From Methanotrichaceae archaeon (GTDB lineage Archaea > Halobacteriota > Methanosarcinia > Methanotrichales > Methanotrichaceae): a stretch of 64,000 bases of DNA. Below the pieces are notes generated by a model that did no database searches, was not told the DNA's origin, and worked only from the letters and a program-made list of their open reading frames with translations. This document shows, in pieces, positions 1-64,000 of this stretch. Each line of letters begins with the position of its first letter. Position 1 is the first letter of the stretch. The stretch covers positions 1 through 64,000 of the forward strand of contig CAWDLW010000016.1 in NCBI GenBank assembly GCA_963803145.1, in the 5' to 3' direction. Position numbers and translations under genes: made by a program.

Positions 1-13
1 TTGTGTATGTGAC

Positions 14-778
14 CTATTGAAATGGGATCCTCCAAGTCATTAACTCCTTCATAGTCCAAATATGGTCGGTAATCAATTCAACCATCGCAGGCGTTCGAGG
101 GATCCATTTTTTAGGATTCAGAGCGAATCCCACTTCTTCCATGTCAAGGTTTATCTCAATTTTTAAAGAATCATGCGGCTTAACGAAGTTGTACCAAGCT
201 TGGAAAAAGTCTATTGCGCCGGTATGAATTTGCCTATCTTTACTAAAGTTCATAGACTCACGTATAAACCTGGCCAGATAATTCCTGAAAGTGAGATTCA
301 TTCGTTCGACGTAGGATGTCTGGATATGTTCTTTCGATGTTGGGCAAAGCAGTTCAAGCACATCTTTCGGGTCACCATATACAATCCGTTCAAATGTGTT
401 AACCACTTCATCATTCTTTTTATTTTTCACAATTTGAGCATATTTAAGGTCAGGAGGAGGAACAAGTATAGGATTTGGTTTTCTGCCTAGTCCTTTGTAT
501 TCAGGCGTCTCCTTGACACCGTAGACTTCAAGGAGGGCATTGGAAAATGGATCCCAATCATCGGAAACGAATACCGGAAGAGGTGTGCCTGTCGCCCGTC
601 TATGTTCTAAGTCACTAAATAAGGCAGTTGCATCTTCTATAGTTCGGCCACCTTCATGATGGCAGATTAGTAACCTTGATTCAGCATTTATTGCTGTCAG
701 ACTATATACGTCACCAACGTCTTTTGAGTCATAGCTACTTACATTTTTTTGTTTTTTTACAAAATGACCATATTTCAT
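14..778 (-). CDS. IS1 transposase C-terminal DDE part (InsB-like), probably fused by -1 frameshift
   Basis: 'FVSDDW', 'TSYVERMNLTFRNYLARF', 'YNFVKPH', 'RTPAM...TDHIW' motifs typical of IS1-type transposases. Confidence 0.85.
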   Translation of the reverse strand: MKYGHFVKKQKNVSSYDSKDVGDVYSLTAINAESRLLICHHEGGRTIEDATALFSDLEHRRATGTPLPVFVSDDWDPFSNALLEVYGVKETPEYKGLGRKPNPILVPPPDLKYAQIVKNKKNDEVVNTFERIVYGDPKDVLELLCPTSKEHIQTSYVERMNLTFRNYLARFIRESMNFSKDRQIHTGAIDFFQAWYNFVKPHDSLKIEINLDMEEVGFALNPKKWIPRTPAMVELITDHIWTMKELMTWRIPFQ

Positions 779-1151
779 CTATCTGCACTTGTGTAAGATG
801 AAGATGGTTCAGGAAGTAATCATTGACCTCTTTGCAATGATCCGCTGCCCTTTTGAGCCATCGGCAGATTGTATTTTTATCATGACCTGTAGATCTTGCA
901 ACACCACGAATACTGCCTTTTTCTACCAATTGGGCCAGGACATCTAAGACTTCCTCATCTGATGTGCTTAAACCGAAAAATATTGTTCCGCGAGTCTCGC
1001 TGAAACAATGACCACATGTTCTACACTTCAAGAGCGCACGGTTGTTCTTTCCATAGTGATCTTTTATCACTATGTTGCCTTTATCGTTTATGCCATAATC
1101 CTGGCAGCCTTCATGATGGCACCAGTAATCGGACAATGTAATATCAGACAT
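735..1151 (-). CDS. IS1 transposase N-terminal part (InsA-like Zn finger + HTH)
   Basis: C-x4-C...CRTC zinc ribbon, HTH 'SIRGVARSTGHDKNTICRW', 'QIDEIWSF' just before an A7-C-A7 slippery tract (744-758). Confidence 0.85.
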   Translation of the reverse strand: MSDITLSDYWCHHEGCQDYGINDKGNIVIKDHYGKNNRALLKCRTCGHCFSETRGTIFFGLSTSDEEVLDVLAQLVEKGSIRGVARSTGHDKNTICRWLKRAADHCKEVNDYFLNHLHLTQVQIDEIWSFCKKTKKCK

Positions 1152-1273
1152 TTTTGATACATCCCTTTTAAAGAATGTATCATTATAAACATATAACTAT
1201 TTCATCGGAACGCATACACGACCTAGATTTGAAGGTGCCGTAATAAGAGATACCGGCACTGTCTCTGGCAGTC

Positions 1274-2149
1274 TCACTTGACAACAGCATATGCAAAAGA
1301 TAGCAGATTACACACAGATCTGTCTTTATTTACCCCATGGAAATATGCTTTTTTATAATCCTCGCTGGTCACGTTGAGGATCTGGGAAAAATCTCTCTCT
1401 GCGAGATACGCCTCTACCATCTCTTCCTCGATGCCGAATTGCAACGGCTCTCCCTGCTCTGCCGCAAACTCCCTGATGTTTTTTGCCGCCTCTGATTCGC
1501 TTATCCCATCAACCATAGATTGCGGGTAGTAATCGAATATGATTGCGCTGCCTTTGCCTGAGCACTTAGAGATAAAAAATAGTGTCGCATCCACAGCATT
1601 GGGTGGTATGTACATGACCAGCCCTTCCATGATAAAGAGGGTCTTCTGAGATTTATTGTATCCTTTCTCCAATAACTTCTGGCCCAAGTCTTCGGATTCA
1701 AAATCAACAGAAACATACACGACATGCTCCGGAAGACGGCCGAATATCTTCTCGATTTTTTCGGTCTTTGCTATTTGGGTGTTGGGATGGTCCACCTCAA
1801 ATACCGTTATCTTATTCAGTCCTTCAATCCTGTACGCCCGGGTATCGTATCCGGTTCCAAGGATTACCAACTGCTCTAAGCCTTCGGAGATGGATGCTTT
1901 TACAAGATCGTCGAAGTATCGCACTCTAGCTCGGATTGAGTTGCCAAGCCCAGGAAAGAGACGTTCGTAATTCTCTCTCATCGCCTTTGCCTTTTCCGGG
2001 TTCTTGCGGGCAAATTCAAATATTTCCGGGTTAACGAAATGAATTGCATAGGGATCGTAGCAGATGCGCTCGCCTTCTGGCTTTGCAGACTCGACAACCC
2101 TGTGCATGGCAATCAACTCTGCCATCTTGCTAGGTCCTTTTGGCATCAA
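1274..2149 (-). CDS. SAM-dependent methyltransferase, leucine carboxyl methyltransferase (LCM)-like family
   Basis: 'RARVRYFDD', 'QLVILGTGYDTRAYR', 'VFEVDHP', 'FIMEGLVMY' motifs. Confidence 0.9.
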   Translation of the reverse strand: MMPKGPSKMAELIAMHRVVESAKPEGERICYDPYAIHFVNPEIFEFARKNPEKAKAMRENYERLFPGLGNSIRARVRYFDDLVKASISEGLEQLVILGTGYDTRAYRIEGLNKITVFEVDHPNTQIAKTEKIEKIFGRLPEHVVYVSVDFESEDLGQKLLEKGYNKSQKTLFIMEGLVMYIPPNAVDATLFFISKCSGKGSAIIFDYYPQSMVDGISESEAAKNIREFAAEQGEPLQFGIEEEMVEAYLAERDFSQILNVTSEDYKKAYFHGVNKDRSVCNLLSFAYAVVK

Positions 2150-2361
2150 TCATACCTCATGGAAGATTTGATATTTGTTGATGTGAAAAATCCTTTCGCT
2201 TATTACTCCGAAGCCATACACTCCTTAGCATCAAGCCAGAGTTCGCTTTTACGTAGATGAGTTCTGATTCTCTAGGAGGGTATACTCTTAAGGATTACTA
2301 GATTAATCAAGACCGTCAGTCCACCGGTTAGTTAATCAAGTTGCCTCGTATACATCATCTT

Positions 2362-3204
2362 ATGGTCAGAGTCGGAGTTCATGTCTCCATCGCTGGCGGT
2401 ATCGCCAATGCCGTAGATCGCGCGGCAGAAAAGGGATGCGATGTCTTCCAAATCTTCTCCAGGAATCCTCGCGGCTGGAGATTCAAGGATCTCTCTCCCG
2501 AAGATGCTGATAGCTTCGTGGCAAGGCTGAAAAAATCAGGAATCGGCCCAGCATTTGATCACATGCCTTATCTTCCAAACCTGGCTTCCCCAAAGGAAGA
2601 TGTTTACATCCAATCTGTAACGACCTTGGCAGGCAGAACTCAACAGATGTGGCCAGCTCCATATACCCTATTTAGTAACACATCTGGGAAGCCACCTCGG
2701 CTCTGGTCGAGAGATCGGGCTCAAAAGGCTCGTGGACGGCATATCGGCAGCATTTTCCAAGACGGAGAATGACGTAATGCTACTCCTTGAGAACACAGCG
2801 GGATCAAAGAACAGCATGGGCAGCTCTTTTGAGGATATAGCATCTATTTTGGACGCAAAGAATTCCGAGCGGCTTGGCGTCTGTCTGGATACTTGCCATC
2901 TCTTTGCCTCAGGATACGATCTTAGAACCCCGGAGGAGCTCGAACACACATTGGCGGAGTTTGAAAACCTTATTGGCCTTAGGAGATTAAAGCTGATTCA
3001 CCTCAACGACTCTAAAGGTGATCTGGGCTCTGGCCTGGATCGGCACGAGCACATTGGTCTCGGGAAAATAGGCGAAGCGGTTTCAGAGCCATTCTCGGGA
3101 ATGAGACGATTAAGGAATTGCCATTAATTCTTGAAACGCCTATTGATTCAAGAAGGGATGATAAAGGGAATATTAGGGTTGCAAGAAAGCTGGCTTCATC
3201 TTGA
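2362..3204 (+). pseudogene. nfo: Endonuclease IV (AP endonuclease) with two frameshifts (~2630, ~3078)
   Basis: Motifs spread over three frames: 'VGVHVSIAGG','QIFSRNPRGW','HMPYLPNLAS' / 'THLGSH','LLENTAG','CLDTCHLFASG','HLNDSK','DRHEHIG' / 'LPLILETP', TGA at 3202-3204. Confidence 0.85.
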
Positions 3205-3225
3205 AGCTGCTTTGATGAAGACAGT

Positions 3226-3915
3226 TCATGAGATACGGCTAAAACTGGCATATAAAAGGGTATTAGCTTTTAGAGATCCAAGAAGATTTGCAAAGGCAGA
3301 AATGGATCTGCCAAATCTACGGAAACGTATCTCAGCCTCCGCAAGATCATCTTTCTGATAGTTTCTCTTCTCGAGGACGAAAAGGGCGATGCATCCCAGA
3401 AGGCATAGAAGTCCTGCCAGTAAGAATGTAGCATTGAACCCCATAATCGTGGATATAGCCGCGCCTGCTGCGCCTGTCGCCGCAGTTCCGATTCCTGTTG
3501 AGGTTGAATATATCGACCACTGGAAGCTCTCCCTGCCCTTATCCAGATTTGCGGACCAAAGGCCTAGCCAAGTCGGATACGCGAGTCCGCTTCCAAGACC
3601 ATAGATCACCTCTGCCATATAGACCTGGTAGATACTATGCGCAGTCACGTAGATGATAGGCACAAGTGCCATAAGCAGAGTTCCTACTATCAGCCACTGC
3701 ATCTTCCTGGCATGGCCATCGATGTACCTCCCGAAGGGCAACTGTATCAGCGACTTTGTGAGCAAAAAGAGAGCGCTCGCTATCCCAGCAGTGAGCACAG
3801 AGCCTCCTATCACGCCACCGTTTATGAATATAGCCAGTATAGGCTGTATTAGCCCGAAACCGGTGAGTACGAAGACATCCGACAGCATCAGCATTTTCAT
3901 TGTGCGATTCATCAT
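3226..3915 (-). CDS. MFS-type membrane protein, about half length
   Basis: About 6 hydrophobic helices, MFS motif-A-like 'FGRYIDGHARK', basic C-terminal tail. Confidence 0.75.
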   Translation of the reverse strand: MMNRTMKMLMLSDVFVLTGFGLIQPILAIFINGGVIGGSVLTAGIASALFLLTKSLIQLPFGRYIDGHARKMQWLIVGTLLMALVPIIYVTAHSIYQVYMAEVIYGLGSGLAYPTWLGLWSANLDKGRESFQWSIYSTSTGIGTAATGAAGAAISTIMGFNATFLLAGLLCLLGCIALFVLEKRNYQKDDLAEAEIRFRRFGRSISAFANLLGSLKANTLLYASFSRIS

Positions 3916-4254
3916 AGCGAGTCACCTCCAAAAATTTTATAAACAATTTCTATATTCTATACGGAATTTAATTCCCGTTATAAAGATAATATGCATATTC
4001 CAGATGGCACATTGAAACTGCTCGATATTATCCAAATAGGGAACGCCTATGGCCCAAGCCAAGCTGAAAAGAGATATTATTTTAAGACGGACTTCAGATT
4101 GATGAAGTAAATTATTATTTTTAGCTTCACGAAAGATTATTTGAATTACATACTATATAAGCCTTTCTTAATACAAATAATATTAATAGGCGGTATATAG
4201 CATTGATGCGATTATGGTATCTTATTATAAAAAATAGAAGTGATGGATTGGGGC

Positions 4255-6645
4255 TTAGGTAATCCTAGCCACCGCTGCCACCTCATCCCCAGGCTTGACG
4301 TTCATGATCCGAACACCTTGTGTAGAACGTCCTTGCACTCGTATACCGCTTGCAGGCACTCGGATCATAATGCCGTCTTTGGTGGTGATAAGAAGCTCAT
4401 TATCTTCGGAAACATTCGTGGTGCAGCAGACATAGCCCTTCTTGGCATCGATATTCTTTACGCCCTTTCCGCCACGCCTCTGCAGGGGATACTCGCTAGG
4501 ATCAGTGCGCTTGCCGTATCCCTGGCTAGTGATAGTCAGAAGAGTTGCTTCTGGGTTTACCACATCCATGCTGATCAGCTCATCATCAGAATCAAGGCTA
4601 ATGGCCTTCACGCCCATTGTGCCGCGATTGCTTGCACGCACATTATCCTCGCTGAACCTTATCGCCTTTCCCTGCTTGGTTGCCACGATCAGCTCCTGGC
4701 CCCCATCCGTGAGCCTGGCTGCCACAAGGCTGTCGCCTTTGATATTAACTGCCTTTATGCCGCCCTTCCTAGGATTGGAAAAGGCCCTTATAGGCATCCT
4801 CACAACGCTTCCGCTCCTGGTGACAAGCACAATAAAGCCGTCCGCATCGAAGCTTTTCACAGGAATCGCTCCAGCGAGGTTCTCGTTCGGCTCCAGATGC
4901 AGGAGGTTGACTATTGACTTTCCGCGAGAGGCTCGCCCTAGAGATGGAACCTCATAAACCTTGAGCCAGTGAGCCTTGCCTTTATTTGTGAAGAACAGCA
5001 GATAATCCTTTGTGGAGGCTGTGAACACATCCGTCACGAAATCCTCATTTTTAGTCTCGGCTCCGATAACGCCGCGTCCTCCTCGTTTCTGCATCCTGTA
5101 GGCCGTCAAGGGCTGCCTCTTGATGTAGCCGCCGCTTGTCATCATTACGGCCACTTCCTCCTCCTGGATAAGATCCTCGTTGCTGACCTCGCCCTCAGGC
5201 TCAATTATCTCTGTGCGTCGGTCATCCCCATATTTATCAACGAGTTCCTTCAGCTCAGATTTTATGATATCCAGTATCTCAATGCTGCTGGATAGGATCT
5301 CCCTTAGACGAGCAATGGTTTTCTCAAGCTCATTCGCCTCGGAGATAATTTTTTCCTGCTCAAGGCCGGTGAGACGCTGTAGCCTCATATCCAGTATAGC
5401 CTTGGCCTGCTCCTCGGATAGTTCAAAGGCGCTAATCAGGCCATCTTTGGCTTCAGTCGGCGAGGGTGAAGATCTTATGAGCTTTATAACTGCATCGATA
5501 TTTCTGAGAGCGATGAGGAGTCCCGCTAGGATATGTGCACGCTTCTCAGCCTGATCGAGCTCAAATCTGGTCCTGCGCTCTATCACAACAGAACGGTACT
5601 TGACGTACTGCTCCAGGGTGTCCTTGAGCGGGAGGTATCTGGGCTGGCCATCCACTAGTACAAGATTGATTATGCCGTAGCTGACCTGAAGTGCGGTATG
5701 CTTATGCAGCTGATTCAGGACCACATGCGCATTGAATCCGCTCTTGACCTCGACAACAAGGCGGATGCCGTCCCTGTCGGACTCATCCCTTAGATCAGAT
5801 ATGCCCTCAAGTCGTCCAGCCTTGATCTGCTCAGCCATGTCCTCAATCAGCTTGGCTTTGTTCGTCTGGTAAGGAAGCTCTGTGAAGATTATTTTTGTGC
5901 CCTTAGATCCTTCCTCGATCTCGGACTTGGCACGGATCAGTATACTCCCTCTGCCTGTTTGGTATGCCGACTCAATTCCAGTCCTGCCGATGATGTACGC
6001 GCCTGTAGGGAAATCAGGGCCCGGCAAGAAGTCCATCAGGTCACCGAGCGGCGTATCGGGCTCATCTATCAGATGTATTATCGCAGAAGCTAGCTCCGTT
6101 AGATTATGCGGCGGAATGTTCGTCGCCATTCCGACTGCAATGCCTGTTGAGCCGTTCAGGAGCAGATTTGGTAATTTAGCAGGCAGCACCGACGGTTCCT
6201 TGAGAGAGCCGTCGTAGTTGGGCACGAAATCAACAGTCTCCTTCTCGATATCCTCGAGCATCTCGCCTGCTATTTTGGAGAGACGAACCTCGGTGTAACG
6301 CATGGCTGCAGCAGGATCGCCATCAATGGATCCAAAGTTTCCCTGGCCATCGATGAGAGGATAGCGCATTGAGAATGTCTGGGCCATTCTGACCATTGTT
6401 TCGTAGATGGCTGCATCGCCGTGAGGGTGATACTTACCCATCACATCACCCACAATACGAGCAGATTTCTTGTAGGGCTGGTCGTGGGTCATGCCCTGCT
6501 CATACATGCCATAGAGAATGCGTCGATGTACCGGCTTCAGCCCGTCTCTGACATCGGGGAGAGCCCTTGCTACAATGACGCTCATGGCGTAATCGATGAA
6601 GGAAGACTTCATTTCCTCGCTGATATTAACCTGTACTTCAGTCAA
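4255..6645 (-). CDS. gyrA: DNA gyrase subunit A
   Basis: '[10 protein letters not shown]','YHPHGD','AAMRYTE', GyrA-box 'QKRGGRG'. Confidence 0.98.
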
Positions 6646-6653
6646 TTTCGCCT

Positions 6654-8549
<1,896 letters not shown>

Positions 8550-8742
8550 TTAAACCTCCTGAATAATTAGGACCATAATGAAATAACCTGGCCGAATATA
8601 AGCTTTTCTATTTTATATCCAGCCAATATTATTTATTGATTTATGGGCACACTAGGCTCTGTCCTGTCACAGGATATCATCTTATGAAGATTCAAATCTA
8701 TGATATAAAATTTTTTATAATCTCGCAGTAAAAATCGTAAGA

Positions 8743-8814
8743 AGCCAAGGTCCGGATTTGAACCGGAGTGGTATTGCTCTGCAGGCAATTGCGTGGCCGC
8801 TCCGCCACCTTGGC
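8743..8814 (-). tRNA. tRNA-Cys(GCA)
   Basis: Minus strand GCCAAGGTGGCGGAGCGGCCACGCAATTGCCT-GCA-GAGCAATACCACTCCGGTTCAAATCCGGACCTTGGCT; 72 nt cloverleaf, U discriminator. Confidence 0.95.
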
Positions 8815-9148
8815 ATTCCATAGTAAACATATCGAGGGCCATAGACCTTATCAGTCGGTCCTCATAATCTTAAATGGAACTCATAACCTATAAAGATTGG
8901 CATTGAGGCAATTTTACCATTGAGCAAATAATCAGGCAATTGGGCGTATATTCTACGATACTTCTTGTAATATCCTCGTAAGGGATCGATTAGCAAGGGG
9001 TTGCATGCATAAGTATACATAATAGATCACAAAAATTTATATATGATTAGTTAGAAAAAATCAATCCTTCGCCAGGGATTGCACAAGCTCAGGCGAAAAG
9101 TATTAATCAAGCAGTGAAAAATGGAGTTTACAGTGGGGGAATTTAGTC

Positions 9149-9436
9149 GTGGTAATAGGATTAACTATGATCAAGGTTAGACCCGGATATGAAAAATCTG
9201 CGTATAGAGCTTTGCAAAAACGATCGGAGATAAAGGATATTTATCATCTCTTCGGAGAGTTCAGCTTCTTCCTGGTCATGCAGGCCGAAGGCAGGCCCAA
9301 GCTTGACCAGCTTATGATGGATATTAGAAAAGGGGATATGATTGTTAAAACAAGTCCCGTCATGGTCGCAGTAGGAAGCGACCATGCAGACTCCATTTTT
9401 TCGCCTATCTCTGAAAGATCTTACGGCTATAGCTAG
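9149..9436 (+). CDS. Lrp/AsnC ligand-binding domain protein
   Basis: 'MIKVRPGYEKSAY...DIYHLFGEFSFFLVMQAE' stand-alone RAM domain pattern. Confidence 0.75.
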   Translation: MVIGLTMIKVRPGYEKSAYRALQKRSEIKDIYHLFGEFSFFLVMQAEGRPKLDQLMMDIRKGDMIVKTSPVMVAVGSDHADSIFSPISERSYGYS

Positions 9437-9494
9437 GTCTTTAAGCCTTTTTTGATGAATGATTCAAATGTATTGTTGACAGGAAAAATCTCTT

Positions 9495-9914
9495 TTACTT
9501 CTCTGAGGAGGTTGGCTCTTCAAGTGGTGTAAACTTCGTGCCGTAATAAATTATGCCTCTATCTCCTTCCTTGCCAAGAATCCTGAAGACAGGTCTCACG
9601 CGCATGCCTATTTTAACTTCGCTGGAACTGGGGACTATCTGACCTGTCAGCCTTGGCCCTTCATCGAGTTCAATGATCGCCAAATAGTAGGGCGTCTGTC
9701 TCTCGAAGTCCTCTGTGGCGCTATGAATGATAGTAAAAGTAATAACAGTGCCAGTTCCCTTGAACTTGTGCTCCTCTAGTTGCGCGTTTCTCCTACAGTT
9801 GGGGCAAATATTCCTGGGTGGGAAGAAATATTCGTCACAGTTTGAGCAATGTGTTCCGATAAGGCTGTATCTCTGAGGTATACACCTCCAGAACCTGGGC
9901 GCATGAGTCGTCAT
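9495..9914 (-). CDS. DUF35 Zn-ribbon/OB-fold protein (thiolase-HMGCS complex scaffold)
   Basis: CxxC-x10-CxxC plus 'GTVITFTII...PYYLAIIELDEGPRLTGQI'; downstream of thiolase and HMG-CoA synthase. Confidence 0.92.
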   Translation of the reverse strand: MTTHAPRFWRCIPQRYSLIGTHCSNCDEYFFPPRNICPNCRRNAQLEEHKFKGTGTVITFTIIHSATEDFERQTPYYLAIIELDEGPRLTGQIVPSSSEVKIGMRVRPVFRILGKEGDRGIIYYGTKFTPLEEPTSSEK

Positions 9915-10012
9915 GATTACCTCGAAAGGGTATGGATTGCCATGATTACCTCGAAAGGGTATGGGTTGCCGTGATTACCTCGAAAGGGTATGGGTTGCCA
10001 TGATTACCTCGA
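9912..10012. repeat. 29-bp tandem repeat, 3 units plus a 14-bp partial unit
   Basis: Unit CATGATTACCTCGAAAGGGTATGGGTTGC starting at 9912, 9941, 9970 and 9999 (partial); single substitutions between units; no spacers. Confidence 0.95.
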
Positions 10013-11167
10013 TAGGATATGGACTATGGCAGTTCCCCCGGATCCTCCCACATTATGCGTAAGTCCAATTTCCGCCTCATCTACTTGTCGTTTGCCAGCC
10101 TCGCCTCGAAGCTGCAATGCAATCTCATATGCCTGCTTTATGCCTGTCGCGCCCACTGGATGGCCGCATGCCTTAAGCCCGCCTGAGGTATTTATGGGCA
10201 GACGACCGCCAAGGGCCGTGATCCCCTCCTCGGCGGCTTTGCCACCCTGGCCCTTTTCGATGAAACCCAGATCCTCGATTGCAAGGATCTCGCCTATAGT
10301 GAAGCAATCATGTACCTCGGCAATATCCACCTGGCCCGGTCCTATCTTCGCCTGGCTGAATGCTTTTTTGGCAGCATGGACTGTGGCATCGAGAGTAGTC
10401 AAATCTCGACGGTCATGTAGCGCAAGTGTATCGCTCGCCTGGCCACTCCCGATAATTTTTATAGGCGTGTCTGAGTACTTCTGGGCTATATCTGTGGGGG
10501 CAAGGATAACGACGGCAGCGCCATCGGAAATAGGTGAGCAATCGAGAACATGTAAAGGATCGGCCACCATAGGAGATCTATCGACGTCATCGATGCTGAT
10601 CTCCACATGGTACTGGGCAATAGGATTTAGATTTCCGTGATGGTGATTCTTCACTGCAACTTGGGCAAGTTGATCGTGAGTTGTTCCATATTTTCGCATA
10701 TGGAGTCTGGCCATCATGGCATAGAGCGCGGGGAAGGTTGCTCCGAAGAAGCACTCCCACTCTCTATCTGCGGCCGCCGCCAATGCATCAACAGCTGTGC
10801 CTGATGAGACATCCGTCATCTTTTCGACACCAGAAGCTATTACAATATCCTGATAGCCGCTTGCAACTGCGAGTACTGCCTGTCGGAGAGCAAGACCACC
10901 TGAGGCGCATGCTGCCTCTACACGAGTGCTGGGGATGTGAAGCCTGGAAAGACCTGCGCAGTCTGCGATGAGCGCGCCGATATGCTCCTGATCGATAAAC
11001 CTCCCGCCACTCATGTTGCCGACGTAGAGGGCATCGATCTGCTCGCCCATGATACTGGCATCGTCCATTGCCATGACGCCTGCCTCGGCCACCATATCGC
11101 GCAGTGAGACATCCCAGCGTTCTCCGAACTTTGTGCAACCGATGCCAATGATAGATACCGATCTCAT
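10004..11167 (-). CDS. Acetoacetyl-CoA thiolase (archaeal)
   Basis: 'EAACASG','AEVHDCF','GHPVGATG','HNVGG'. Confidence 0.95.
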
Positions 11168-12210
11168 GTTTTCAACTTGCCTTTATGCTTGGCATACATG
11201 GCGTAATCGAGATACTGGGCGTTGCCTATGTAATCGCGCACGCTCGGGGCTCCTGCGCGGATATTCTCTATCCTGTCCTTTACAGCTATGCTGAATGCAT
11301 CGCTGCCCGCGCCAGAGCCGAAGCTTGTCACGAATATCCTCTCATCCGGCTTTGCCACATCTAGCGTCGCTGCGAGACCAATCAGGCATGAGCCCGAATA
11401 GGTGTTTCCTATCATTGGCACCACTAGCCCGGGCTCTATCTGCTCCTTTGTAAAGCCCAGCTTCCTGGCAACGCGAACAGGGAACTTGCCGTTGGGCTGG
11501 TGAAAAACCGCGTAATCATAATCGCTCGGGCTGGTCCCGAGGCGCTCCATTAGGCCTGTTGCGGCGGAGGTTACATGTTTGAAATATGCAGGCTCGCCCG
11601 TAAACCGGCCGCTATGTTCAGGATAAGGCATGCCCTCGCGCCTCCAGAAGTCAGGCGTATCTGTTGTAAAGGAATAAACGCCCTCTATCTCGGCTGCCAG
11701 ATCCTTGCTCCCTATGATGTATGCCGCGCCTCCTGCTGCAGCCGTGTACTCCAGCATATCGCCTGGCGCTCCCTGGCTTACGTCAGATCCTATCGCCAGT
11801 CCTAGATCGATCATGTTGGAGCCCACTAGGCCCATGCATGCCTGGATGGCAGCGGTGCCTGCTTTACAGGCGAACTCGAAATCTGCGGCTGTAAATGTCG
11901 ATGAGCAGCATATGGCCTCTCCTACTATCGTGCCTGTGGGCTTGACTGCATAAGGGTGGCTCTCAGATCCCGCATAGATTGCACCAATTCTACGTGGGTC
12001 TAGGTCGGCACGCATGAGCGCATTCCTTGCAGCCTCGACAGCAATTGTCACTGCATCTTCGTCAAGGTCGGGTACTGATTTCTCAAAGACGCGCAGGCTT
12101 GCAGAGATATCCTCCCCATCACCCCAGACCCTAGCGATCTCATCCGCCCGTATTCTATATCTGGGAATATAAACGCCGTAGCTTACTATACCTGAGACCA
12201 AAAGCTTCAC
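11164..12210 (-). CDS. Hydroxymethylglutaryl-CoA synthase (archaeal)
   Basis: '[11 protein letters not shown]','EFACKAGT','FHQPNGKFP','GNTYSG'. Confidence 0.95.
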
Positions 12211-12926
12211 CTTTTGTTCAGAGCGCTGGAGACTTCATCCACAGAAAAATGAGTCGTTAGAAGGGGTATATTCTCAACCTCGGCGATTTTAACAGCTATA
12301 GAATCTACATCTGATGGCTCCAGTCCCTGCAGGATTACGGCGCCCGGCTTGAGGTTGCTTACCCGAACAGCAACCATCGGCGATTTGCCTGAATTCACTC
12401 CAGTGAAGATCAGTGCACGGGCAGTGCTTCGTCCATAGATCTTTTGGAACTGATCAGGCAGCAGCTCGACTATAGCTTTCATGCTGTCTATGATTGTGTA
12501 GCCCCAAATAGAGATGTTGATATTGCCAAAGACCACAATAGCATCCAACTTCGCCACTATATCCGAAAGAAGCACCGGCTCCTGATACTCGCATATGCTG
12601 CAGATCGCATCCATTCCAATCATATCTCCGAAGATGCTCTCGTAAGTTCGGAGGATGTTGCAGCCGCGCAGCTCGTCTATCTTCAACAGCGCATCTATTA
12701 TTCTGCTGACAATCATTATTCCAGGAGATCTTCTCCTGCCGCTTTCATAATCAGATATTACCGATGGAGAAATACCTAGATGGTTGGATAAGTCTGTCTG
12801 CGTTATGCCAAAGTTCCTGCGCCACTTCCTGAGTGTTTCGCCGGGGTTTTGAGATAAGGTGATCTCTCCAGCAATTTTCTCTGCGAGAAGTCCTCTCGCA
12901 TTGGAGATCTCGCCTCCAGAATACAT
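12207..12926 (-). CDS. XRE-type HTH transcriptional regulator with DRTGG-like C-terminal domain
   Basis: '[11 protein letters not shown]...PGETLRKWR...[17 protein letters not shown]','[17 protein letters not shown]'; first gene of the HMGCS operon. Confidence 0.85.
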
Positions 12927-13014
12927 AAAGGTTGACTCGTCTAACTAGGATATAAATCTAGCGAAAAGCGATTCGACATTCAACGCAAGAAAAAATTTAA
13001 AAAGAAAAAGTCTA

Positions 13015-13109
13015 TGCGTCGACCGGGATTCGAACCCGGGTTGTAGGCTTGCTTCGCAGAACTCTTCTCGCATGGAAGGCCCAAGTCATAGCCACTAGAC
13101 CATCGACGC
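13015..13109 (-). tRNA. tRNA-Gly(TCC) with 23-nt intron (13050-13072) at canonical 37/38
   Basis: GCGTCGATGGTCTAGTGGCTATGACTTGGGCCT-TCC-A[TGCGAGAAGAGTTCTGCGAAGCA]AGCCTACAACCCGGGTTCGAATCCCGGTCGACGCA; CTTC/GAAG 4-bp helix between two 3-nt bulges (BHB); 72 nt mature. Confidence 0.93.
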
Positions 13110-13283
13110 TTTCGCTTGAGGAAGCGCAGGTTAAACTTAACTCTTTCGATCGAAATATCCCTATGGCAGCCAACAGCCAGGAAAAATAAACTCCCGATGA
13201 CGGTCCTATTACGATTCATAGATAATTTCATATATCGGAGTGTAGGCGAGAGGCTTCTAGAGAGCAAGTATAAGAGAGCAACT

Positions 13284-13820
13284 ATGAACGTCTTGATAAC
13301 TGCATTCTGGCTGATGCTGCCTGCCTATCTGCCCAATAACTGCGCTGTTATCTTCGGCGGCGGTACACCCTTAGATCTAGGGAGGACGTTCCAGGACGGC
13401 AGGCGCATTATGGGCGACGGCAAGACCTTTCGGGGGACGATTGCGGGCATCGCCTGCGGCATCCTGGCAGGTCTCTTGCTAAATCAGGCAGCTCCAAGCC
13501 TAGGCCTTCCAGCCTTTGGCTCAGGCATTGGGCAGCTTCCAATATTGATGGGTCTATCCCTTGGGTCTATGCTTGGAGATATCATAGCAAGCTTCTTCAA
13601 GCGCAGGCTAGGTCTTAAGCGGGGTGCTCCTCTCTTTATCATAGACCAGCTCGACTTCGTCTTCGGGAGCTGGATTCTTACATTCCTGCTTGCGCCCATC
13701 TGGTTTGAGAAGAACTTTACTCCTATGGTATTATTAATAGTGCTGATAATAACGCCGATACTGCACCGGCTAACGAATATCATCGGCTATAGAATCGGTG
13801 CAAAAAGGGAGCCATGGTAG
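13284..13820 (+). CDS. carS: CDP-archaeol synthase (DUF46)
   Basis: 'LPAYLPN...GGGTPLDLG...[11 protein letters not shown]','[13 protein letters not shown]','DQLDF', C-terminal 'KREPW'; start set at ATG 13284. Confidence 0.93.
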
Positions 13821-14120
13821 AGTTATCGCGATAACTTAGAAAGGGCTCTTAATCGTTGGCTAACTAGCCTTGTTGCTTTCTACTTTGCTAGCGGCTAACT
13901 GACAGAATTGCTATTGATAATTAACAACTATTAGCTATTTTTGTGGCATTCGTTCGAAAAAGATAATAAACAATGGTAAGATCAACCAAGGATCATCTAA
14001 AATCTCTGGACGCTTTTTTGCTGGACTGGTAGTTTTATGATTTTATAGACTTGAATATAGCTAAGAAGGAGGACCTCAAAACCCAACAAATAGGCATAAT
14101 GCTGGCTTGTACACCACCCG

Positions 14121-14135
14121 CGAAAGCTTTATAAG
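14121..14135 (+). promoter_or_regulatory. Archaeal BRE/TATA promoter of the mtr operon
   Basis: CGAAAGC-TTTATAAG about 90 bp upstream of mtrE. Confidence 0.6.
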
Positions 14136-14222
14136 TTCGGGTAAATGATACGGACAGCGTCATAGCCGATTTTATATCGAGCAATTATAGAATTGGCAAA
14201 TATGAAAAGGAGGAATGGAAAA

Positions 14223-15128
14223 ATGGACGCATTTGGCATGGGGCTCGTTGCTGGCATTGGTGCCCTTGCGTTTATTTCGGGTGCTTCTGAGGATATTGAT
14301 TCTGATATAGGTTCTCAAAGCAATCCGAACTCGCAGGTGCAGCTGGCAGCTCAGGTTGGAAATCCCCACAGGATTTACAACAAGGCTATTGCAGGCGAGC
14401 CGCCATCGAACGCACTATGGTGCGCATGCGCAGGAATAGTAGCATACGTGCTCATCGAGGGTTACCATATGCCTGCACTCTTCGCAATTGCTGCGGGTGC
14501 ATCATTTGCAGCCCTAGTTGACGGTGTTATGGCTACGAGCGCATACTTTGGCAGAAGCGCCAGCCAGTCCAGGTTCAACCAATGGATCTACCTGGATATT
14601 GTAAGGTATACGACTACATCCATCATGGCGCACGTATGGATCACATCATTCTGTCTTGTAACTGTCGCATATATTCAGGCCTACGTGCTGGCACCTCATC
14701 ACCCCTTCCCGCTGCCCGTCATTGCCCTGATCTGGGGAATAACAGTCGGAGCAATTGGATCGTCCGTGGGTGATATCCACTACGGCGGCGAGCGTGAGTT
14801 CCAGTGGAGGCTATTCGGTCAGGGCCTCAACACCATGCTTTCAGGACAGATCGTCAGGAAGGCTGAAGCAGGACTGCGAAATACCATTGATAATGCCTGG
14901 TTCTGCGCCAAGTTCGGCGGACCGTGCACAGGCCTTGGTATGGGATTGACTGTGTTCCTAGACAACTGGAGAACAACCGTCTTTGACCCAGTCACACAGG
15001 CTCCTTATGCAATCGCTATGGGTGTATTCTTTGTAATTATGATGAACGTGTATAACTTCTATCTTGAACTATCTGCACGGAAAAAGTATGGGCCGTATCC
15101 AGGCTATAAGGGGGATATAGCTGCATGA
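14223..15128 (+). CDS. mtrE: Methyl-H4MPT:CoM methyltransferase subunit E
   Basis: 'EDIDSDIGSQSNPNSQVQLAAQ','HRIYNKAIAGEP','GDIHYGGERE'; ATG 14223 after GGAGG. Confidence 0.97.
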   Translation: MDAFGMGLVAGIGALAFISGASEDIDSDIGSQSNPNSQVQLAAQVGNPHRIYNKAIAGEPPSNALWCACAGIVAYVLIEGYHMPALFAIAAGASFAALVDGVMATSAYFGRSASQSRFNQWIYLDIVRYTTTSIMAHVWITSFCLVTVAYIQAYVLAPHHPFPLPVIALIWGITVGAIGSSVGDIHYGGEREFQWRLFGQGLNTMLSGQIVRKAEAGLRNTIDNAWFCAKFGGPCTGLGMGLTVFLDNWRTTVFDPVTQAPYAIAMGVFFVIMMNVYNFYLELSARKKYGPYPGYKGDIAA

Positions 15129-15820
15129 TCTTTGATGCTAACACAATTATGTACATGCTTGATATCATAGCCGGCAGCCTTCTGGTAAGCGTGGGCGTTC
15201 ACTTCGTCCCTGTCGGCGGCGCGCCGGCAGCAATGGCACAGGCTACAGGTATCGGCACAGGTACAGTTACCCTGGCAGCTGGATCGGGTCTTACGGGCCT
15301 CCTATCAGCTGGCCTGATGATGTCAGTCACACATAATATATGGCCGATTATTGCAACAGGCGCAGTAGGCTCCATGATCATGATGGATGCCACGATGCTC
15401 ACTGGCGATTTCATCTACGCTTACGCAGTGGGCTGTCCCATGGCCTCTGCGAAGGTAAACTATGATCCGATAACCGGCTGGTCTCAGCCACCATACGTGG
15501 CTCCGGGAACAGTCGGCCAGGGCATTCCGACGGTCTGCTTCGTTACAGGAACCATCGGAGCGCTACTCGGCGGTGTCGGCGGTGCTATGATCTACTATCC
15601 TTGTGTGCTCATCACCAACAACCCTGCTGAAAGCGCAATCTTCGCCATAGGAATATTCTTCGTGAACGCAGTCCTTCCATCCTGGAACATCCAGGGAACC
15701 ATTGAAGGATTCCATGACCCCAAGTTCAAGAAGTGGCCTGCTGCCTTTAAGGCAAGCTTAGTTGCTGGTATACTTCTCGCAATCATGGCTGTGCTCATTC
15801 AGCCTATAGGAGGGGTTTGA
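15125..15820 (+). CDS. mtrD: Mtr subunit D
   Basis: 'VHFVPVGGAPAAMAQATGIGTGT','GTIEGFHDPKFK'. Confidence 0.97.
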   Translation: MIFDANTIMYMLDIIAGSLLVSVGVHFVPVGGAPAAMAQATGIGTGTVTLAAGSGLTGLLSAGLMMSVTHNIWPIIATGAVGSMIMMDATMLTGDFIYAYAVGCPMASAKVNYDPITGWSQPPYVAPGTVGQGIPTVCFVTGTIGALLGGVGGAMIYYPCVLITNNPAESAIFAIGIFFVNAVLPSWNIQGTIEGFHDPKFKKWPAAFKASLVAGILLAIMAVLIQPIGGV

Positions 15821-15821
15821 A

Positions 15822-16637
15822 ATGGTTCCGGCACCTAGGAGATTTAAGCTTGAACCGCAGCAGCTCAGAATCTACGGCATCGTAGGGTCTCTGGTCGGAA
15901 TATATCTGGCCTATATCCTCAATGGCGCACTTCATACGACTGTATTCTCCTTCTTGGGATCTCTGGCAGCTCTATTTGCAGTTCTGTGGGGCGCTAACGC
16001 TACCCGCAGGATTTGTGCTTATGGCCTTGGAACAGGTGTCCCATCCATGGGAATGCTGGCCATTGGAATGGCATCAGTCGCTTCACTGTTTGGCCTGAAT
16101 ATCGCTGAGCAGATAGGATTTGGATTCGCTGGCGCAATCGTAGCCCTTATCGCCTCGCTGATATTCGGCTATATTATCGGCACGATTTGCAATAAGGTCA
16201 TCAAGTTCAACATTCCCATAATGGAAGAGGGTTTGACAGATATCTCGGGAGCAGCAACCTTGGCCCTCCTGGCATGGAGCATTACCGTATCAGGGTCTCT
16301 AGGCTACAACATCATTGTAAAGGATATCTTCAACACAGGCTTCCTTGCTATGATTTTCATCCTGGGCGGAATGGCCATATTCCATCCGTTCAACGCCAAT
16401 CTTGGACCCGATGAGAAGCAAGATAGGACGCTAGTGGATGGCCTGATGGTCGGTGGAGTTGCAATGATTGCCTTGGGCATATGCTCAATACTGACGCTTG
16501 GCCTTATGTCTGGCTTGGTAACGATAGTAGTGGGCTTTGCGCTCTGGTACTATACTTACATCTGGTACTTCAGGCTGGCCGCGATGGATGCCGCAAAAGT
16601 TGTTGGAACAGGGCTTCTGCCGCCGAGTGCACTCTAA
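15822..16637 (+). CDS. mtrC: Mtr subunit C
   Basis: 'YGLGTGVPSMG','HPFNANLGPDE'. Confidence 0.97.
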   Translation: MVPAPRRFKLEPQQLRIYGIVGSLVGIYLAYILNGALHTTVFSFLGSLAALFAVLWGANATRRICAYGLGTGVPSMGMLAIGMASVASLFGLNIAEQIGFGFAGAIVALIASLIFGYIIGTICNKVIKFNIPIMEEGLTDISGAATLALLAWSITVSGSLGYNIIVKDIFNTGFLAMIFILGGMAIFHPFNANLGPDEKQDRTLVDGLMVGGVAMIALGICSILTLGLMSGLVTIVVGFALWYYTYIWYFRLAAMDAAKVVGTGLLPPSAL

Positions 16638-16651
16638 AGGAGGTCATGTAA

Positions 16652-17014
16652 ATGGGAATTGTTAGAGTATCACCAGAACTTGGTCTTCTGTTCGATCCCC
16701 TTAAGGGCGTTATCTCGCAGCAGAGGGAGGACGCCGTCCAGTATGCCTTGGATCCATTGTACCCTAAGGTAGAAAGGCTTGACAGGATTGCAGATGACCT
16801 TATGAACCAGCTTGTGCCGGACGCCGACTTGATGGAGTCCTACCCCAACAGAGGCAAGGCATCTTACATAGGCGGCCTCTATACCAATGTGTGGATGGGG
16901 ATCATCATCGGCCTTGTAGTATCGTTCGTATTGCTGATAAGCACGTTGTTCGCTAGCCCGGCTGGAATAGCGTTGATTAAGGCCGCAATTTATCCGACAA
17001 CAGGAGGCGCATAA
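16652..17014 (+). CDS. mtrB: Mtr subunit B
   Basis: 'VRVSPELGLLFDP','SYPNRG', C-terminal TM helix; operon order. Confidence 0.93.
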   Translation: MGIVRVSPELGLLFDPLKGVISQQREDAVQYALDPLYPKVERLDRIADDLMNQLVPDADLMESYPNRGKASYIGGLYTNVWMGIIIGLVVSFVLLISTLFASPAGIALIKAAIYPTTGGA

Positions 17015-17016
17015 AA

Positions 17017-17748
17017 ATGGCGCTCAAAAAGAAGCCTACGGAGCCATGGCCCCTGATAACTGGCGAGTATGAGGCAGGAAATCCTGAAAGCCCTGTGGCT
17101 GTCTGTACATGCGGTTCTCACCTCAAGGGCTCTGACCTTTTAGCAGCCGGAGCTGCCCTCGTCGGGCCATGCAAGACAGAGAACATAGGCATCGAAAAGA
17201 TGACAGCCAACCTGGTCTCCAACCCCAACATCAGATATCTGATACTAACGGGAATGGAGGTCAAGGGTCACATCACCGGGCAATGCGCGGAAGCGTTCCT
17301 AACAAATGGAATCGATAAGGAAGGAAAGATCGTTGGCTCTACAGGCGCCATACCCTTCATCCAGAACTTGACTGAAGAGTCGATAGAACGTATCAAAGCT
17401 CAGGTCAAGCCCATCAATATGATGAACACTGAGGATATGGGTGCAATCAGCGCCAAGATCAAGGAGCTGGTATCTCAGGACCCAGGAGCCCTCGATGTCG
17501 AGCCGATGAGGATAGAGATCAAAGAGGGTGGGGCTGAAGAGGAAGTACATGGTCAAAGGGCGCTCGCCGGAGAGGTTGTTGAGATCAGGTCGAGAATGCG
17601 TATGCAGGATGCAGCAGTGACTACTTCAGGCCTCCTCAATAAGCTTCAGGCAGGAATCTATGCAGGGAAGATAGAAGGCATAGTTCTCGGCATGACGATG
17701 GTCCTTCTGCTCCTTGGAATGATCTTGCACTTCGCAGGAGGGTTGTAA
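17017..17748 (+). CDS. mtrA: Mtr subunit A (corrinoid protein)
   Basis: 'GPCKTENIGIEK','NPNIR','EVKGH','GAIPFI', C-terminal membrane anchor. Confidence 0.97.
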   Translation: MALKKKPTEPWPLITGEYEAGNPESPVAVCTCGSHLKGSDLLAAGAALVGPCKTENIGIEKMTANLVSNPNIRYLILTGMEVKGHITGQCAEAFLTNGIDKEGKIVGSTGAIPFIQNLTEESIERIKAQVKPINMMNTEDMGAISAKIKELVSQDPGALDVEPMRIEIKEGGAEEEVHGQRALAGEVVEIRSRMRMQDAAVTTSGLLNKLQAGIYAGKIEGIVLGMTMVLLLLGMILHFAGGL

Positions 17749-17749
17749 A

Positions 17750-17986
17750 ATGGCAGATGAACAAGAGGTTGTCTATGGTCAAGGCCTGCCGACCGTCATC
17801 GATCCCAATATGGATATGTTCGATGATGTGGTTGAGGATATCAAGTGGAAGGCGCAGCTATTGGCCAGGGAAACGAAGCTAAGCTCAGGAGTCATTGCAA
17901 CTGTCTCAATCGGATTTGCCATAGGGTTCGTCTTTGCAATATTGATGATGTTCGGGCCCTTCTTCATATTCAAAGGGGGGGTGTGA
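17750..17986 (+). CDS. mtrF: Mtr subunit F
   Basis: 'VEDIKWKAQLLARETKLSSG' plus TM helix. Confidence 0.93.
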   Translation: MADEQEVVYGQGLPTVIDPNMDMFDDVVEDIKWKAQLLARETKLSSGVIATVSIGFAIGFVFAILMMFGPFFIFKGGV

Positions 17987-17989
17987 GCT

Positions 17990-18232
17990 ATGGCAGATGA
18001 GAAGCAAGCAATACCTGTAGCCGTAGTCGATCAAGACCAATTCAAAGAATTGATGGCAAGGCTTGACAAGATCGATGAGAAGATCGAGTTCTACTCGGCT
18101 GAGAAGTTCATGAGGGCCGGGAAATCAATCGGCAGAGACCTCGGAGTAGCCTACGGTGCAAGCGCAGGACTGTTAATAATGCTAGCATTTATTCTATTCG
18201 TATATGCGGGCCATTGGACAAAGGTGATTTAA
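17990..18232 (+). CDS. mtrG: Mtr subunit G
   Basis: 'RLDKIDEKIEF...GKSIGRDLGVAYG'. Confidence 0.93.
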   Translation: MADEKQAIPVAVVDQDQFKELMARLDKIDEKIEFYSAEKFMRAGKSIGRDLGVAYGASAGLLIMLAFILFVYAGHWTKVI

Positions 18233-18233
18233 G

Positions 18234-19169
18234 ATGTTCAAGTTTGATAGGAAGCAAGAGGTCTTCCAGTTCGGTAAGTTCCAAGTTGGGGGCCAGCCTG
18301 GCGAGTACCCCACATGTTGCATAGGCACCATGTTCTATGCCAGGCACAAGATCGTATCGGATCCGGAGCACGGAGTCTTCGATGCCGCTGCTGCTGAGAA
18401 GCTCTGGAACACACAGGTAGAGATGAGCGATCTCACAGGCAACTCCTGTATGAACCAGATAGTGGCAGAGAGCAATGAGGCCATGCAGAAGGAGATCGAT
18501 TGGTTCGTCGGCATTTCCGATTACCCGTTCCTGATCGATTCATCCGCACCTGCGGTAAGGGCCTTCGGCGTCAAGTATGCAACAGAGATCGGCGTAGCAG
18601 ATAGGGCCATCCATAACTCCATCAACGCTTCCATCACCCCAGAGGAGCTGGCCGCGGTCAAGGAGAGCGATCTCGATGCAGCCATCGTGCTTGCCTTCAA
18701 CGCAATGGAGAAGGGAACTGTTGGAAAGATGAATGTCCTCACCAAACCAGCCGGTGGTGCCAAGAAGGGCATGCTGGAGTACGCCAAGGATGCCGGAATC
18801 ACAAGGATCCTTCTCGATACAGCCGCAATGCCTCTGGGTGCCGGCTCAGGCGCCACATATAGGGCATGCATCGCAGTCAAGGCACAGTTAGGCCTACCTG
18901 TAGGTGGCGGATTCCACAACGCAGCCTCTGCATGGGACTGGATGAAGAAGTGGAAGAAAACGCATAAAGAAGCCTTTGCACCTGTCGATATCGGCTCCAA
19001 TCTGTGCGCAGGAATCTTGGGCGCAGACTTTTACCTCTACGGCCCAATGGAGAATGCTCCGATGATCTTCCCTGCAGCCGCGATGGTTGATATCATGAAG
19101 TCCGAGTCCGCTGAGGAGCTTGGCCTGAAGGTCATGACGGAGGATCACCCCAGGAAGAAGACGCTTTAG
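18234..19169 (+). CDS. mtrH: Mtr subunit H
   Basis: 'MFKFDRKQ...GGQPGEYPT','HNSIN','GGGFHN','LYGPME'. Confidence 0.97.
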   Translation: MFKFDRKQEVFQFGKFQVGGQPGEYPTCCIGTMFYARHKIVSDPEHGVFDAAAAEKLWNTQVEMSDLTGNSCMNQIVAESNEAMQKEIDWFVGISDYPFLIDSSAPAVRAFGVKYATEIGVADRAIHNSINASITPEELAAVKESDLDAAIVLAFNAMEKGTVGKMNVLTKPAGGAKKGMLEYAKDAGITRILLDTAAMPLGAGSGATYRACIAVKAQLGLPVGGGFHNAASAWDWMKKWKKTHKEAFAPVDIGSNLCAGILGADFYLYGPMENAPMIFPAAAMVDIMKSESAEELGLKVMTEDHPRKKTL

Positions 19170-19209
19170 GCGCCTTCTTTTCCTTTGAGGAGGCCCCTTG
19201 CCAAGGGTC

Positions 19210-19848
19210 ATGATCAGAGTAGACTTCGATGACATCAGGTTCCAGTGCCAGAGATGCGGCTCATGCTGCCATCATCGGCGCCCGCAAGAGTTCGATGATC
19301 TGGTTCCGGGCGACAGGCTGAAGGAGTTCTGGGAGAAGTCAAACCTGATCTATCTGACCAAGAAGGATATCGATAAAATAGGCCGAAGGGCCAAAATGGA
19401 GCCGAAGGATTTCGTGGATACGCTATACGAGTATGATGGATGCTGCGTCAAGGTCGAGGATTCAGGCAGTAGGGTGATACTCGATCTGCCTGTGATGAAG
19501 AGCCGGAAGGACACTCTTTGTGTCCTCTATAATGATGGCTGCAGTGTATATTCCGTCCGACCGAATGCATGCAGGCTCTTTCCCTTCCGAGTGGAGGAGG
19601 AAACGATGCCAAGTGGCGATATGCTGCTCAACATAAGATATAATCAGAGCTGCCCAGGCATCGGCAAAGGCAGCGCTGTGGATAAGGGAAAGCTGAAAGA
19701 GCTTGTAGCAGATCAGTTCATGCAGCGCGCAGAATCTGTAGCCTCAGAGATCCAGAGACTTCAAGCAAAAGGGCTAATCTCAAAGGAATCGCAGATTTAC
19801 AGGTCGATGCCGGGCGGAAAGCACCTGGCAAGGTCTGAAGAGCCGTAA
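19210..19848 (+). CDS. YkgJ-family cysteine-cluster (CxxCxxCC) protein
   Basis: 'CQRCGSCC','CVLYNDGCSVYSVRPNACRLFPF','CPGIG'. Confidence 0.88.
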   Translation: MIRVDFDDIRFQCQRCGSCCHHRRPQEFDDLVPGDRLKEFWEKSNLIYLTKKDIDKIGRRAKMEPKDFVDTLYEYDGCCVKVEDSGSRVILDLPVMKSRKDTLCVLYNDGCSVYSVRPNACRLFPFRVEEETMPSGDMLLNIRYNQSCPGIGKGSAVDKGKLKELVADQFMQRAESVASEIQRLQAKGLISKESQIYRSMPGGKHLARSEEP

Positions 19849-19905
19849 AAGGTTTTGGCAATGGAATTCCAATTACCATTGTCATATATAAACGAGGTGA
19901 TATTG

Positions 19906-20082
19906 ATGGCACTTGTAAAGAGCGATGCGATGCTTCAGCACGAAAAATGGATTACATGGGTGGTGGAGCATAATCCAAAGCGCGGCAAGGAATATAATCC
20001 TCTCCCAGAGGTTAAGGAAATGATCATAGCAGTTGCTGTGATCTTTGTAGTAGTAGCCGTAGCGCTTTCGATAATGCATTAG
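19906..20082 (+). CDS. Small single-TM protein (58 aa)
   Basis: GAGGTGA SD before ATG; C-terminal hydrophobic helix 'MIIAVAVIFVVVAVALSIM'. Confidence 0.65.
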   Translation: MALVKSDAMLQHEKWITWVVEHNPKRGKEYNPLPEVKEMIIAVAVIFVVVAVALSIMH

Positions 20083-20104
20083 GTTTCGAGGAGGTGAAAA
20101 TAGA

Positions 20105-20230
20105 ATGCCAGTATTCGAACCATCCAGCATCACTGACCAGCTGATCGCTGTAGTATTATCGATAATCGGTACAACAGCATTGCCCTACTTCATCAGCAAG
20201 TGGTCTGATAGTAGGTCACAGCCGAGGTAG
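20105..20230 (+). CDS. Small single-TM protein (41 aa, not in the ORF track)
   Basis: GGAGGTGA SD; MPVFEPSSITDQLIAVVLSIIGTTALPYFISKWSDSRSQPR*. Confidence 0.6.
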   Translation: MPVFEPSSITDQLIAVVLSIIGTTALPYFISKWSDSRSQPR

Positions 20231-20283
20231 ATCTAGAAAATCTCTTCTATCTGGTCCTGGCACCAGGCCAGGATCATTTTATA

Positions 20284-20523
20284 TCATCGCATTCGGCATT
20301 TCCTGTTATAATGAGGGCATTTGGTATTGGTACAGACATTTTCGCGAGATGCCTCTGTGAGAATGATGATAAGCCCATCCAGGCGGTCAATTATCTCCGG
20401 GTCGGCACCTGCTGCTTCAGCAATATGCAATGCTTCTTCAACCTCTTTCTTCAAGGCGGCAGCGTTTTCGCTTTTGGCTCTTGATTCCAGATCCGATACC
20501 GATTTCTCAAAATCCGAATCCAT
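20284..20523 (-). CDS. Hypothetical protein with Cys/His-rich C-terminus
   Basis: 79 aa helical body plus 'CTNTKCPHYNRKC'. Confidence 0.65.
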   Translation of the reverse strand: MDSDFEKSVSDLESRAKSENAAALKKEVEEALHIAEAAGADPEIIDRLDGLIIILTEASRENVCTNTKCPHYNRKCRMR

Positions 20524-20529
20524 AAAAAT

Positions 20530-22032
20530 CTAAAACACTTCCGATAATCCATTTTCCAATTCTTCCCATTTGGCGCACTTTCTTAGATCGTCAGTCTCTT
20601 TTCGTGAACTGGATAAGGCACCATTTGCTTTGATTATATTGGGATAATGCTTCGCCAAGTAACGGCTAACATCTCTGTAGCTCATCTTTTGCATATAGAG
20701 CTTGAACCAGCTCTCGATTGCCATCTTGCTCCAGCCAATTCCATAATGGACCAGTTTGTTGTCTGGAACTATATTTTCTTCAAATATGCCGGCATCAGCA
20801 TCCTTCAGTTTGATTCTTGGCTCAAGATAGAAAACCGACAGATCATAAGATGATCGATCCACATGAGGGAGCAAGCTGCTATGGATAGCTATCTCTGTTC
20901 TCTTATCGTTGCACTGCCACAAGGAGGCGGAGCAGTGGTTCTCTATCAGACATTTGGCTAAGCTTTCGATCTTATCTGTTGATCCTGGAACAGTTAACAA
21001 GCGAATATACCCTGCATTTGTGATTTCCTCATATCCCTTCTGTGTTACTCTGCCTTTTCTGGTTCTAATATCACGACCCTGGAATCGATTCTTATAAACC
21101 TGGCAGCAATAGTTGATCGGCAGCTTAATCTGATGCTGGCGTGCAAATAAAAGCAGCTCTAAAGCGCAGATCTCCGACTCGAAGACAGGAATCCGGGGTA
21201 TATGAAGGAAGTGGTAATTACGCTGGGAGAGCGCCTTATAATTATGCTCGGTTGTTGTTAGCTGATGAAGATTGAGGTGATTAACTCCAATCGCCTCCAT
21301 CTCTGGCAGTAAATCCTTTAATTGGTCATAATCCTCAGGGAGCGCTGGGATTTCCACTGTCACTGTAGGTATATATTCTTTTGAAAGAATAACAGGTGAT
21401 AAGTCGTAATCTCGAGCACTCAGATCGAAACGGATTTCATCCAATCCAACTTGACGTAGTTTCTCCAAGGAACCGCTATCTACGAAATCGCCATTTGTGT
21501 AAACCCACAAATATATTGAGTTCCCGAATTCCCTTCGTATAGCCCTGATATGGGCCAATAGCTTATCAAGCACCAGAAGAGGCTCTCCACCTGAAAACCC
21601 TACGCCACTGATCTGGAATGTCTTCAGATAACTTATATGCGCTATTGGGTCTTTGAATGCAAACCCTTCACTTATTGAGCCGCTCTCATCTTTAACATAA
21701 CGATCTTGAGGGCAGTAGAAGCATTTTCGTGAGCATTTCTGGGTAATGTAGTTGCAATCCCAGCCGCCGTTGCCGCAGATAGAGCAGCCGGGAGAGAGTG
21801 GTCCCGAGTGCTGTTTGCTCCCTTGAAAGCTATAAGTAATCCAGCCTGACAGAGCCTTCAGAAGCTTATTCCTCTGCTCTTTAGCCCGCTCTGCTTCCTC
21901 ATCAGAGAACCATTGAAGATCATTATAAGCCCATCCAACCTCTTTAAGTATGGCCTTTTTCTGCTGGTCTCTCTCGGCTCTTTTTTGTTGATCTCTCTCA
22001 GTGTTTGCAATCTTCAAACCGGATCTATTCAT
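20530..22032 (-). CDS. Radical SAM protein of unknown function
   Basis: 'LSPGCSIC','CSRKCFYCP','FSGGEPL','YTNG','GLDEIRFD'; start uncertain (22032 or 22059). Confidence 0.9.
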   Translation of the reverse strand: MNRSGLKIANTERDQQKRAERDQQKKAILKEVGWAYNDLQWFSDEEAERAKEQRNKLLKALSGWITYSFQGSKQHSGPLSPGCSICGNGGWDCNYITQKCSRKCFYCPQDRYVKDESGSISEGFAFKDPIAHISYLKTFQISGVGFSGGEPLLVLDKLLAHIRAIRREFGNSIYLWVYTNGDFVDSGSLEKLRQVGLDEIRFDLSARDYDLSPVILSKEYIPTVTVEIPALPEDYDQLKDLLPEMEAIGVNHLNLHQLTTTEHNYKALSQRNYHFLHIPRIPVFESEICALELLLFARQHQIKLPINYCCQVYKNRFQGRDIRTRKGRVTQKGYEEITNAGYIRLLTVPGSTDKIESLAKCLIENHCSASLWQCNDKRTEIAIHSSLLPHVDRSSYDLSVFYLEPRIKLKDADAGIFEENIVPDNKLVHYGIGWSKMAIESWFKLYMQKMSYRDVSRYLAKHYPNIIKANGALSSSRKETDDLRKCAKWEELENGLSEVF

Positions 22033-22254
22033 GCACTTTTGCCGCCTTTCTATTCCCAAAGCAGGTAGAATATTTCCAGAATAAAATCATTAATCTTGCG
22101 GTTACTACACTCGCTTCTTAAAAACCTAATCTTGAAAATTGGCTCTTCACTATTTCCCGTGGACGGATCATGAATACTTGAAGTCTTTGGGTGGGGTTCA
22201 GCAGACGTTCATGTACGAAAAATCCTTCAAAGTCGTGTCCTGCCAGATTTAAGT

Positions 22255-22369
22255 GTTCCTCTGTACGTTCTTTGTGTCCTTTGTGTTCTTTGTGGTTGAA
22301 TCTCGTTCGTTCGGCAGCAATAAAAAAACTAAATTCACCACAAAGGATACAAAGACCACAAAGGGCACA
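22255..22369. repeat. Inverted pair of 9-bp periodic repeats (TYCTTTGTG)n ... (CACAAAGRN)n
   Basis: TTCTTTGTG-TCCTTTGTG-TTCTTTGTG-GTTGAAT, then ~31 bp, then ATTCAC-CACAAAGGA-TACAAAGAC-CACAAAGGG-CACA. Confidence 0.8.
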
Positions 22370-22444
22370 TGAAGCGATTATTGGTCTAGATGCTCGGAGA
22401 TGTATCGTTACCCAGACGAAATCTTCTTTTTGCTTCAAAAATCA

Positions 22445-23434
22445 TCAAGTGAGAAGTTCTTTTATGGGTTTAGGATTAGCCCTTGGAGTGTGCCTTGCCT
22501 GCTCATCCACATCTATGCCGAGGATGCTTTCAGCCCCGGCGAAGATATCCTCCGCAATCCAGGCGCATCCTCTGGCAGAAGCGCACCTGCCAAGAGAGCA
22601 TACCTCGCTATACAGAAGCTCAGATACGCGTCTTTCGATGAGGCTTGCAGGGCTGCCCGCCAGGAAAAGCTTAGGCGTCGGTTCTCCAAGATCTCGCAGC
22701 AGGACTGTCATGGCAGAAATCTCCATCGCTACAAATAAGGCAAGAGACTCAAGCGCATGCTTTCTTTGCGGAGCGCTGCAATCCTCAAGCGATCCTACCC
22801 CCATCTTTTGAAGTATCCCGCCGCAGGTGAATGCCTTGTTTGCAGTCATCATTCCTGCATCCACATTTCTGATTGCTTCAACATCCAGGGGACCTTGTGT
22901 CAAGCCTGGAGCAAAAATGGGCGCATCGATGGCTCCAATGATCTTTCCATTGAGAACTCCGAAGGTCACAGTGTTAGAACTTGCATCTGATACAATGAAG
23001 CTCTTTACCCCCTTACGAAAAATACCATATGCAAGGCCCACCTTTTCGGGGCTCATGTCGTGAGAAAAGACCTTCAGCCTAGGGTCAATATCGCTTCTTC
23101 TATGTATCCCGGGCAGAAGCACCGCAGGCCATCCCGAGTTTTTTATGGCATCGAATACCTTCGTGCCGCCGCCAACATGAAGGCCAGCGCCATCCTGCTG
23201 GATAAGCCCGCGATTGGATGCGTTCTCAAGCCTTACTATCTTCGTCAGGCCGTCGCCCATGGAGTATGTGAGGGCAACTAGTTCAACATTATCGAGGTTA
23301 AAGTGATGCCTTATCCTCGCGATTATCTCCTCAGAGGAGAGGCTGCTCGCCTCCTTTCTCGGGAGCTCAAAACAGTTTCCTTCCGGCGTCGCAAACCTTA
23401 TAGCCGTCGTCCCATGATCTACGCCCAAGAACAT
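22445..23434 (-). CDS. Methanogenesis marker protein 12 (UPF0285)
   Basis: 'MFLGVDHGTTAIRF','TYSMGDG','GGGTKVFD','SDASSNTV','GPLDVEAIR'. Confidence 0.9.
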   Translation of the reverse strand: MFLGVDHGTTAIRFATPEGNCFELPRKEASSLSSEEIIARIRHHFNLDNVELVALTYSMGDGLTKIVRLENASNRGLIQQDGAGLHVGGGTKVFDAIKNSGWPAVLLPGIHRRSDIDPRLKVFSHDMSPEKVGLAYGIFRKGVKSFIVSDASSNTVTFGVLNGKIIGAIDAPIFAPGLTQGPLDVEAIRNVDAGMMTANKAFTCGGILQKMGVGSLEDCSAPQRKHALESLALFVAMEISAMTVLLRDLGEPTPKLFLAGSPASLIERRVSELLYSEVCSLGRCASARGCAWIAEDIFAGAESILGIDVDEQARHTPRANPKPIKELLT

Positions 23435-24318
23435 CAGATCAGCTCAAGCACTTCTCTGGCAAGCCGAATGCTATCCTCCTGGTTCCTCATAAGAGTATCC
23501 AGCCTCTTGCCCTTTCCTGGATAGCCGCTCATCGGGTCAACCACGAAAGTATCAATTCTTCCGAGCATTGCAGCAACTCCTTCGTCATTTGACGAAACAC
23601 CACTGGCCCTCATAAACTTGGCTGCTGGTCCGCTGATTGGCTTATCCCCTATAAGAGGGCTTATTGCTATTACTTTTTTCCCTAGAAGGGCTTCGCGAAC
23701 GCCCGGCAAAGCTAGGATCGGCCCTATGCTTGTAACTGGATTGCTTGGCCCTATTATGACTGTATCATCTCTACTGAGAAGCTCTAAGAAGCCTGGGCTG
23801 GGCCGTGCATTCTCAATCCCTTCAAACCTGAGGGATAAAACCTCCGGTATGCCTTTATGCCCTACCCAGAACTCCTGGAAATGCATCTCGCCTTCCTGGG
23901 TAGTAATAATGGTAGATACGGGATCATCAGTCATCGGAAGGACCCTTTGTTTTACTCCAAGTGCTCTTGCAAGTGCTTCGGTGGCATCGCTAAGGCTTTC
24001 GCCGTTCCTTAAAATTTCTGAACGAAATATATGCGCTGCTCTGTCTTTATCTCCCAGCGCTAAGATCTCCTGTCTGCCAAGGGTGCGCAGGAACTCATAG
24101 GTGTGAAAGCTGTCGCCCTTTATCCCCCACCACTTTGTATCATCAATGATGCCTGCCAGGGTATAAAGAACAGTGTCTACGTCAGGAGATACAAAGTTCC
24201 CTGATATCCACATATCCTCAGCAGTGTTTACAACAACAGATAGATCAGACGGCGCTAGAAGCTCTTTTAAGCCCAAAAGAAGTTTGGGCGTGCCTGTGCC
24301 GCCGCTGAGAATGATCAT
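23434..24318 (-). CDS. cofD: 2-phospho-L-lactate transferase (F420 synthesis)
   Basis: 'LSGGTGTPKLL','PDVDTVLY','HFQEFWV','IGPSNPVTSIGPI','SGPAAK'. Confidence 0.95.
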   Translation of the reverse strand: MIILSGGTGTPKLLLGLKELLAPSDLSVVVNTAEDMWISGNFVSPDVDTVLYTLAGIIDDTKWWGIKGDSFHTYEFLRTLGRQEILALGDKDRAAHIFRSEILRNGESLSDATEALARALGVKQRVLPMTDDPVSTIITTQEGEMHFQEFWVGHKGIPEVLSLRFEGIENARPSPGFLELLSRDDTVIIGPSNPVTSIGPILALPGVREALLGKKVIAISPLIGDKPISGPAAKFMRASGVSSNDEGVAAMLGRIDTFVVDPMSGYPGKGKRLDTLMRNQEDSIRLAREVLELI

Positions 24319-24328
24319 AGGTAATCAC

Positions 24329-24871
24329 CAAGGAGACCCGCTTCCTTTAGTGGACGGGAGGAATTGGGTATGCTCCACGAATACTTTCGCGGCATACTGA
24401 GATTATATATCCACTGAAGGATATATTCAGTACAATGCTTCAGACCATGATGGTGAAACTTGATCCTAGTCCAGAGCAGTACCAAATGCTCTTGGATACT
24501 ATGCATCGGTTTAATGAAGCCTGTAATTTTATTGCGGGAATTGCTTTCCAGATGCATACGGCCAATAAGATCGAGATTCACAAAGCGATCTACTATGAAG
24601 TGCGAGAGAAGTTCAATCTCCCCTCGCAGCTCGCGGTTAGAGCCATTTCCAAGGTTGCTGAAGCCTATAAACGAGACTGTGGGCATGTATCCAGGGCTAA
24701 TAGACCCACCAGAGATGAGTTTAGATGTGAGTCTTGTGGATTCGCTGGTCCTGCTGACCACATCGCAGCAATGAATATTGCTTTTAGGGCTGAAGTCAAC
24801 CTGCCTATTGTAGCGGGGAAACATCTTACCCCAGTTACAAGCCCGTCTCCTTCAATGGATGGGTAGTTGAC
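24329..24871 (+). mobile_element. Non-autonomous IS200/IS605 (IS1341-type) element, 543 bp
   Basis: Preceded by TCAC (24325-24328); left hairpin GACCCGCTTCCTTTAGTGGACGGGAG and similar right hairpin AGCCCGTCTCCTTCAATGGATGGGTAG ending in TTGAC; no TSD; removal restores the ZPR1 stop codon. Confidence 0.85.
24435..24866 (+). pseudogene. tnpB: TnpB with a large in-frame internal deletion (143 aa)
   Basis: TnpB N-terminus ('VKLDPSPEQ...FNEACNFI...LPSQLAVRAISKVAEAYK') fused at ~24677 to the C-terminal Zn finger and RuvC-III ('CGHVSRANR...FRCESCGF...ADHIAAMNI'). Confidence 0.88.
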
Positions 24872-25437
24872 ACGTCCAGAACTACCATACCCGTCTTGAG
24901 GTTTGCGATCTCCTCATCAGTCAGAGCAGATTTAACTGCCTTATCCGAGGCTATCGCGCTGTTTCCAAGGGGGTCCTCAATTATGACAGTTAGCTTGAAG
25001 TTGCCAGTTTTTGCGAGCTCAATATTATTCAGTATCTCCTCGCCCTTCTGAGTGCTCTCAACACTTCCGGCATCTCGGGCAGAGTTTGTTGCAAACCGGA
25101 CTATATCCTCGATTCTATCGAGGACGCCCTCGATATTTGAGATGTATGATTCCGATGCAGGCCCTGGCTCAATATCAACGCCAAGCTCAGGCACCCTGAC
25201 GGTTCCGCTGCATGATCGGATTACTCTCGCATCCAGGTCATCAATTTCTGTGACCTCCATAGAATAGCGTAAAGGCTCCTTTTGGCTGAGCAATATGGTA
25301 TCGCAATGCCTGTAGCCACAGTTGCAGATTCCTGCAATGATCATGGCCTCGCCAAAATAGGGAATATCTCCAGTCTCCCAGTTGAACTCCATTTCAGAAG
25401 AGCACACGGGACAGAATGCTTTAGTTGTTAACTTCAA
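24835..25437 (-). CDS. ZPR1-type zinc finger protein
   Basis: 'CPVC','IPYFGE','CNCGYR','IEPGPASESYISNIEGVL','IEDPLGNS'. Confidence 0.93.
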   Translation of the reverse strand: MKLTTKAFCPVCSSEMEFNWETGDIPYFGEAMIIAGICNCGYRHCDTILLSQKEPLRYSMEVTEIDDLDARVIRSCSGTVRVPELGVDIEPGPASESYISNIEGVLDRIEDIVRFATNSARDAGSVESTQKGEEILNNIELAKTGNFKLTVIIEDPLGNSAIASDKAVKSALTDEEIANLKTGMVVLDVSTTHPLKETGL

Positions 25438-25799
25438 TCTTTACCTCCGATTATCTTTTCGCGATCTATCATTATGCCGTCAGGCACGACTGCCACGAGG
25501 TCATCTCCGATCCCTACGATATCTCCCGAGACATCCTCGACGGTCTTCTTCAGCTCGGCTATCACCTTTTCGAGGACTGCCATATCTCTTTTCATGCCGG
25601 CTATATCGATAAGCAATATATTGCCTGCATATATCTCCTGCTTTATCTCAGGCAATATCTCGATATTATCCAGATCAACCAATCTCAGCATTACCCTGGG
25701 GGAGCCTCGAGCATCAGCAAACTGATCGAGATCAATCTCGGTGTAGCTCTCCTCCCCGGATTTGCCAATGAACTTAAGCCTTTCCAGTAACCCTGCCAT
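25434..25799 (-). CDS. sepF: Cell division protein SepF (archaeal DUF552)
   Basis: 'IKQEIYAGNILLID...GDIVGIGDDLVAVVP...IDR'; conserved position next to ZPR1. Confidence 0.88.
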   Translation of the reverse strand: MAGLLERLKFIGKSGEESYTEIDLDQFADARGSPRVMLRLVDLDNIEILPEIKQEIYAGNILLIDIAGMKRDMAVLEKVIAELKKTVEDVSGDIVGIGDDLVAVVPDGIMIDREKIIGGKD

Positions 25800-25862
25800 C
25801 AGAAAACCTCGACGGAGAAATGTGTATTATTATATTTATATCTGGCGTCACCGTATATCAAG

Positions 25863-26054
25863 TCACTGTATATCGATTAGCTTTATCCCTGCAAACCCCA
25901 TTAAGGCCATGAAGAGGAGCACGACAAGAGAATATCCAGCAGATTTAAGCCCTGAAGGGGCCACCATTGATACTATCAATATTAGCACTATCAACATCGC
26001 CACAAGTCCAGTGCTAATCCCAATCTCAAGCCTATTTTTCTTCACAATTTCCAT
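25863..26054 (-). CDS. Small 2-TM membrane protein
   Basis: Two hydrophobic helices; GGTGGGTG SD; overlaps the cofG end. Confidence 0.7.
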
Positions 26055-27049
26055 TCACCCACCGCTTTGAAGATATATCTTTCTCGCCGTAGGCCATCCT
26101 CTCCGGCAAGTTCTCTCACCAGATCTGTTGTTCTGCTGCCTTGCCAGCCCTTCATCACATAAAGCGGATATATTGGCAATCGTTCCCTTAGATCGTAGTT
26201 CCTTAGTTGTAGCCTCAGATCACCCAGCTTAGGCCAGTGTCTATCAGGGTTGATCCAGTCAGGGGTGATAGGACTTATCCCGCCAAGATCATTTGCTCCT
26301 GCCTCGATCGCTGGGGTAGGATCAACGAGATTGGGCGCAACCTGTATCGCAATATCCTCCGGCAGAATCTCTCTTGCCATATGAATGGTCTCGCAAATTT
26401 CGCTTAAACATGGCCGAGGGAAATCCGCCATTGCAGTTCCATGCTTTGGGTCCAAAGGCTGGATTATGACCTCCTGGATATGGCCATATCTCTTGTGAAG
26501 GTCAGCTATCGCCTTAAGAGAGCTCAACCGATCGCTCGGACTCTCGCCTATGCCGATAAGTATTCCTGTTGTAAAAGGAATCCTGTGCCTACCTGCATTT
26601 GCTATAAAAGAAAGTCTGCGGATTGGATCCTTGCCGGGAGATTCTTTGTGGGCAGCGACTTTAGCGGTCGTTTCAAGCATCAGTCCCATAGATGCGTTAT
26701 AGGGCGCAAGCGTTGCAAGATCCTCCTCTGAGAGAACGCCAGCATTTGTATGCGGCAGAAGGCTCTGATCTATCGCAAGCTCGCAAAGCTCAACTAGATA
26801 ATCGACTAAATCCTGCCTTCCAACTTTGGCCATAAGAGCTTCAAAGCCATGTATGGCCCAGGGGCTTTCGCCCAGAGAGAAGAGCGCTTCCGTACAGCCA
26901 TTCAGAGACCCTTGCTTTAGAATGCGTAAGGTCTCCGCACGAGAGATTATTTTTGCCTCTTCAGGCTCTCGCCTGAAGGAGCAGTAACCGCATCTGTTCC
27001 TGCACAGATCGGTTACCGGTATGAATATGTTCTTTGAATATGTGATCAA
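26042..27049 (-). CDS. cofG: FO synthase subunit 1
   Basis: '[24 protein letters not shown]','LPHTNAG','SMGLMLE','[12 protein letters not shown]','GHIQEVIIQ'; TTG start at 27049 inferred. Confidence 0.95.
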
Positions 27050-27056
27050 AGGTAGT

Positions 27057-27506
27057 CTAGCGTCTGAACTCCACAAGCTTGAGAACATTTCCTCGCGGGC
27101 ACTCCTCAGGGGATTCGCCTACTACTTCGACTACAGTATACCGCTCTCCCTCTTTCAGGCCAACTGGGTGACAGATCTCGTACATGCTGCAATCTCTATT
27201 ATCGCATTTCACAGGCTCAAAGACTACCTTGGAGCCAGGAAATGCCTTCCGAGCATCGAAGGCTGCAATTATTGGGCTCTCGGTTACCTCAACTGCACGC
27301 ACGCCAGCCTCATGTATTGGACACTCGTGTATGAGCTCTCCTTTGACTCCAAGAACTCTATATCTCCTATTCGGCTCAAGGTTGATGCAGGTGTTCCTGA
27401 GCTTACACGTATCACATTCAGGCGTTGGGCCATTGAATGTGAACTCCATTCCAACTGTTGCAAGCTTTATTCCTATCAGCGTGATCTGGGTAGCTGCTTC
27501 TGACAT
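27057..27506 (-). CDS. UPF0179 family protein
   Basis: 'ITLIG...F.F.G...[15 protein letters not shown]...HECPIHE..V.AVEV'. Confidence 0.88.
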
Positions 27507-27571
27507 ACTAAATCCTCCACATTTATCAGCTTGAATATATAATTATTATATTTGGATTTGTTCCATATGCT

Positions 27572-28612
27572 TCATATTATTCCCGTTGCCTCTGCCGCTC
27601 TTATTGCGGCCTTCTGGGTCATGCCGGTATCCAAAATCGTATAGCGCTCGGGACGAATTTTGTGAGCATTTATAATAGCATCGATGACAGCACTCTCGTC
27701 TATGCCGACTTGAGATGCAGACGTCGGCGCTCCAACATACGAGAGTGCCCTCTTAATCATCTCCCAGTCTCCTCCATGAAGATACATCGCGATAACAGTG
27801 CCTATGCCGCATAGCTCTCCATGAAGAGCCTTTCCTGGTGCTATACGATTGATCGCATGGGCGAACTTGTGCTCAGAGCCGCTGGCTGGACGGGATGAGC
27901 CTGCTATGCTCATGGCTACGCCGCTGGAGATGAGGGCTTTAACAACCGTCCTGGCGGACTCCTCAAGGCCCGGGCGGATTGTGGGCGCGAGCTTTACTAT
28001 CATTTTTGCTGTCATATCGGAAAGCGCTGCAGCATACTCGCTATATTCCTCATTTCTCAGGCGGTGTGCAAGTTGCCAATCTAGAAGGGCTGTGTAGTTG
28101 GATATTATATCTCCGCATCCTGCAGATAGGAGCCTTGCAGGGGCCCGGGAGATTATGTTTGTATCCGCAACTATGGCGAGGGGCGCCTGGGCTGGGACTG
28201 ACATAGTTTCGCCATTTATACTCAGAGATGCCTGTGCAGAGCAGATGCCATCGTGAGATGCTGCGGTAGGCACGCTTAGAAAGGGCACATCCGCTCGGAC
28301 TGATGCCAATTTGGCGATATCTATCGATCTTCCGCCGCCTGTGCCAATGATGAACCCTGCGCCTATCTCGCGGGCGACGACCGCTGCATCGTCGACTTCC
28401 TCAAGGCTTGATGAGTCTGTAGTATAGATCTCGGGCTCGAAGCTCTCCAGGAGGTCTGAGATATATTCTCCAGCTACCTTTCGAGTGTTCGGGCCCGTTA
28501 TTATCAGTGCCCTTCCCTTCAACCTCAGGCTGATACAGACCTCTGCTACCTCATTTATGGCCCCGCCATCCATCAATACCTTTCGCGGAAGCTCCATCCA
28601 CCTGGATCTCAA
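27572..28612 (-). CDS. egsA: sn-glycerol-1-phosphate dehydrogenase
   Basis: 'GGGRSIDIAK','PTAASHDG','SRPASGSEHKFAH','LHGE','RPERYTIL'; start inferred from SD. Confidence 0.95.
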   Translation of the reverse strand: MRSRWMELPRKVLMDGGAINEVAEVCISLRLKGRALIITGPNTRKVAGEYISDLLESFEPEIYTTDSSSLEEVDDAAVVAREIGAGFIIGTGGGRSIDIAKLASVRADVPFLSVPTAASHDGICSAQASLSINGETMSVPAQAPLAIVADTNIISRAPARLLSAGCGDIISNYTALLDWQLAHRLRNEEYSEYAAALSDMTAKMIVKLAPTIRPGLEESARTVVKALISSGVAMSIAGSSRPASGSEHKFAHAINRIAPGKALHGELCGIGTVIAMYLHGGDWEMIKRALSYVGAPTSASQVGIDESAVIDAIINAHKIRPERYTILDTGMTQKAAIRAAEATGII

Positions 28613-28675
28613 GGACTCGACCTCATAAAACAAATTCTTAGTTGAGATGTACTCCACGGTATAAAAGATATATCC

Positions 28676-29434
28676 TCAGCAGCTGACAATCTCAGACCGG
28701 AGATCGCATAATATACGGTCACGAACACGGTTCACCTCTGGGCTAGTTCTGTTCCTAGGCCTAGAGATGTTAATCTCAATCACGTCTTTAATGCGGCCAG
28801 GTCTCGCGGACATAATCACTATTCTATCCGCCAGGTAAATCGCCTCGTCCACGCTATGTGTGACGAAGACCACTGTCTTCTTCTCCTCCTGCCAAATTTT
28901 TAGAAGCTCGGATTGCATTATATTCCTTGTTTGGGCATCCAATGCTCCAAAGGGCTCATCCATGAGAAGTGCCAAAGGATCATTCACAAGAGCGCGAGCG
29001 ATTGCGACACGCTGCTTCATTCCTCCCGAAAGCTCATGAGGGTAGCGCTCCGAAAAGCGTTCCAACCCGACCATTTTGATGTATTGCCTGGCAGCCTCAT
29101 ATCTCATATCTTTGGGAATCCTTTTTAGCTCCGGGCCGAAGGCGACATTATCCAAGACGGTTCGCCAGGGAAAAAGTGAGTATTCCTGGAAAACCATTCC
29201 CCTCTCGGGCCCTGGTCCTTTTATTTGCTTGTCACTGATATAGACAGCGCCCGATGTTGGGTCCTCAAGGCCTGCTATTATTCTGAGAAGCGTTGTCTTG
29301 CCACAGCCGGAAGGGCCAATGAAACATACGAACTCATTCTCTCTGATGCTCAGATTGATGTCATGCAGAGCCTCCATCTCCTTCCCGTCGGCCCTGAAAA
29401 ACTTGAAAACATTCTTTATCTCGAGCATTGCCAT
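28676..29434 (-). CDS. ABC transporter ATP-binding protein, NitT/TauT family
   Basis: 'GPSGCGKTT','VFQEYSLFPWRTV','LSGGMKQR','LLMDEPFGALD'. Confidence 0.93.
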   Translation of the reverse strand: MAMLEIKNVFKFFRADGKEMEALHDINLSIRENEFVCFIGPSGCGKTTLLRIIAGLEDPTSGAVYISDKQIKGPGPERGMVFQEYSLFPWRTVLDNVAFGPELKRIPKDMRYEAARQYIKMVGLERFSERYPHELSGGMKQRVAIARALVNDPLALLMDEPFGALDAQTRNIMQSELLKIWQEEKKTVVFVTHSVDEAIYLADRIVIMSARPGRIKDVIEINISRPRNRTSPEVNRVRDRILCDLRSEIVSC

Positions 29435-29549
29435 GTAAACCGAAATACTGGTGTTCGGTAGGTATAGATCTTTCCATTTTAACCATTTTATTGTGCTGCC
29501 AGAGAGCGGTTAACACTGAATCAATCCTAATCGGATTTTAGTGCATAAC

Positions 29550-29597
29550 AAAATAGGATCGCACGCTCGCCCAGAAGCGTGTAGGGCCTGTGCGATC
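29550..29597 (-). terminator. Hairpin plus T-tract downstream of mtd
   Basis: GATCGCAC (29557-64) / GTGCGATC (29590-97), followed on the minus strand by CTATTTT. Confidence 0.4.
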
Positions 29598-29661
29598 TAC
29601 TACTACGATCATGTACTGGACTGGCTTTTATAAATATATGACCTATGCATGGCGAAAGTAT

Positions 29662-30477
29662 TCAAGTCCTCTCAGGCTTCTCAAACAGCTTAGTCTTCTT
29701 CAAAATTTCGCCTGATCTAGCGTGCGGTTTTCTGGAGACCGAATCTCCTGCTTTCTCAAGCTCCCTTGCCTCATCTGCCAGCCGGGAAGCGGCTCGCATG
29801 ACCTCGTGGCCTGCAGCAGCAGCTAACGCTATGGGCATAAGCTCCTTGAGCCGGAAGCATGCCTGCGAATCGATGGTAGCTACTGTCTGGGCCATATAGA
29901 GAGCACCGACCGCCTTTGCCTGAGCATAGGGATTCCCAAAATTCATTCTCTCAGCGCACTTCTCCGGAGTTGCTAATATCTGCGGCAGCTTGGTACTACC
30001 CGATGACATTGCCAGATCTAGCTCCTCCTGTACTAGCCTGACTCCGCCGCATATGGAGAGAACCTTCAGAGCATCCGAGTTGAAGAGCGCCATCTCTGCA
30101 GGATCGAGGAACTCACGCTTTGCGCCGATCAAGGGATCTACAGGCAATATAATATAGCCGAAGCCCTCGACCGCGAATGCATCCCGGGCCTCTTTCTTTG
30201 TGGGCCCGTCTGAGATTATGATTGTGGGCATGCCTTTGTAAATCTCGCGGGCCGCAGTCTGGCCGGGCGTGGCAGCGTTTGGCCCTATTATTACTACCAG
30301 CTGCGGAGCCCAAGCCTTAAGCTCAGCTGATGCCTCCGCTTCCTTCTTAGCCATCTTGGGACCTGAGCTTAATACCTTTATCTCCAGATCGGTCCTCTCT
30401 GCGATCTCATCTAGTGCCAGGTCAACAACAAGCGATGAGGCAATGTTCCCCATCTTGATAATTCCTATCTTAAACAT
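29662..30477 (-). CDS. mtd: F420-dependent methylene-H4MPT dehydrogenase
   Basis: 'KIGIIKMGNI','LDEIAER','SGPKM','IGAKREFLDPAEMALFN','AAGHE','RKPH'. Confidence 0.95.
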   Translation of the reverse strand: MFKIGIIKMGNIASSLVVDLALDEIAERTDLEIKVLSSGPKMAKKEAEASAELKAWAPQLVVIIGPNAATPGQTAAREIYKGMPTIIISDGPTKKEARDAFAVEGFGYIILPVDPLIGAKREFLDPAEMALFNSDALKVLSICGGVRLVQEELDLAMSSGSTKLPQILATPEKCAERMNFGNPYAQAKAVGALYMAQTVATIDSQACFRLKELMPIALAAAAGHEVMRAASRLADEARELEKAGDSVSRKPHARSGEILKKTKLFEKPERT

Positions 30478-30790
30478 GGGAAACCTAAGTGGGAGAGATG
30501 AAATAAAAGGGTTCCGATTTTATGTCGTTTTGTAGGGATTACACTCCCACATTTATGATGTCTGCAGCTTATGATAGAGGATGCGAATTTAATGAAAATT
30601 TCTGAGACCACAGAATCTAATCGCCCTTAACCACAAATTACTTAAGTTTGATTGAAATCGATGAAATCAGATACAGAGAGGAAACCACGCATATGAAGGT
30701 TAGGTGAGGCTTCTAGAGGCTTTCACTTCGCCTTCCCACAGGGCTTTCGTTGGTCCTGTTTGCCTCCAACAACAAACGAAGGTGCTAGTT

Positions 30791-31657
30791 ATGGATGATA
30801 AGAAATCCCTTCTCACAACCCTGCCGCCTCTTCTAGTAGCAGCTGGAACTCTGATAACCGCAGTCATTGGACTTGGCAACTTTATGTCCTCCCCTGCGCC
30901 ATCTGTGACCGAGTTTGATGTGATCCCGACCATAGTAGATGCAGGCGGGAACGCAACGCTAAAATGGGTAGTCTCAGGAGATGTTTCGAGCGTCTCTATA
31001 GATCCAGGCATAGGCGCCGTAGCTTTATCAGGTTCAAGACAGATATCTCCTGCAAATACCACCAACTATACATTGACTGCCAGGAACAAAGGCCAGGCTA
31101 AGACGGCCTCTGCTCAGCTTATAGTCAGGGCAGTCAAGGCAGCGCAGGGCGGCGTTCAGGAAAGCAATAGCGGTAGCATACAGAAGCCTATTCTTCCGAG
31201 CGCTCCATCTTCAGCCAATAATGTAGGCGATGAACCCGTTCATAATGATGTGCCGGTGGCGATGAATGCTATTAATAGTGCCAATAACGCTAATAGCGCC
31301 AGTAATCCCAATACAGTCAATACCACTAATACCATCGAAACAACAGGAAAGGATAAATCAGCTATATCCAGTGAGCAAAAGCCATCCGGATCACATGGCC
31401 TAGCCAGTAGAGATACAGGCGATGAGCCCGTTCAAATGAGCAATTTGGAGTCGACATCACAGAGCAAAGAGCCAATTAAACACATAAACGCATCAAGTAA
31501 TAGCGCTGCAGGTGATGAGCCTATTCAAATGATAAAACCAACTGGCACAAACATTGGGGGCACTGCTGGGACGCCAAATACCGTTAATCAAACAGGGCAG
31601 ACCAAGGCGGAAGCCGGCACAACCAAGGCGCAGTCTAATGTAGGCGATGTGGCCTGA
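30791..31657 (+). CDS. Membrane-anchored protein: TM + Ig-like domain + S/T/N-rich tail with GDEP repeats
   Basis: N-terminal TM; 'ATLKW...VSIDPGIG...ISP..TT.YTLTA' beta-sandwich pattern; three GDEP[VI] motifs. Confidence 0.8.
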   Translation: MDDKKSLLTTLPPLLVAAGTLITAVIGLGNFMSSPAPSVTEFDVIPTIVDAGGNATLKWVVSGDVSSVSIDPGIGAVALSGSRQISPANTTNYTLTARNKGQAKTASAQLIVRAVKAAQGGVQESNSGSIQKPILPSAPSSANNVGDEPVHNDVPVAMNAINSANNANSASNPNTVNTTNTIETTGKDKSAISSEQKPSGSHGLASRDTGDEPVQMSNLESTSQSKEPIKHINASSNSAAGDEPIQMIKPTGTNIGGTAGTPNTVNQTGQTKAEAGTTKAQSNVGDVA

Positions 31658-31729
31658 GCAGTCCATTTGGGTGATTCGCTTAAGCGATTCGTCGAGCGAC
31701 TCGTTTGTGATGATAGGATTGATCTAAGG

Positions 31730-31763
31730 TCTGAACTCGGTCCGGTTATTCCCCGAGTTCAGA
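31730..31763. terminator. Perfect 11-bp inverted repeat between convergent genes
   Basis: TCTGAACTCGG-N12-CCGAGTTCAGA. Confidence 0.55.
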
Positions 31764-31787
31764 GCCTATTAATTTCGATCAAATTGC

Positions 31788-32813
31788 TTAAGAGCCCAAA
31801 TTGCCTTTGGGCCTCTGGGCTTCAATCTCCATCCAATAGATCGCATACCATGTAAGAGTCAAATTGGGGAGATGTTCCATTGTGAGTGTCAGATTGTTCA
31901 TACCTGCCGTGGTATATTTGGACGAGATGTCGTATAGGAATGTTTTATTGCCATAATATTGTCTCCCCGAATATGGATCCCAGAGGCCTACAGGTGCACC
32001 GTTCATATAGACCTTGAAATCATCAGTCAAATTGTTATCGTCCTTCCATGCCCAGCAGTTCATTCTCACGAGGATATCCGAAGGTTTAGAGAGATTGAAC
32101 TTTATATTTACCCCATGCACCTGGCCGCTATATCCTGGGCTTAGTATTCTCTCCGGGAACTTATTCAATGGCTCCCCAATGGTATAAGTAGGAGTACAAG
32201 TTCCATAAGTCGAGCAGAAGGCCGAGCCTAATGTTGGCTCCTCCATACCGAGAACTGCCCTTCCCATGCTATTTTCAAGCGTCATCGTTGAGAAGCCGTA
32301 GAAGATATTGGCATCACTCGGCAGATTCTCCATGCTTAGTAGAATTTTATTCATGCCATGCCTTGTGAACCTTGAAGGTATCTCGTAAAGGAAGCCCCTG
32401 TCTTCGGATGACTCATTTCCGTTATAAGGGTTCCAATCGCCCACGAACTGATCGTTTACAAAGACCTCGATATCGTCCGTCCTGTTGGCCAGATCGATGT
32501 AGTCAAGCCGTCCGCCCAGCTTTACAGTCAAATCCGATGGATCGGGAAGACTAAAAACTATATTCAGTCCATGAACAAAGCCATCGTAGTAAGGGCCGTA
32601 TATGCCCTTGGGCACAGCATTATCTGTGCCTACTATGACCACAGGAGTGGATGTTCCATAATCTGCAATCTCCCTTGAGCCACAATGAGTTCCGTCCGCG
32701 CCAATCATCATAGTAGTAGTATTATCGCTTGATTGTCCCTGGGCGGTTGCTAAGCCCGCGTTCGCACCAAGGACAAGCAGCATTAAAAGGGATATGAATA
32801 TAATTGCTCGCAT
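31788..32813 (-). CDS. Secreted protein with two tandem beta-sandwich (CBM-like) domains
   Basis: Signal peptide; two alignable ~150 aa halves ('VHG.NI.F.L..PSD','TDD..V..N...VG.W.PY','FLY.I.S..T..GMN...L.ME.LP'). Confidence 0.8.
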   Translation of the reverse strand: MRAIIFISLLMLLVLGANAGLATAQGQSSDNTTTMMIGADGTHCGSREIADYGTSTPVVIVGTDNAVPKGIYGPYYDGFVHGLNIVFSLPDPSDLTVKLGGRLDYIDLANRTDDIEVFVNDQFVGDWNPYNGNESSEDRGFLYEIPSRFTRHGMNKILLSMENLPSDANIFYGFSTMTLENSMGRAVLGMEEPTLGSAFCSTYGTCTPTYTIGEPLNKFPERILSPGYSGQVHGVNIKFNLSKPSDILVRMNCWAWKDDNNLTDDFKVYMNGAPVGLWDPYSGRQYYGNKTFLYDISSKYTTAGMNNLTLTMEHLPNLTLTWYAIYWMEIEAQRPKGNLGS

Positions 32814-32882
32814 ATTTTCCTCCTGCTACCCTTATCTATTATGCTACGGTACCTAAAAGATTTCCTTCGAATAGTTTGCAAA

Positions 32883-33290
32883 CTAGGTCTCCAAGATTTC
32901 TATGAGTCCTTTATCCGCATCGACTATCATATAAGTGCCATCTTTCAGATAGAGCAAATCTTCGGTGACTCCATCTACCAATGGAATTCCGCTAATGACT
33001 GCGCCTATTGCTACAATCGGCTCTGATTTAAGATTTATCATAGCCGCTGGAGCCTTGCCCCTCTTCTTGAGCTGGTAAATGATATATGATCCTACTGTCG
33101 AGCCCTTGCCCCCGGGAAAGATCAGTACCCTACCTGCGATGCACTTTCCATAAAGCTCATGCTCTGGATCTACAACTTCGCCTGTTTCAGGGCTCACATT
33201 TCCGAGGAAAGAGAGCGCATCCCTTGTCACCATAGCTTCGCCTGCTGCACAGCCTGATGATACTTTATGGCATCTAATCTTCAGACTCAT
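32883..33290 (-). CDS. Aconitase X swivel subunit / phosphomevalonate dehydratase small subunit (DUF126)
   Basis: 'SFLG.V.P.TG','GKGSTVGSY','APAAMI...EPIVA.GA'; ATGA overlap with the large subunit. Confidence 0.92.
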   Translation of the reverse strand: MSLKIRCHKVSSGCAAGEAMVTRDALSFLGNVSPETGEVVDPEHELYGKCIAGRVLIFPGGKGSTVGSYIIYQLKKRGKAPAAMINLKSEPIVAIGAVISGIPLVDGVTEDLLYLKDGTYMIVDADKGLIEILET

Positions 33291-34456
33291 CGCCCCCCTG
33301 CCGCTACGCGGATGCATTCCTCAGTGCTTCCAAAGCATGCCTTTATGCCGCATAGCCCCGGAATATAGGCCAGGGCTTTGCCAGAGTCCGTCATCATCTT
33401 ATCAAAGCGTTCGCTCGCGGGAGATACGACCATGCAGGTATCGCAGATTACCTTTGCGCCACTCGCTTCAATCCTGGCAACAAGATCGGGACATGCTTCT
33501 GCGATCTTTCTGGCAGTGCAGATCCAAAGCTCTTTTACAGCCCTCTTGCCGTCAAGCAGATCTGCAATACGTAAAAGCTCTGCTGGAGAGCAATGTGGGC
33601 ATCCCAAAGCCACGATCTCGACATCGTCAGGGGAATATTTTTCATAAACCTCATCGATATCCTTTCTCTCCACAACCATTTTATCAGCGCGCTTTGCCTG
33701 TGAAGGAGGAGATGGCGTAACATCCTCTACATAATAAAGGGCTACAGAGCCGCTTGCTGCCATCGCTGCACCAAGAGATTTCAGTTCATCAACGCTCGGC
33801 CGGCATTTCAGCCGAAAGATAGGTACACCATCTTTTACAGTCTTACCAACAAGAAAGCCGAGAGCGCCATAATCAGAGCCCTTCAGAACAATATCTGCAA
33901 CTACTAAGTGTGTGGGAACTCTGTTCTCATCCAGATGGTACCCGTAGAGTGGGGTCTTTCCAACGAGTGCAGCAGCCAGTGCAGACGGTCCGCCCTCACG
34001 GTTTGTTCTCGCGCCTATGACTGAGTTCGCATAAGATACTGCGGATGATTCGCTCCAAGCTAAATGATCCCCTTTGCGAACTGTACCAGGATAAATCCTG
34101 TAAGGTATGCAGGTGCAGTCATCTGCTATTCCAAGCTGCCTATATGCATCTATCGTGGCCTTTTGCTTTAACGCGAAATCCTCATCAATCCCCATATCTT
34201 GCCAGCGCAATAGATCCATGCCTGCGGGATTGAGAATGCTTGGGACAGAAACACGCCCGCGCAGATCAGATATCCACTCAAGGCCTGCATCTCCGATATT
34301 CTTGTAGGAGACTCCTGCAATCTGGACGCTTCTAATGGGTATCAGGCGACTCGCGTTATAGATATCTCCAAGAGCAACAAGGATTTCCATGGCCCTTCGC
34401 AGCGTTTCTCCCTGCTCTCCGCTTAGATAGCGTTCCTCCTCGGAGGAAAGATACAT
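33287..34456 (-). CDS. Aconitase X catalytic subunit / phosphomevalonate dehydratase large subunit (DUF521)
   Basis: 'GVSYKNIGDAG','CTCIPY','WSESSA','RTNREGGPSAL','GCPHCS','DTCMVV'. Confidence 0.93.
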   Translation of the reverse strand: MYLSSEEERYLSGEQGETLRRAMEILVALGDIYNASRLIPIRSVQIAGVSYKNIGDAGLEWISDLRGRVSVPSILNPAGMDLLRWQDMGIDEDFALKQKATIDAYRQLGIADDCTCIPYRIYPGTVRKGDHLAWSESSAVSYANSVIGARTNREGGPSALAAALVGKTPLYGYHLDENRVPTHLVVADIVLKGSDYGALGFLVGKTVKDGVPIFRLKCRPSVDELKSLGAAMAASGSVALYYVEDVTPSPPSQAKRADKMVVERKDIDEVYEKYSPDDVEIVALGCPHCSPAELLRIADLLDGKRAVKELWICTARKIAEACPDLVARIEASGAKVICDTCMVVSPASERFDKMMTDSGKALAYIPGLCGIKACFGSTEECIRVAAGGR

Positions 34457-34491
34457 GACTAGTGCCTTCAAACGCGCTGGTATAAATCACT

Positions 34492-35415
34492 TCAGACCAA
34501 CATGTTCAGAGGATGCTTGGGGACTGGCCAGATATCTAAGTCGTGTACGGCCTCAGCAACCAGAATATCTGCCATAGCTGCCACAGGAAAGATGAAATCC
34601 GCATTCTCAATAGGCCCATAAAGCAGGAAATCGCCTGCTGCCAGAAGCTGCATTGCAGCTGCAGCAGCGTCGCAACATTTCTTCTCCATGATGCTTTTGC
34701 TTTTAAGCCACTGCCAGGCACTTACAGCATTATGTATGCCTGAACCTACCGGCAAGCCCAGCTTTGCTTTGGCAACGACTGAAAAACGCAAGGATGATCC
34801 GGCTCCGCTCCCCAGCGGCACGACTCCAGGATCTATCATCAAGTTCGTCATCCCCAGATCCCTTGCCAAAGACAATAGCCCCTGCTTCTTTACAGATCCT
34901 CCATTCTCAAGCGCATTCATACAGCCGTCGACGCTTGAGTCTGAAGGGTTGTAAGCCAGGATGATAGCCGAATCAATCTCGGATCTCAGCAGAGCATCGG
35001 CCTCATCATCAGGGGTTCCGAGGCTGATGCTGTTATAAACTGTCTTGTCTGCAAACCCGAGTTCCGAGACAAGGCTTGCCATATTTGTCCGAACAGCTGG
35101 ATCTGCAGAATCTATTATCAGAGGACCTGACCAGGTTTCATCGGCAAAGCTGAGGTATCTATCGAATGCCCTGGCTGTTCTCGCGTAGATATGAAGCATG
35201 GTGGGGATGCCCGTCTCCTCTGAGAGTTCGGACTGCCTATTAACAAGGATCTCAGCCTTCTCTCTATGGAAGATGCCATTATCTTCGTCTCCGACTATTT
35301 TATGGCCCTGGTAGAAGATGGTGCCGCAGAGAACTGTTGGATATTCCCCTGGTTGTCCTCCTAACCTTATACCCCCGATGTTTACAACCGATTGTTCGCG
35401 CTTAAATCTATACAA
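34492..35415 (-). CDS. Second MtrH-family methyltransferase (MtxH-like)
   Basis: 'MYRFKREQ...GGQPGEYPTVL.GTIFY','GSGIHNA','DFLLYGPIENA'; paralog of mtrH at 18234. Confidence 0.92.
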   Translation of the reverse strand: MYRFKREQSVVNIGGIRLGGQPGEYPTVLCGTIFYQGHKIVGDEDNGIFHREKAEILVNRQSELSEETGIPTMLHIYARTARAFDRYLSFADETWSGPLIIDSADPAVRTNMASLVSELGFADKTVYNSISLGTPDDEADALLRSEIDSAIILAYNPSDSSVDGCMNALENGGSVKKQGLLSLARDLGMTNLMIDPGVVPLGSGAGSSLRFSVVAKAKLGLPVGSGIHNAVSAWQWLKSKSIMEKKCCDAAAAAMQLLAAGDFLLYGPIENADFIFPVAAMADILVAEAVHDLDIWPVPKHPLNMLV

Positions 35416-35418
35416 TTT

Positions 35419-36027
35419 CTATTCCTCCAGGGCAATCCAGGCAGATGAATCCACTACTATACCGCAGCCAAAGAATAGATCGCCTTTTTCAGCCTTTGCA
35501 TCCGTCCCTATATCCATTCGCCTTGCCCTTTTCTTTAAAACCAAAAAAGGCTTCTCTGGATAAGGCACGGAGCGTAGGCTGTACTCTCCGATCAGCTCCT
35601 CGATCTTCTGCTTATCTACAAGTCCTATCTTATCTATTACAGTAACCTGATCCTGGAACCTCTTTATGGCATCTCGCGGAAGGTTCTGGATGAATGGTAT
35701 CGCTCCCTTGGAGCCTATGATTCTGCCAGCATCATCTATGCCGTTTCTATGCAGTGCGATAAGTGTATTTCCCGGCAGGTGACCTTTTGATTCGATGCCG
35801 CATATCAAGAGAAAACGTATATTGGAATTGGAGATCACATTTGCAACTATCTTTTCAATGCCGAGGTTCTCCGTTTTGCATGGGCCGATGAGGCTCGCGC
35901 CTTCTGCGCGAAGCGAGCTTGCTAGAGTGACGACAGCTACAGATCCCTCCGGACTGCCCACTACGTAGTCGCCTCGAATCGGCGGCCAAGGGTCATCATA
36001 TCCTTTCACAATATGATCTGAGGTCAT
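35419..36027 (-). CDS. Soluble MtrA-family corrinoid protein (MtxA-like)
   Basis: 'WPPIRGDY','GPCKTENLGIEK','NIRF','ESKGH','GAIPFIQNL'; no C-terminal TM anchor. Confidence 0.92.
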   Translation of the reverse strand: MTSDHIVKGYDDPWPPIRGDYVVGSPEGSVAVVTLASSLRAEGASLIGPCKTENLGIEKIVANVISNSNIRFLLICGIESKGHLPGNTLIALHRNGIDDAGRIIGSKGAIPFIQNLPRDAIKRFQDQVTVIDKIGLVDKQKIEELIGEYSLRSVPYPEKPFLVLKKRARRMDIGTDAKAEKGDLFFGCGIVVDSSAWIALEE

Positions 36028-36207
36028 AATCTCAAGTATCTCTGATCTTCACACGATAATAAAGAAAGCCCTTTTAAAGATTAAATTAGCTTTCGTCTAA
36101 TGCATGGAGAAATAAAGATGACTGTAATATGAAAAATAGAAATATGAGAATGAGAAAATAGGGTGTGCTCATGAGACAATGTTGTTATGGGAATCACGGT
36201 GGCGTTG

Positions 36208-36594
36208 ATGACTTCATACAAGGATAGGATCCTGGATGTTATCCGGTCGTCCGATGTAGGGCTTACCACAGTGGATGTAGCCAAGCGATCGGACGTAAGC
36301 AAAACAACTGTAATAAAATACCTCTCTGTGCTCAGATCTGAAGACCAGGTCGAGTTCGTAGAGGTAGGTCCCTCAAAGCTCTGGAGGATCAAAAGCCACA
36401 TTGAGAAATCGCCAGATGAGCAAAAGCATGGAGCGACAAGGCTAGAGATTGAGCCGCTTCCAGTGGTAGATATTGATCTATGTGACGGCGATGAGAAGAC
36501 GGTCTATTTCTCGTTCAGAGTAAATCCTGAACAAATCTGTTCGCTAATGAAGCGCGCGAAGAAATGCGTATGCAAAGTTGCGGATTCTTATTGA
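36208..36594 (+). CDS. Winged-HTH domain protein
   Basis: 'ILDVIRSSDVGLTTVDVAKRSDVSKTTVIKYLSVL...VGPSKLW'. Confidence 0.8.
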   Translation: MTSYKDRILDVIRSSDVGLTTVDVAKRSDVSKTTVIKYLSVLRSEDQVEFVEVGPSKLWRIKSHIEKSPDEQKHGATRLEIEPLPVVDIDLCDGDEKTVYFSFRVNPEQICSLMKRAKKCVCKVADSY

Positions 36595-36620
36595 TGTATA
36601 TGTAATTATGAGGCCTGTAG

Positions 36621-37985
36621 ATGCATATACCAAATGAAATCAGAGACTTCTTTAATATTGAAAGAGGTCAGACGCTTCTTATAAAGGGGCTGCCTGGAAC
36701 AGGCAAGACCACTCTAGCTTTGGAGATAATGAATGCCCTCTGTGAAAAAAACAATGGATTATATATCTCAACGAGAGTGGACCCTGAACGCCTCTACGCG
36801 ACGCACCCTTGGGTAAAGGGTGTGCTGCCGCCTAAGAATGTGATCAATGCAACCCAGGCAAAGCTGCTTGAAAGCCTAAAAAGCCTAAGCAAGGATGTTT
36901 CCGATTACTACGCTGTTCTCGATTTCTTTAAAGTATTCTTTGATGAGGCAGAGGAGATGGATAACCCTCTGATAGCAATAGATAGTTGGGATGCAGTTCT
37001 AAATTACACTTCTCAGTTCATTGGCAATTCACAGCATAGCTTCGAGCAGAACATCTGCGAGTTCGCGCGTGATCTGGATACGCACCTTATATTTGTGAGC
37101 GAGTTTGCGAATGTGATGCCTTTGGACTATATCGTAGATGGCGTGGCAACTATGGAGCAGTTCAAGATCCAAGGAGGATCTGGCAAGGACGGCCCGAGCG
37201 ACATGAGGACGCGATATGCCCGCCAGATAAGGCTCGATAAGCTCAGGGGTGTAGAGATCAAGCAGAAAACGTACACCTCAACCCTCCATGGAGGCAGGTT
37301 CAGATGCTTCAAGCCCTATGGAGAACATCTAGATGCCAGGATTGCAAGCGATGTAACCAGGATTCCGGATCCAGGCGAGGATAGAATATCAACTGGAATA
37401 CCGGATCTGGATAAAGCCATTGGTGGTCTCAGGTACGGCTCATGCAACGTGATGGAGATCGATTACGGCGTAGGCAAAAGATACTACCAGATGCTGACCG
37501 CTCTCGCATCGAATGCCTTGAAAAACGGCCGGGGCGTGTTCATACTTCCAAGCATTGGCTACCAGCTAAGCTCTCGTGATATCTTCGTCCCGACAAACAT
37601 AGTAGTTGCGCAACCTAAGGATATGGGCCCCGAGGAATGGTCCAAGGATATGCTTAAAAAATGGGATGAGCTGCGAGAAAGGACCGGCAGGCCGATACTG
37701 AATATAATAGGCCTTGATACAATGGAGTTTGCCTTCGGCTATAAAGAGGTTCTTAATATGGCAAACCTCATGATTCAGAAATGGAAGGAGACCAACGATA
37801 TAAACGTATTAGTAGTAAAGACCGGCCAGGAGAGCCTCAACATGGCCATACATACCGCGGACACATACTTCCTTGTGAACGAGCTGAACGGCGGGCTGTG
37901 TCTTTATGGTGTCATCCCTAGAACTGAACCGTATAACATGCTTCTGGAAGAGAGGAATAGGATAAGCCTGACACCTATCGTCTAG
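36621..37985 (+). CDS. GvpD/KaiC-like RecA-fold ATPase
   Basis: 'TLLIKGLPGTGKT','IDSWDA','LDYIVDGV','KLRG'; second domain 'ISTGIPDLD' with a degenerate Walker A. Confidence 0.8.
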   Translation: MHIPNEIRDFFNIERGQTLLIKGLPGTGKTTLALEIMNALCEKNNGLYISTRVDPERLYATHPWVKGVLPPKNVINATQAKLLESLKSLSKDVSDYYAVLDFFKVFFDEAEEMDNPLIAIDSWDAVLNYTSQFIGNSQHSFEQNICEFARDLDTHLIFVSEFANVMPLDYIVDGVATMEQFKIQGGSGKDGPSDMRTRYARQIRLDKLRGVEIKQKTYTSTLHGGRFRCFKPYGEHLDARIASDVTRIPDPGEDRISTGIPDLDKAIGGLRYGSCNVMEIDYGVGKRYYQMLTALASNALKNGRGVFILPSIGYQLSSRDIFVPTNIVVAQPKDMGPEEWSKDMLKKWDELRERTGRPILNIIGLDTMEFAFGYKEVLNMANLMIQKWKETNDINVLVVKTGQESLNMAIHTADTYFLVNELNGGLCLYGVIPRTEPYNMLLEERNRISLTPIV

Positions 37986-38332
37986 CTTTATTTTTTAGGG
38001 ATTTTTCGTCTGCATTTTGTTTCTCAAGCCATGCTGTACACTGTAATCCAGGCATTCTGCAATCAGGCTCAGCAACTCATTATCGGGTATCTGCTCACAT
38101 AGACTGTTCGATCTCTAGGAGATGCAAAGCAGCCTTTCACGATGGTAGATTATCTCAAAAGGCTGTGGTATCCTTGGAGCAAAAAGACTATGGCTGATTG
38201 GGTGGCCGGCCATATGCTGTATATTCACCTTATGCATATGGTACGGCCATTTGCGCCCACAGCGGAAACCGCATTATGAGTGCGCTAGGGATAGACAGCG
38301 GATATCAGAGATTGAGATCTGTATATCCAGAT

Positions 38333-38842
38333 TCAAGCTGTGCTGTGGTAACCTTTGGCCATCCTTGATGCAGCCTCTTTACGCAGCATTTGCGCAAACT
38401 CCTCCTCCTCAGAGAAGATCAGAGTATGGGTTGGGCAGGCATCGACGCAGGCAGGTTGTTTTCTATCGCCGCAGCGATCACATTTCACAGCCACACGTCC
38501 CTCTTTTTGCCTGCTTATCACTCCATAGGGACATATCATAGCGCACATCCAGCAGCCGATGCACCTCTCAGCATCTCTATCCACAGCGCCAGTTGATAGA
38601 TCCTGTCTCATTGCCCCTGTACGGCAGACCGCCACACAGGGTGCGTCCTCACAGTGCCTGCAGACCAGGGGCATCTTCTGGCCGTCTGCCTGCTCGACAT
38701 ATAACCTACGCACAGGGAGGGGCTTCTCAGAGATGGCCCCATAGAGGCTCTTGTTTTTGGAGTGCTCTATTGCACACGCCATCTCGCATGATCTACAGCC
38801 CATGCATCTGTCCAGGCGAACAAATATTTCCTTCATCTTCAC
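38333..38842 (-). CDS. cooF: CooF-type iron-sulfur protein
   Basis: 'CMGCRSCEMAC','CRHCEDAPCVAVC','CIGCWMCAMICP','KCDRC...PACVDACP'; overlaps the cooS stop. Confidence 0.9.
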   Translation of the reverse strand: MKMKEIFVRLDRCMGCRSCEMACAIEHSKNKSLYGAISEKPLPVRRLYVEQADGQKMPLVCRHCEDAPCVAVCRTGAMRQDLSTGAVDRDAERCIGCWMCAMICPYGVISRQKEGRVAVKCDRCGDRKQPACVDACPTHTLIFSEEEEFAQMLRKEAASRMAKGYHSTA

Positions 38843-40686
38843 AGCCCCAGCTTGGTGCGCTGGCTCTCTATATGATCAATCATGAGCTTCGATGCCTTAA
38901 TGGGATCGGGCTCGACTGCGAAAGAGCCTCCAACGACATCCTTGGCGCCTTTTGTAAGCAAGGCAGCAACATTCTGGCTTCCGAGAACAGGAGGAACCGT
39001 TCCCAGAACTGTGTAGACTCCAGAGGCAACGACATAGGCCCCAATTGCAACTGCCTTCTCGCTCATCCATTCAGGCGCAGCTCCCGCAGCAGGCAGATCG
39101 CTTATATCAACACCAAGTGCGTTTGCTATAGCTGCAGCAGCGACGAGAATCCTGCTGATATCCACGCAAGATCCCATATGTAGAACTGGCGGAACACCTA
39201 GAGCCTTGCAGACGCCTTTTAGGCCGTCCCCGGCAAGGTCTGCAGCCTCCGGCAAAAGGAGGCCAGCTTTTGCGCATGCCAGGGCGTTGCATCCTGTCGT
39301 TACTACTAATATATTGTTCTTTATCAGCTCCTTCACAAGATTTACGTGGCCCGAGTCCTGCTTAATCTTTGGATTATTACATCCAACGACTGCGCCCAAG
39401 CCCCGTATGGCACCGCTCTTTATTGCGCCGAGCAATGGATCGAGCGAGCCGCCAAGCGCATTTACAATTGCCTCAACGCTGAAGCCGACCATTGCCTTGG
39501 ACTTGATATCAGGTATGTGAACTTTGGCAGGATCACGATTTTTATAATTCATGACTGCTGTTCGGACGATTGCTATGGAGGTCTCATAGGCATTTTCCGG
39601 ATGAACCTCCATGTGGGTCGCTCCAGGGAACTTGGCCTTTGGCGATGTGGATATGAACTTCGTGTGGAAGCATCCGGCGAGTGTGCCAAGCGCCGGCATC
39701 ACGCACTGCACATCCACAACCATTGCATCAACAGCGCCTGTGGTGATAGCGAGCTCCTGCTGAAGGAAGTTGCCTGCTGCTGGAACGCCGTATCGCATTA
39801 GAATTTCGTTGCCCGTGCAGCACATTCCGGCAACGTTTATGCCCTTTGCACCCTGACCAATGGCCAGATCAATCATTCCTGGATCGGATGCTGCGGCCAC
39901 GATCATCTCTGATAAAAGTGGCTCGTGTCCGTGGACAATGATGTTCACCTCATCCTTCTCGAGGACGCCCAAGTTCGCTTCAGTGATCGTCGGAACTGGT
40001 GTGCCGAAGATGACGTCCTGGAGTTCAGTTGCTATCATCGATCCACCCCAGCCGTCAGCCAGGCTCGCTCTAAGGCCCTGAAGTATCAGGTTGACATAGT
40101 CGCTGTCAACGCCCATAGTCGTTCTGTGCATTATCTCAACAATTTCGCGATCTATTCCACGAGGGACTATGCCGAGGCTCTTCCAGAGGTTCTGGCGCTT
40201 TAGCGGAGCACGACTGATGAATTGAATTGGGCCCTCCTGACTTCCGAACTCTGCAAGGATGGCATCTGCCAAAGCTATCTGATCGGATACGCCGTACTCC
40301 TTCATCAGACGCTCCATCTTTGCCTGATCGGTTATGCTGTAGCCAGGCGCCTTGCCCTCAGCCATAAGCTTGAAGGTAATGCTCACATCCCTCGCATGGT
40401 CTGAATGAGCAGATGCGCCTGCTGCTATGGCTCTGAGCAGATTCCGGGCGACGATTGTATCGGCCGTTGCCCCACAAGCCCCCTTAGTTGCGCCTTCGCC
40501 AAATGGATCGATGCGGCATGGCCCCATGTTACAATTTCGACAGCACAGGCCAAGCTCTCCAAAGCCGCAATGGGGCTCTTGCTTTTCAAAGCGATCCCAT
40601 ACTGTCTCTATACCTGCTCGCTGCGCCACAGTAAGCATCTCCTGGCTTGCAGGATCTATTGACATGTCACGAATATCTTTGGCCAT
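38839..40686 (-). CDS. cooS: Anaerobic Ni-Fe carbon monoxide dehydrogenase catalytic subunit
   Basis: 'CCRNCNMGPC','HGHEP','MCCTGNE','DVQC','GCNNP','GSCVD','EWMSEKA'. Confidence 0.96.
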   Translation of the reverse strand: MAKDIRDMSIDPASQEMLTVAQRAGIETVWDRFEKQEPHCGFGELGLCCRNCNMGPCRIDPFGEGATKGACGATADTIVARNLLRAIAAGASAHSDHARDVSITFKLMAEGKAPGYSITDQAKMERLMKEYGVSDQIALADAILAEFGSQEGPIQFISRAPLKRQNLWKSLGIVPRGIDREIVEIMHRTTMGVDSDYVNLILQGLRASLADGWGGSMIATELQDVIFGTPVPTITEANLGVLEKDEVNIIVHGHEPLLSEMIVAAASDPGMIDLAIGQGAKGINVAGMCCTGNEILMRYGVPAAGNFLQQELAITTGAVDAMVVDVQCVMPALGTLAGCFHTKFISTSPKAKFPGATHMEVHPENAYETSIAIVRTAVMNYKNRDPAKVHIPDIKSKAMVGFSVEAIVNALGGSLDPLLGAIKSGAIRGLGAVVGCNNPKIKQDSGHVNLVKELIKNNILVVTTGCNALACAKAGLLLPEAADLAGDGLKGVCKALGVPPVLHMGSCVDISRILVAAAAIANALGVDISDLPAAGAAPEWMSEKAVAIGAYVVASGVYTVLGTVPPVLGSQNVAALLTKGAKDVVGGSFAVEPDPIKASKLMIDHIESQRTKLGL

Positions 40687-40894
40687 ATCTATCTCCCTCA
40701 ATGATAATAATAAAACGAGGTCTCTCCGATCCGATACTACTTAGCTTTTGGCCTTTATTTTAAGCAGCCTTCTTAGAGCTAAGAATGATTTAATTGCTGA
40801 GTGGAAGCCTTATTCGTTTGTGTTTTCGCGGGCGACACTCTGCGACTAAACAGTAGTAATGTTGCTAATGTTACCATAAATATGCCAGTAAGCG

Positions 40895-40977
40895 AGGCAC
40901 CCTGCCTCTACTTTTCCGCTCCTTGCCTTATCGGGCTTACGCCTAATGCGGAGGAGGTAACGGCACTGCCTTTTTTT
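40895..40977 (+). ncRNA. Candidate small structured RNA ending in U7
   Basis: Long imperfect hairpin AGGCA..TGCC..TACTTTTCCGC / GCGGAGGAGGTA..GGCA.TGCCT with G-U pairs on the plus strand, then TTTTTTT; no plausible plus-strand gene upstream to terminate. Confidence 0.35.
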
Positions 40978-41546
40978 GGACAGAATGGTGAGTTCAATTC
41001 TCTAACTGACCTTTCGGGGAAATGCTGCTATAATTCGATAGAGTTGATGAAGGTAGTAAGCCCTGAGATATCTTAGGGCAGATATGTCATGAGAAATATA
41101 ACTCTGATCTTTGGCGAGACTGCCTTTAAGTTCTCCCAGCGTAATATCGATGCAGGTCTAATAGCCTACCGCCAATGATTCTAACCAGATTTCCAATCCA
41201 GCATTATATACTCACATTGGAGGGGATAGACGCACCCTCTCGCAGTGTGATCTTTGAGCATGATGTTGAGGATTCGCTCGGAAACATGGCAAGGAAGTTT
41301 TGGAATGAAAGCATCAACAATGTACGTTAAATATGGTTCTAAATTATTTATTTAATGTACTATTGTTATGTTTGCTATCATAAAAATCATTAAATTATGT
41401 TTCGATGATTTATCATGGGCTATATAATTCAAAAAATTACTTGGCTTAATTTACCGATAGACTTAAAGTTATCGACATTAAACGAAGTCCTATCGCCAAA
41501 GAACGATAATAGTATCGTCGGAGGGCGATAATGGAGGTTTGATCTA

Positions 41547-42830
41547 TTGCAACAAGAGACTTATAATAGGCTATTAGCATCACTTATTATCCTGGGCATG
41601 ATTATAACACCTGCGCTGGGATTTTCAGTGAGCTATTCTTCAGGAGATGGCAGTGGTGCAGTCTCCTCCTCGTCCAGCTACAAACTGGATGATTCCAGTT
41701 CATTACAGCAGCAGGCCGTTCTGTCGGGAAGTGAGCTTTCACAGACATCTCAGGCAAGCGGTACTGGCGATAATTCTATAGCAAACTCCGTTGGAGGCAA
41801 TGGATATTCTTTGAGCAATGAAGTCGATAGCTCTGGATCTATGGGAGTATCCACTTCAGCTGTGGCCACAGGAAGCGGAGCAGGCATAAGCCAGAACGCT
41901 GCCCTATCTGGAAAATCGGGCAGTGTCAGCTTAATAGCTTCATCCAATAAGAACGAAATGGGTTTAGCCAGCAGCTTCTCTGGAGACAGCAATATGAACA
42001 CAGATCTGAGCGCAGTCGCTGCAGACAGAGCTGCAATGACAGGAACTGCATCATCTGCAGGCGTGCCTGTTCTTGAGGGCGGCGAGCTTGAGCGAGTTGC
42101 TTCAGGCGATATCGGCATGTCCGTTGATGGATTATATCTTCAACCTTCAGGCAACCTCGGAGAGTTTAGCCTGAATACAGTCAATATTGAGAAAACGCCT
42201 GCAAGCGGTACACCATCCTATCTCACTCTCGCTAATGATGGCGGCAGCTCGGGCTCATATCGCTTAATGGGCTGGAGATGGAATACACAAACCCCCAATA
42301 TCCAGTGGAATGTCAAGAGCAATGCAGTGCCTACAAACGTAGGTGCTTACAATGTAGCATTAGCCGCATCAGCTGCGGGACAGACATGGAACGCTGCAAC
42401 CGGCAAGACGCTCTTCAACCCCTCAGTCGTGTATACTTCAAGTGTGAACACAGATACTGGCGACGGCAAAAATGTAATAGCCTGGAAGAATTTGGCAGAT
42501 GCCCCAGGTGCCTTGGCTTATTCAAGGACATGGTATAACTACAATAAGGTGGGCGGATATTACTCTGCAGTTGAATCAGATATAAGCCTCAGCACAAGCT
42601 ACGCCTGGTCGACATCGCTCGCAAATGGCAGGCCCTACTACTATGGCGACCCCATTGATATCCAAAGCGTTCTCACGCATGAAATGGGCCATACATTAGG
42701 TCTGGGAGACCTGTACGGCAATACACCATATTCGGGCGACCACGCAGAGATAATGAACTCCTACTCAGGAGTCAAGCGCAACACACTCGGAAATGGAGAT
42801 ATAACGGGAATCAGGAAACTGTACGATTAA
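41547..42830 (+). CDS. Secreted matrixin-like (metzincin) metalloprotease
   Basis: Signal peptide, Ser/Gly-rich N-domain, 'DIQSVLTHEMGHTLGLGD', Met-turn 'EIMNS', 'LGNGDITGIRKLY'. Confidence 0.9.
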   Translation: MQQETYNRLLASLIILGMIITPALGFSVSYSSGDGSGAVSSSSSYKLDDSSSLQQQAVLSGSELSQTSQASGTGDNSIANSVGGNGYSLSNEVDSSGSMGVSTSAVATGSGAGISQNAALSGKSGSVSLIASSNKNEMGLASSFSGDSNMNTDLSAVAADRAAMTGTASSAGVPVLEGGELERVASGDIGMSVDGLYLQPSGNLGEFSLNTVNIEKTPASGTPSYLTLANDGGSSGSYRLMGWRWNTQTPNIQWNVKSNAVPTNVGAYNVALAASAAGQTWNAATGKTLFNPSVVYTSSVNTDTGDGKNVIAWKNLADAPGALAYSRTWYNYNKVGGYYSAVESDISLSTSYAWSTSLANGRPYYYGDPIDIQSVLTHEMGHTLGLGDLYGNTPYSGDHAEIMNSYSGVKRNTLGNGDITGIRKLYD

Positions 42831-43030
42831 AACCAGACCTTTTTCCCTTTTCTTTTTATTAGAATCTGTGGTTTTATGTCGATTCAAACTTAGTTTCTGG
42901 AGGACCATCCACTTTCTTCCAAGCTGTTGCTTTTCAAGAAAAGCTATATCTTTTTCAGCTATAAGCGTTATGAACAATATGCTAATTTACTGAGCTATTA
43001 AAATACGAATAAATTTAAAGAAAATTTGTT

Positions 43031-43501
43031 CTATGCGCCAAATACCCCAAACTTGATAATCGATCTAGGCGATGAATGTATAGTATAGATACTGAGCTTG
43101 TTTGGATACCGAGGTGCATAAATGCTTAAACCTGTCGAAATTCTATATTTAGTCCAATAGAAAGCTGTTTTCTTAATCGTTTCCAAATTGGTGTATAATC
43201 CAAGATTACGTGGGATTGAAACACCGAAAGCTGCTAATACCGATAAACCTTCTCCAACGGTTTTAACATTTCTAAAATAATCATCCACAATAGAGTTAGC
43301 AGCATAATCAGCATAAATAGATGCATAAATCTGTGAACTCTTAACATTTTTGAGATCATTACCGGTTATGTATAACCGATAGTTGAAGCCAGATTTGTAT
43401 TTCTGTACACCATAATCTGCACTAGCACAATTCATGAAAATTACAAAGAATATAAAGGAAATTAATAACATCGCACCAATTCTTTTCATACGCACCATCA
43501 C
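43031..43501 (-). CDS. Hypothetical secreted basic protein (AT-rich)
   Basis: Signal peptide ending 'CASA'; 156 aa ORF; no recognised domain. Confidence 0.65.
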   Translation of the reverse strand: MMVRMKRIGAMLLISFIFFVIFMNCASADYGVQKYKSGFNYRLYITGNDLKNVKSSQIYASIYADYAANSIVDDYFRNVKTVGEGLSVLAAFGVSIPRNLGLYTNLETIKKTAFYWTKYRISTGLSIYAPRYPNKLSIYTIHSSPRSIIKFGVFGA

Positions 43502-43824
43502 TTATGGATATACTATCATTATGAGTGCTCCTAAATTATATAAGAGTAACGGGTTTAGCAATATGGCATCAAGCGAACGTTTGAATACAGCAAGTGAAAT
43601 TGATATAACACACAAAATTGTTTTCTAACTATGTCGAGATGGGCGTACCACTTAGAATCATAAACTAACTGTTACGTAGAATATTACTGATGATAATCAA
43701 TTTGGCATCCTTATGGGTGACTTGGTAAGCTTTATATAACTAGAATCGACAATAGTTGATTTGTGGTAAGGATACTAAATAAACTTCGTTTGCAACTATG
43801 TAAAAAACCAACGGGAGTATAAAT

Positions 43825-44430
43825 ATGAAACCTTCAACCATATACATAATACTGGCTGCAGCTATGGCTCTTTGCTTTTTAGTCATGCCAGCGTTTTCAG
43901 CGCCCTCAAATCAGTCTGCATCTTTGATCTTACTCGTCCAGCATTCCGGTTGCGGCTTTGCAATAAATGGCAGTCAATACCACGACCTCAAGATAGGTGT
44001 TTTTGGCATAGCCGAGTTCGATCCTGCAAAAATCGGTAAGCTTATTTCTGATAACAAGACACTCGGGCAGATCAAGTCTGACATAAAAAATCAAGTAGTA
44101 AATGAAATGGATGCGGCATCCTATAATGGAAGTCTAATATTGGGGGAGAACCTTTACAAGCTGTCCAATATTAAATCTAAAACCGCAACTGATAACAATT
44201 CCACCATAGAAGCAGATATAGCAGGTCCAATAACACTTTCTAGTATGAACAATAGTACAGCAGTCGTAGGCCATATCTCATTGGGAATCAAATTCTACGA
44301 AAATAACCTCATAGGGCAGGGTAAGCTGACCATGAATAGTGGCAATTACAGTGGCAAATATGAAGCACTGATTTTGATGAACTCTGGGGATTTCGATAGG
44401 GAAATGGAATGGGGCAGAGGAGAAAATTAG
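43825..44430 (+). CDS. Hypothetical secreted protein
   Basis: GGGAG SD, signal peptide ending 'PAFS', several N-x-S/T sequons. Confidence 0.75.
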   Translation: MKPSTIYIILAAAMALCFLVMPAFSAPSNQSASLILLVQHSGCGFAINGSQYHDLKIGVFGIAEFDPAKIGKLISDNKTLGQIKSDIKNQVVNEMDAASYNGSLILGENLYKLSNIKSKTATDNNSTIEADIAGPITLSSMNNSTAVVGHISLGIKFYENNLIGQGKLTMNSGNYSGKYEALILMNSGDFDREMEWGRGEN

Positions 44431-44567
44431 GGTGAAAACGCTTTCATCAATATAGATGCAGCTGAGGGGACTTTGGGGCTATGATATGCCCCAAAACTCA
44501 CTGAGACTAGGGTAATTAATAATCATCACGATGCTTTTTAATAAATGTTGTTACAATGTAGACCGTC

Positions 44568-45377
44568 ATGAAGGTCACTTATTTGCCATGTTTAATAATA
44601 CTGGTCTTATATTTCATTACAGGCTCATCCATAGCCGGATCCCCAGGTGATGGTAAACATCTGAAACTTGTTATCATTAGAGCCGATGATATTTATAATA
44701 TTAATCCAGAAGTTAAATGGCTATCTGATTTGGTCCTTAAAGAAGATCTCAAGGCGACATTTGCCGTAATACCAGCACGCCTTGGTCCAAAAGATATCGT
44801 ATATTTAGGAAATCTGGACAGAGACCATTTCGAGCTTGCAGCTCATGGATATAATCATGAAAGCCTTAAAGGCTTGCCTTATAAGAAACAATATGATATA
44901 ATAAATAAAAGCACGAATGCTATGGAAACCTATTTCCATATCAGGCCATATACGTTTATCCCGCCTTTTGAAGCAATTGATGATAATACAGTGAAGGCAT
45001 GCTATGACCTTGGTTATCACTCGATTCTCATGTCCTATGATACTCAAACCGCAAAAGATATGAAGGTTTTAAGAAAATTCTCATGGGAGCTGGAGTGGAA
45101 TCCATTAGAACACAGCAACTTTACAGATTTTAAGCGGGCCTTTGATTCCTATTATAATTCATCAGCGGATGCATTTCTCATTATTTTGCACCCTGCTACA
45201 TTTGATATCAATAAAAAGCTTGACCAAAAGCTGGTTAGTGACTTCAATAGATCAGTATATTACATGAGGAGTAAAAACGTTAAATTTGAGACTATGGAGG
45301 ATATGTATGAGCAAGCGATCCTCGATAAAGAGTTTCAGTGTTTTGCTTATAAGAACAAAAACTTCTTTGAAATTTAA
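44568..45377 (+). CDS. Secreted polysaccharide deacetylase (CE4/DUF2334-like)
   Basis: 'IRADD','ATFAVIP','ELAAHGYNH','FIPPF','ILHP'. Confidence 0.88.
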   Translation: MKVTYLPCLIILVLYFITGSSIAGSPGDGKHLKLVIIRADDIYNINPEVKWLSDLVLKEDLKATFAVIPARLGPKDIVYLGNLDRDHFELAAHGYNHESLKGLPYKKQYDIINKSTNAMETYFHIRPYTFIPPFEAIDDNTVKACYDLGYHSILMSYDTQTAKDMKVLRKFSWELEWNPLEHSNFTDFKRAFDSYYNSSADAFLIILHPATFDINKKLDQKLVSDFNRSVYYMRSKNVKFETMEDMYEQAILDKEFQCFAYKNKNFFEI

Positions 45378-46276
45378 CCTTTCTTTTATTCAGAAATATT
45401 TATTGGACTTATTAAATTACATTTTTCCGCAAGCGATCAGGAATTAAGCGAAGAGTATAGAACTTTAGAGGTGTATCTAAGCCAGGAGTATCCCGTCATC
45501 AAGACCCAGAGAATATACTTTTCGATCATCTTGCTCTTTCCTGATGATAAGTTATGGTGATGTGTGCAGCTTAGCCAAGCGATGAAAGCACACCCCATTT
45601 CAGATAGATGAAATTACGTTTAAAAACAAATTATATCGTATATAAAATATTTAAATTAAATGGGCTGAAAATAACGAATTGGTGCAGTATCATATTATAT
45701 TAATGATGGCATCCCAGTTCACGCAAGCGGTCTACGCTTTTGAAAATATTTATTAGATAAGTATATATACAATATATCGGAAGCATACTACCTTCTCAAT
45801 CCGCGGATCATAGAAGGCTCTCGTAGCCATCCTCCTTTGGCACCATATGATCTGCACGACGGATATCAAGGTGAGCAAATATGACATTCAAGGTTCCCGC
45901 AGAGATAGCAAAGGCATCCATAGCCTCTGGATGCGCAAAATGCACAATGAACTGGCAAAAGCTATTGATCTTGGGCTTTCTTGCAGGGGCATACATCGCC
46001 TTTGGAGCATTGTTGAGCGAAATTGTGGCTGGCGGCCTATCTAATGGAACGATCACAGCTGCAAACGGAGATATCTGGAAGATAGCTCTCCCCACAGGCC
46101 TTGTTAAGTTCGCGACTGGCGCGGTCTTCCCGGTAGGACTTATGCTTGTAGTGATCGGAGGCGCAGAGCTGTTCACTGGAAACTGCCTCTTTGCACCAAT
46201 AAGCGTTCTAAATAGGGAAGCATCGTTTAAGGGATTGGTGACGAACTGGGCGATAGTTTATATTGCCAATATTATA

Positions 46277-47414
46277 GAGGATTCCTATAAACCTACCCCC
46301 TGCTTTAGCATCGAAAGTGTTAAATACAGCAAATAGTATTTATTGTTATGGATTCTTTTACTACTTGGGTATTGAAAGGTCTAAATGCAAAGCAAGAGGA
46401 GTCTAAATTAGCTCAAGTATCTGGATTGATCAATTGGGTTCCCTTTCGTCCTCTTCTGGAAGGGATGTATACTAATAAGACCGAGAAGGGCGGAAGGCCC
46501 AACTGTGATGTTATTCTAATGTTCAGGATCCTGATTCTCCAGCAGTGGTATGGCCTGAGCGATCTGGCTGTTGAACGGCAAATGGCTGATCGCATATCAT
46601 TTATGGCATTTCTTGGTTTTCCTGATCAGTTCCCTGATTCCAGAACTATATGGTCATTCAAAGAACGAATGGCGGAGACAGGAACAGATAGGCTTGTTTG
46701 GGCTGAACTTCAAAGACAGTTGGATGCAAAAGGATTGAAGATCAGACGCGGAATTGTTCAGGATGCTACCTTTATAGAAGCAGATCCAGGATCATCGGAG
46801 TCAAAGAAACCACGTGGCGATGAGGCTAAGACACGTCGCAGCAAGGATGGCACATGGGCTAAGAAAGGCAATGAAACTCACTTCGGATATAAGTTACATC
46901 AAATAACTGATATCGATTACAGCCTAATACGTGATATAGAGACCTCGACTGCATCACTGCATGACAGTCAGGTTGATCTCTCTATCCCTGGCGTGCCAGT
47001 TTTCAGAGATAGAGGATATTTCGGTGTGAAGGCCAAAGGTATTGATTTTACAATGAAGCGCAGGACTACTGATAAACCTCTTTCTGATCTTGATAAAGAA
47101 CGCAATCAGTTGATCAGTATCCTCAGATCGCCTGGCGAAAGGCCCCATGCTGTAATCAAGAGGGTTTTCGAGGCTGGAAGAGTGCTTGTTACATCAGTCA
47201 GAAGAGTGCATGTGAAAATGATAGTTACCGCTTTCGCTTTTAACTTGTATCAGCTTTGTACTCTTAAAAAGGCAAATGTCATTTAGGGATAGCGGATGCT
47301 ATCGAGAATTAACTGAAAAAAAACAGGTTAGACCAAGAATAGCGAACATCGTAAGGCAAATCTAGAGTCGATTTAAAAAAACCGCCCTTAGGATACAAGT
47401 AAATAGGAATCCTC
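46277..47414 (+). mobile_element. IS5-family insertion sequence, 1138 bp
   Basis: IRs GAGGATTCCTATAAAC / GTAAATAGGAATCCTC; 4-bp TSD TATA (46273-76, 47415-18). Confidence 0.95.
46348..47286 (+). CDS. IS5-family transposase
   Basis: 'GGRP','QQWYGLSD','PDSRTIW','VQDATF','FGYKLH','DRGY','RSPGERP'. Confidence 0.95.
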   Translation: MDSFTTWVLKGLNAKQEESKLAQVSGLINWVPFRPLLEGMYTNKTEKGGRPNCDVILMFRILILQQWYGLSDLAVERQMADRISFMAFLGFPDQFPDSRTIWSFKERMAETGTDRLVWAELQRQLDAKGLKIRRGIVQDATFIEADPGSSESKKPRGDEAKTRRSKDGTWAKKGNETHFGYKLHQITDIDYSLIRDIETSTASLHDSQVDLSIPGVPVFRDRGYFGVKAKGIDFTMKRRTTDKPLSDLDKERNQLISILRSPGERPHAVIKRVFEAGRVLVTSVRRVHVKMIVTAFAFNLYQLCTLKKANVI

Positions 47415-48014
47415 TATAGGCTCTATATTTGTAGCCTATTTCCTTGCATACAAATGCGGCTTTTTCAACGCTATGCCATGGGCAGGATGGGCTGCAACAG
47501 TTGCGAATACGAAATGCGGTCTCGACTTCACTACGGCTTTTTTGCGAGGCATCGGCTGTAACTGGCTTGTTTGCCTTTCAATATGGCTGGCGATAAGCGC
47601 AGAAGATATCATCAGCAAGATACTGGCCATCTGGTTCCCAATAATGGCCTTTGTGACCATTGGCTTTGAGCATAGCGTAGCTAATATGTTCTTCATCCCA
47701 TTGGGGCTATTCGTGGCCAATGATCCTGCCATAGCAACCAATCTTGCTATATCTAAGGTTGCCACGGCGAATCTTATTGGAGCGACCGGTTGGTATAATT
47801 TCATTGTTACTAACCTGATACCCGTCACCCTTGGAAACATTGTAGGAGCAGTGCTCTTTGTGGCGATATTATACTGGTATGTGTATGCACATGGATCGCT
47901 CTGCACCCCTACGCAGACAAAGATAAAGGCGCCAAAACAATAAAGATAAAAGAGCTAAAGATAAAATGGCTTAGTCATATAGCCATTCGTTTTTTAGGTA
48001 GTTTACCATAATTA

Positions 48015-49097
48015 TAGTTAATCCACGTAATTTTTACCTCATAGATACCCTTAAATAATTAATATACGATATAGCCGTTCATGGGCAGGAAACCTGTAAT
48101 TGTAAGACATATCTCGAAGGTAGAATTAGATCAATTGTATAAAGATGAGAGAAACATAAGAATTAAAGAACGGCTACTAGCGATAATACATTTATACGAA
48201 GGAAAGAATGTATATATAGTAGCTGATATTCTTAAACGAAGTGAAAAGACAATAAAGAATTGGCTAAGCGATTGGAACAAACAAGGATATGATGGATTGA
48301 TACCACAGAATAGAAACGGCAAAGAACCAATGATATCTTTTGATGAATGGGATAAAATTATCGAAGAGATTGAGGACAAAGGAATGACTATAAAAGAGGT
48401 AATAAAATATGCAAAAGACACAAGAGGCGTAGAATATTCGTATAAAGGTGGTTGGAAGATTTTAAGATCAATAAAGAAAGTCAAATATGGTAAACCATAT
48501 ATTAGAAATAATAAGAGGCCTGTTAATGCAGAAAGTTTTCTAAAAAAAGGATAGATTCAGTAATAACAACAGTCAAAGAACCTATTATTGGATTCCTTGA
48601 TGAAAGCTCTTTGCAACAGCGACCTAATACACGCAGGGTTTTAAACACCCATATGCTAAATTATCAACCTGGAAAAGTTAGGTCTAGAACTGTTTTTGGG
48701 TTCATTGCATTGAATGGAAATGATGAAGTTATGGTCTCTCACTCATCCAAGAAAGAAGATTTAATGATCTTCGCCCAAAAATTGAGAAGTAACAATATTA
48801 TGAGACCAATATGTATTGTCCTAGATAATGCTAGAATACATCTAGCTAAGAAGTTTAGGGCATTAGCCCACGAACTTGATATCCATTTAATATATAACGT
48901 GCCATATTCCCCTGATTTAAATCCTATAGAGTTCGGTTGGAAGGATTTTAAAAGAGAGATATCAAAATATACTGATTTTGATGAAGCTATTGAGGATGCC
49001 CAAGATTGCGCTTTACAAATATTTTATTCCAATAAAGATGGATACTCTAAGTCTTGGATAAAGCAGTTTATAAGGTAAAAAGTTGGGAGAATGACTA
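48015..49097 (+). mobile_element. IS630-family insertion sequence
   Basis: TA duplicated at both ends; IRs TAGTTAATCCACGTAATTTTTACC / GGTAAAAAGTTGGGAGAATGACTA; very AT-rich. Confidence 0.88.
48081..49078 (+). CDS. IS630 transposase, two ORFs joined by a probable -1 frameshift at A7G (48542-48549)
   Basis: ORF1 HTH domain ending 'FLKKG*'; the -1 frame continues 'KKRIDS...GFLDES...VLDNARIH...PYSPDLNPIEFGW'. Confidence 0.88.
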
Positions 49098-49387
49098 TAA
49101 TTTGATAAATCTAGTCTCCTCCTTCGCTTCCTTCTTGGCTTCGCATAAGCCCATTTATTTCATGCAAAGCCATGAAGTGCCAGGTGGTTATTCCTGGATC
49201 TGCTTAGCCGCTTCTTGAAGCATTGTCATTCTTGAGCGCATGTAAGCGGTTGCATGGTTTATATGTTTATCAAAATGGAAGAGTAGACGACCTGAAAGTA
49301 CAGGCCGTAAAAAGCTTGGATTCCTCCGGGATCAAACTTTACCATCTTGAACATAAGCCAATCTTGGCCAACTTTATAGCGCTCTAA

Positions 49388-49520
49388 TTCGGGAGTGCCC
49401 GCGAGTCGCTTCGCTCCCGCGCTAGCTGTTTACGGGGCTGTCGCTCACACGCCGCGACGGGCTAACGCCCTCCGGGACGGTTCACATGAGTAGTGAACGA
49501 CAGGTTAGTTGACTACCTGC
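49388..49520. other. GC-rich multi-hairpin non-coding segment
   Basis: GCGAGTCGCTTCGCTCCCGC, TCGC..GCGA, GGGCTAACGCCC, GTTCAC..GTGAAC, CAGGT..ACCTG within AT-rich surroundings. Confidence 0.55.
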
Positions 49521-49578
49521 CTTATTTACTGTAATTTCTGATTTCCATTATAATCAGAAGTTTCAAGCTTTAGGCGCT

Positions 49579-49605
49579 TGCGTGCGAGGGTATGAGAACT
49601 CTGCA
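49579..49605. repeat. att-like site, left copy
   Basis: TGCGTGCGAGGG-TATGAGA-ACTCTGCA. Confidence 0.55.
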
Positions 49606-49626
49606 GATAATCGCCCCGTTAGTTTA

Positions 49627-50316
49627 CTATTTCTTCTTCGCTATACGTGCCTTGAATTCTTCGTACCTATCTGCAAGATCATAGATGTACTCAATAATAG
49701 CATAGACAAATGACTGAAGATCTTCGGCATCCTGCCGTGAAATTGATATCTCGCCAGGGTGCGCCGCTAGGTTGCGAAACGCATGTAGTTGCTGGCTCCA
49801 ATCATAGAGCCGATCGTCAATGATTCCTTTATCTTTGAGCATCTTGATCCCCTCCCCGAGCAGGATCCTCCTCTTAGGTGGGGCTTCTGCTTCAGCCGTT
49901 CCTGAGGGCAGTTTAGGATCAAGGAAATCTCGGCATACTGCTTCAAGCGCTCGGCCAAACATGACACATGCCGCGATGTTTGCACTTGCTTGCAATGATC
50001 GATCGGCTTCGGAAAGCGATTCTGTAACCGATCGCGGAATCCTATTGCTTACGAATGTTTTCGGTGGTTTTGGATAAACCCGAACAACAACGTTGGACCA
50101 CTCATCTTCTTCGTTATCAATGCCTGCAACGCTGATTTGGTGAGTTTGACCTACAAGTAACTCTCCGCATCGTGGGCATTGTCCGATAATCAATTTCTTC
50201 CCTGCAGGCCACCCACTTTCCTCATCAAAATCACTTATTGAAGCACTTCCCTTTTCAATAGCGGCAACTTTGGCTTCGCAAAAAGGGCAGTCGATTATGA
50301 ATGTCTGCTGTGCCAT
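49627..50316 (-). CDS. DUF4145 (HEPN-like) protein with N-terminal Zn ribbon
   Basis: CPFC...CPRC; 'AACVMFGRALE'; R-x4-H motif 'RNLAAH'. Confidence 0.88.
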   Translation of the reverse strand: MAQQTFIIDCPFCEAKVAAIEKGSASISDFDEESGWPAGKKLIIGQCPRCGELLVGQTHQISVAGIDNEEDEWSNVVVRVYPKPPKTFVSNRIPRSVTESLSEADRSLQASANIAACVMFGRALEAVCRDFLDPKLPSGTAEAEAPPKRRILLGEGIKMLKDKGIIDDRLYDWSQQLHAFRNLAAHPGEISISRQDAEDLQSFVYAIIEYIYDLADRYEEFKARIAKKK

Positions 50317-51102
50317 GCATCATCCCGATTGTCGTTGTAGTCCTTCTCGCACATAGATGCTTTCCTTGGTGACACATCAATGGTATGGCAGCCATACAGA
50401 GAGGAACTGCAAAAGCCGATTCATCGGAGAGGGTTATGGTATAATCCCAATATCAGCTATAAGGTAGGAAAGCACCCCCCCCAAAAAGGAGATCATCGAT
50501 ATTAATATAGTTTGCTTGAATGTGATAGTTTCAGAACCAAAGCATCCTGCGATCGAGTGGTCAAAACGATCACTTGATTCTTTTAGACTGTTGGCATATT
50601 ATATATCAAAATATATCTCGTCATGGTCATATATTTTTTTTGTTAAATGGGCTATTCTACACATTATGGGAATACGCAGAGTCTAGCGCACACCATCATG
50701 ATGGAGAGGGCAGGAAAGTATCTTATCCGACCACCTACCTAAAGTAGGCCCGCTACAGATAGCGTTTTTAGGGTGAATTTACGGTTATCGATTAGTAGGG
50801 AAAAAAGGCCCAATTTTAAATATATGACATTTGAAAAATATTGTCCTGGAGGTGTCTCTCTGCACCTAAACAGTAGGATGATATTATCCAAATTAACACT
50901 AATAATATCATGCTACTAAATGACGGCAAAGGATTAAATTTTCAATAGGATTATGATAAAGATCCTGAGTTTTGCATCTGAGCCAAATTAACAGTATGTA
51001 AAAAAGCCGTAAAATGAGTTTAAAGGCCCAAAATGGGCCGCGAGCATACAACTACATAGTGATACACACGTTTTTATAGTACCAGTCTATTAAGCGCGCA
51101 TT

Positions 51103-51570
51103 ATGGAAGAAGTTGAGCTAAAAATTTTAAAGGAAATTCATAAGATATATCAATTAGCGCGTGTAGGTGCAAGCTCCGATAAAATTGCAAGTAATTTAGG
51201 AATGACAAACGATGATGTGTGCGATTTTTTAGACGTGCTAGAAGATCAAGGATATGTAAAGGTAAGCAGGTATATTGGTGGTGCATATGGCGCGTTCCTT
51301 ACTCACACCGGGCGATTGTTGCTAACGCATCCGGAATACATGTTTAACAAAGGATATGTTGATGCAAGTGATGTTCTAAAAGTGCTTGAAAAAGCGGTAA
51401 ACGATTCTGAAAATATACCTCTGCGGGAAAAACCATCACTAATCGGAAAACTCACGGATCTAAGCCACGACCCATATATACAAAGCATAAGTTCCGGGTT
51501 AGTAATAGAAGCCGTAAAAAATACTTTGGTATTTAATATCGGCCATATAGTTGGCGTAATGACCGCATAA
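51103..51570 (+). CDS. Winged-HTH domain hypothetical protein
   Basis: 'ILKEI...IASNLGM...VCDFLDVLEDQGYVK...LTHTG' plus a helical C-terminus. Confidence 0.75.
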   Translation: MEEVELKILKEIHKIYQLARVGASSDKIASNLGMTNDDVCDFLDVLEDQGYVKVSRYIGGAYGAFLTHTGRLLLTHPEYMFNKGYVDASDVLKVLEKAVNDSENIPLREKPSLIGKLTDLSHDPYIQSISSGLVIEAVKNTLVFNIGHIVGVMTA

Positions 51571-51681
51571 AATGCCCTAGGATCGAGGATTAAACAGGCT
51601 GACGGCTAATATTACTGGTAACCTTCAGGCTGCACTATTCAAGACTTATTCTATTGATGCTGGTTCTGTATTTGCCTTTAC

Positions 51682-51708
51682 ATGCGGGGTATGAGACCCC
51701 CGCACGCA
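51682..51708. repeat. att-like site, right copy
   Basis: ATGCGGGG-TATGAGA-CCCCCGCACGCA. Confidence 0.55.
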
Positions 51709-51756
51709 TAACTGAACACAAAGCTGAAATAGACAATTGAATAATTTCTGGAAACA

Positions 51757-52620
51757 ATGGTGCTAGATCCAGAGCAATTGAAAACCGCTGCCGAAATTGC
51801 TGGAATTGGATCAGGATTAATAGCGGGAGCTGAATTTTTACCAACCGTTGTAGGGTGTGCAAAGAAATGGATATCTGCTAAATTCCATGGTCATCCCCAA
51901 AAAGCAATAGATGTCGCTCTAAGCAATTTTAATGACTTCAGTGGGCAGGTCAACATATGTCTTAATGGAATGCAACAAATTGAAGGCTTTGAAGAGAAAA
52001 AGGAACAGGCACTTGCTGATCCAGATTATACAAGTCTCTTCCAAGAGGCAGTCTTGGGGGCAGCACGCACCAATTCTGTACAAACGCATAAAATTCTAGC
52101 ACGTTTGGTTACTGAGAGGCTTGCTGCAGAACCCGACTCCTTGCGTACATTAGCTTCTCACATGGCTTGCGATGCAGTACTGCAACTCTCACCCAAACAT
52201 TTACGATTCCTTGGTTTTATGGCTATCCTTTATGCCATGGACACTCCTGATTATGTAAAAGGCGTAAGTGGAGAAACTGGGGTTGACTCAGATCAAAAGA
52301 CTTTCGAAAAGGGCTTAAGTTGGCTTTCGGATGAACTTTCTCCTCTGTTACCAATAGGAGAGATGACCCACGCTGATTATTCTCATTTAGAGGCCGTTTC
52401 TTGTATTACGAATGGTGCGTACATAACCGAATTATTACATTTATTGAAATGGAAATTCTCAACAAAACAAATAAACGAGAGCTGGATCGAACAAAATCCA
52501 ATTTATAAAGTTCTATGCAAATACTGGAATAGTAGTGCGTCCTTAACCCCTGCTGGTACACTAATAGGTATGTATGTTAGGGATATTATTCCAAGAGAAC
52601 CGGCAAAATGGACCTTTTAG
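51757..52620 (+). CDS. LPO_1073/Vpar_1526-like (Abi-alpha-like) protein
   Basis: 'LADPDY...AAR...ILARLVTER','AVLQLSPKHL','YSHLEAVSC','LTPAGTLIG' match the recalled family pattern. Confidence 0.6.
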   Translation: MVLDPEQLKTAAEIAGIGSGLIAGAEFLPTVVGCAKKWISAKFHGHPQKAIDVALSNFNDFSGQVNICLNGMQQIEGFEEKKEQALADPDYTSLFQEAVLGAARTNSVQTHKILARLVTERLAAEPDSLRTLASHMACDAVLQLSPKHLRFLGFMAILYAMDTPDYVKGVSGETGVDSDQKTFEKGLSWLSDELSPLLPIGEMTHADYSHLEAVSCITNGAYITELLHLLKWKFSTKQINESWIEQNPIYKVLCKYWNSSASLTPAGTLIGMYVRDIIPREPAKWTF

Positions 52621-53103
52621 AAATAGGTGCGTAAGGCCGTAGGCCCGATCGTGAAGTAAGATTTGAGCCATAGTTCCCGCTGGGCGAAACGAATTACCTT
52701 GTCATGCATCAATTGCAGAATACCCTCGCTTATAGCATATCTATCCAACTCTAATGGAGATGGCTGAACTTGCCTATCGAAGTGTGTATAACTTGTCAAT
52801 CGAATCAGCCGATTTTGGCATTCGCAAAGCCATGGCTCAATTTTATAAACATCTTTTCAACCTACAACTCCATGCTTTTACGCTCCAAATTTTGTTTCCC
52901 AATACTTGCTATGCCGCGACCATGTTAACCAATATCAAGCGAGCTGGCTCATCCATGCCTATAGTTTATGGAATGAAATGCTAACTGGAACACTTATTGT
53001 CTCTATTTTTCGGATCCACTCAAGTTGCATAAGTTACCACATGTAAGTTGAGAGTCGAGTATGTGCAACCTACCATCCGATTCCATGGCATTTTCTCATC
53101 TAA

Positions 53104-54663
53104 CCTTAACTCCGCGAATATGGGGAATAAATTGGGCTTTTAAGTGGTTATTTCGGCTCTAGATTCTTATTTGAGCGAAAGCTTAATTAACCTTTATTCC
53201 CCATATGGTGAATATGGAGACTTGGGCTAAAGAGTGGTTAGAGGATCAAAGAAAGAAAGGAGTTAAATGCCTTGAAATAAAACAGCATGGCGCTAAGCAT
53301 TATGTTTACCATTCCACGACACATTGGGATAAAACTCAAAATAAAGCGATAAAGACCTCAAAATATATTGGTAAACTTGATCAAGAGCGCGGTTTAATAA
53401 GGTCCCATGAAGAAGATAGCCAAAATGTAAAGGTTGAAAAGTCAACAAAGGTTAGAAGCATTACCGAGTACGGCAATGCCCTTTTGCTTCACGAAGCCAT
53501 GAAAGACATAAAACCGCTATTGATGGAAGGTTTTCCTAACAATTGGTCGGAAATTTATTCGCTTTCTATGTTGAGAGTTATGGGAAATGTCCCTTTAAAA
53601 AGAGCTGAAAGCGCATGGCAAAAGCTCTATAATGTGGAATCCATTGAACCTAATCTCAAGTCTCAACATCTCTCTAAAGTAATGCAAGATATTGGCGGCA
53701 ACCGCAAAGGTCAGAGCATATTATTTAAGGGCCTTCTCGATCAAAGTGAACAGCTTGTATACGATTTAAGTTATATATTTTCGCGTTCTGTAAGCATACG
53801 TCAAGCAGAAAAGGGCTATAATAAAGATAAAATTCAATTACCTCAAATTAACATAGTGCTACTTTGTAACGCTGAAACTGGGCTGCCGACTATGATAAGA
53901 TCCCTTCCAGGCAGTGTCAAAGACATAGCAACCCTGAGAAAATCCCTTTCTGAATTTGATATCCAAAACAAGATGCTCATATTGGATAGAGGTTTCTCCT
54001 CAGAAGATGTCTTTTCGGATTTAAATGAACTTGATATCTCATACCTTATTCCGGCGAAAAGAAATAGCCATTATTATGATACGCGCATTCACCTAAATAG
54101 TCACTTTCGCTACCGTAAGCGGCTAATTCGATGTGGTAGCAGAATGTGCAAAGACAAGTATCTTTATTTATTTGAAGATCAAGAACTCTTGCTTGAAGAG
54201 CGTAATACCCTTTACGATAAACTTGATAAAGGTGAGATTGATAGAAATCACTTTGATAAAAATTTTAAAAAAGCTGGAAGGATTTTAATTCTGTCAAATC
54301 GAAAGATGTCTGAGCAGGAAGCTTATGAATTCTACAAGAAAAGGGACGTTGTCGAGAAATTATTCGATACCTATAAATCAACTTTGTATGCAGATAGATT
54401 ATACCTACATAACGATGAAAGCGTTTTCGGACATGTATTTATTGGATTTTTATCTCTCTACGCATATTGTAAAATCGAATCTCTATTAAAGAAAGCCAAT
54501 CTAAATAGAACTATGACACCAATGGATTTACTATTTGAGTTTAGCAAAATATATCATATCGACTTTGGTGAAGAGGACGCTATTATGGAAATTCCTAAGA
54601 AAGTTCGTGATCTAGATGTAAGGCTTAAACTAAATCTATTCCCCACGTAATGCGGAGTTAAGG
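53104..54663 (+). mobile_element. IS1634-family insertion sequence, 1560 bp
   Basis: IRs CCTTAACTCCGC...TGGGGAATA at both ends; 6-bp TSD ATCTAA (53098-103, 54664-69). Confidence 0.92.
53205..54650 (+). CDS. IS1634-family transposase
   Basis: 'VYDLS','GYNKD...PQIN','PGSVKD','LDRGF','YKKRDVVEKLFDTYK'. Confidence 0.9.
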   Translation: MVNMETWAKEWLEDQRKKGVKCLEIKQHGAKHYVYHSTTHWDKTQNKAIKTSKYIGKLDQERGLIRSHEEDSQNVKVEKSTKVRSITEYGNALLLHEAMKDIKPLLMEGFPNNWSEIYSLSMLRVMGNVPLKRAESAWQKLYNVESIEPNLKSQHLSKVMQDIGGNRKGQSILFKGLLDQSEQLVYDLSYIFSRSVSIRQAEKGYNKDKIQLPQINIVLLCNAETGLPTMIRSLPGSVKDIATLRKSLSEFDIQNKMLILDRGFSSEDVFSDLNELDISYLIPAKRNSHYYDTRIHLNSHFRYRKRLIRCGSRMCKDKYLYLFEDQELLLEERNTLYDKLDKGEIDRNHFDKNFKKAGRILILSNRKMSEQEAYEFYKKRDVVEKLFDTYKSTLYADRLYLHNDESVFGHVFIGFLSLYAYCKIESLLKKANLNRTMTPMDLLFEFSKIYHIDFGEEDAIMEIPKKVRDLDVRLKLNLFPT

Positions 54664-54740
54664 ATCTAAATCAAAAATGCCTTAGAACTCTTTTAAGATT
54701 AGAGCGATGAAGATAGCTAAAAGAGAGCTTAATGAGATTT

Positions 54741-55126
54741 CTATGCAAACAATATATTCTTTGATCTTTCTTTTCTATCATCCGATGATTCTTTTTCGTA
54801 CTCAACTATGGGCTTGATTAAGCCCTGGTTGGACTCTATGATTTTTGAGATCTCGTTATTTTGTAGACTGGCCGCTGTTTCACATTGCTTTAGCGCAAAA
54901 TACTCTGGCATCGCGTTATTCAGCTCCATGAGCTTCTTTACTATTGGGTTCTGTTTGTTTAGCTTATAATTGGCCTTGCCTGGTAGTTTCAATAAGCTCC
55001 AAGGCTTCCAGCTTGGGCATATATCTTAAGAAGGGTAGTCTTGCTCAGGCATGCGCCTTTTTCTATCTCAGCCCTTGAGTAATCAAAAGATTCGTTATCC
55101 CTCAAGAAATCCAATACTTTTACCAG
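54741..55126 (-). pseudogene. Decayed archaeal wHTH regulator
   Basis: Three frames join as 'LVKVLDFLRDNESFDYSRAEIEKGACLSKTTLLKI / MPKLEALELIETTRQ / KANYKLNKQNPIVKKLMEL'; no start codon before the tRNA T-tract. Confidence 0.65.
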
Positions 55127-55145
55127 GCTTGCGCAAAAAATAAAA

Positions 55146-55219
55146 AGCCTCGGGTGGGATTCGAACCCACGGCCTCGTCCTTACCAAGGACGCGCTATAC
55201 CGAGCTAAGCTATCGAGGC
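55146..55219 (-). tRNA. tRNA-Thr(GGT)
   Basis: GCCTCGATAGCTTAGCTCGGTATAGCGCGTCCTT-GGT-AAGGACGAGGCCGTGGGTTCGAATCCCACCCGAGGCT. Confidence 0.95.
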
Positions 55220-56440
55220 ACAATAGGCCCCTTGTGGTCTCCGTTTTTGTAGTTTTCGCTCCGGAGCAACAGGGCCGAGATTGCTATCTAGGATCTTTTC
55301 ATAAACAGCTTCTGTTCTCTTGGCGATCCTGTCCCAGCTGAACTCCGCCTCAATCCTATCGCATCCCGCTTTGGCGATCTTCTCCATTTCCTTGGGATCC
55401 TCCAGCAGGCGATTTATACACCAGGCGATAGACTCAGGCTGTACATAGGCCAAAATGCCATCCTCAAAGTTCTTAACTATAGATATGGCTTCTGTCGCGA
55501 CTATGGGCTTGCAAGCATCCCATGCCTCAAGGACAACCACACCAAAGGGCTCATTCCTGCTTGGGATGCACATGAGATCGCAAGCATTCAGAAGCTCTTC
55601 TTTATCTGAGGCTGGGGCATATCCGAGGAATCTGCATGCATCACTTACGCCCAACTCGTTCGCACGCCGCTCACATTCTCCCCTCATGCCGCCCTCTCCT
55701 GCAAAAATAAACTTGACGTCGCCTCTATTCCTGAGTACATGGGGAATTGCCTCCACAAGAAGGTCTGGGCCCTTCTGATAGCTCATCCTGCCACAGAATA
55801 GAACTACTGGGGCAAGAGGATGGATTCCGTAACGCTCTTTAACTCTTCCTGCATCCAATGACCTCCTCATCTTCCCGCAGACAATTCCATTGGGTATTAT
55901 GTCTATCTTGCTCTCGGGTATGGAGTAAAGCCACATGAGCTCATCAACCATACGTTTTGTAGTCACTATAACCCTTGCAGATTCATATCCTCCCAGCCAC
56001 TCTCGGTGAGACACTTCTCTATTACCATCGTTGTTGCCGCATCTCCCCCATTCAGTGCTATGTAAAGTAAACACATATGGCACTTTACAATTCCATTTTA
56101 TCTGGTTGAGGGCCGGAACGGGATGCCAGTCATGGCCGTGAATTATATCAAAGGGGCCGAAAAGCTTCTGCACCTCTACAAAGCGATGATACATGGCGTT
56201 AGACATCTTATCCATCTGGGAAATGATATCCCCCGACACATCAAAATCGACTCTCTGATAATGGACTCCATTTATCTTATCATATGATTCAAAATCCCCT
56301 CGGCGAGTTAAAACATGTACTTCATGACCCCTTCTTGCAAGGGCCTCAGAAAGCTCAGAAACATGTGGTGCAACACCTCCCACTTTTATAGAATATAAGC
56401 TCTCCCAGGAGAGCATTCCGATTCGCATCTCCTTCACCAA
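55205..56440 (-). CDS. GT4 glycosyltransferase
   Basis: 'KVGGVAPHV','HGHDWH','TLHSTEWGR','GRMSYQKGPD','PSRNEPFGVVVLEAW'. Confidence 0.93.
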   Translation of the reverse strand: MVKEMRIGMLSWESLYSIKVGGVAPHVSELSEALARRGHEVHVLTRRGDFESYDKINGVHYQRVDFDVSGDIISQMDKMSNAMYHRFVEVQKLFGPFDIIHGHDWHPVPALNQIKWNCKVPYVFTLHSTEWGRCGNNDGNREVSHREWLGGYESARVIVTTKRMVDELMWLYSIPESKIDIIPNGIVCGKMRRSLDAGRVKERYGIHPLAPVVLFCGRMSYQKGPDLLVEAIPHVLRNRGDVKFIFAGEGGMRGECERRANELGVSDACRFLGYAPASDKEELLNACDLMCIPSRNEPFGVVVLEAWDACKPIVATEAISIVKNFEDGILAYVQPESIAWCINRLLEDPKEMEKIAKAGCDRIEAEFSWDRIAKRTEAVYEKILDSNLGPVAPERKLQKRRPQGAYCASIA

Positions 56441-56657
56441 CGTCTAATATTAATCATTATCCTTTATTGAATAGAAGAGCCTTATATATAAACACACTTA
56501 GCATCTGTAGCCTATGAACGCATTTGTCTCAATCGTGTTCATATAATCATGTTCATATTATAGTGGGGATCGCGAGGCCCTTTGATTCAATATGTATATT
56601 TTCCGTCTTTCGCAAATAGTTTTATTTGCTGTTCGCTAATTAATCTTTCGGCTTTCG

Positions 56658-57623
56658 CTATGCCTGACGAAGTTCTGCTGCCGCTTGCTCGGGCGGCACA
56701 GGGTTGATATAGATATCGGTGCCCCTCTCGAAGCCTGCTATCTTCGATATTGCAGGTTGAATGCGGATATTGAGATGATAATCAAAGGGGAGCTGAAATA
56801 TCATGTAATTATAAGGCGGATCATCCAGCAGTGATTTGATTCGCCTTAGGGCATCGCTGAGTATCGTTGCGAGGCTCTTACGCTGGCCCTCGTTAATATC
56901 TTCGAGGTTACTTATATGGTTTTTGGGCAATATCCACGTCTCATAGGGCGCAATTGAGTAAAAGGGAGCTATGAGTATCCAATCATCGTTTTGGGTTATG
57001 AGTCTGCTCGATGCCTGTTCGCGCTCAACTATATTGCAGTAAAGACAAAAGGATGAGGATGATATTGCTGCCATCTCTTTTTTTATTAGAGGCGGCAGTA
57101 TAGGTATAGCTATTACCTGCGAATGCGTATGGCTGAGGGATGCGCCCGCAGCATCTCCGCGATTCTTGAAGATTGAGATGTAGCTTATGCCGCTCAGGTA
57201 GCGGTAATGAGAATATCGATCTTTGTATACCTGCAGAATCAGCTCCATGTGATCTATGCTAAAGTCTGCGGTACTATCCCAATGATCGGGCGAGTCCACA
57301 ATCACCTCATGATATCCATGGCCCGGCAGGGCTATCCATTCTCCGGTTGGTATACCGGGGTCAGGCACCATTGCAGCAAATAGATTTGGAAATACCCTTA
57401 CCCTCCAGTTGCGTATTCTCTCAATACCATCTGCAAATATGCCGTGATCTGTATAGACGGCCACAGCAGGGGGCGTCTTCTCCTCATTTCCGGGACAAAA
57501 GGGGCAATTTTTTATATCCTCCCTCTCAACTTTTGCAGTTTTAAAATCCGAGGGCCTCTTCTTGCGCTCTGCTGCGATGATGCAGTACTCATCCAGGAAG
57601 TAATGTCGCCTCAACTCGGGGAT
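56658..57623 (-). CDS. galT: Galactose-1-phosphate uridylyltransferase family (HIT)
   Basis: 'ELRRHY...ERKKRP','CPFCPGNE','GYHEVIV','GASLSHTHSQ','AGFE...INPVPPE'; start codon uncertain. Confidence 0.9.
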   Translation of the reverse strand: MPELRRHYFLDEYCIIAAERKKRPSDFKTAKVEREDIKNCPFCPGNEEKTPPAVAVYTDHGIFADGIERIRNWRVRVFPNLFAAMVPDPGIPTGEWIALPGHGYHEVIVDSPDHWDSTADFSIDHMELILQVYKDRYSHYRYLSGISYISIFKNRGDAAGASLSHTHSQVIAIPILPPLIKKEMAAISSSSFCLYCNIVEREQASSRLITQNDDWILIAPFYSIAPYETWILPKNHISNLEDINEGQRKSLATILSDALRRIKSLLDDPPYNYMIFQLPFDYHLNIRIQPAISKIAGFERGTDIYINPVPPEQAAAELRQA

Positions 57624-58843
57624 GTTAGCACCTCCCTGTATATCTCTAGCGTCTTCTCGGCTGCCGTTCTCCAAGTGAACAGATCTAGAACCCTAACCCT
57701 CGCATTCTTTCCCCATGCCTTCAGCCTAACAGGGTCCTCCAAGGCGAGATTTATGCCCCAGGCAAGATCTACAGGATCGCGAGCATTGACATGAACGCCT
57801 GTGGGCTTTGTTGCCGCAGGATTCTCAACAATTTCGCGGAGTCCGCTTATTCCACTGGCACCAACAACCGCAGGTCTTGCCATGGCAGCAGCCTCTAAAG
57901 CGACGATCCCGAATGGCTCATAGAGGCTTGGAAATACACATAGATCAGCAGTAGCATAATGATACATCTTCTCCTCAGGATCAAGAAAATCGGTTACAAG
58001 GGTGATGAATCCTAGCCTGTCAGCGTATGCCCTCACCTGCTCCTCCAATGATCCCTTGCCCACAACTAGAAGCTTTGCATTCGGATGCCTACTCACGACC
58101 AAAGGCATTGCCTGGAGCAGCTGTATGACGCCCTTGACCGGCTCAAGCCTTCCTACGAACAATATAACTATGTCGCCCTCGACGATGCCATATCTTTCCT
58201 TCAATGCTTCCAGCTTTTTCAGGTCAACCCGATCAGGATTGAAGAAATCAGCATCGACACCATGGTAGCAGACATGAATCTTATCCGCTGCAACTCCCAT
58301 GTCTACAAGCTCTTGCTTCATGGATTTTGAGACAGTGATAACTGCATCAGCAACCTCGGAGCCTCTTTTCTCCAAATTTACTAGCTGCATATTGGGATGC
58401 TCAGACCTGCCAATCTCAAGGCCATGGACGTGGAAGATCATTGGAATTCCTTTGTTTTTGGCTGCCATTCCTCCCGGCAGGCCGAGCCAGTCATGAGCTA
58501 CACATAAGTCAAAGGGGCCAGACTCGATTACATCTGCCGCGGAGAGCTGATTGTAAGCGAGAAGATCTGCGAGGAAGTTAAGGCCGCTTCCCCATGCAAG
58601 AGTCTCGTGTGATAGAAAAACCTCAAGGCCATCCTTCATGGGAACAGGAGCCTCCCTGAAGACTTCAACACCTTGCATATCTTCATGTCTTTTAAGCTTG
58701 CCATCGCCCCATGTGAAGACGGATATTTTTTCCCCGAGTTCTGTAAGCTCTCTGGATATGCAATCTACGTATACTCCCAGCCCGCCATAGATCAGAGGCG
58801 GGTACTCTGTACTGAAATAGGCTATCTTCATGCTTTCGTCCAA
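57611..58843 (-). CDS. GT4 glycosyltransferase
   Basis: 'EYPP..YGGLG','AHDWL','GRLEPVKG','PSLYEPFGIVALEA'. Confidence 0.93.
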   Translation of the reverse strand: MDESMKIAYFSTEYPPLIYGGLGVYVDCISRELTELGEKISVFTWGDGKLKRHEDMQGVEVFREAPVPMKDGLEVFLSHETLAWGSGLNFLADLLAYNQLSAADVIESGPFDLCVAHDWLGLPGGMAAKNKGIPMIFHVHGLEIGRSEHPNMQLVNLEKRGSEVADAVITVSKSMKQELVDMGVAADKIHVCYHGVDADFFNPDRVDLKKLEALKERYGIVEGDIVILFVGRLEPVKGVIQLLQAMPLVVSRHPNAKLLVVGKGSLEEQVRAYADRLGFITLVTDFLDPEEKMYHYATADLCVFPSLYEPFGIVALEAAAMARPAVVGASGISGLREIVENPAATKPTGVHVNARDPVDLAWGINLALEDPVRLKAWGKNARVRVLDLFTWRTAAEKTLEIYREVLTSPS

Positions 58844-58855
58844 CGTTCTAAATAA

Positions 58856-60640
58856 TCACACTACAAGGTTTCTATAATACTCAAGCACCGGTTCTCTCCA
58901 GCCGAACTGTTTAGCCAGAGAAAACGACTCCTCGCAGAGCAGACGATACTTGACCTCATCCTCAAGATAGGTCCAGGTGAAGTAATCCATAGCAAGGGCA
59001 TAATCCACTATAGTCTCTTCAGGCAGAGCCTCCATATTATCTACTATTATCACTCCGCCAAGGCCGGGCACGCGATGCTTAATCTTCTTCAAAGCATCGC
59101 TGAAGCCTGCCACGCGGCTGACTATACTTGGAGTTCCCTCCTTGCCAGCTTCGAGGGCAGTGAGAAGGAATGGCTCGTATTGCGAAGGAAAGATGCCGGC
59201 TATGCAGCCTGCCATAAGCTCATCGGTCCTCATTCCGAGTCCTCCATCATCTGGTCCTATCCATTGTGGATACAATATGGCTATGACAAGCCTTTTGCCG
59301 GAGATCAGCTCACGCACATCGAGGCTCATCCCTTTTATCATGTTCTGCAGCCTGATCTCCTCTCCAACGAGCACCTCAACAGGCAGATTGACCGGGAAGC
59401 CCTCTGGAAGCTTTTCTTTGGGCTTCGGACCATGAGCGGCTATGAGAAAACAGATTACCCTTGTATCCTCTGCATGGCGCTGTCCCTCTAGCCTATGCCT
59501 AAGCAGATGGTCCTGCAGCACCAGAGCATCCAGAAGCTGGGGGTATCCTTTATTCTCAATTTCTATCCTGGATATCGTAAATATGGGGATGATGCTGTCG
59601 GGGTTCGGGCATTTGCCATCGCAGCCTTTGTAGATATTTTTAACAAGAAAATCCTGTATTTTAGCCCTACATCTATCCTTCTTAGACCAATCGATCTCAC
59701 TGACCTCCGCATCTACGCCGTTCCTTACAACAATGCCCTTCAAGCGATAGAAGAGCATAGCTTCCTTCATTGTTGAGTCACCTACAAATGTGACTACGTC
59801 CGCATATCGTGCGAGCGCCTCTAGGGTCGCAAAGCCTGATGGCGTCCCTGGTTCCATCTTTGAATCATTTGCAGCAATCTTCGCTAGCGTTCTGACGCCA
59901 GCAGTCCGCCCAGGGACCGTGGCATGAAGAGTTGTAACTGTGCGAACTGGAACTCCGAGTTTCTTCAGCCTGGCTATAGCATAGAAGACGCCGAACTCGT
60001 GGCAATGGAGTGATACGCGCGTCTTAGGCATTACAGCCCTCGCGAATTCAGATATAGCCATGTCCTTATATTTTTCAGTCATCTCCTCACGAAGGTTTGT
60101 GAGTCCTCTCGCAAGCTCAGAGATTGCATATGATAGGTCGAGATAATGGTTGTATTCCGATCCGTAATGAGCTCTCTCATACTGCATCGAGTCAAGGCCA
60201 ATAAGCTCATACGCATCGCTTTTAATTGCGTTGTTGAGCGTGAGATCCTGGTTCTTCCAGCGGGTAATTCGAGACTGATAATAGGTAGTATTGAAAAGGA
60301 TGTAAGCGATAGGAATATCCTCAACCTTCTTCTGACCAGCCATTACCTCTATGCCTGCGGATCTCAGGTTTAAAAGAACGGTATCAAGATCAGAGCCCAT
60401 ATTTAGTTTATCATATCCAGATAAATCCGAAACTCTGTTCTTGCCTCCATTCCAATCAGATCCCGGCGTGGGATAGTAGGGGCCTGCAACAAGAATCTTA
60501 AGGTTCTTATCTATGATGCCTTCAGAGGCGAGCTTGGCAAGCGTTTGCGATTCTGCGTCTATGACGTTCCAGATTCCGCCGAGTTTGTTAGATGGCGGTC
60601 CGCCCTCCTCGCCAGCAATGATGATCCATCTCTCAATCAT
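58856..60640 (-). CDS. Glycogen synthase, GT3-like
   Basis: 'NKLGGIWNVI','HCHEF','TLHATVPGR','SRIEIENKG','GCIAGIFPSQYEPF' correspond to GT3 motifs. Confidence 0.8.
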   Translation of the reverse strand: MIERWIIIAGEEGGPPSNKLGGIWNVIDAESQTLAKLASEGIIDKNLKILVAGPYYPTPGSDWNGGKNRVSDLSGYDKLNMGSDLDTVLLNLRSAGIEVMAGQKKVEDIPIAYILFNTTYYQSRITRWKNQDLTLNNAIKSDAYELIGLDSMQYERAHYGSEYNHYLDLSYAISELARGLTNLREEMTEKYKDMAISEFARAVMPKTRVSLHCHEFGVFYAIARLKKLGVPVRTVTTLHATVPGRTAGVRTLAKIAANDSKMEPGTPSGFATLEALARYADVVTFVGDSTMKEAMLFYRLKGIVVRNGVDAEVSEIDWSKKDRCRAKIQDFLVKNIYKGCDGKCPNPDSIIPIFTISRIEIENKGYPQLLDALVLQDHLLRHRLEGQRHAEDTRVICFLIAAHGPKPKEKLPEGFPVNLPVEVLVGEEIRLQNMIKGMSLDVRELISGKRLVIAILYPQWIGPDDGGLGMRTDELMAGCIAGIFPSQYEPFLLTALEAGKEGTPSIVSRVAGFSDALKKIKHRVPGLGGVIIVDNMEALPEETIVDYALAMDYFTWTYLEDEVKYRLLCEESFSLAKQFGWREPVLEYYRNLVV

Positions 60641-60652
60641 TCGTATCAGGCC

Positions 60653-61396
60653 TCAAGGATAGGGCGATAGAGACGAAACTGACATGCCTTCATCGGATAT
60701 GTCCAGAACCCTTATGGTGTTGGCTATTTTAGATCCCCTCATCTTCATGATGTAAACTGATCTGATAAGGACATTTCCTATTCGATCCCTGTTGAGCATC
60801 GTTGCCGAGTCCGCACCATACTCAAGGAATTGGTTCATGCCAAATGCAGTGCCTATGGTTATGACGGATGTGACTCCGTTTGCCCTTAGGCTGCCAAATA
60901 GATCGTCTGCCAAAGACCTGATCTTGAAGGGCTCCTCTACAGCCATAAAGAAGGCCATTAGATCATCGATGAAGAGCCTGGTAGGCTTTACCTCCTGAAG
61001 CTTTCTCTCAACAAGCTTTCGAAAGTTGGTCAAGAACTCTATAGGGTCGCCTTCAATGCTCTTTTGGAGCCGAAGGATAGGATCTGTTACATCAACTATG
61101 CTCAGCTTGCCCTCCTTTTCAAGCTGAGAAAAATCCCATCCGAAAGAGGACATCATCTCCCTTTTAAGGAAATCGGCGCTCTCGGAAGGTGTGATTATGA
61201 TTCCCTTTTCGTCATTCTTTATGCCGTAATATATGAATTGGCTTGCAAAGACGGTCTTTCCCGTTCCAGATGGTCCCGTTATTGTGTTCACAGTTCCCTT
61301 AAGGAACCCTCCATTGACCATATCATCAAACCCGGGAATGCCTGACTTTACTCTCGGAAATTCGGTAGGTTTCAACGCCACGAACACTGCTCCCAC
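60653..61396 (-). CDS. KaiC-like/RAD55 single-domain ATPase
   Basis: 'SGIPGFDDMVNGG','GPSGTGKT','FIDD','IMKMRGS'. Confidence 0.9.
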   Translation of the reverse strand: MGAVFVALKPTEFPRVKSGIPGFDDMVNGGFLKGTVNTITGPSGTGKTVFASQFIYYGIKNDEKGIIITPSESADFLKREMMSSFGWDFSQLEKEGKLSIVDVTDPILRLQKSIEGDPIEFLTNFRKLVERKLQEVKPTRLFIDDLMAFFMAVEEPFKIRSLADDLFGSLRANGVTSVITIGTAFGMNQFLEYGADSATMLNRDRIGNVLIRSVYIMKMRGSKIANTIRVLDISDEGMSVSSLSPYP

Positions 61397-61511
61397 ATCT
61401 TCTTTCTGCCTATTGAAGGCCCCTCGCCCTCTATATATTTTCGATGACTAAGGTAATTAGTTTTTTCGGTGAGCACGAAGGGCTAAATATTTTGTCCTCA
61501 TATCGGAATAT

Positions 61512-62984
61512 ATGACTGATGTCTCCCTATGCTTCGAGGTCCATCAACCACTGCGGCTCAAAAGAGATTTCTTCTGGTGCGGTCAGCCTTTGAGGAGGGC
61601 AGTGCGCAATCTGCAAGACTTCTACTTCGATGACCAGGAAAACCGCAGAATATTCGAGAGAGTTTCGTCAAAGTGTTATCTTCCTGCCAACAGTATTCTC
61701 CTTGAGAGGATAAAGAAATTTGAGGCCTTTGAGAAGCCCTTCAAAGTAGCATATAGCTTCTCAGGAATCTTCCTCGACCAATGTATGAGATATAAACCGG
61801 AGGTTCTGGATTCATTTGTCAGTCTCATAGAAACTGGCCAGGTCGAGGTTATGGAGCAGACATACTACCACTCGCTTTCAAGCTTATTCGATAATAAGCA
61901 GGAGTTCTATGAGCAGGTCAGGATGCATAGGGAGCTTATCTGGGACTTTTTCGGGATCAAGCCCACAACCTTCGAGAATACTGAGCTTATCTATGATGAC
62001 GAGATCGCAAAGATGGTAGACGGCTTGGGATATAAGGCTATATTTACTGAGGGCATCATTGCCGATGCAAACTTCGTTTATAGGCCAAAGGGAACTGAAA
62101 TGTCGCTTCTTCTGAGGAACTATCAACTCACAGATGATATTGGCTTTCGGTTCTCATCGCGATGGTGGGAGGAGTATCCATTAACCGCAGACAAGTATGC
62201 ATCCTGGCTGGCTGCAGCTCATGGAAAGTGTATAAACATTTTCTGCGATTATGAAACATTTGGAGAGCACCAGTGGGAAGAAACGGGCATATTCGATTTC
62301 CTTAGATACCTTCCGGAGGAGATACTCAAATGGAATAATCTTAAGTTTTCAACGCCATCGGAGATCGCTAGGGATAATCCACCTGTAAATGAGATAAGCA
62401 TAGATAGGACAATATCCTGGGCGGATCTTGAGAGAGATACAAGTTGCTGGCTCGGGAATGCGCTACAACAAGCATGCTTCATCTATCTCAAAAGACTTGA
62501 AGCGCCTGCTAAGGAGAGCATGGACCAGGAGCTTATCGACACGTGGAGGCTGCTTGGGATAAGCGATCATCTTTATTATATGTTTACGCATGGAGGCGGG
62601 CCCGGACAGGTCCATAACTACTTCAGCCCATATGGCAACCCCTACGATGCTGCAATAACCTATTTCAGTGTGCTTTCGGATATGGACTATAGAGTTAAGG
62701 GAAAGATACGGTCCGCAGATGAGCCTTTCATATTCGTTGAGGGCAGCGGATGCTCAGCAGGAGATGCCGTCTGGAGCCTGGAGGGTATGGGCATGGCTCT
62801 TGCAAAGGTCGATACAGCATCTCTGGAGTATCATATGAGCAGGGGTGATATTGCTGCATGGATCAGAACGAGTCTAGGGGACAGCTGCCTGGCAGATGAG
62901 ATAGATAAGCTAGAGGACACCAGAGGAGAGAAGCTTAGGGATAATCTTCTTAGAGCAGTTATGTCAGAATTGAAAAAGGTATAA
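61512..62984 (+). CDS. GH57 alpha-amylase with C-terminal DUF5752-like extension
   Basis: 'FEVHQP','QTYYHSL','NTELIY','SDDI-like TDDIGFRF','DYETFGEHQW','SWAD'; tail 'SLEYHMSRGDIAAWIR..LGD..LA'. Confidence 0.93.
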   Translation: MTDVSLCFEVHQPLRLKRDFFWCGQPLRRAVRNLQDFYFDDQENRRIFERVSSKCYLPANSILLERIKKFEAFEKPFKVAYSFSGIFLDQCMRYKPEVLDSFVSLIETGQVEVMEQTYYHSLSSLFDNKQEFYEQVRMHRELIWDFFGIKPTTFENTELIYDDEIAKMVDGLGYKAIFTEGIIADANFVYRPKGTEMSLLLRNYQLTDDIGFRFSSRWWEEYPLTADKYASWLAAAHGKCINIFCDYETFGEHQWEETGIFDFLRYLPEEILKWNNLKFSTPSEIARDNPPVNEISIDRTISWADLERDTSCWLGNALQQACFIYLKRLEAPAKESMDQELIDTWRLLGISDHLYYMFTHGGGPGQVHNYFSPYGNPYDAAITYFSVLSDMDYRVKGKIRSADEPFIFVEGSGCSAGDAVWSLEGMGMALAKVDTASLEYHMSRGDIAAWIRTSLGDSCLADEIDKLEDTRGEKLRDNLLRAVMSELKKV

Positions 62985-62985
62985 C

Positions 62986-64000
62986 ATGCTGGGATACGTA
63001 TTTCGACCCGATAGTTTCGCCCAGGGGACAAGTCGCGAATGGCTGATAGGAAGCGGCTTGGGAGGCTATGCATCATCTACTGCAATTGGTGCAAACACAC
63101 GAGCCTATCATGGACTGCTTGTGGCTGCCGCGTCTCCTCCCGTGGGGCGGAAGTTACTTCTGTCCTCGCTCGATGAAGAAATAAATGGAGTCCAGCTCTC
63201 TAATCATCAGTATCCCGGAGTGGTTCACCCACAAGGCTTTAAATACCTCAGTGAGTTCGGATTCGATCCTTTGCCACGTTTTTCCTACATGGCAGGCAGT
63301 GTAAGAGTTGATAAGACTGTATTCATGCTTCAAGGCCAGAATACCACTATTATCGACTACAGAACCCAGGGCGAGGGCCGAATCAAGATAACGCCCTTGG
63401 TCCACTGCAGAAACTTCCATGCGGCATCAAATCTGCCCGAAATACGTCAGGAGGCGTCGGAGAAGGGCACCATCCTCAGATCAAGTTGCGATCTCTCCGT
63501 GCTATCAGATATTGCCGAGTATGTCCCAAAGGAAACTGTTTACTATAACTTTGAGTATGAGGCTGAGCGGTTGAGAGGCTTGTCCTGGAAGGAAAATCTA
63601 TTTTGTCCAGGGTACTTTGAGATCGATGTTTCAGGAGATACTGAGTTCGGCATAATGGCCTCGGCGGAAGAAAGCTCGATGCCCGATGTGGGAGAAGCTA
63701 TGAGAAAAGAAATCTCCCGTATTCTAAACTTAAAGGCGCCCTTGCCGAGATTTGCTCAGGCCACGGATTCTTTTATAGTCAAAAGGGGCCTGGGTAGAAG
63801 CATAATTGCAGGCTACCATTGGTTCGATGACTGGGGCCGTGATGCAATGGTGTCTCTGCACGGCCTTCTTCTCACAACAGGGCGTTTTGATGATGCCAAG
63901 GCAGTTCTCATGACATTCGCAGAAGCCATGAAGGATGGTGTTCTTCCCAATGATCTTGGAGCCAGATCATACAATACAGTTGATGCCTCCCTCTTATTTA
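62986..64000 (+). CDS. Glycogen debranching enzyme (amylo-alpha-1,6-glucosidase), 3' end beyond the window
   Basis: Read directly: 'REWLIGSGLGGYASSTAIGANTRAYHGLL' and in-frame 'IAGYHWFDDWGRDAMVSL...YNTVDASL'. Confidence 0.93.
   Translation, partial: MLGYVFRPDSFAQGTSREWLIGSGLGGYASSTAIGANTRAYHGLLVAAASPPVGRKLLLSSLDEEINGVQLSNHQYPGVVHPQGFKYLSEFGFDPLPRFSYMAGSVRVDKTVFMLQGQNTTIIDYRTQGEGRIKITPLVHCRNFHAASNLPEIRQEASEKGTILRSSCDLSVLSDIAEYVPKETVYYNFEYEAERLRGLSWKENLFCPGYFEIDVSGDTEFGIMASAEESSMPDVGEAMRKEISRILNLKAPLPRFAQATDSFIVKRGLGRSIIAGYHWFDDWGRDAMVSLHGLLLTTGRFDDAKAVLMTFAEAMKDGVLPNDLGARSYNTVDASLLF

Follow-up and report, generated by a model that had tools for sequence, protein, structure and literature searches.

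Among described systems, the Acinetobacter plasmid dif (pdif) modules are reported as cargo bounded by XerC/XerD sites and lacking a recombinase of their own (PMC6449649, PMC13141974), and dif itself is described with a 6-nt spacer between inverted arms of 11 nt each (PMC8371274). The locus described here, in a Methanotrichaceae archaeon, resembles the pdif modules as they are reported: short modules with toxin- or defence-type cargo, recurring recombinase-type sites, no recombinase gene and an enzyme that would act in trans. The inverted 11-nt arms around a short spacer also recur here, in a palindrome that we call hp1. The arms of hp1 are as long as those of dif, but its spacer is 8 nt in all copies as against the 6 nt given for dif (PMC8371274). 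Units here have one hp1 and one copy of a second repeat, R, instead of two Xer sites, and in the DNA studied R forms the other border. The enzyme linked to hp1 also differs from XerA, XerC and XerD in being a catalytic-domain-only relative of XerA that scores below the XerA cut-off.

Integrons have been reported in Archaea, and the main text of that report names no Methanothrix or Methanosarcinales genome (PMC9668308). Integron-like features of our locus and its relatives are co-oriented units, a double-strand palindromic site beside a tyrosine-recombinase gene, hairpin sites at cassette ends and foreign cargo. In contrast to integrons, the cargo genes face both ways, and the recombinase scores far below the integron-integrase cut-offs (TIGR02249, 74.2 bits against 265; NF011946, 56.1 against 435); at 207 aa it is too short to hold the additional domain that is specific to IntI. 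No attC cores (RYYYAAC/GTTRRRY) were seen by eye in R or in the module at the left end of the unit, for which Rfam was also empty.

REP/BIME, ERIC and Correia elements are bacterial dispersed intergenic repeats with regulatory signals. R is like them in being sharp-edged, about 100 nt long, intergenic, capable of forming a hairpin and often placed just upstream of genes. It differs in having no terminal inverted repeats, in its polarity relative to genes and to hp1, in its confinement to one archaeal genus or family and in accompanying a recombinase-linked palindrome. The ends of IS200/IS605 elements carry similar hairpins on one strand, with neither inverted terminal repeats nor target duplication, and the units described here likewise have same-strand hairpins at both ends and lack both of those features. 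We found no description of the present elements in the literature on Methanothrix intergenic repeats and hairpins or on archaeal XerA/dif mobility (supplements aside).

The island and its genes

We analysed a 64,000-nt stretch of the genome (the window), in which an island at about 47995–55120 lies beside a tRNA-Thr gene (Table 1). Genomes, contigs and loci are numbered with the prefixes G, C and L, the host genome being G000. We read the island as a mosaic, with somewhat better than even confidence.

Table 1. Features of the island, in window coordinates
Feature	Position	Strand	Details
Left tip of ~490-bp dispersed non-coding repeat	47995–48009	+	Resumes at 49102 after the IS630 interruption
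IS630-family IS, split transposase (HTH_23, DDE_3)	48010–49101	+	Pfam; interrupts the ~490-bp repeat, outside the module
Body of ~490-bp repeat	49102–49532	+	Own-genome blastn; GC-rich core about 49362–49493
hp1, 11-8-11 palindrome	49533–49562	+	AATTTCTGATT-TCCATTAT-AATCAGAAGTT
Left-module tail	49563–49605	+	AAGCTTTA box and degenerate hp2; homology to C5/C30 through 49605; contains the left site
Left site	49579–49605		TGCGTGCGAGGG 49579–49590, TATGAGA 49591–49597, ACTCTGCA 49598–49605
Zn-ribbon + DUF4145 (HEPN-like) protein, 229 aa	49627–50316	-	PF13643, E = 1.8e-12
Orphan exact consensus hp2 3' arm	50344–50352	+	TTCTCGCAC; precedes the HEPN start codon by 27 nt
M, non-coding stretch	50600–50802	+	Matches C18 27264–27356 and C8 82676–82582, beside small regulator-like genes
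Lineage-specific 155-aa protein, N-terminal winged-helix fold	51103–51570	+	Model and fold search
R, 96-nt dispersed repeat	51611–51706	+	Head palindrome TTACTGGTAA; 3' end = hp2; sharp-edged alignment
Right site			ATGCGGGG 51682–51689, TATGAGA 51690–51696, CCCCCGCACGCA 51697–51708
LPO_1073/Vpar_1526-family protein, 287 aa	51757–52620	+	NF045477, 116 bits against cut-off 45; phrog_19542
T, conserved right-end island stretch, first part	52839–53103	+	Continues 54664–54698, 55061–55120
IS with DDE_Tnp_1 transposase, inserted into T	53104–54663	+	Pfam
tRNA-Thr(GGT), right border of island	55146–55219	-	ARAGORN; Rfam

The repeat at the left end can be followed across the IS630 interruption: window positions 47992–48012 match C17 239233–239253 and C25 24299–24314, just before the copies of 49102–49571 on those contigs. 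The IS630-family element is present in more than 40 sharp-ended copies genome-wide, which are either about 100% or about 78% identical. The ~490-bp repeat occurs in dozens of copies in G001 and G002, has no Rfam match and is the conserved left neighbour of hp1 in five copies. At the other end, T is 83% identical to stretches downstream of hp1 on G002:C4 and G002:C1, in the same orientation. The DDE_Tnp_1 element inserted into T is absent in G002 (L054), where 52839–53103 runs straight into 54664–54698. No partial tRNA-Thr copy that could form an island end is present on this contig.

The HEPN-like protein scores 47.6 bits with PF13643 (cut-off 23.1) and contains the Rx4H motif RNLAAH in its translation; nuclease activity is predicted at most. 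It has 873 homologues; the best 120 of the 873 are 56–72% identical, and the few named ones are bacterial. It also matches phrog_1305, and a search against a defence-system library gave a weak, sub-threshold match only. The GC content of its segment is 0.47–0.53, against 0.35–0.41 next door. Judged from the sequence, the gene is of bacterial type and was probably acquired horizontally.

The winged-helix protein belongs to a family of which only 7 members were found, and has no Pfam or NCBIfam match. Its structural model has the order H-H-H-E-E, with pLDDT 79–92 over residues 1–70, and the top Foldseek matches are all regulators of MarR/DtxR/MntR type, though weak (E at least 1.6e-3, TM about 0.4); we annotate it as a putative transcription regulator. 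All 3 paralogues in G000, including those on C18 and C23, lie 41–148 nt from an R, and a remnant stands beside R in a Methanotrichaceae MAG as well (L043). The association is not general: no R was found at 5 of 6 homologue loci outside G000 (L042, L069–L072), several of them on short or cut contigs; these include the 4 short loci that metagenome contigs yielded. The 287-aa gene on the far side of R begins 51 nt downstream of it, the usual gene position relative to R.

The cargo DNA is absent from G001 and G002. The original prediction had treated the HEPN and winged-helix genes as exactly one two-gene module. The two differ in composition and in their relatives, and in G000 the winged-helix gene accompanies R, not the HEPN gene. 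The content of the island is thus better described, we think, as a DUF4145/HEPN gene of bacterial type alongside a resident trio (the winged-helix gene, R and the gene downstream of R), with three later ISs in and beside the island.

The two look-alike sites

That prediction concerned two sites sharing the core TATGAGA in direct orientation, 2099 bp apart, which it took for attL/attR hybrids left by an inserted cassette. Their letters and coordinates are correct. In a repeat listing of 2.7 kb, GGGTATGAGA appears as a 10-nt direct repeat (family D7) and the outer arms as a 13-nt inverted pair of 92% identity (I11), but the same 2.7 kb holds 32 direct families and 56 inverted pairs of comparable size, so that D7 or I11 taken singly is unremarkable. 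Copies of GGGTATGAGA number exactly 2 in the window and 14 in the genome. The likeness of the two sites nevertheless exceeds chance because each belongs to a repeat family. The right site falls within a match to the R profile (model positions 2–97, E = 1.2e-26, nhmmer), and the left site within a 76-nt stretch, 49530–49605, which the copies on C5 and C30 match at 82% and 78% identity (E about 1e-13 for the left module); the left module aligns over 14 copies. Same-size repeats are common enough nearby to suggest coincidence, but these family statistics refute it, and we give it practically no weight.

We consider it probable that the two sites are paralogous copies of one lineage-specific 24-nt hairpin, hp2 (consensus GTGCGGGG-GATGAGA-TTCTCGCAC), lying in two different dispersed non-coding modules, and not halves of one split target. 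With similar confidence, we take the right copy for the intact 3' end of the 96-nt R and the left copy for a decayed hairpin in the left-module tail. Imperfect inverted arms had been claimed for each site; as single-stranded DNA the right site does fold (-8.3 kcal/mol, z = -3.2), while the left behaves like shuffled sequence (-2.6 kcal/mol, z = -0.06). The further flanking pair TTTCAAGCTTT/AAAGCTGAAA also survives by half: its left half lies inside the conserved left module, whereas its right half is sequence that is unconserved among R copies. Elsewhere, the left hairpin on C30 shows double compensatory changes (ATGCAGGGG/TCTTCTGCAT) and that on C8 has wholly different paired arms (CGAAAA/TTTTCG; pairs read by eye in both cases), which indicates that these hairpins are self-contained. 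Variation in hp2 is mostly one-sided (G-U to G-C) and several copies have stem mismatches, so we make no case for selection at the level of structure. In several copies, a TATA-like box follows hp2 (alignments, by eye).

In a model that follows the original prediction, a hairpin TGCGTGCGRGGG-TATGAGA-CCCYCGCACGCA that lay downstream of hp1 was interrupted when a circle (2.1 kb, or 0.75 and 1.35 kb successively) inserted by conservative site-specific recombination, with the crossover at the end of the TATGAGA loop, hybrid sites as the result and the enzyme supplied in trans. The joined outer arms do pair at 11 of 12 positions, as claimed, and by eye the inner arms TGCGGGG/CTCTGCA give 7 pairs, 2 of them wobble. 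In several other units the left hairpin pairs badly, which would also be true of hybrids, and the polarity of hp1–R units is array-like. On the right, however, the R profile is unbroken across inner arm, loop and outer arm, and a near-identical whole hairpin, CATGCGGGGG...CCCCCGCACGTAT, is present in another genome (L028, G002). On the left, the inner arm also occurs in the left modules on C5 and C30. None of 105 family genomes gave a match to the joined empty site at ≤2 mismatches, nor did the window at ≤3 mismatches; an exact 33-nt scan of metagenome contigs for the left site gave 0 matches, with no closely related allele, and the 50343/50344 junction carries no copy of the loop. Because the arms all belong to one family, they should be complementary across sites in any case, and the coincidences in favour were picked out after the fact, at p of about 0.01–0.1 apiece. 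We rate this model as unlikely; the two sites are probably not the ends of one inserted gene cassette.

Three details do fit that model better than paralogous hairpins. The outer arms have a 3-bp extension, TGC/GCA, found in no other R copy; a T occupies the loop of both sites, as in only 2 of 22 distinct R copies; and the orphan hp2 arm, for which 0.36 matches would be expected at ≤1 mismatch in the 2.6-kb region, lies precisely on the far boundary of the GC-richer HEPN segment. The orphan arm may be the leftover of an older junction. We also considered that a 746-bp insertion carrying the HEPN gene might have split the left hairpin between its loop (49597) and the orphan arm (50344), an attractive idea that we did not adopt: the left-module homology to C5 and C30 reaches 49605, and no homology was found beyond the 9-mer.

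R itself has 21 matches in G000, with 19 distinct sequences (nhmmer). Among relatives, G002 has 3 matches and G016 also has R, one G001 locus gives weaker profile matches, and G005 and G012 have the hairpin part alone; a blastn search finds R in 5 of 31 genomes, G000 included. A same-strand ORF starts 51–133 nt downstream of 15 of the 21 matches (12 of 18 with duplicated segments counted once), a count based on mechanical ORF calls without a random control. The ORFs mostly encode signal-peptide proteins of several families. This usual position, about 50–135 nt upstream of a gene, makes R look regulatory. Beyond hp2, neither RNAalifold nor single-sequence folds gave R a shared secondary structure. 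Within 49200–52000, Rfam at E ≤ 10 gave no match over R, hp1 or the left tail; it returned nothing relevant at six related loci at E ≤ 0.1, and three tRNAs and nothing else over the whole window at the gathering threshold. Readings as a group II intron, a C/D-box RNA or attC were dropped by eye, because the defining motifs are absent and Rfam is empty.

The hp1 palindrome, the recombinase linked to it and the hp1–R units

The hp1 palindrome occurs at 22 loci in the genome, one of them in the window. The pattern at ≤1 mismatch finds 13 sites in G000 (controls 0), and the palindrome is present in 21 of 105 family genomes (reversed-pattern controls 0). As a single-stranded hairpin it folds better than shuffles (z = -3.4). 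About 10 copies keep an identical 8-nt spacer, TCCATTAT, and the types of left and right flank occur in mixed combinations among copies.

As the original prediction stated, no recombinase lies in the window, none being found among the ORFs scanned (about 30.7–63 kb). It had also proposed a search for integrases that co-occur with its motif. A tyrosine-recombinase family does exist in the lineage, but it is tied to hp1, 30–45 nt to the left of the predicted site: in seven genomes, hp1-type palindromes lie directly ahead of the gene for a XerA-like, catalytic-domain-only recombinase. The palindrome is directly upstream at all six loci of 78–87% identical orthologues (G038, G017, G018, G039, G005, G002), with 0–2 mismatches in the arms and a variable spacer, and at none of five loci of relatives that are 49–52% identical. 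The arrangement recurs on G000 C12, with a remnant on C15. The C12 copy has no in-frame start codon, its sole ATG lying after the first catalytic Arg; both of G000's own copies look defective. The 207-aa protein scores 134.8 bits with the XerA equivalog NF040815 (cut-off 220), covering model positions 94–263 only. It has no N-terminal domain, and the nearest solved chain is 4a8e, residues 103–279. In G018, a 3.8-kb duplicated segment contains the palindrome (hp1'), with the recombinase gene on one side of it and two secretory genes on the other. We therefore rejected hp1' as the end of a recombinase-bearing element; its interior position fits an operator better than an att site.

There are 13 R–hp1 pairs within 6 kb, against 1.26 expected under random placement. 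The two elements are on the same strand in 12 of the 13 (binomial p = 0.0017) and in the order hp1 then R in 9. The original expectation of recurrent bracketing sites is borne out to this extent: at 9 loci hp1 and R, with the same polarity, bracket unrelated cargo of 0.3–5 kb, different in every unit. The bracketing modules are hp1 with its tail on one side and R on the other, however, and not split att halves.

The whole stretch from left module to R might instead be one non-autonomous transposable unit that picks up cargo, comparable to a MITE with cargo or to an element of IS200/IS605 or IS91 type with end hairpins on one strand, and is moved whole by a transposase encoded elsewhere. A 584-bp unit, C2:11334–11916, is indeed 95% identical to C18:43305–43886 with no flank similarity over 3 kb on either side, a minimal unit of 380 bp exists on C8, and hp2-type hairpins stand at both ends in direct orientation, as at IS200/IS605 ends. 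Yet this is the single duplicated unit seen, and by eye the C2/C18 pair has neither terminal inverted repeats nor a target duplication; unlike in a MITE, the left end (ATGTAATTTCTG...) does not recur in inverted form at the right end (...CTCGCAC). The three identical IS200 copies resident in the genome (Y1-transposase) end in CCCCACAGCTTGCTGTGGGG-type hairpins unrelated to hp2, R or hp1 adjoins none of 17 TnpB-type matches, and both elements also occur singly or in the reverse order, R then hp1. We consider such a unit improbable.

In a synteny comparison, G000:C8 and G002:C4 are colinear to the left and right of a variable segment that has hp1 at one of its edges. G002 also has an island of the same build as that in the window: repeat, hp1, two genes, hp1', recombinase gene, gene and T. 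The two islands have the T end in common and share no cargo. The orthologous site of the G002 island in G000, C12:138017–139275, was tried as a clean empty site and rejected, as it holds unrelated DNA.

Possible island exchange and regulation, and what they may mean

The modules might have no role in gene movement. hp1 and hp2 would then be operators of dimeric DNA-binding proteins around archaeal promoters, spread by expansion of a regulon and of paralogous loci. The placement of R upstream of genes, the winged-helix genes that adjoin it, and hp1' directly before the recombinase start codon and within the G018 duplicated segment are all consistent with this, as are arms that are invariant around a spacer free to vary, as in operators. 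However, sharp-edged copies of 78–95% identity beside unrelated genes are unlike what a regulon's binding sites would be, the spacer is identical in about 10 hp1 copies, synteny breaks at hp1 and the flank types of hp1 are mixed. A purely regulatory role is possible but, to our judgement, doubtful.

The explanation that we favour, with moderate confidence, is that the sites mark a patchwork region of variable gene islands. The hp2-bearing modules, the ~490-bp repeat, M and T would be the recurring mortar of such islands, here and in congeners; their family membership, copy numbers, polarity and neighbourhoods and the synteny breaks are observed. Under this explanation R may be an upstream regulatory block that is headed by the palindrome TTACTGGTAA and has a palindromic hairpin immediately before a TATA-like box. 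It would serve the gene starting downstream and would likely be an operator of the neighbouring winged-helix protein. hp1 would be the binding site of the XerA-like recombinase, and its copies with the identical spacer, together with the surrounding repeats, would be spots where island content is exchanged, by site-specific or homologous recombination. The original interpretation is thus partly supported overall.

A wider reading is that the Methanotrichaceae may have an undescribed cassette-junction system. A catalytic-domain-only recombinase derived from XerA would act on the 11-8-11 palindrome, which has multiplied in the genus with a fixed spacer and with R/hp2. Composite junctions (R, hp2, TATA-like box, hp1, hairpin) would slot in or swap accessory genes, including the bacterial-type HEPN gene, and supply them with a promoter, the hp2 loop serving as a second crossover. 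We offer this reading tentatively; an archaeal cassette-junction system is possible but unproven.

The case shows that paralogous hairpin repeats are enough to produce pairs of sites resembling hybrid att sites. Acetate-fed methane production is dominated by methanogens of the Methanothrix type, whose ways of gaining and controlling accessory genes are, to our knowledge, little understood. If the modules are purely regulatory, they would be lineage-specific portable upstream elements associated with secreted proteins and with small winged-helix genes. Should hp1 and the hairpin be recombination sites, they would constitute a new route of gene capture in Archaea, bacterial genes included, with a minimal recombinase that is testable in vitro. 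If the cassette-junction reading is true, these methanogens would have an archaeal functional counterpart of integrons and dif modules, built from different parts.

The hairpins at the two TATGAGA sites

The original prediction took two TATGAGA cores as attL and attR of a cassette carrying a HEPN and a winged-helix gene. Its letters and coordinates for both sites were right (see table). Their 10-nt direct repeat and 13-nt inverted pair are matched in size by dozens of repeats in the same 2.7 kb, and the 4.13-Mb genome contains 14 occurrences of GGGTATGAGA. As single-stranded DNA, the right site folds on its own into a good hairpin (-8.3 kcal/mol, z=-3.2 against shuffles); the left site folds at shuffle level (z=-0.06). 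A blastn search against the window's own genome found three non-coding repeat families in 49300-52000.

R is a dispersed 96-nt repeat with sharp ends. It starts with TTACTGGTAAC, its head is the palindrome TTAC-NN-GTAA, and its 3' end is the hairpin hp2, an 8-7-8 palindrome (...GTGCGGGG-GATGAGA-TTCTCGCAC). A profile built from 14 copies gave 21 matches at E<1e-3, comprising 19 distinct sequences. Because the match to the window's copy (51611-51706, E=1.2e-26) spans profile positions 2-97, the two arms and the core proposed for the right site are together one whole hp2, a continuous hairpin typical of the family. At locus L028, in a different genome of the genus, an R copy ends in a near-identical whole hairpin, CATGCGGGGG...CCCCCGCACGTAT.

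The palindrome hp1 (11-8-11) heads the left module at 49533-49562 (AATTTCTGATT-TCCATTAT-AATCAGAAGTT; hairpin z=-3.4) and occurs at 22 loci in the window's genome. It is followed by AAGCTTTA and, about 10 nt on, by a hairpin of the hp2 kind. Homology to the copies on contigs 5 and 30 continues through 49605, the proposed left 'inner arm' included. The hairpins on contigs 30 and 8 pair with themselves using other letters (ATGCAGGGG/TCTTCTGCAT and CGAAAA/TTTTCG), so these hairpins are self-contained, not hybrids. The window's left site is a decayed form of the left-module hairpin.

Hybrid attL and attR sites as proposed are not supported by these comparisons, since R homology is continuous over the right site and the left 'inner arm' is common to contigs 5 and 30. 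We keep the hybrid-site explanation as a minority reading on the strength of three post hoc details, which it fits better than chance: 11 of the 12 outer-arm positions pair, including a TGC/GCA extension absent from every other R copy; both loops have a T found in just two of the 22 distinct R copies; and the far edge of the GC-richer HEPN segment carries an exact, orphan copy of the 3' arm, TTCTCGCAC. However, the outer arms are expected to be complementary because all four arms share a common origin, and the joined 'empty' pattern TGCGTGCGRGGG-N7-CCCYCGCACGCA was found in none of 105 family genomes, the window's included, at up to two mismatches. It was also absent from the window at up to three, and an exact scan of metagenome contigs for the 33-nt left site found no match.

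The genes between the sites and the probable role of R

The 229-aa HEPN protein has a Zn-ribbon and a DUF4145 domain with the motif RNLAAH (PF13643, E=1.8e-12) and matches a phage family. Of its 873 relatives, the 120 best matches are 56-72% identical; the few of these 120 that have names are from bacteria. The GC content of its gene is 0.47-0.53, against 0.35-0.41 for the neighbours. The orphan arm lies 27 nt upstream of the HEPN start, preceded by TGTAGTCC, which resembles TGTAG loop variants on contig 12 and at a segment border in genome G018, a relative.

The 155-aa winged-helix protein has only seven relatives, all apparently of this lineage. In its structural model the N-terminal domain is a winged helix, and the best fold matches, though weak, are all MarR/DtxR-type regulators. 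Its two paralogues in the window's genome (contigs 18 and 23) likewise lie near an R, at 66 and 148 nt but in opposite orientation, so in this genome it is R, not the HEPN gene, that accompanies the winged-helix gene. R is also adjacent to a remnant in a Methanotrichaceae MAG; no R was seen at five other homologue loci, some on short contigs. The two other genomes of the genus contain no DNA related to either cargo gene. The intervening segment is a mosaic.

A same-strand ORF starts 51-133 nt downstream of R at 15 of the 21 matches, or at 12 of 18 once duplicated segments are collapsed (counts without a random control). These ORFs encode mostly signal-peptide proteins of several unrelated families; the window's is an LPO_1073/Vpar_1526-family gene at 51757. 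TATA-like boxes were seen by eye 3' of hp2 in several copies, R showed no conserved fold besides hp2, and Rfam gave no match for it. From gene position, palindromes, TATA-like boxes and the lack of a wider fold, we infer that R is an upstream regulatory DNA block and likely the operator of the neighbouring winged-helix protein.

Recurrent hp1-R units and the hp1-linked recombinase

The idea of site-bounded modules holds in part: polar units with variable cargo do recur, but their sites and borders differ from those proposed. Thirteen R-hp1 pairs are no more than 6 kb apart (1.26 expected under random placement); 12 are on the same strand and nine in the order hp1 then R, with spacings of 0.26 to 5 kb. 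The sequences enclosed are unrelated and include genes for HEAT-repeat and signal-peptide proteins, a DnaJ-like gene and a 400-nt GC-rich non-coding stretch. Two copies of a 584-bp unit are 95% identical, and their flanks show no similarity over 3 kb on each side. Loci in the order R then hp1 form a composite junction of R, hp2, a TATA-like box (TTCATAGAGATATCTT), hp1, AAGCTTTA and a hairpin.

The GC-rich stretch of about 400 nt that the 584-bp units carry between hp1 and R has three copies, looks structured and has a TATA-like box ahead. Rfam gave no match for it at E<=0.1, and we regard it as a candidate non-coding RNA. A second small-ORF family (84-87 aa, MNPEA(I/V)LAVLPD...KEIA...) lies 65 nt from R or adjoins hp2/hp1, divergent to secretory genes. 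A non-coding repeat of about 490 bp, often adjoining hp1, has at least 15 copies in the window's genome, and two congeners contain dozens of copies. Rfam gave no match for this repeat, which may be an RNA gene or a mobile-element remnant.

At up to one mismatch, the hp1 palindrome occurs in 21 of 105 genomes, usually at 1-3 sites each; reversed-pattern controls gave none in any of them. The three genomes of the genus have 13, 8 and 2 sites, mostly with the spacer TCCATTAT. Among 13 tyrosine-recombinase matches in the window's genome, a gene of about 207 aa on contig 12 has an hp1-type palindrome directly ahead, and a remnant on contig 15 has the same arrangement. A search of 61 family genomes found relatives of this protein at E<=1e-20 in 24. 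Orthologues 78-87% identical have the palindrome directly upstream at all six loci examined (six genomes, five genera), where the arms differ at 0-2 positions and no two 8-nt spacers are the same; relatives 49-52% identical have it at none of five. The protein matches the catalytic half of archaeal XerA alone (134.8 bits, cut-off 220; model positions 94-263) and is as short as FimB/FimE-type invertases. Three orthologues (L059, L061 and L062, from G017, G039 and G005) contain a single in-frame TAG close to the 5' end of the region that matches; their ORFs start at a downstream Met (MEPEKF...), and this second Met is probably the true start.

Three observations count for a role of hp1 in exchange. 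Synteny between contig 8 of the window's genome and contig 4 of the congener G002 is broken at hp1; left and right hp1 flank types occur in mixed combinations; and an island in G002 (repeat, hp1, two genes, hp1', recombinase gene, gene, T) has the right-end stretch T in common with the window and none of the cargo. Against hp1 as an element end, the palindrome in G018 lies inside a 3.8-kb duplicated segment, away from its border, and the recombinase copies of the window's own genome look defective.

Island setting and relation to known systems

The island (about 47995-55120) has a tRNA-Thr adjoining its end and no partial tRNA copy at the other. Three IS elements landed in or beside it. The IS630-family copies fall into two subfamilies, one at about 100% identity and the other at about 78%, and their number reflects a large recent expansion. 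The first 100 bases of the DDE_Tnp_1 IS are 97-98% identical to several G002 copies, well above the 85-88% of syntenic DNA, which hints at recent transfer or spread.

Coordinates of features (window positions unless a contig, C, or locus, L, is given; G000, the window's genome)
Feature	Coordinates	Detail
Left site, outer arm	49579-49590	TGCGTGCGAGGG
Left site, core	49591-49597	TATGAGA
Left site, inner arm	49598-49605	ACTCTGCA
Right site, inner arm	51682-51689	ATGCGGGG
Right site, core	51690-51696	TATGAGA
Right site, outer arm	51697-51708	CCCCCGCACGCA
Orphan hp2 3' arm	50344-50352	
About 490-bp repeat	49102-49532 and 47995-48009	strikingly GC-rich core 49362-49493
IS630-family element	48010-49101	two-part transposase; >40 copies in 4.1-Mb genome
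DDE_Tnp_1 IS	53104-54663	absent from matching place in G002
IS5-like element	46348-47286	DUF772 + DDE_Tnp_1; splits formate/nitrite transporter gene (45881-46336 / 47473-47943)
tRNA-Gly(TCC)	13015-13109	95 nt, long enough for an intron
584-bp unit	C2:11334-11916, C18:43305-43886	
About 400-nt stretch	C18:43340-43790 (L002 2340-2790), C2:11369-11820, C11:27316-27711	G000
Small-ORF family	G000 C8:82177, C15:404047, C18:58621-58875; G002 L054 2810-3057	

In working principle, the nearest analogues are integrons, including archaeal ones, and the dif modules of Acinetobacter plasmids. Integron membership fails, with no IntI-type enzyme found. A dif site has 11-nt arms and a 6-nt spacer (PMC8371274), against 8 nt in hp1; dif-module membership fails on this spacer, on the lack of a XerA/C/D equivalog and on the single palindrome per unit. 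IS200/IS605 and MITE origins failed on the tested features. A literature search, with supplementary files outside its scope, found nothing on these elements.

A cassette-junction system of the Methanotrichaceae, derived from XerA and built of a palindrome plus a hairpin, seems unlikely. We lean, with some reserve, towards paralogous hairpins that belong to two families of dispersed modules and bracket a mosaic, made up of one foreign gene and a resident set of regulator, operator and gene.
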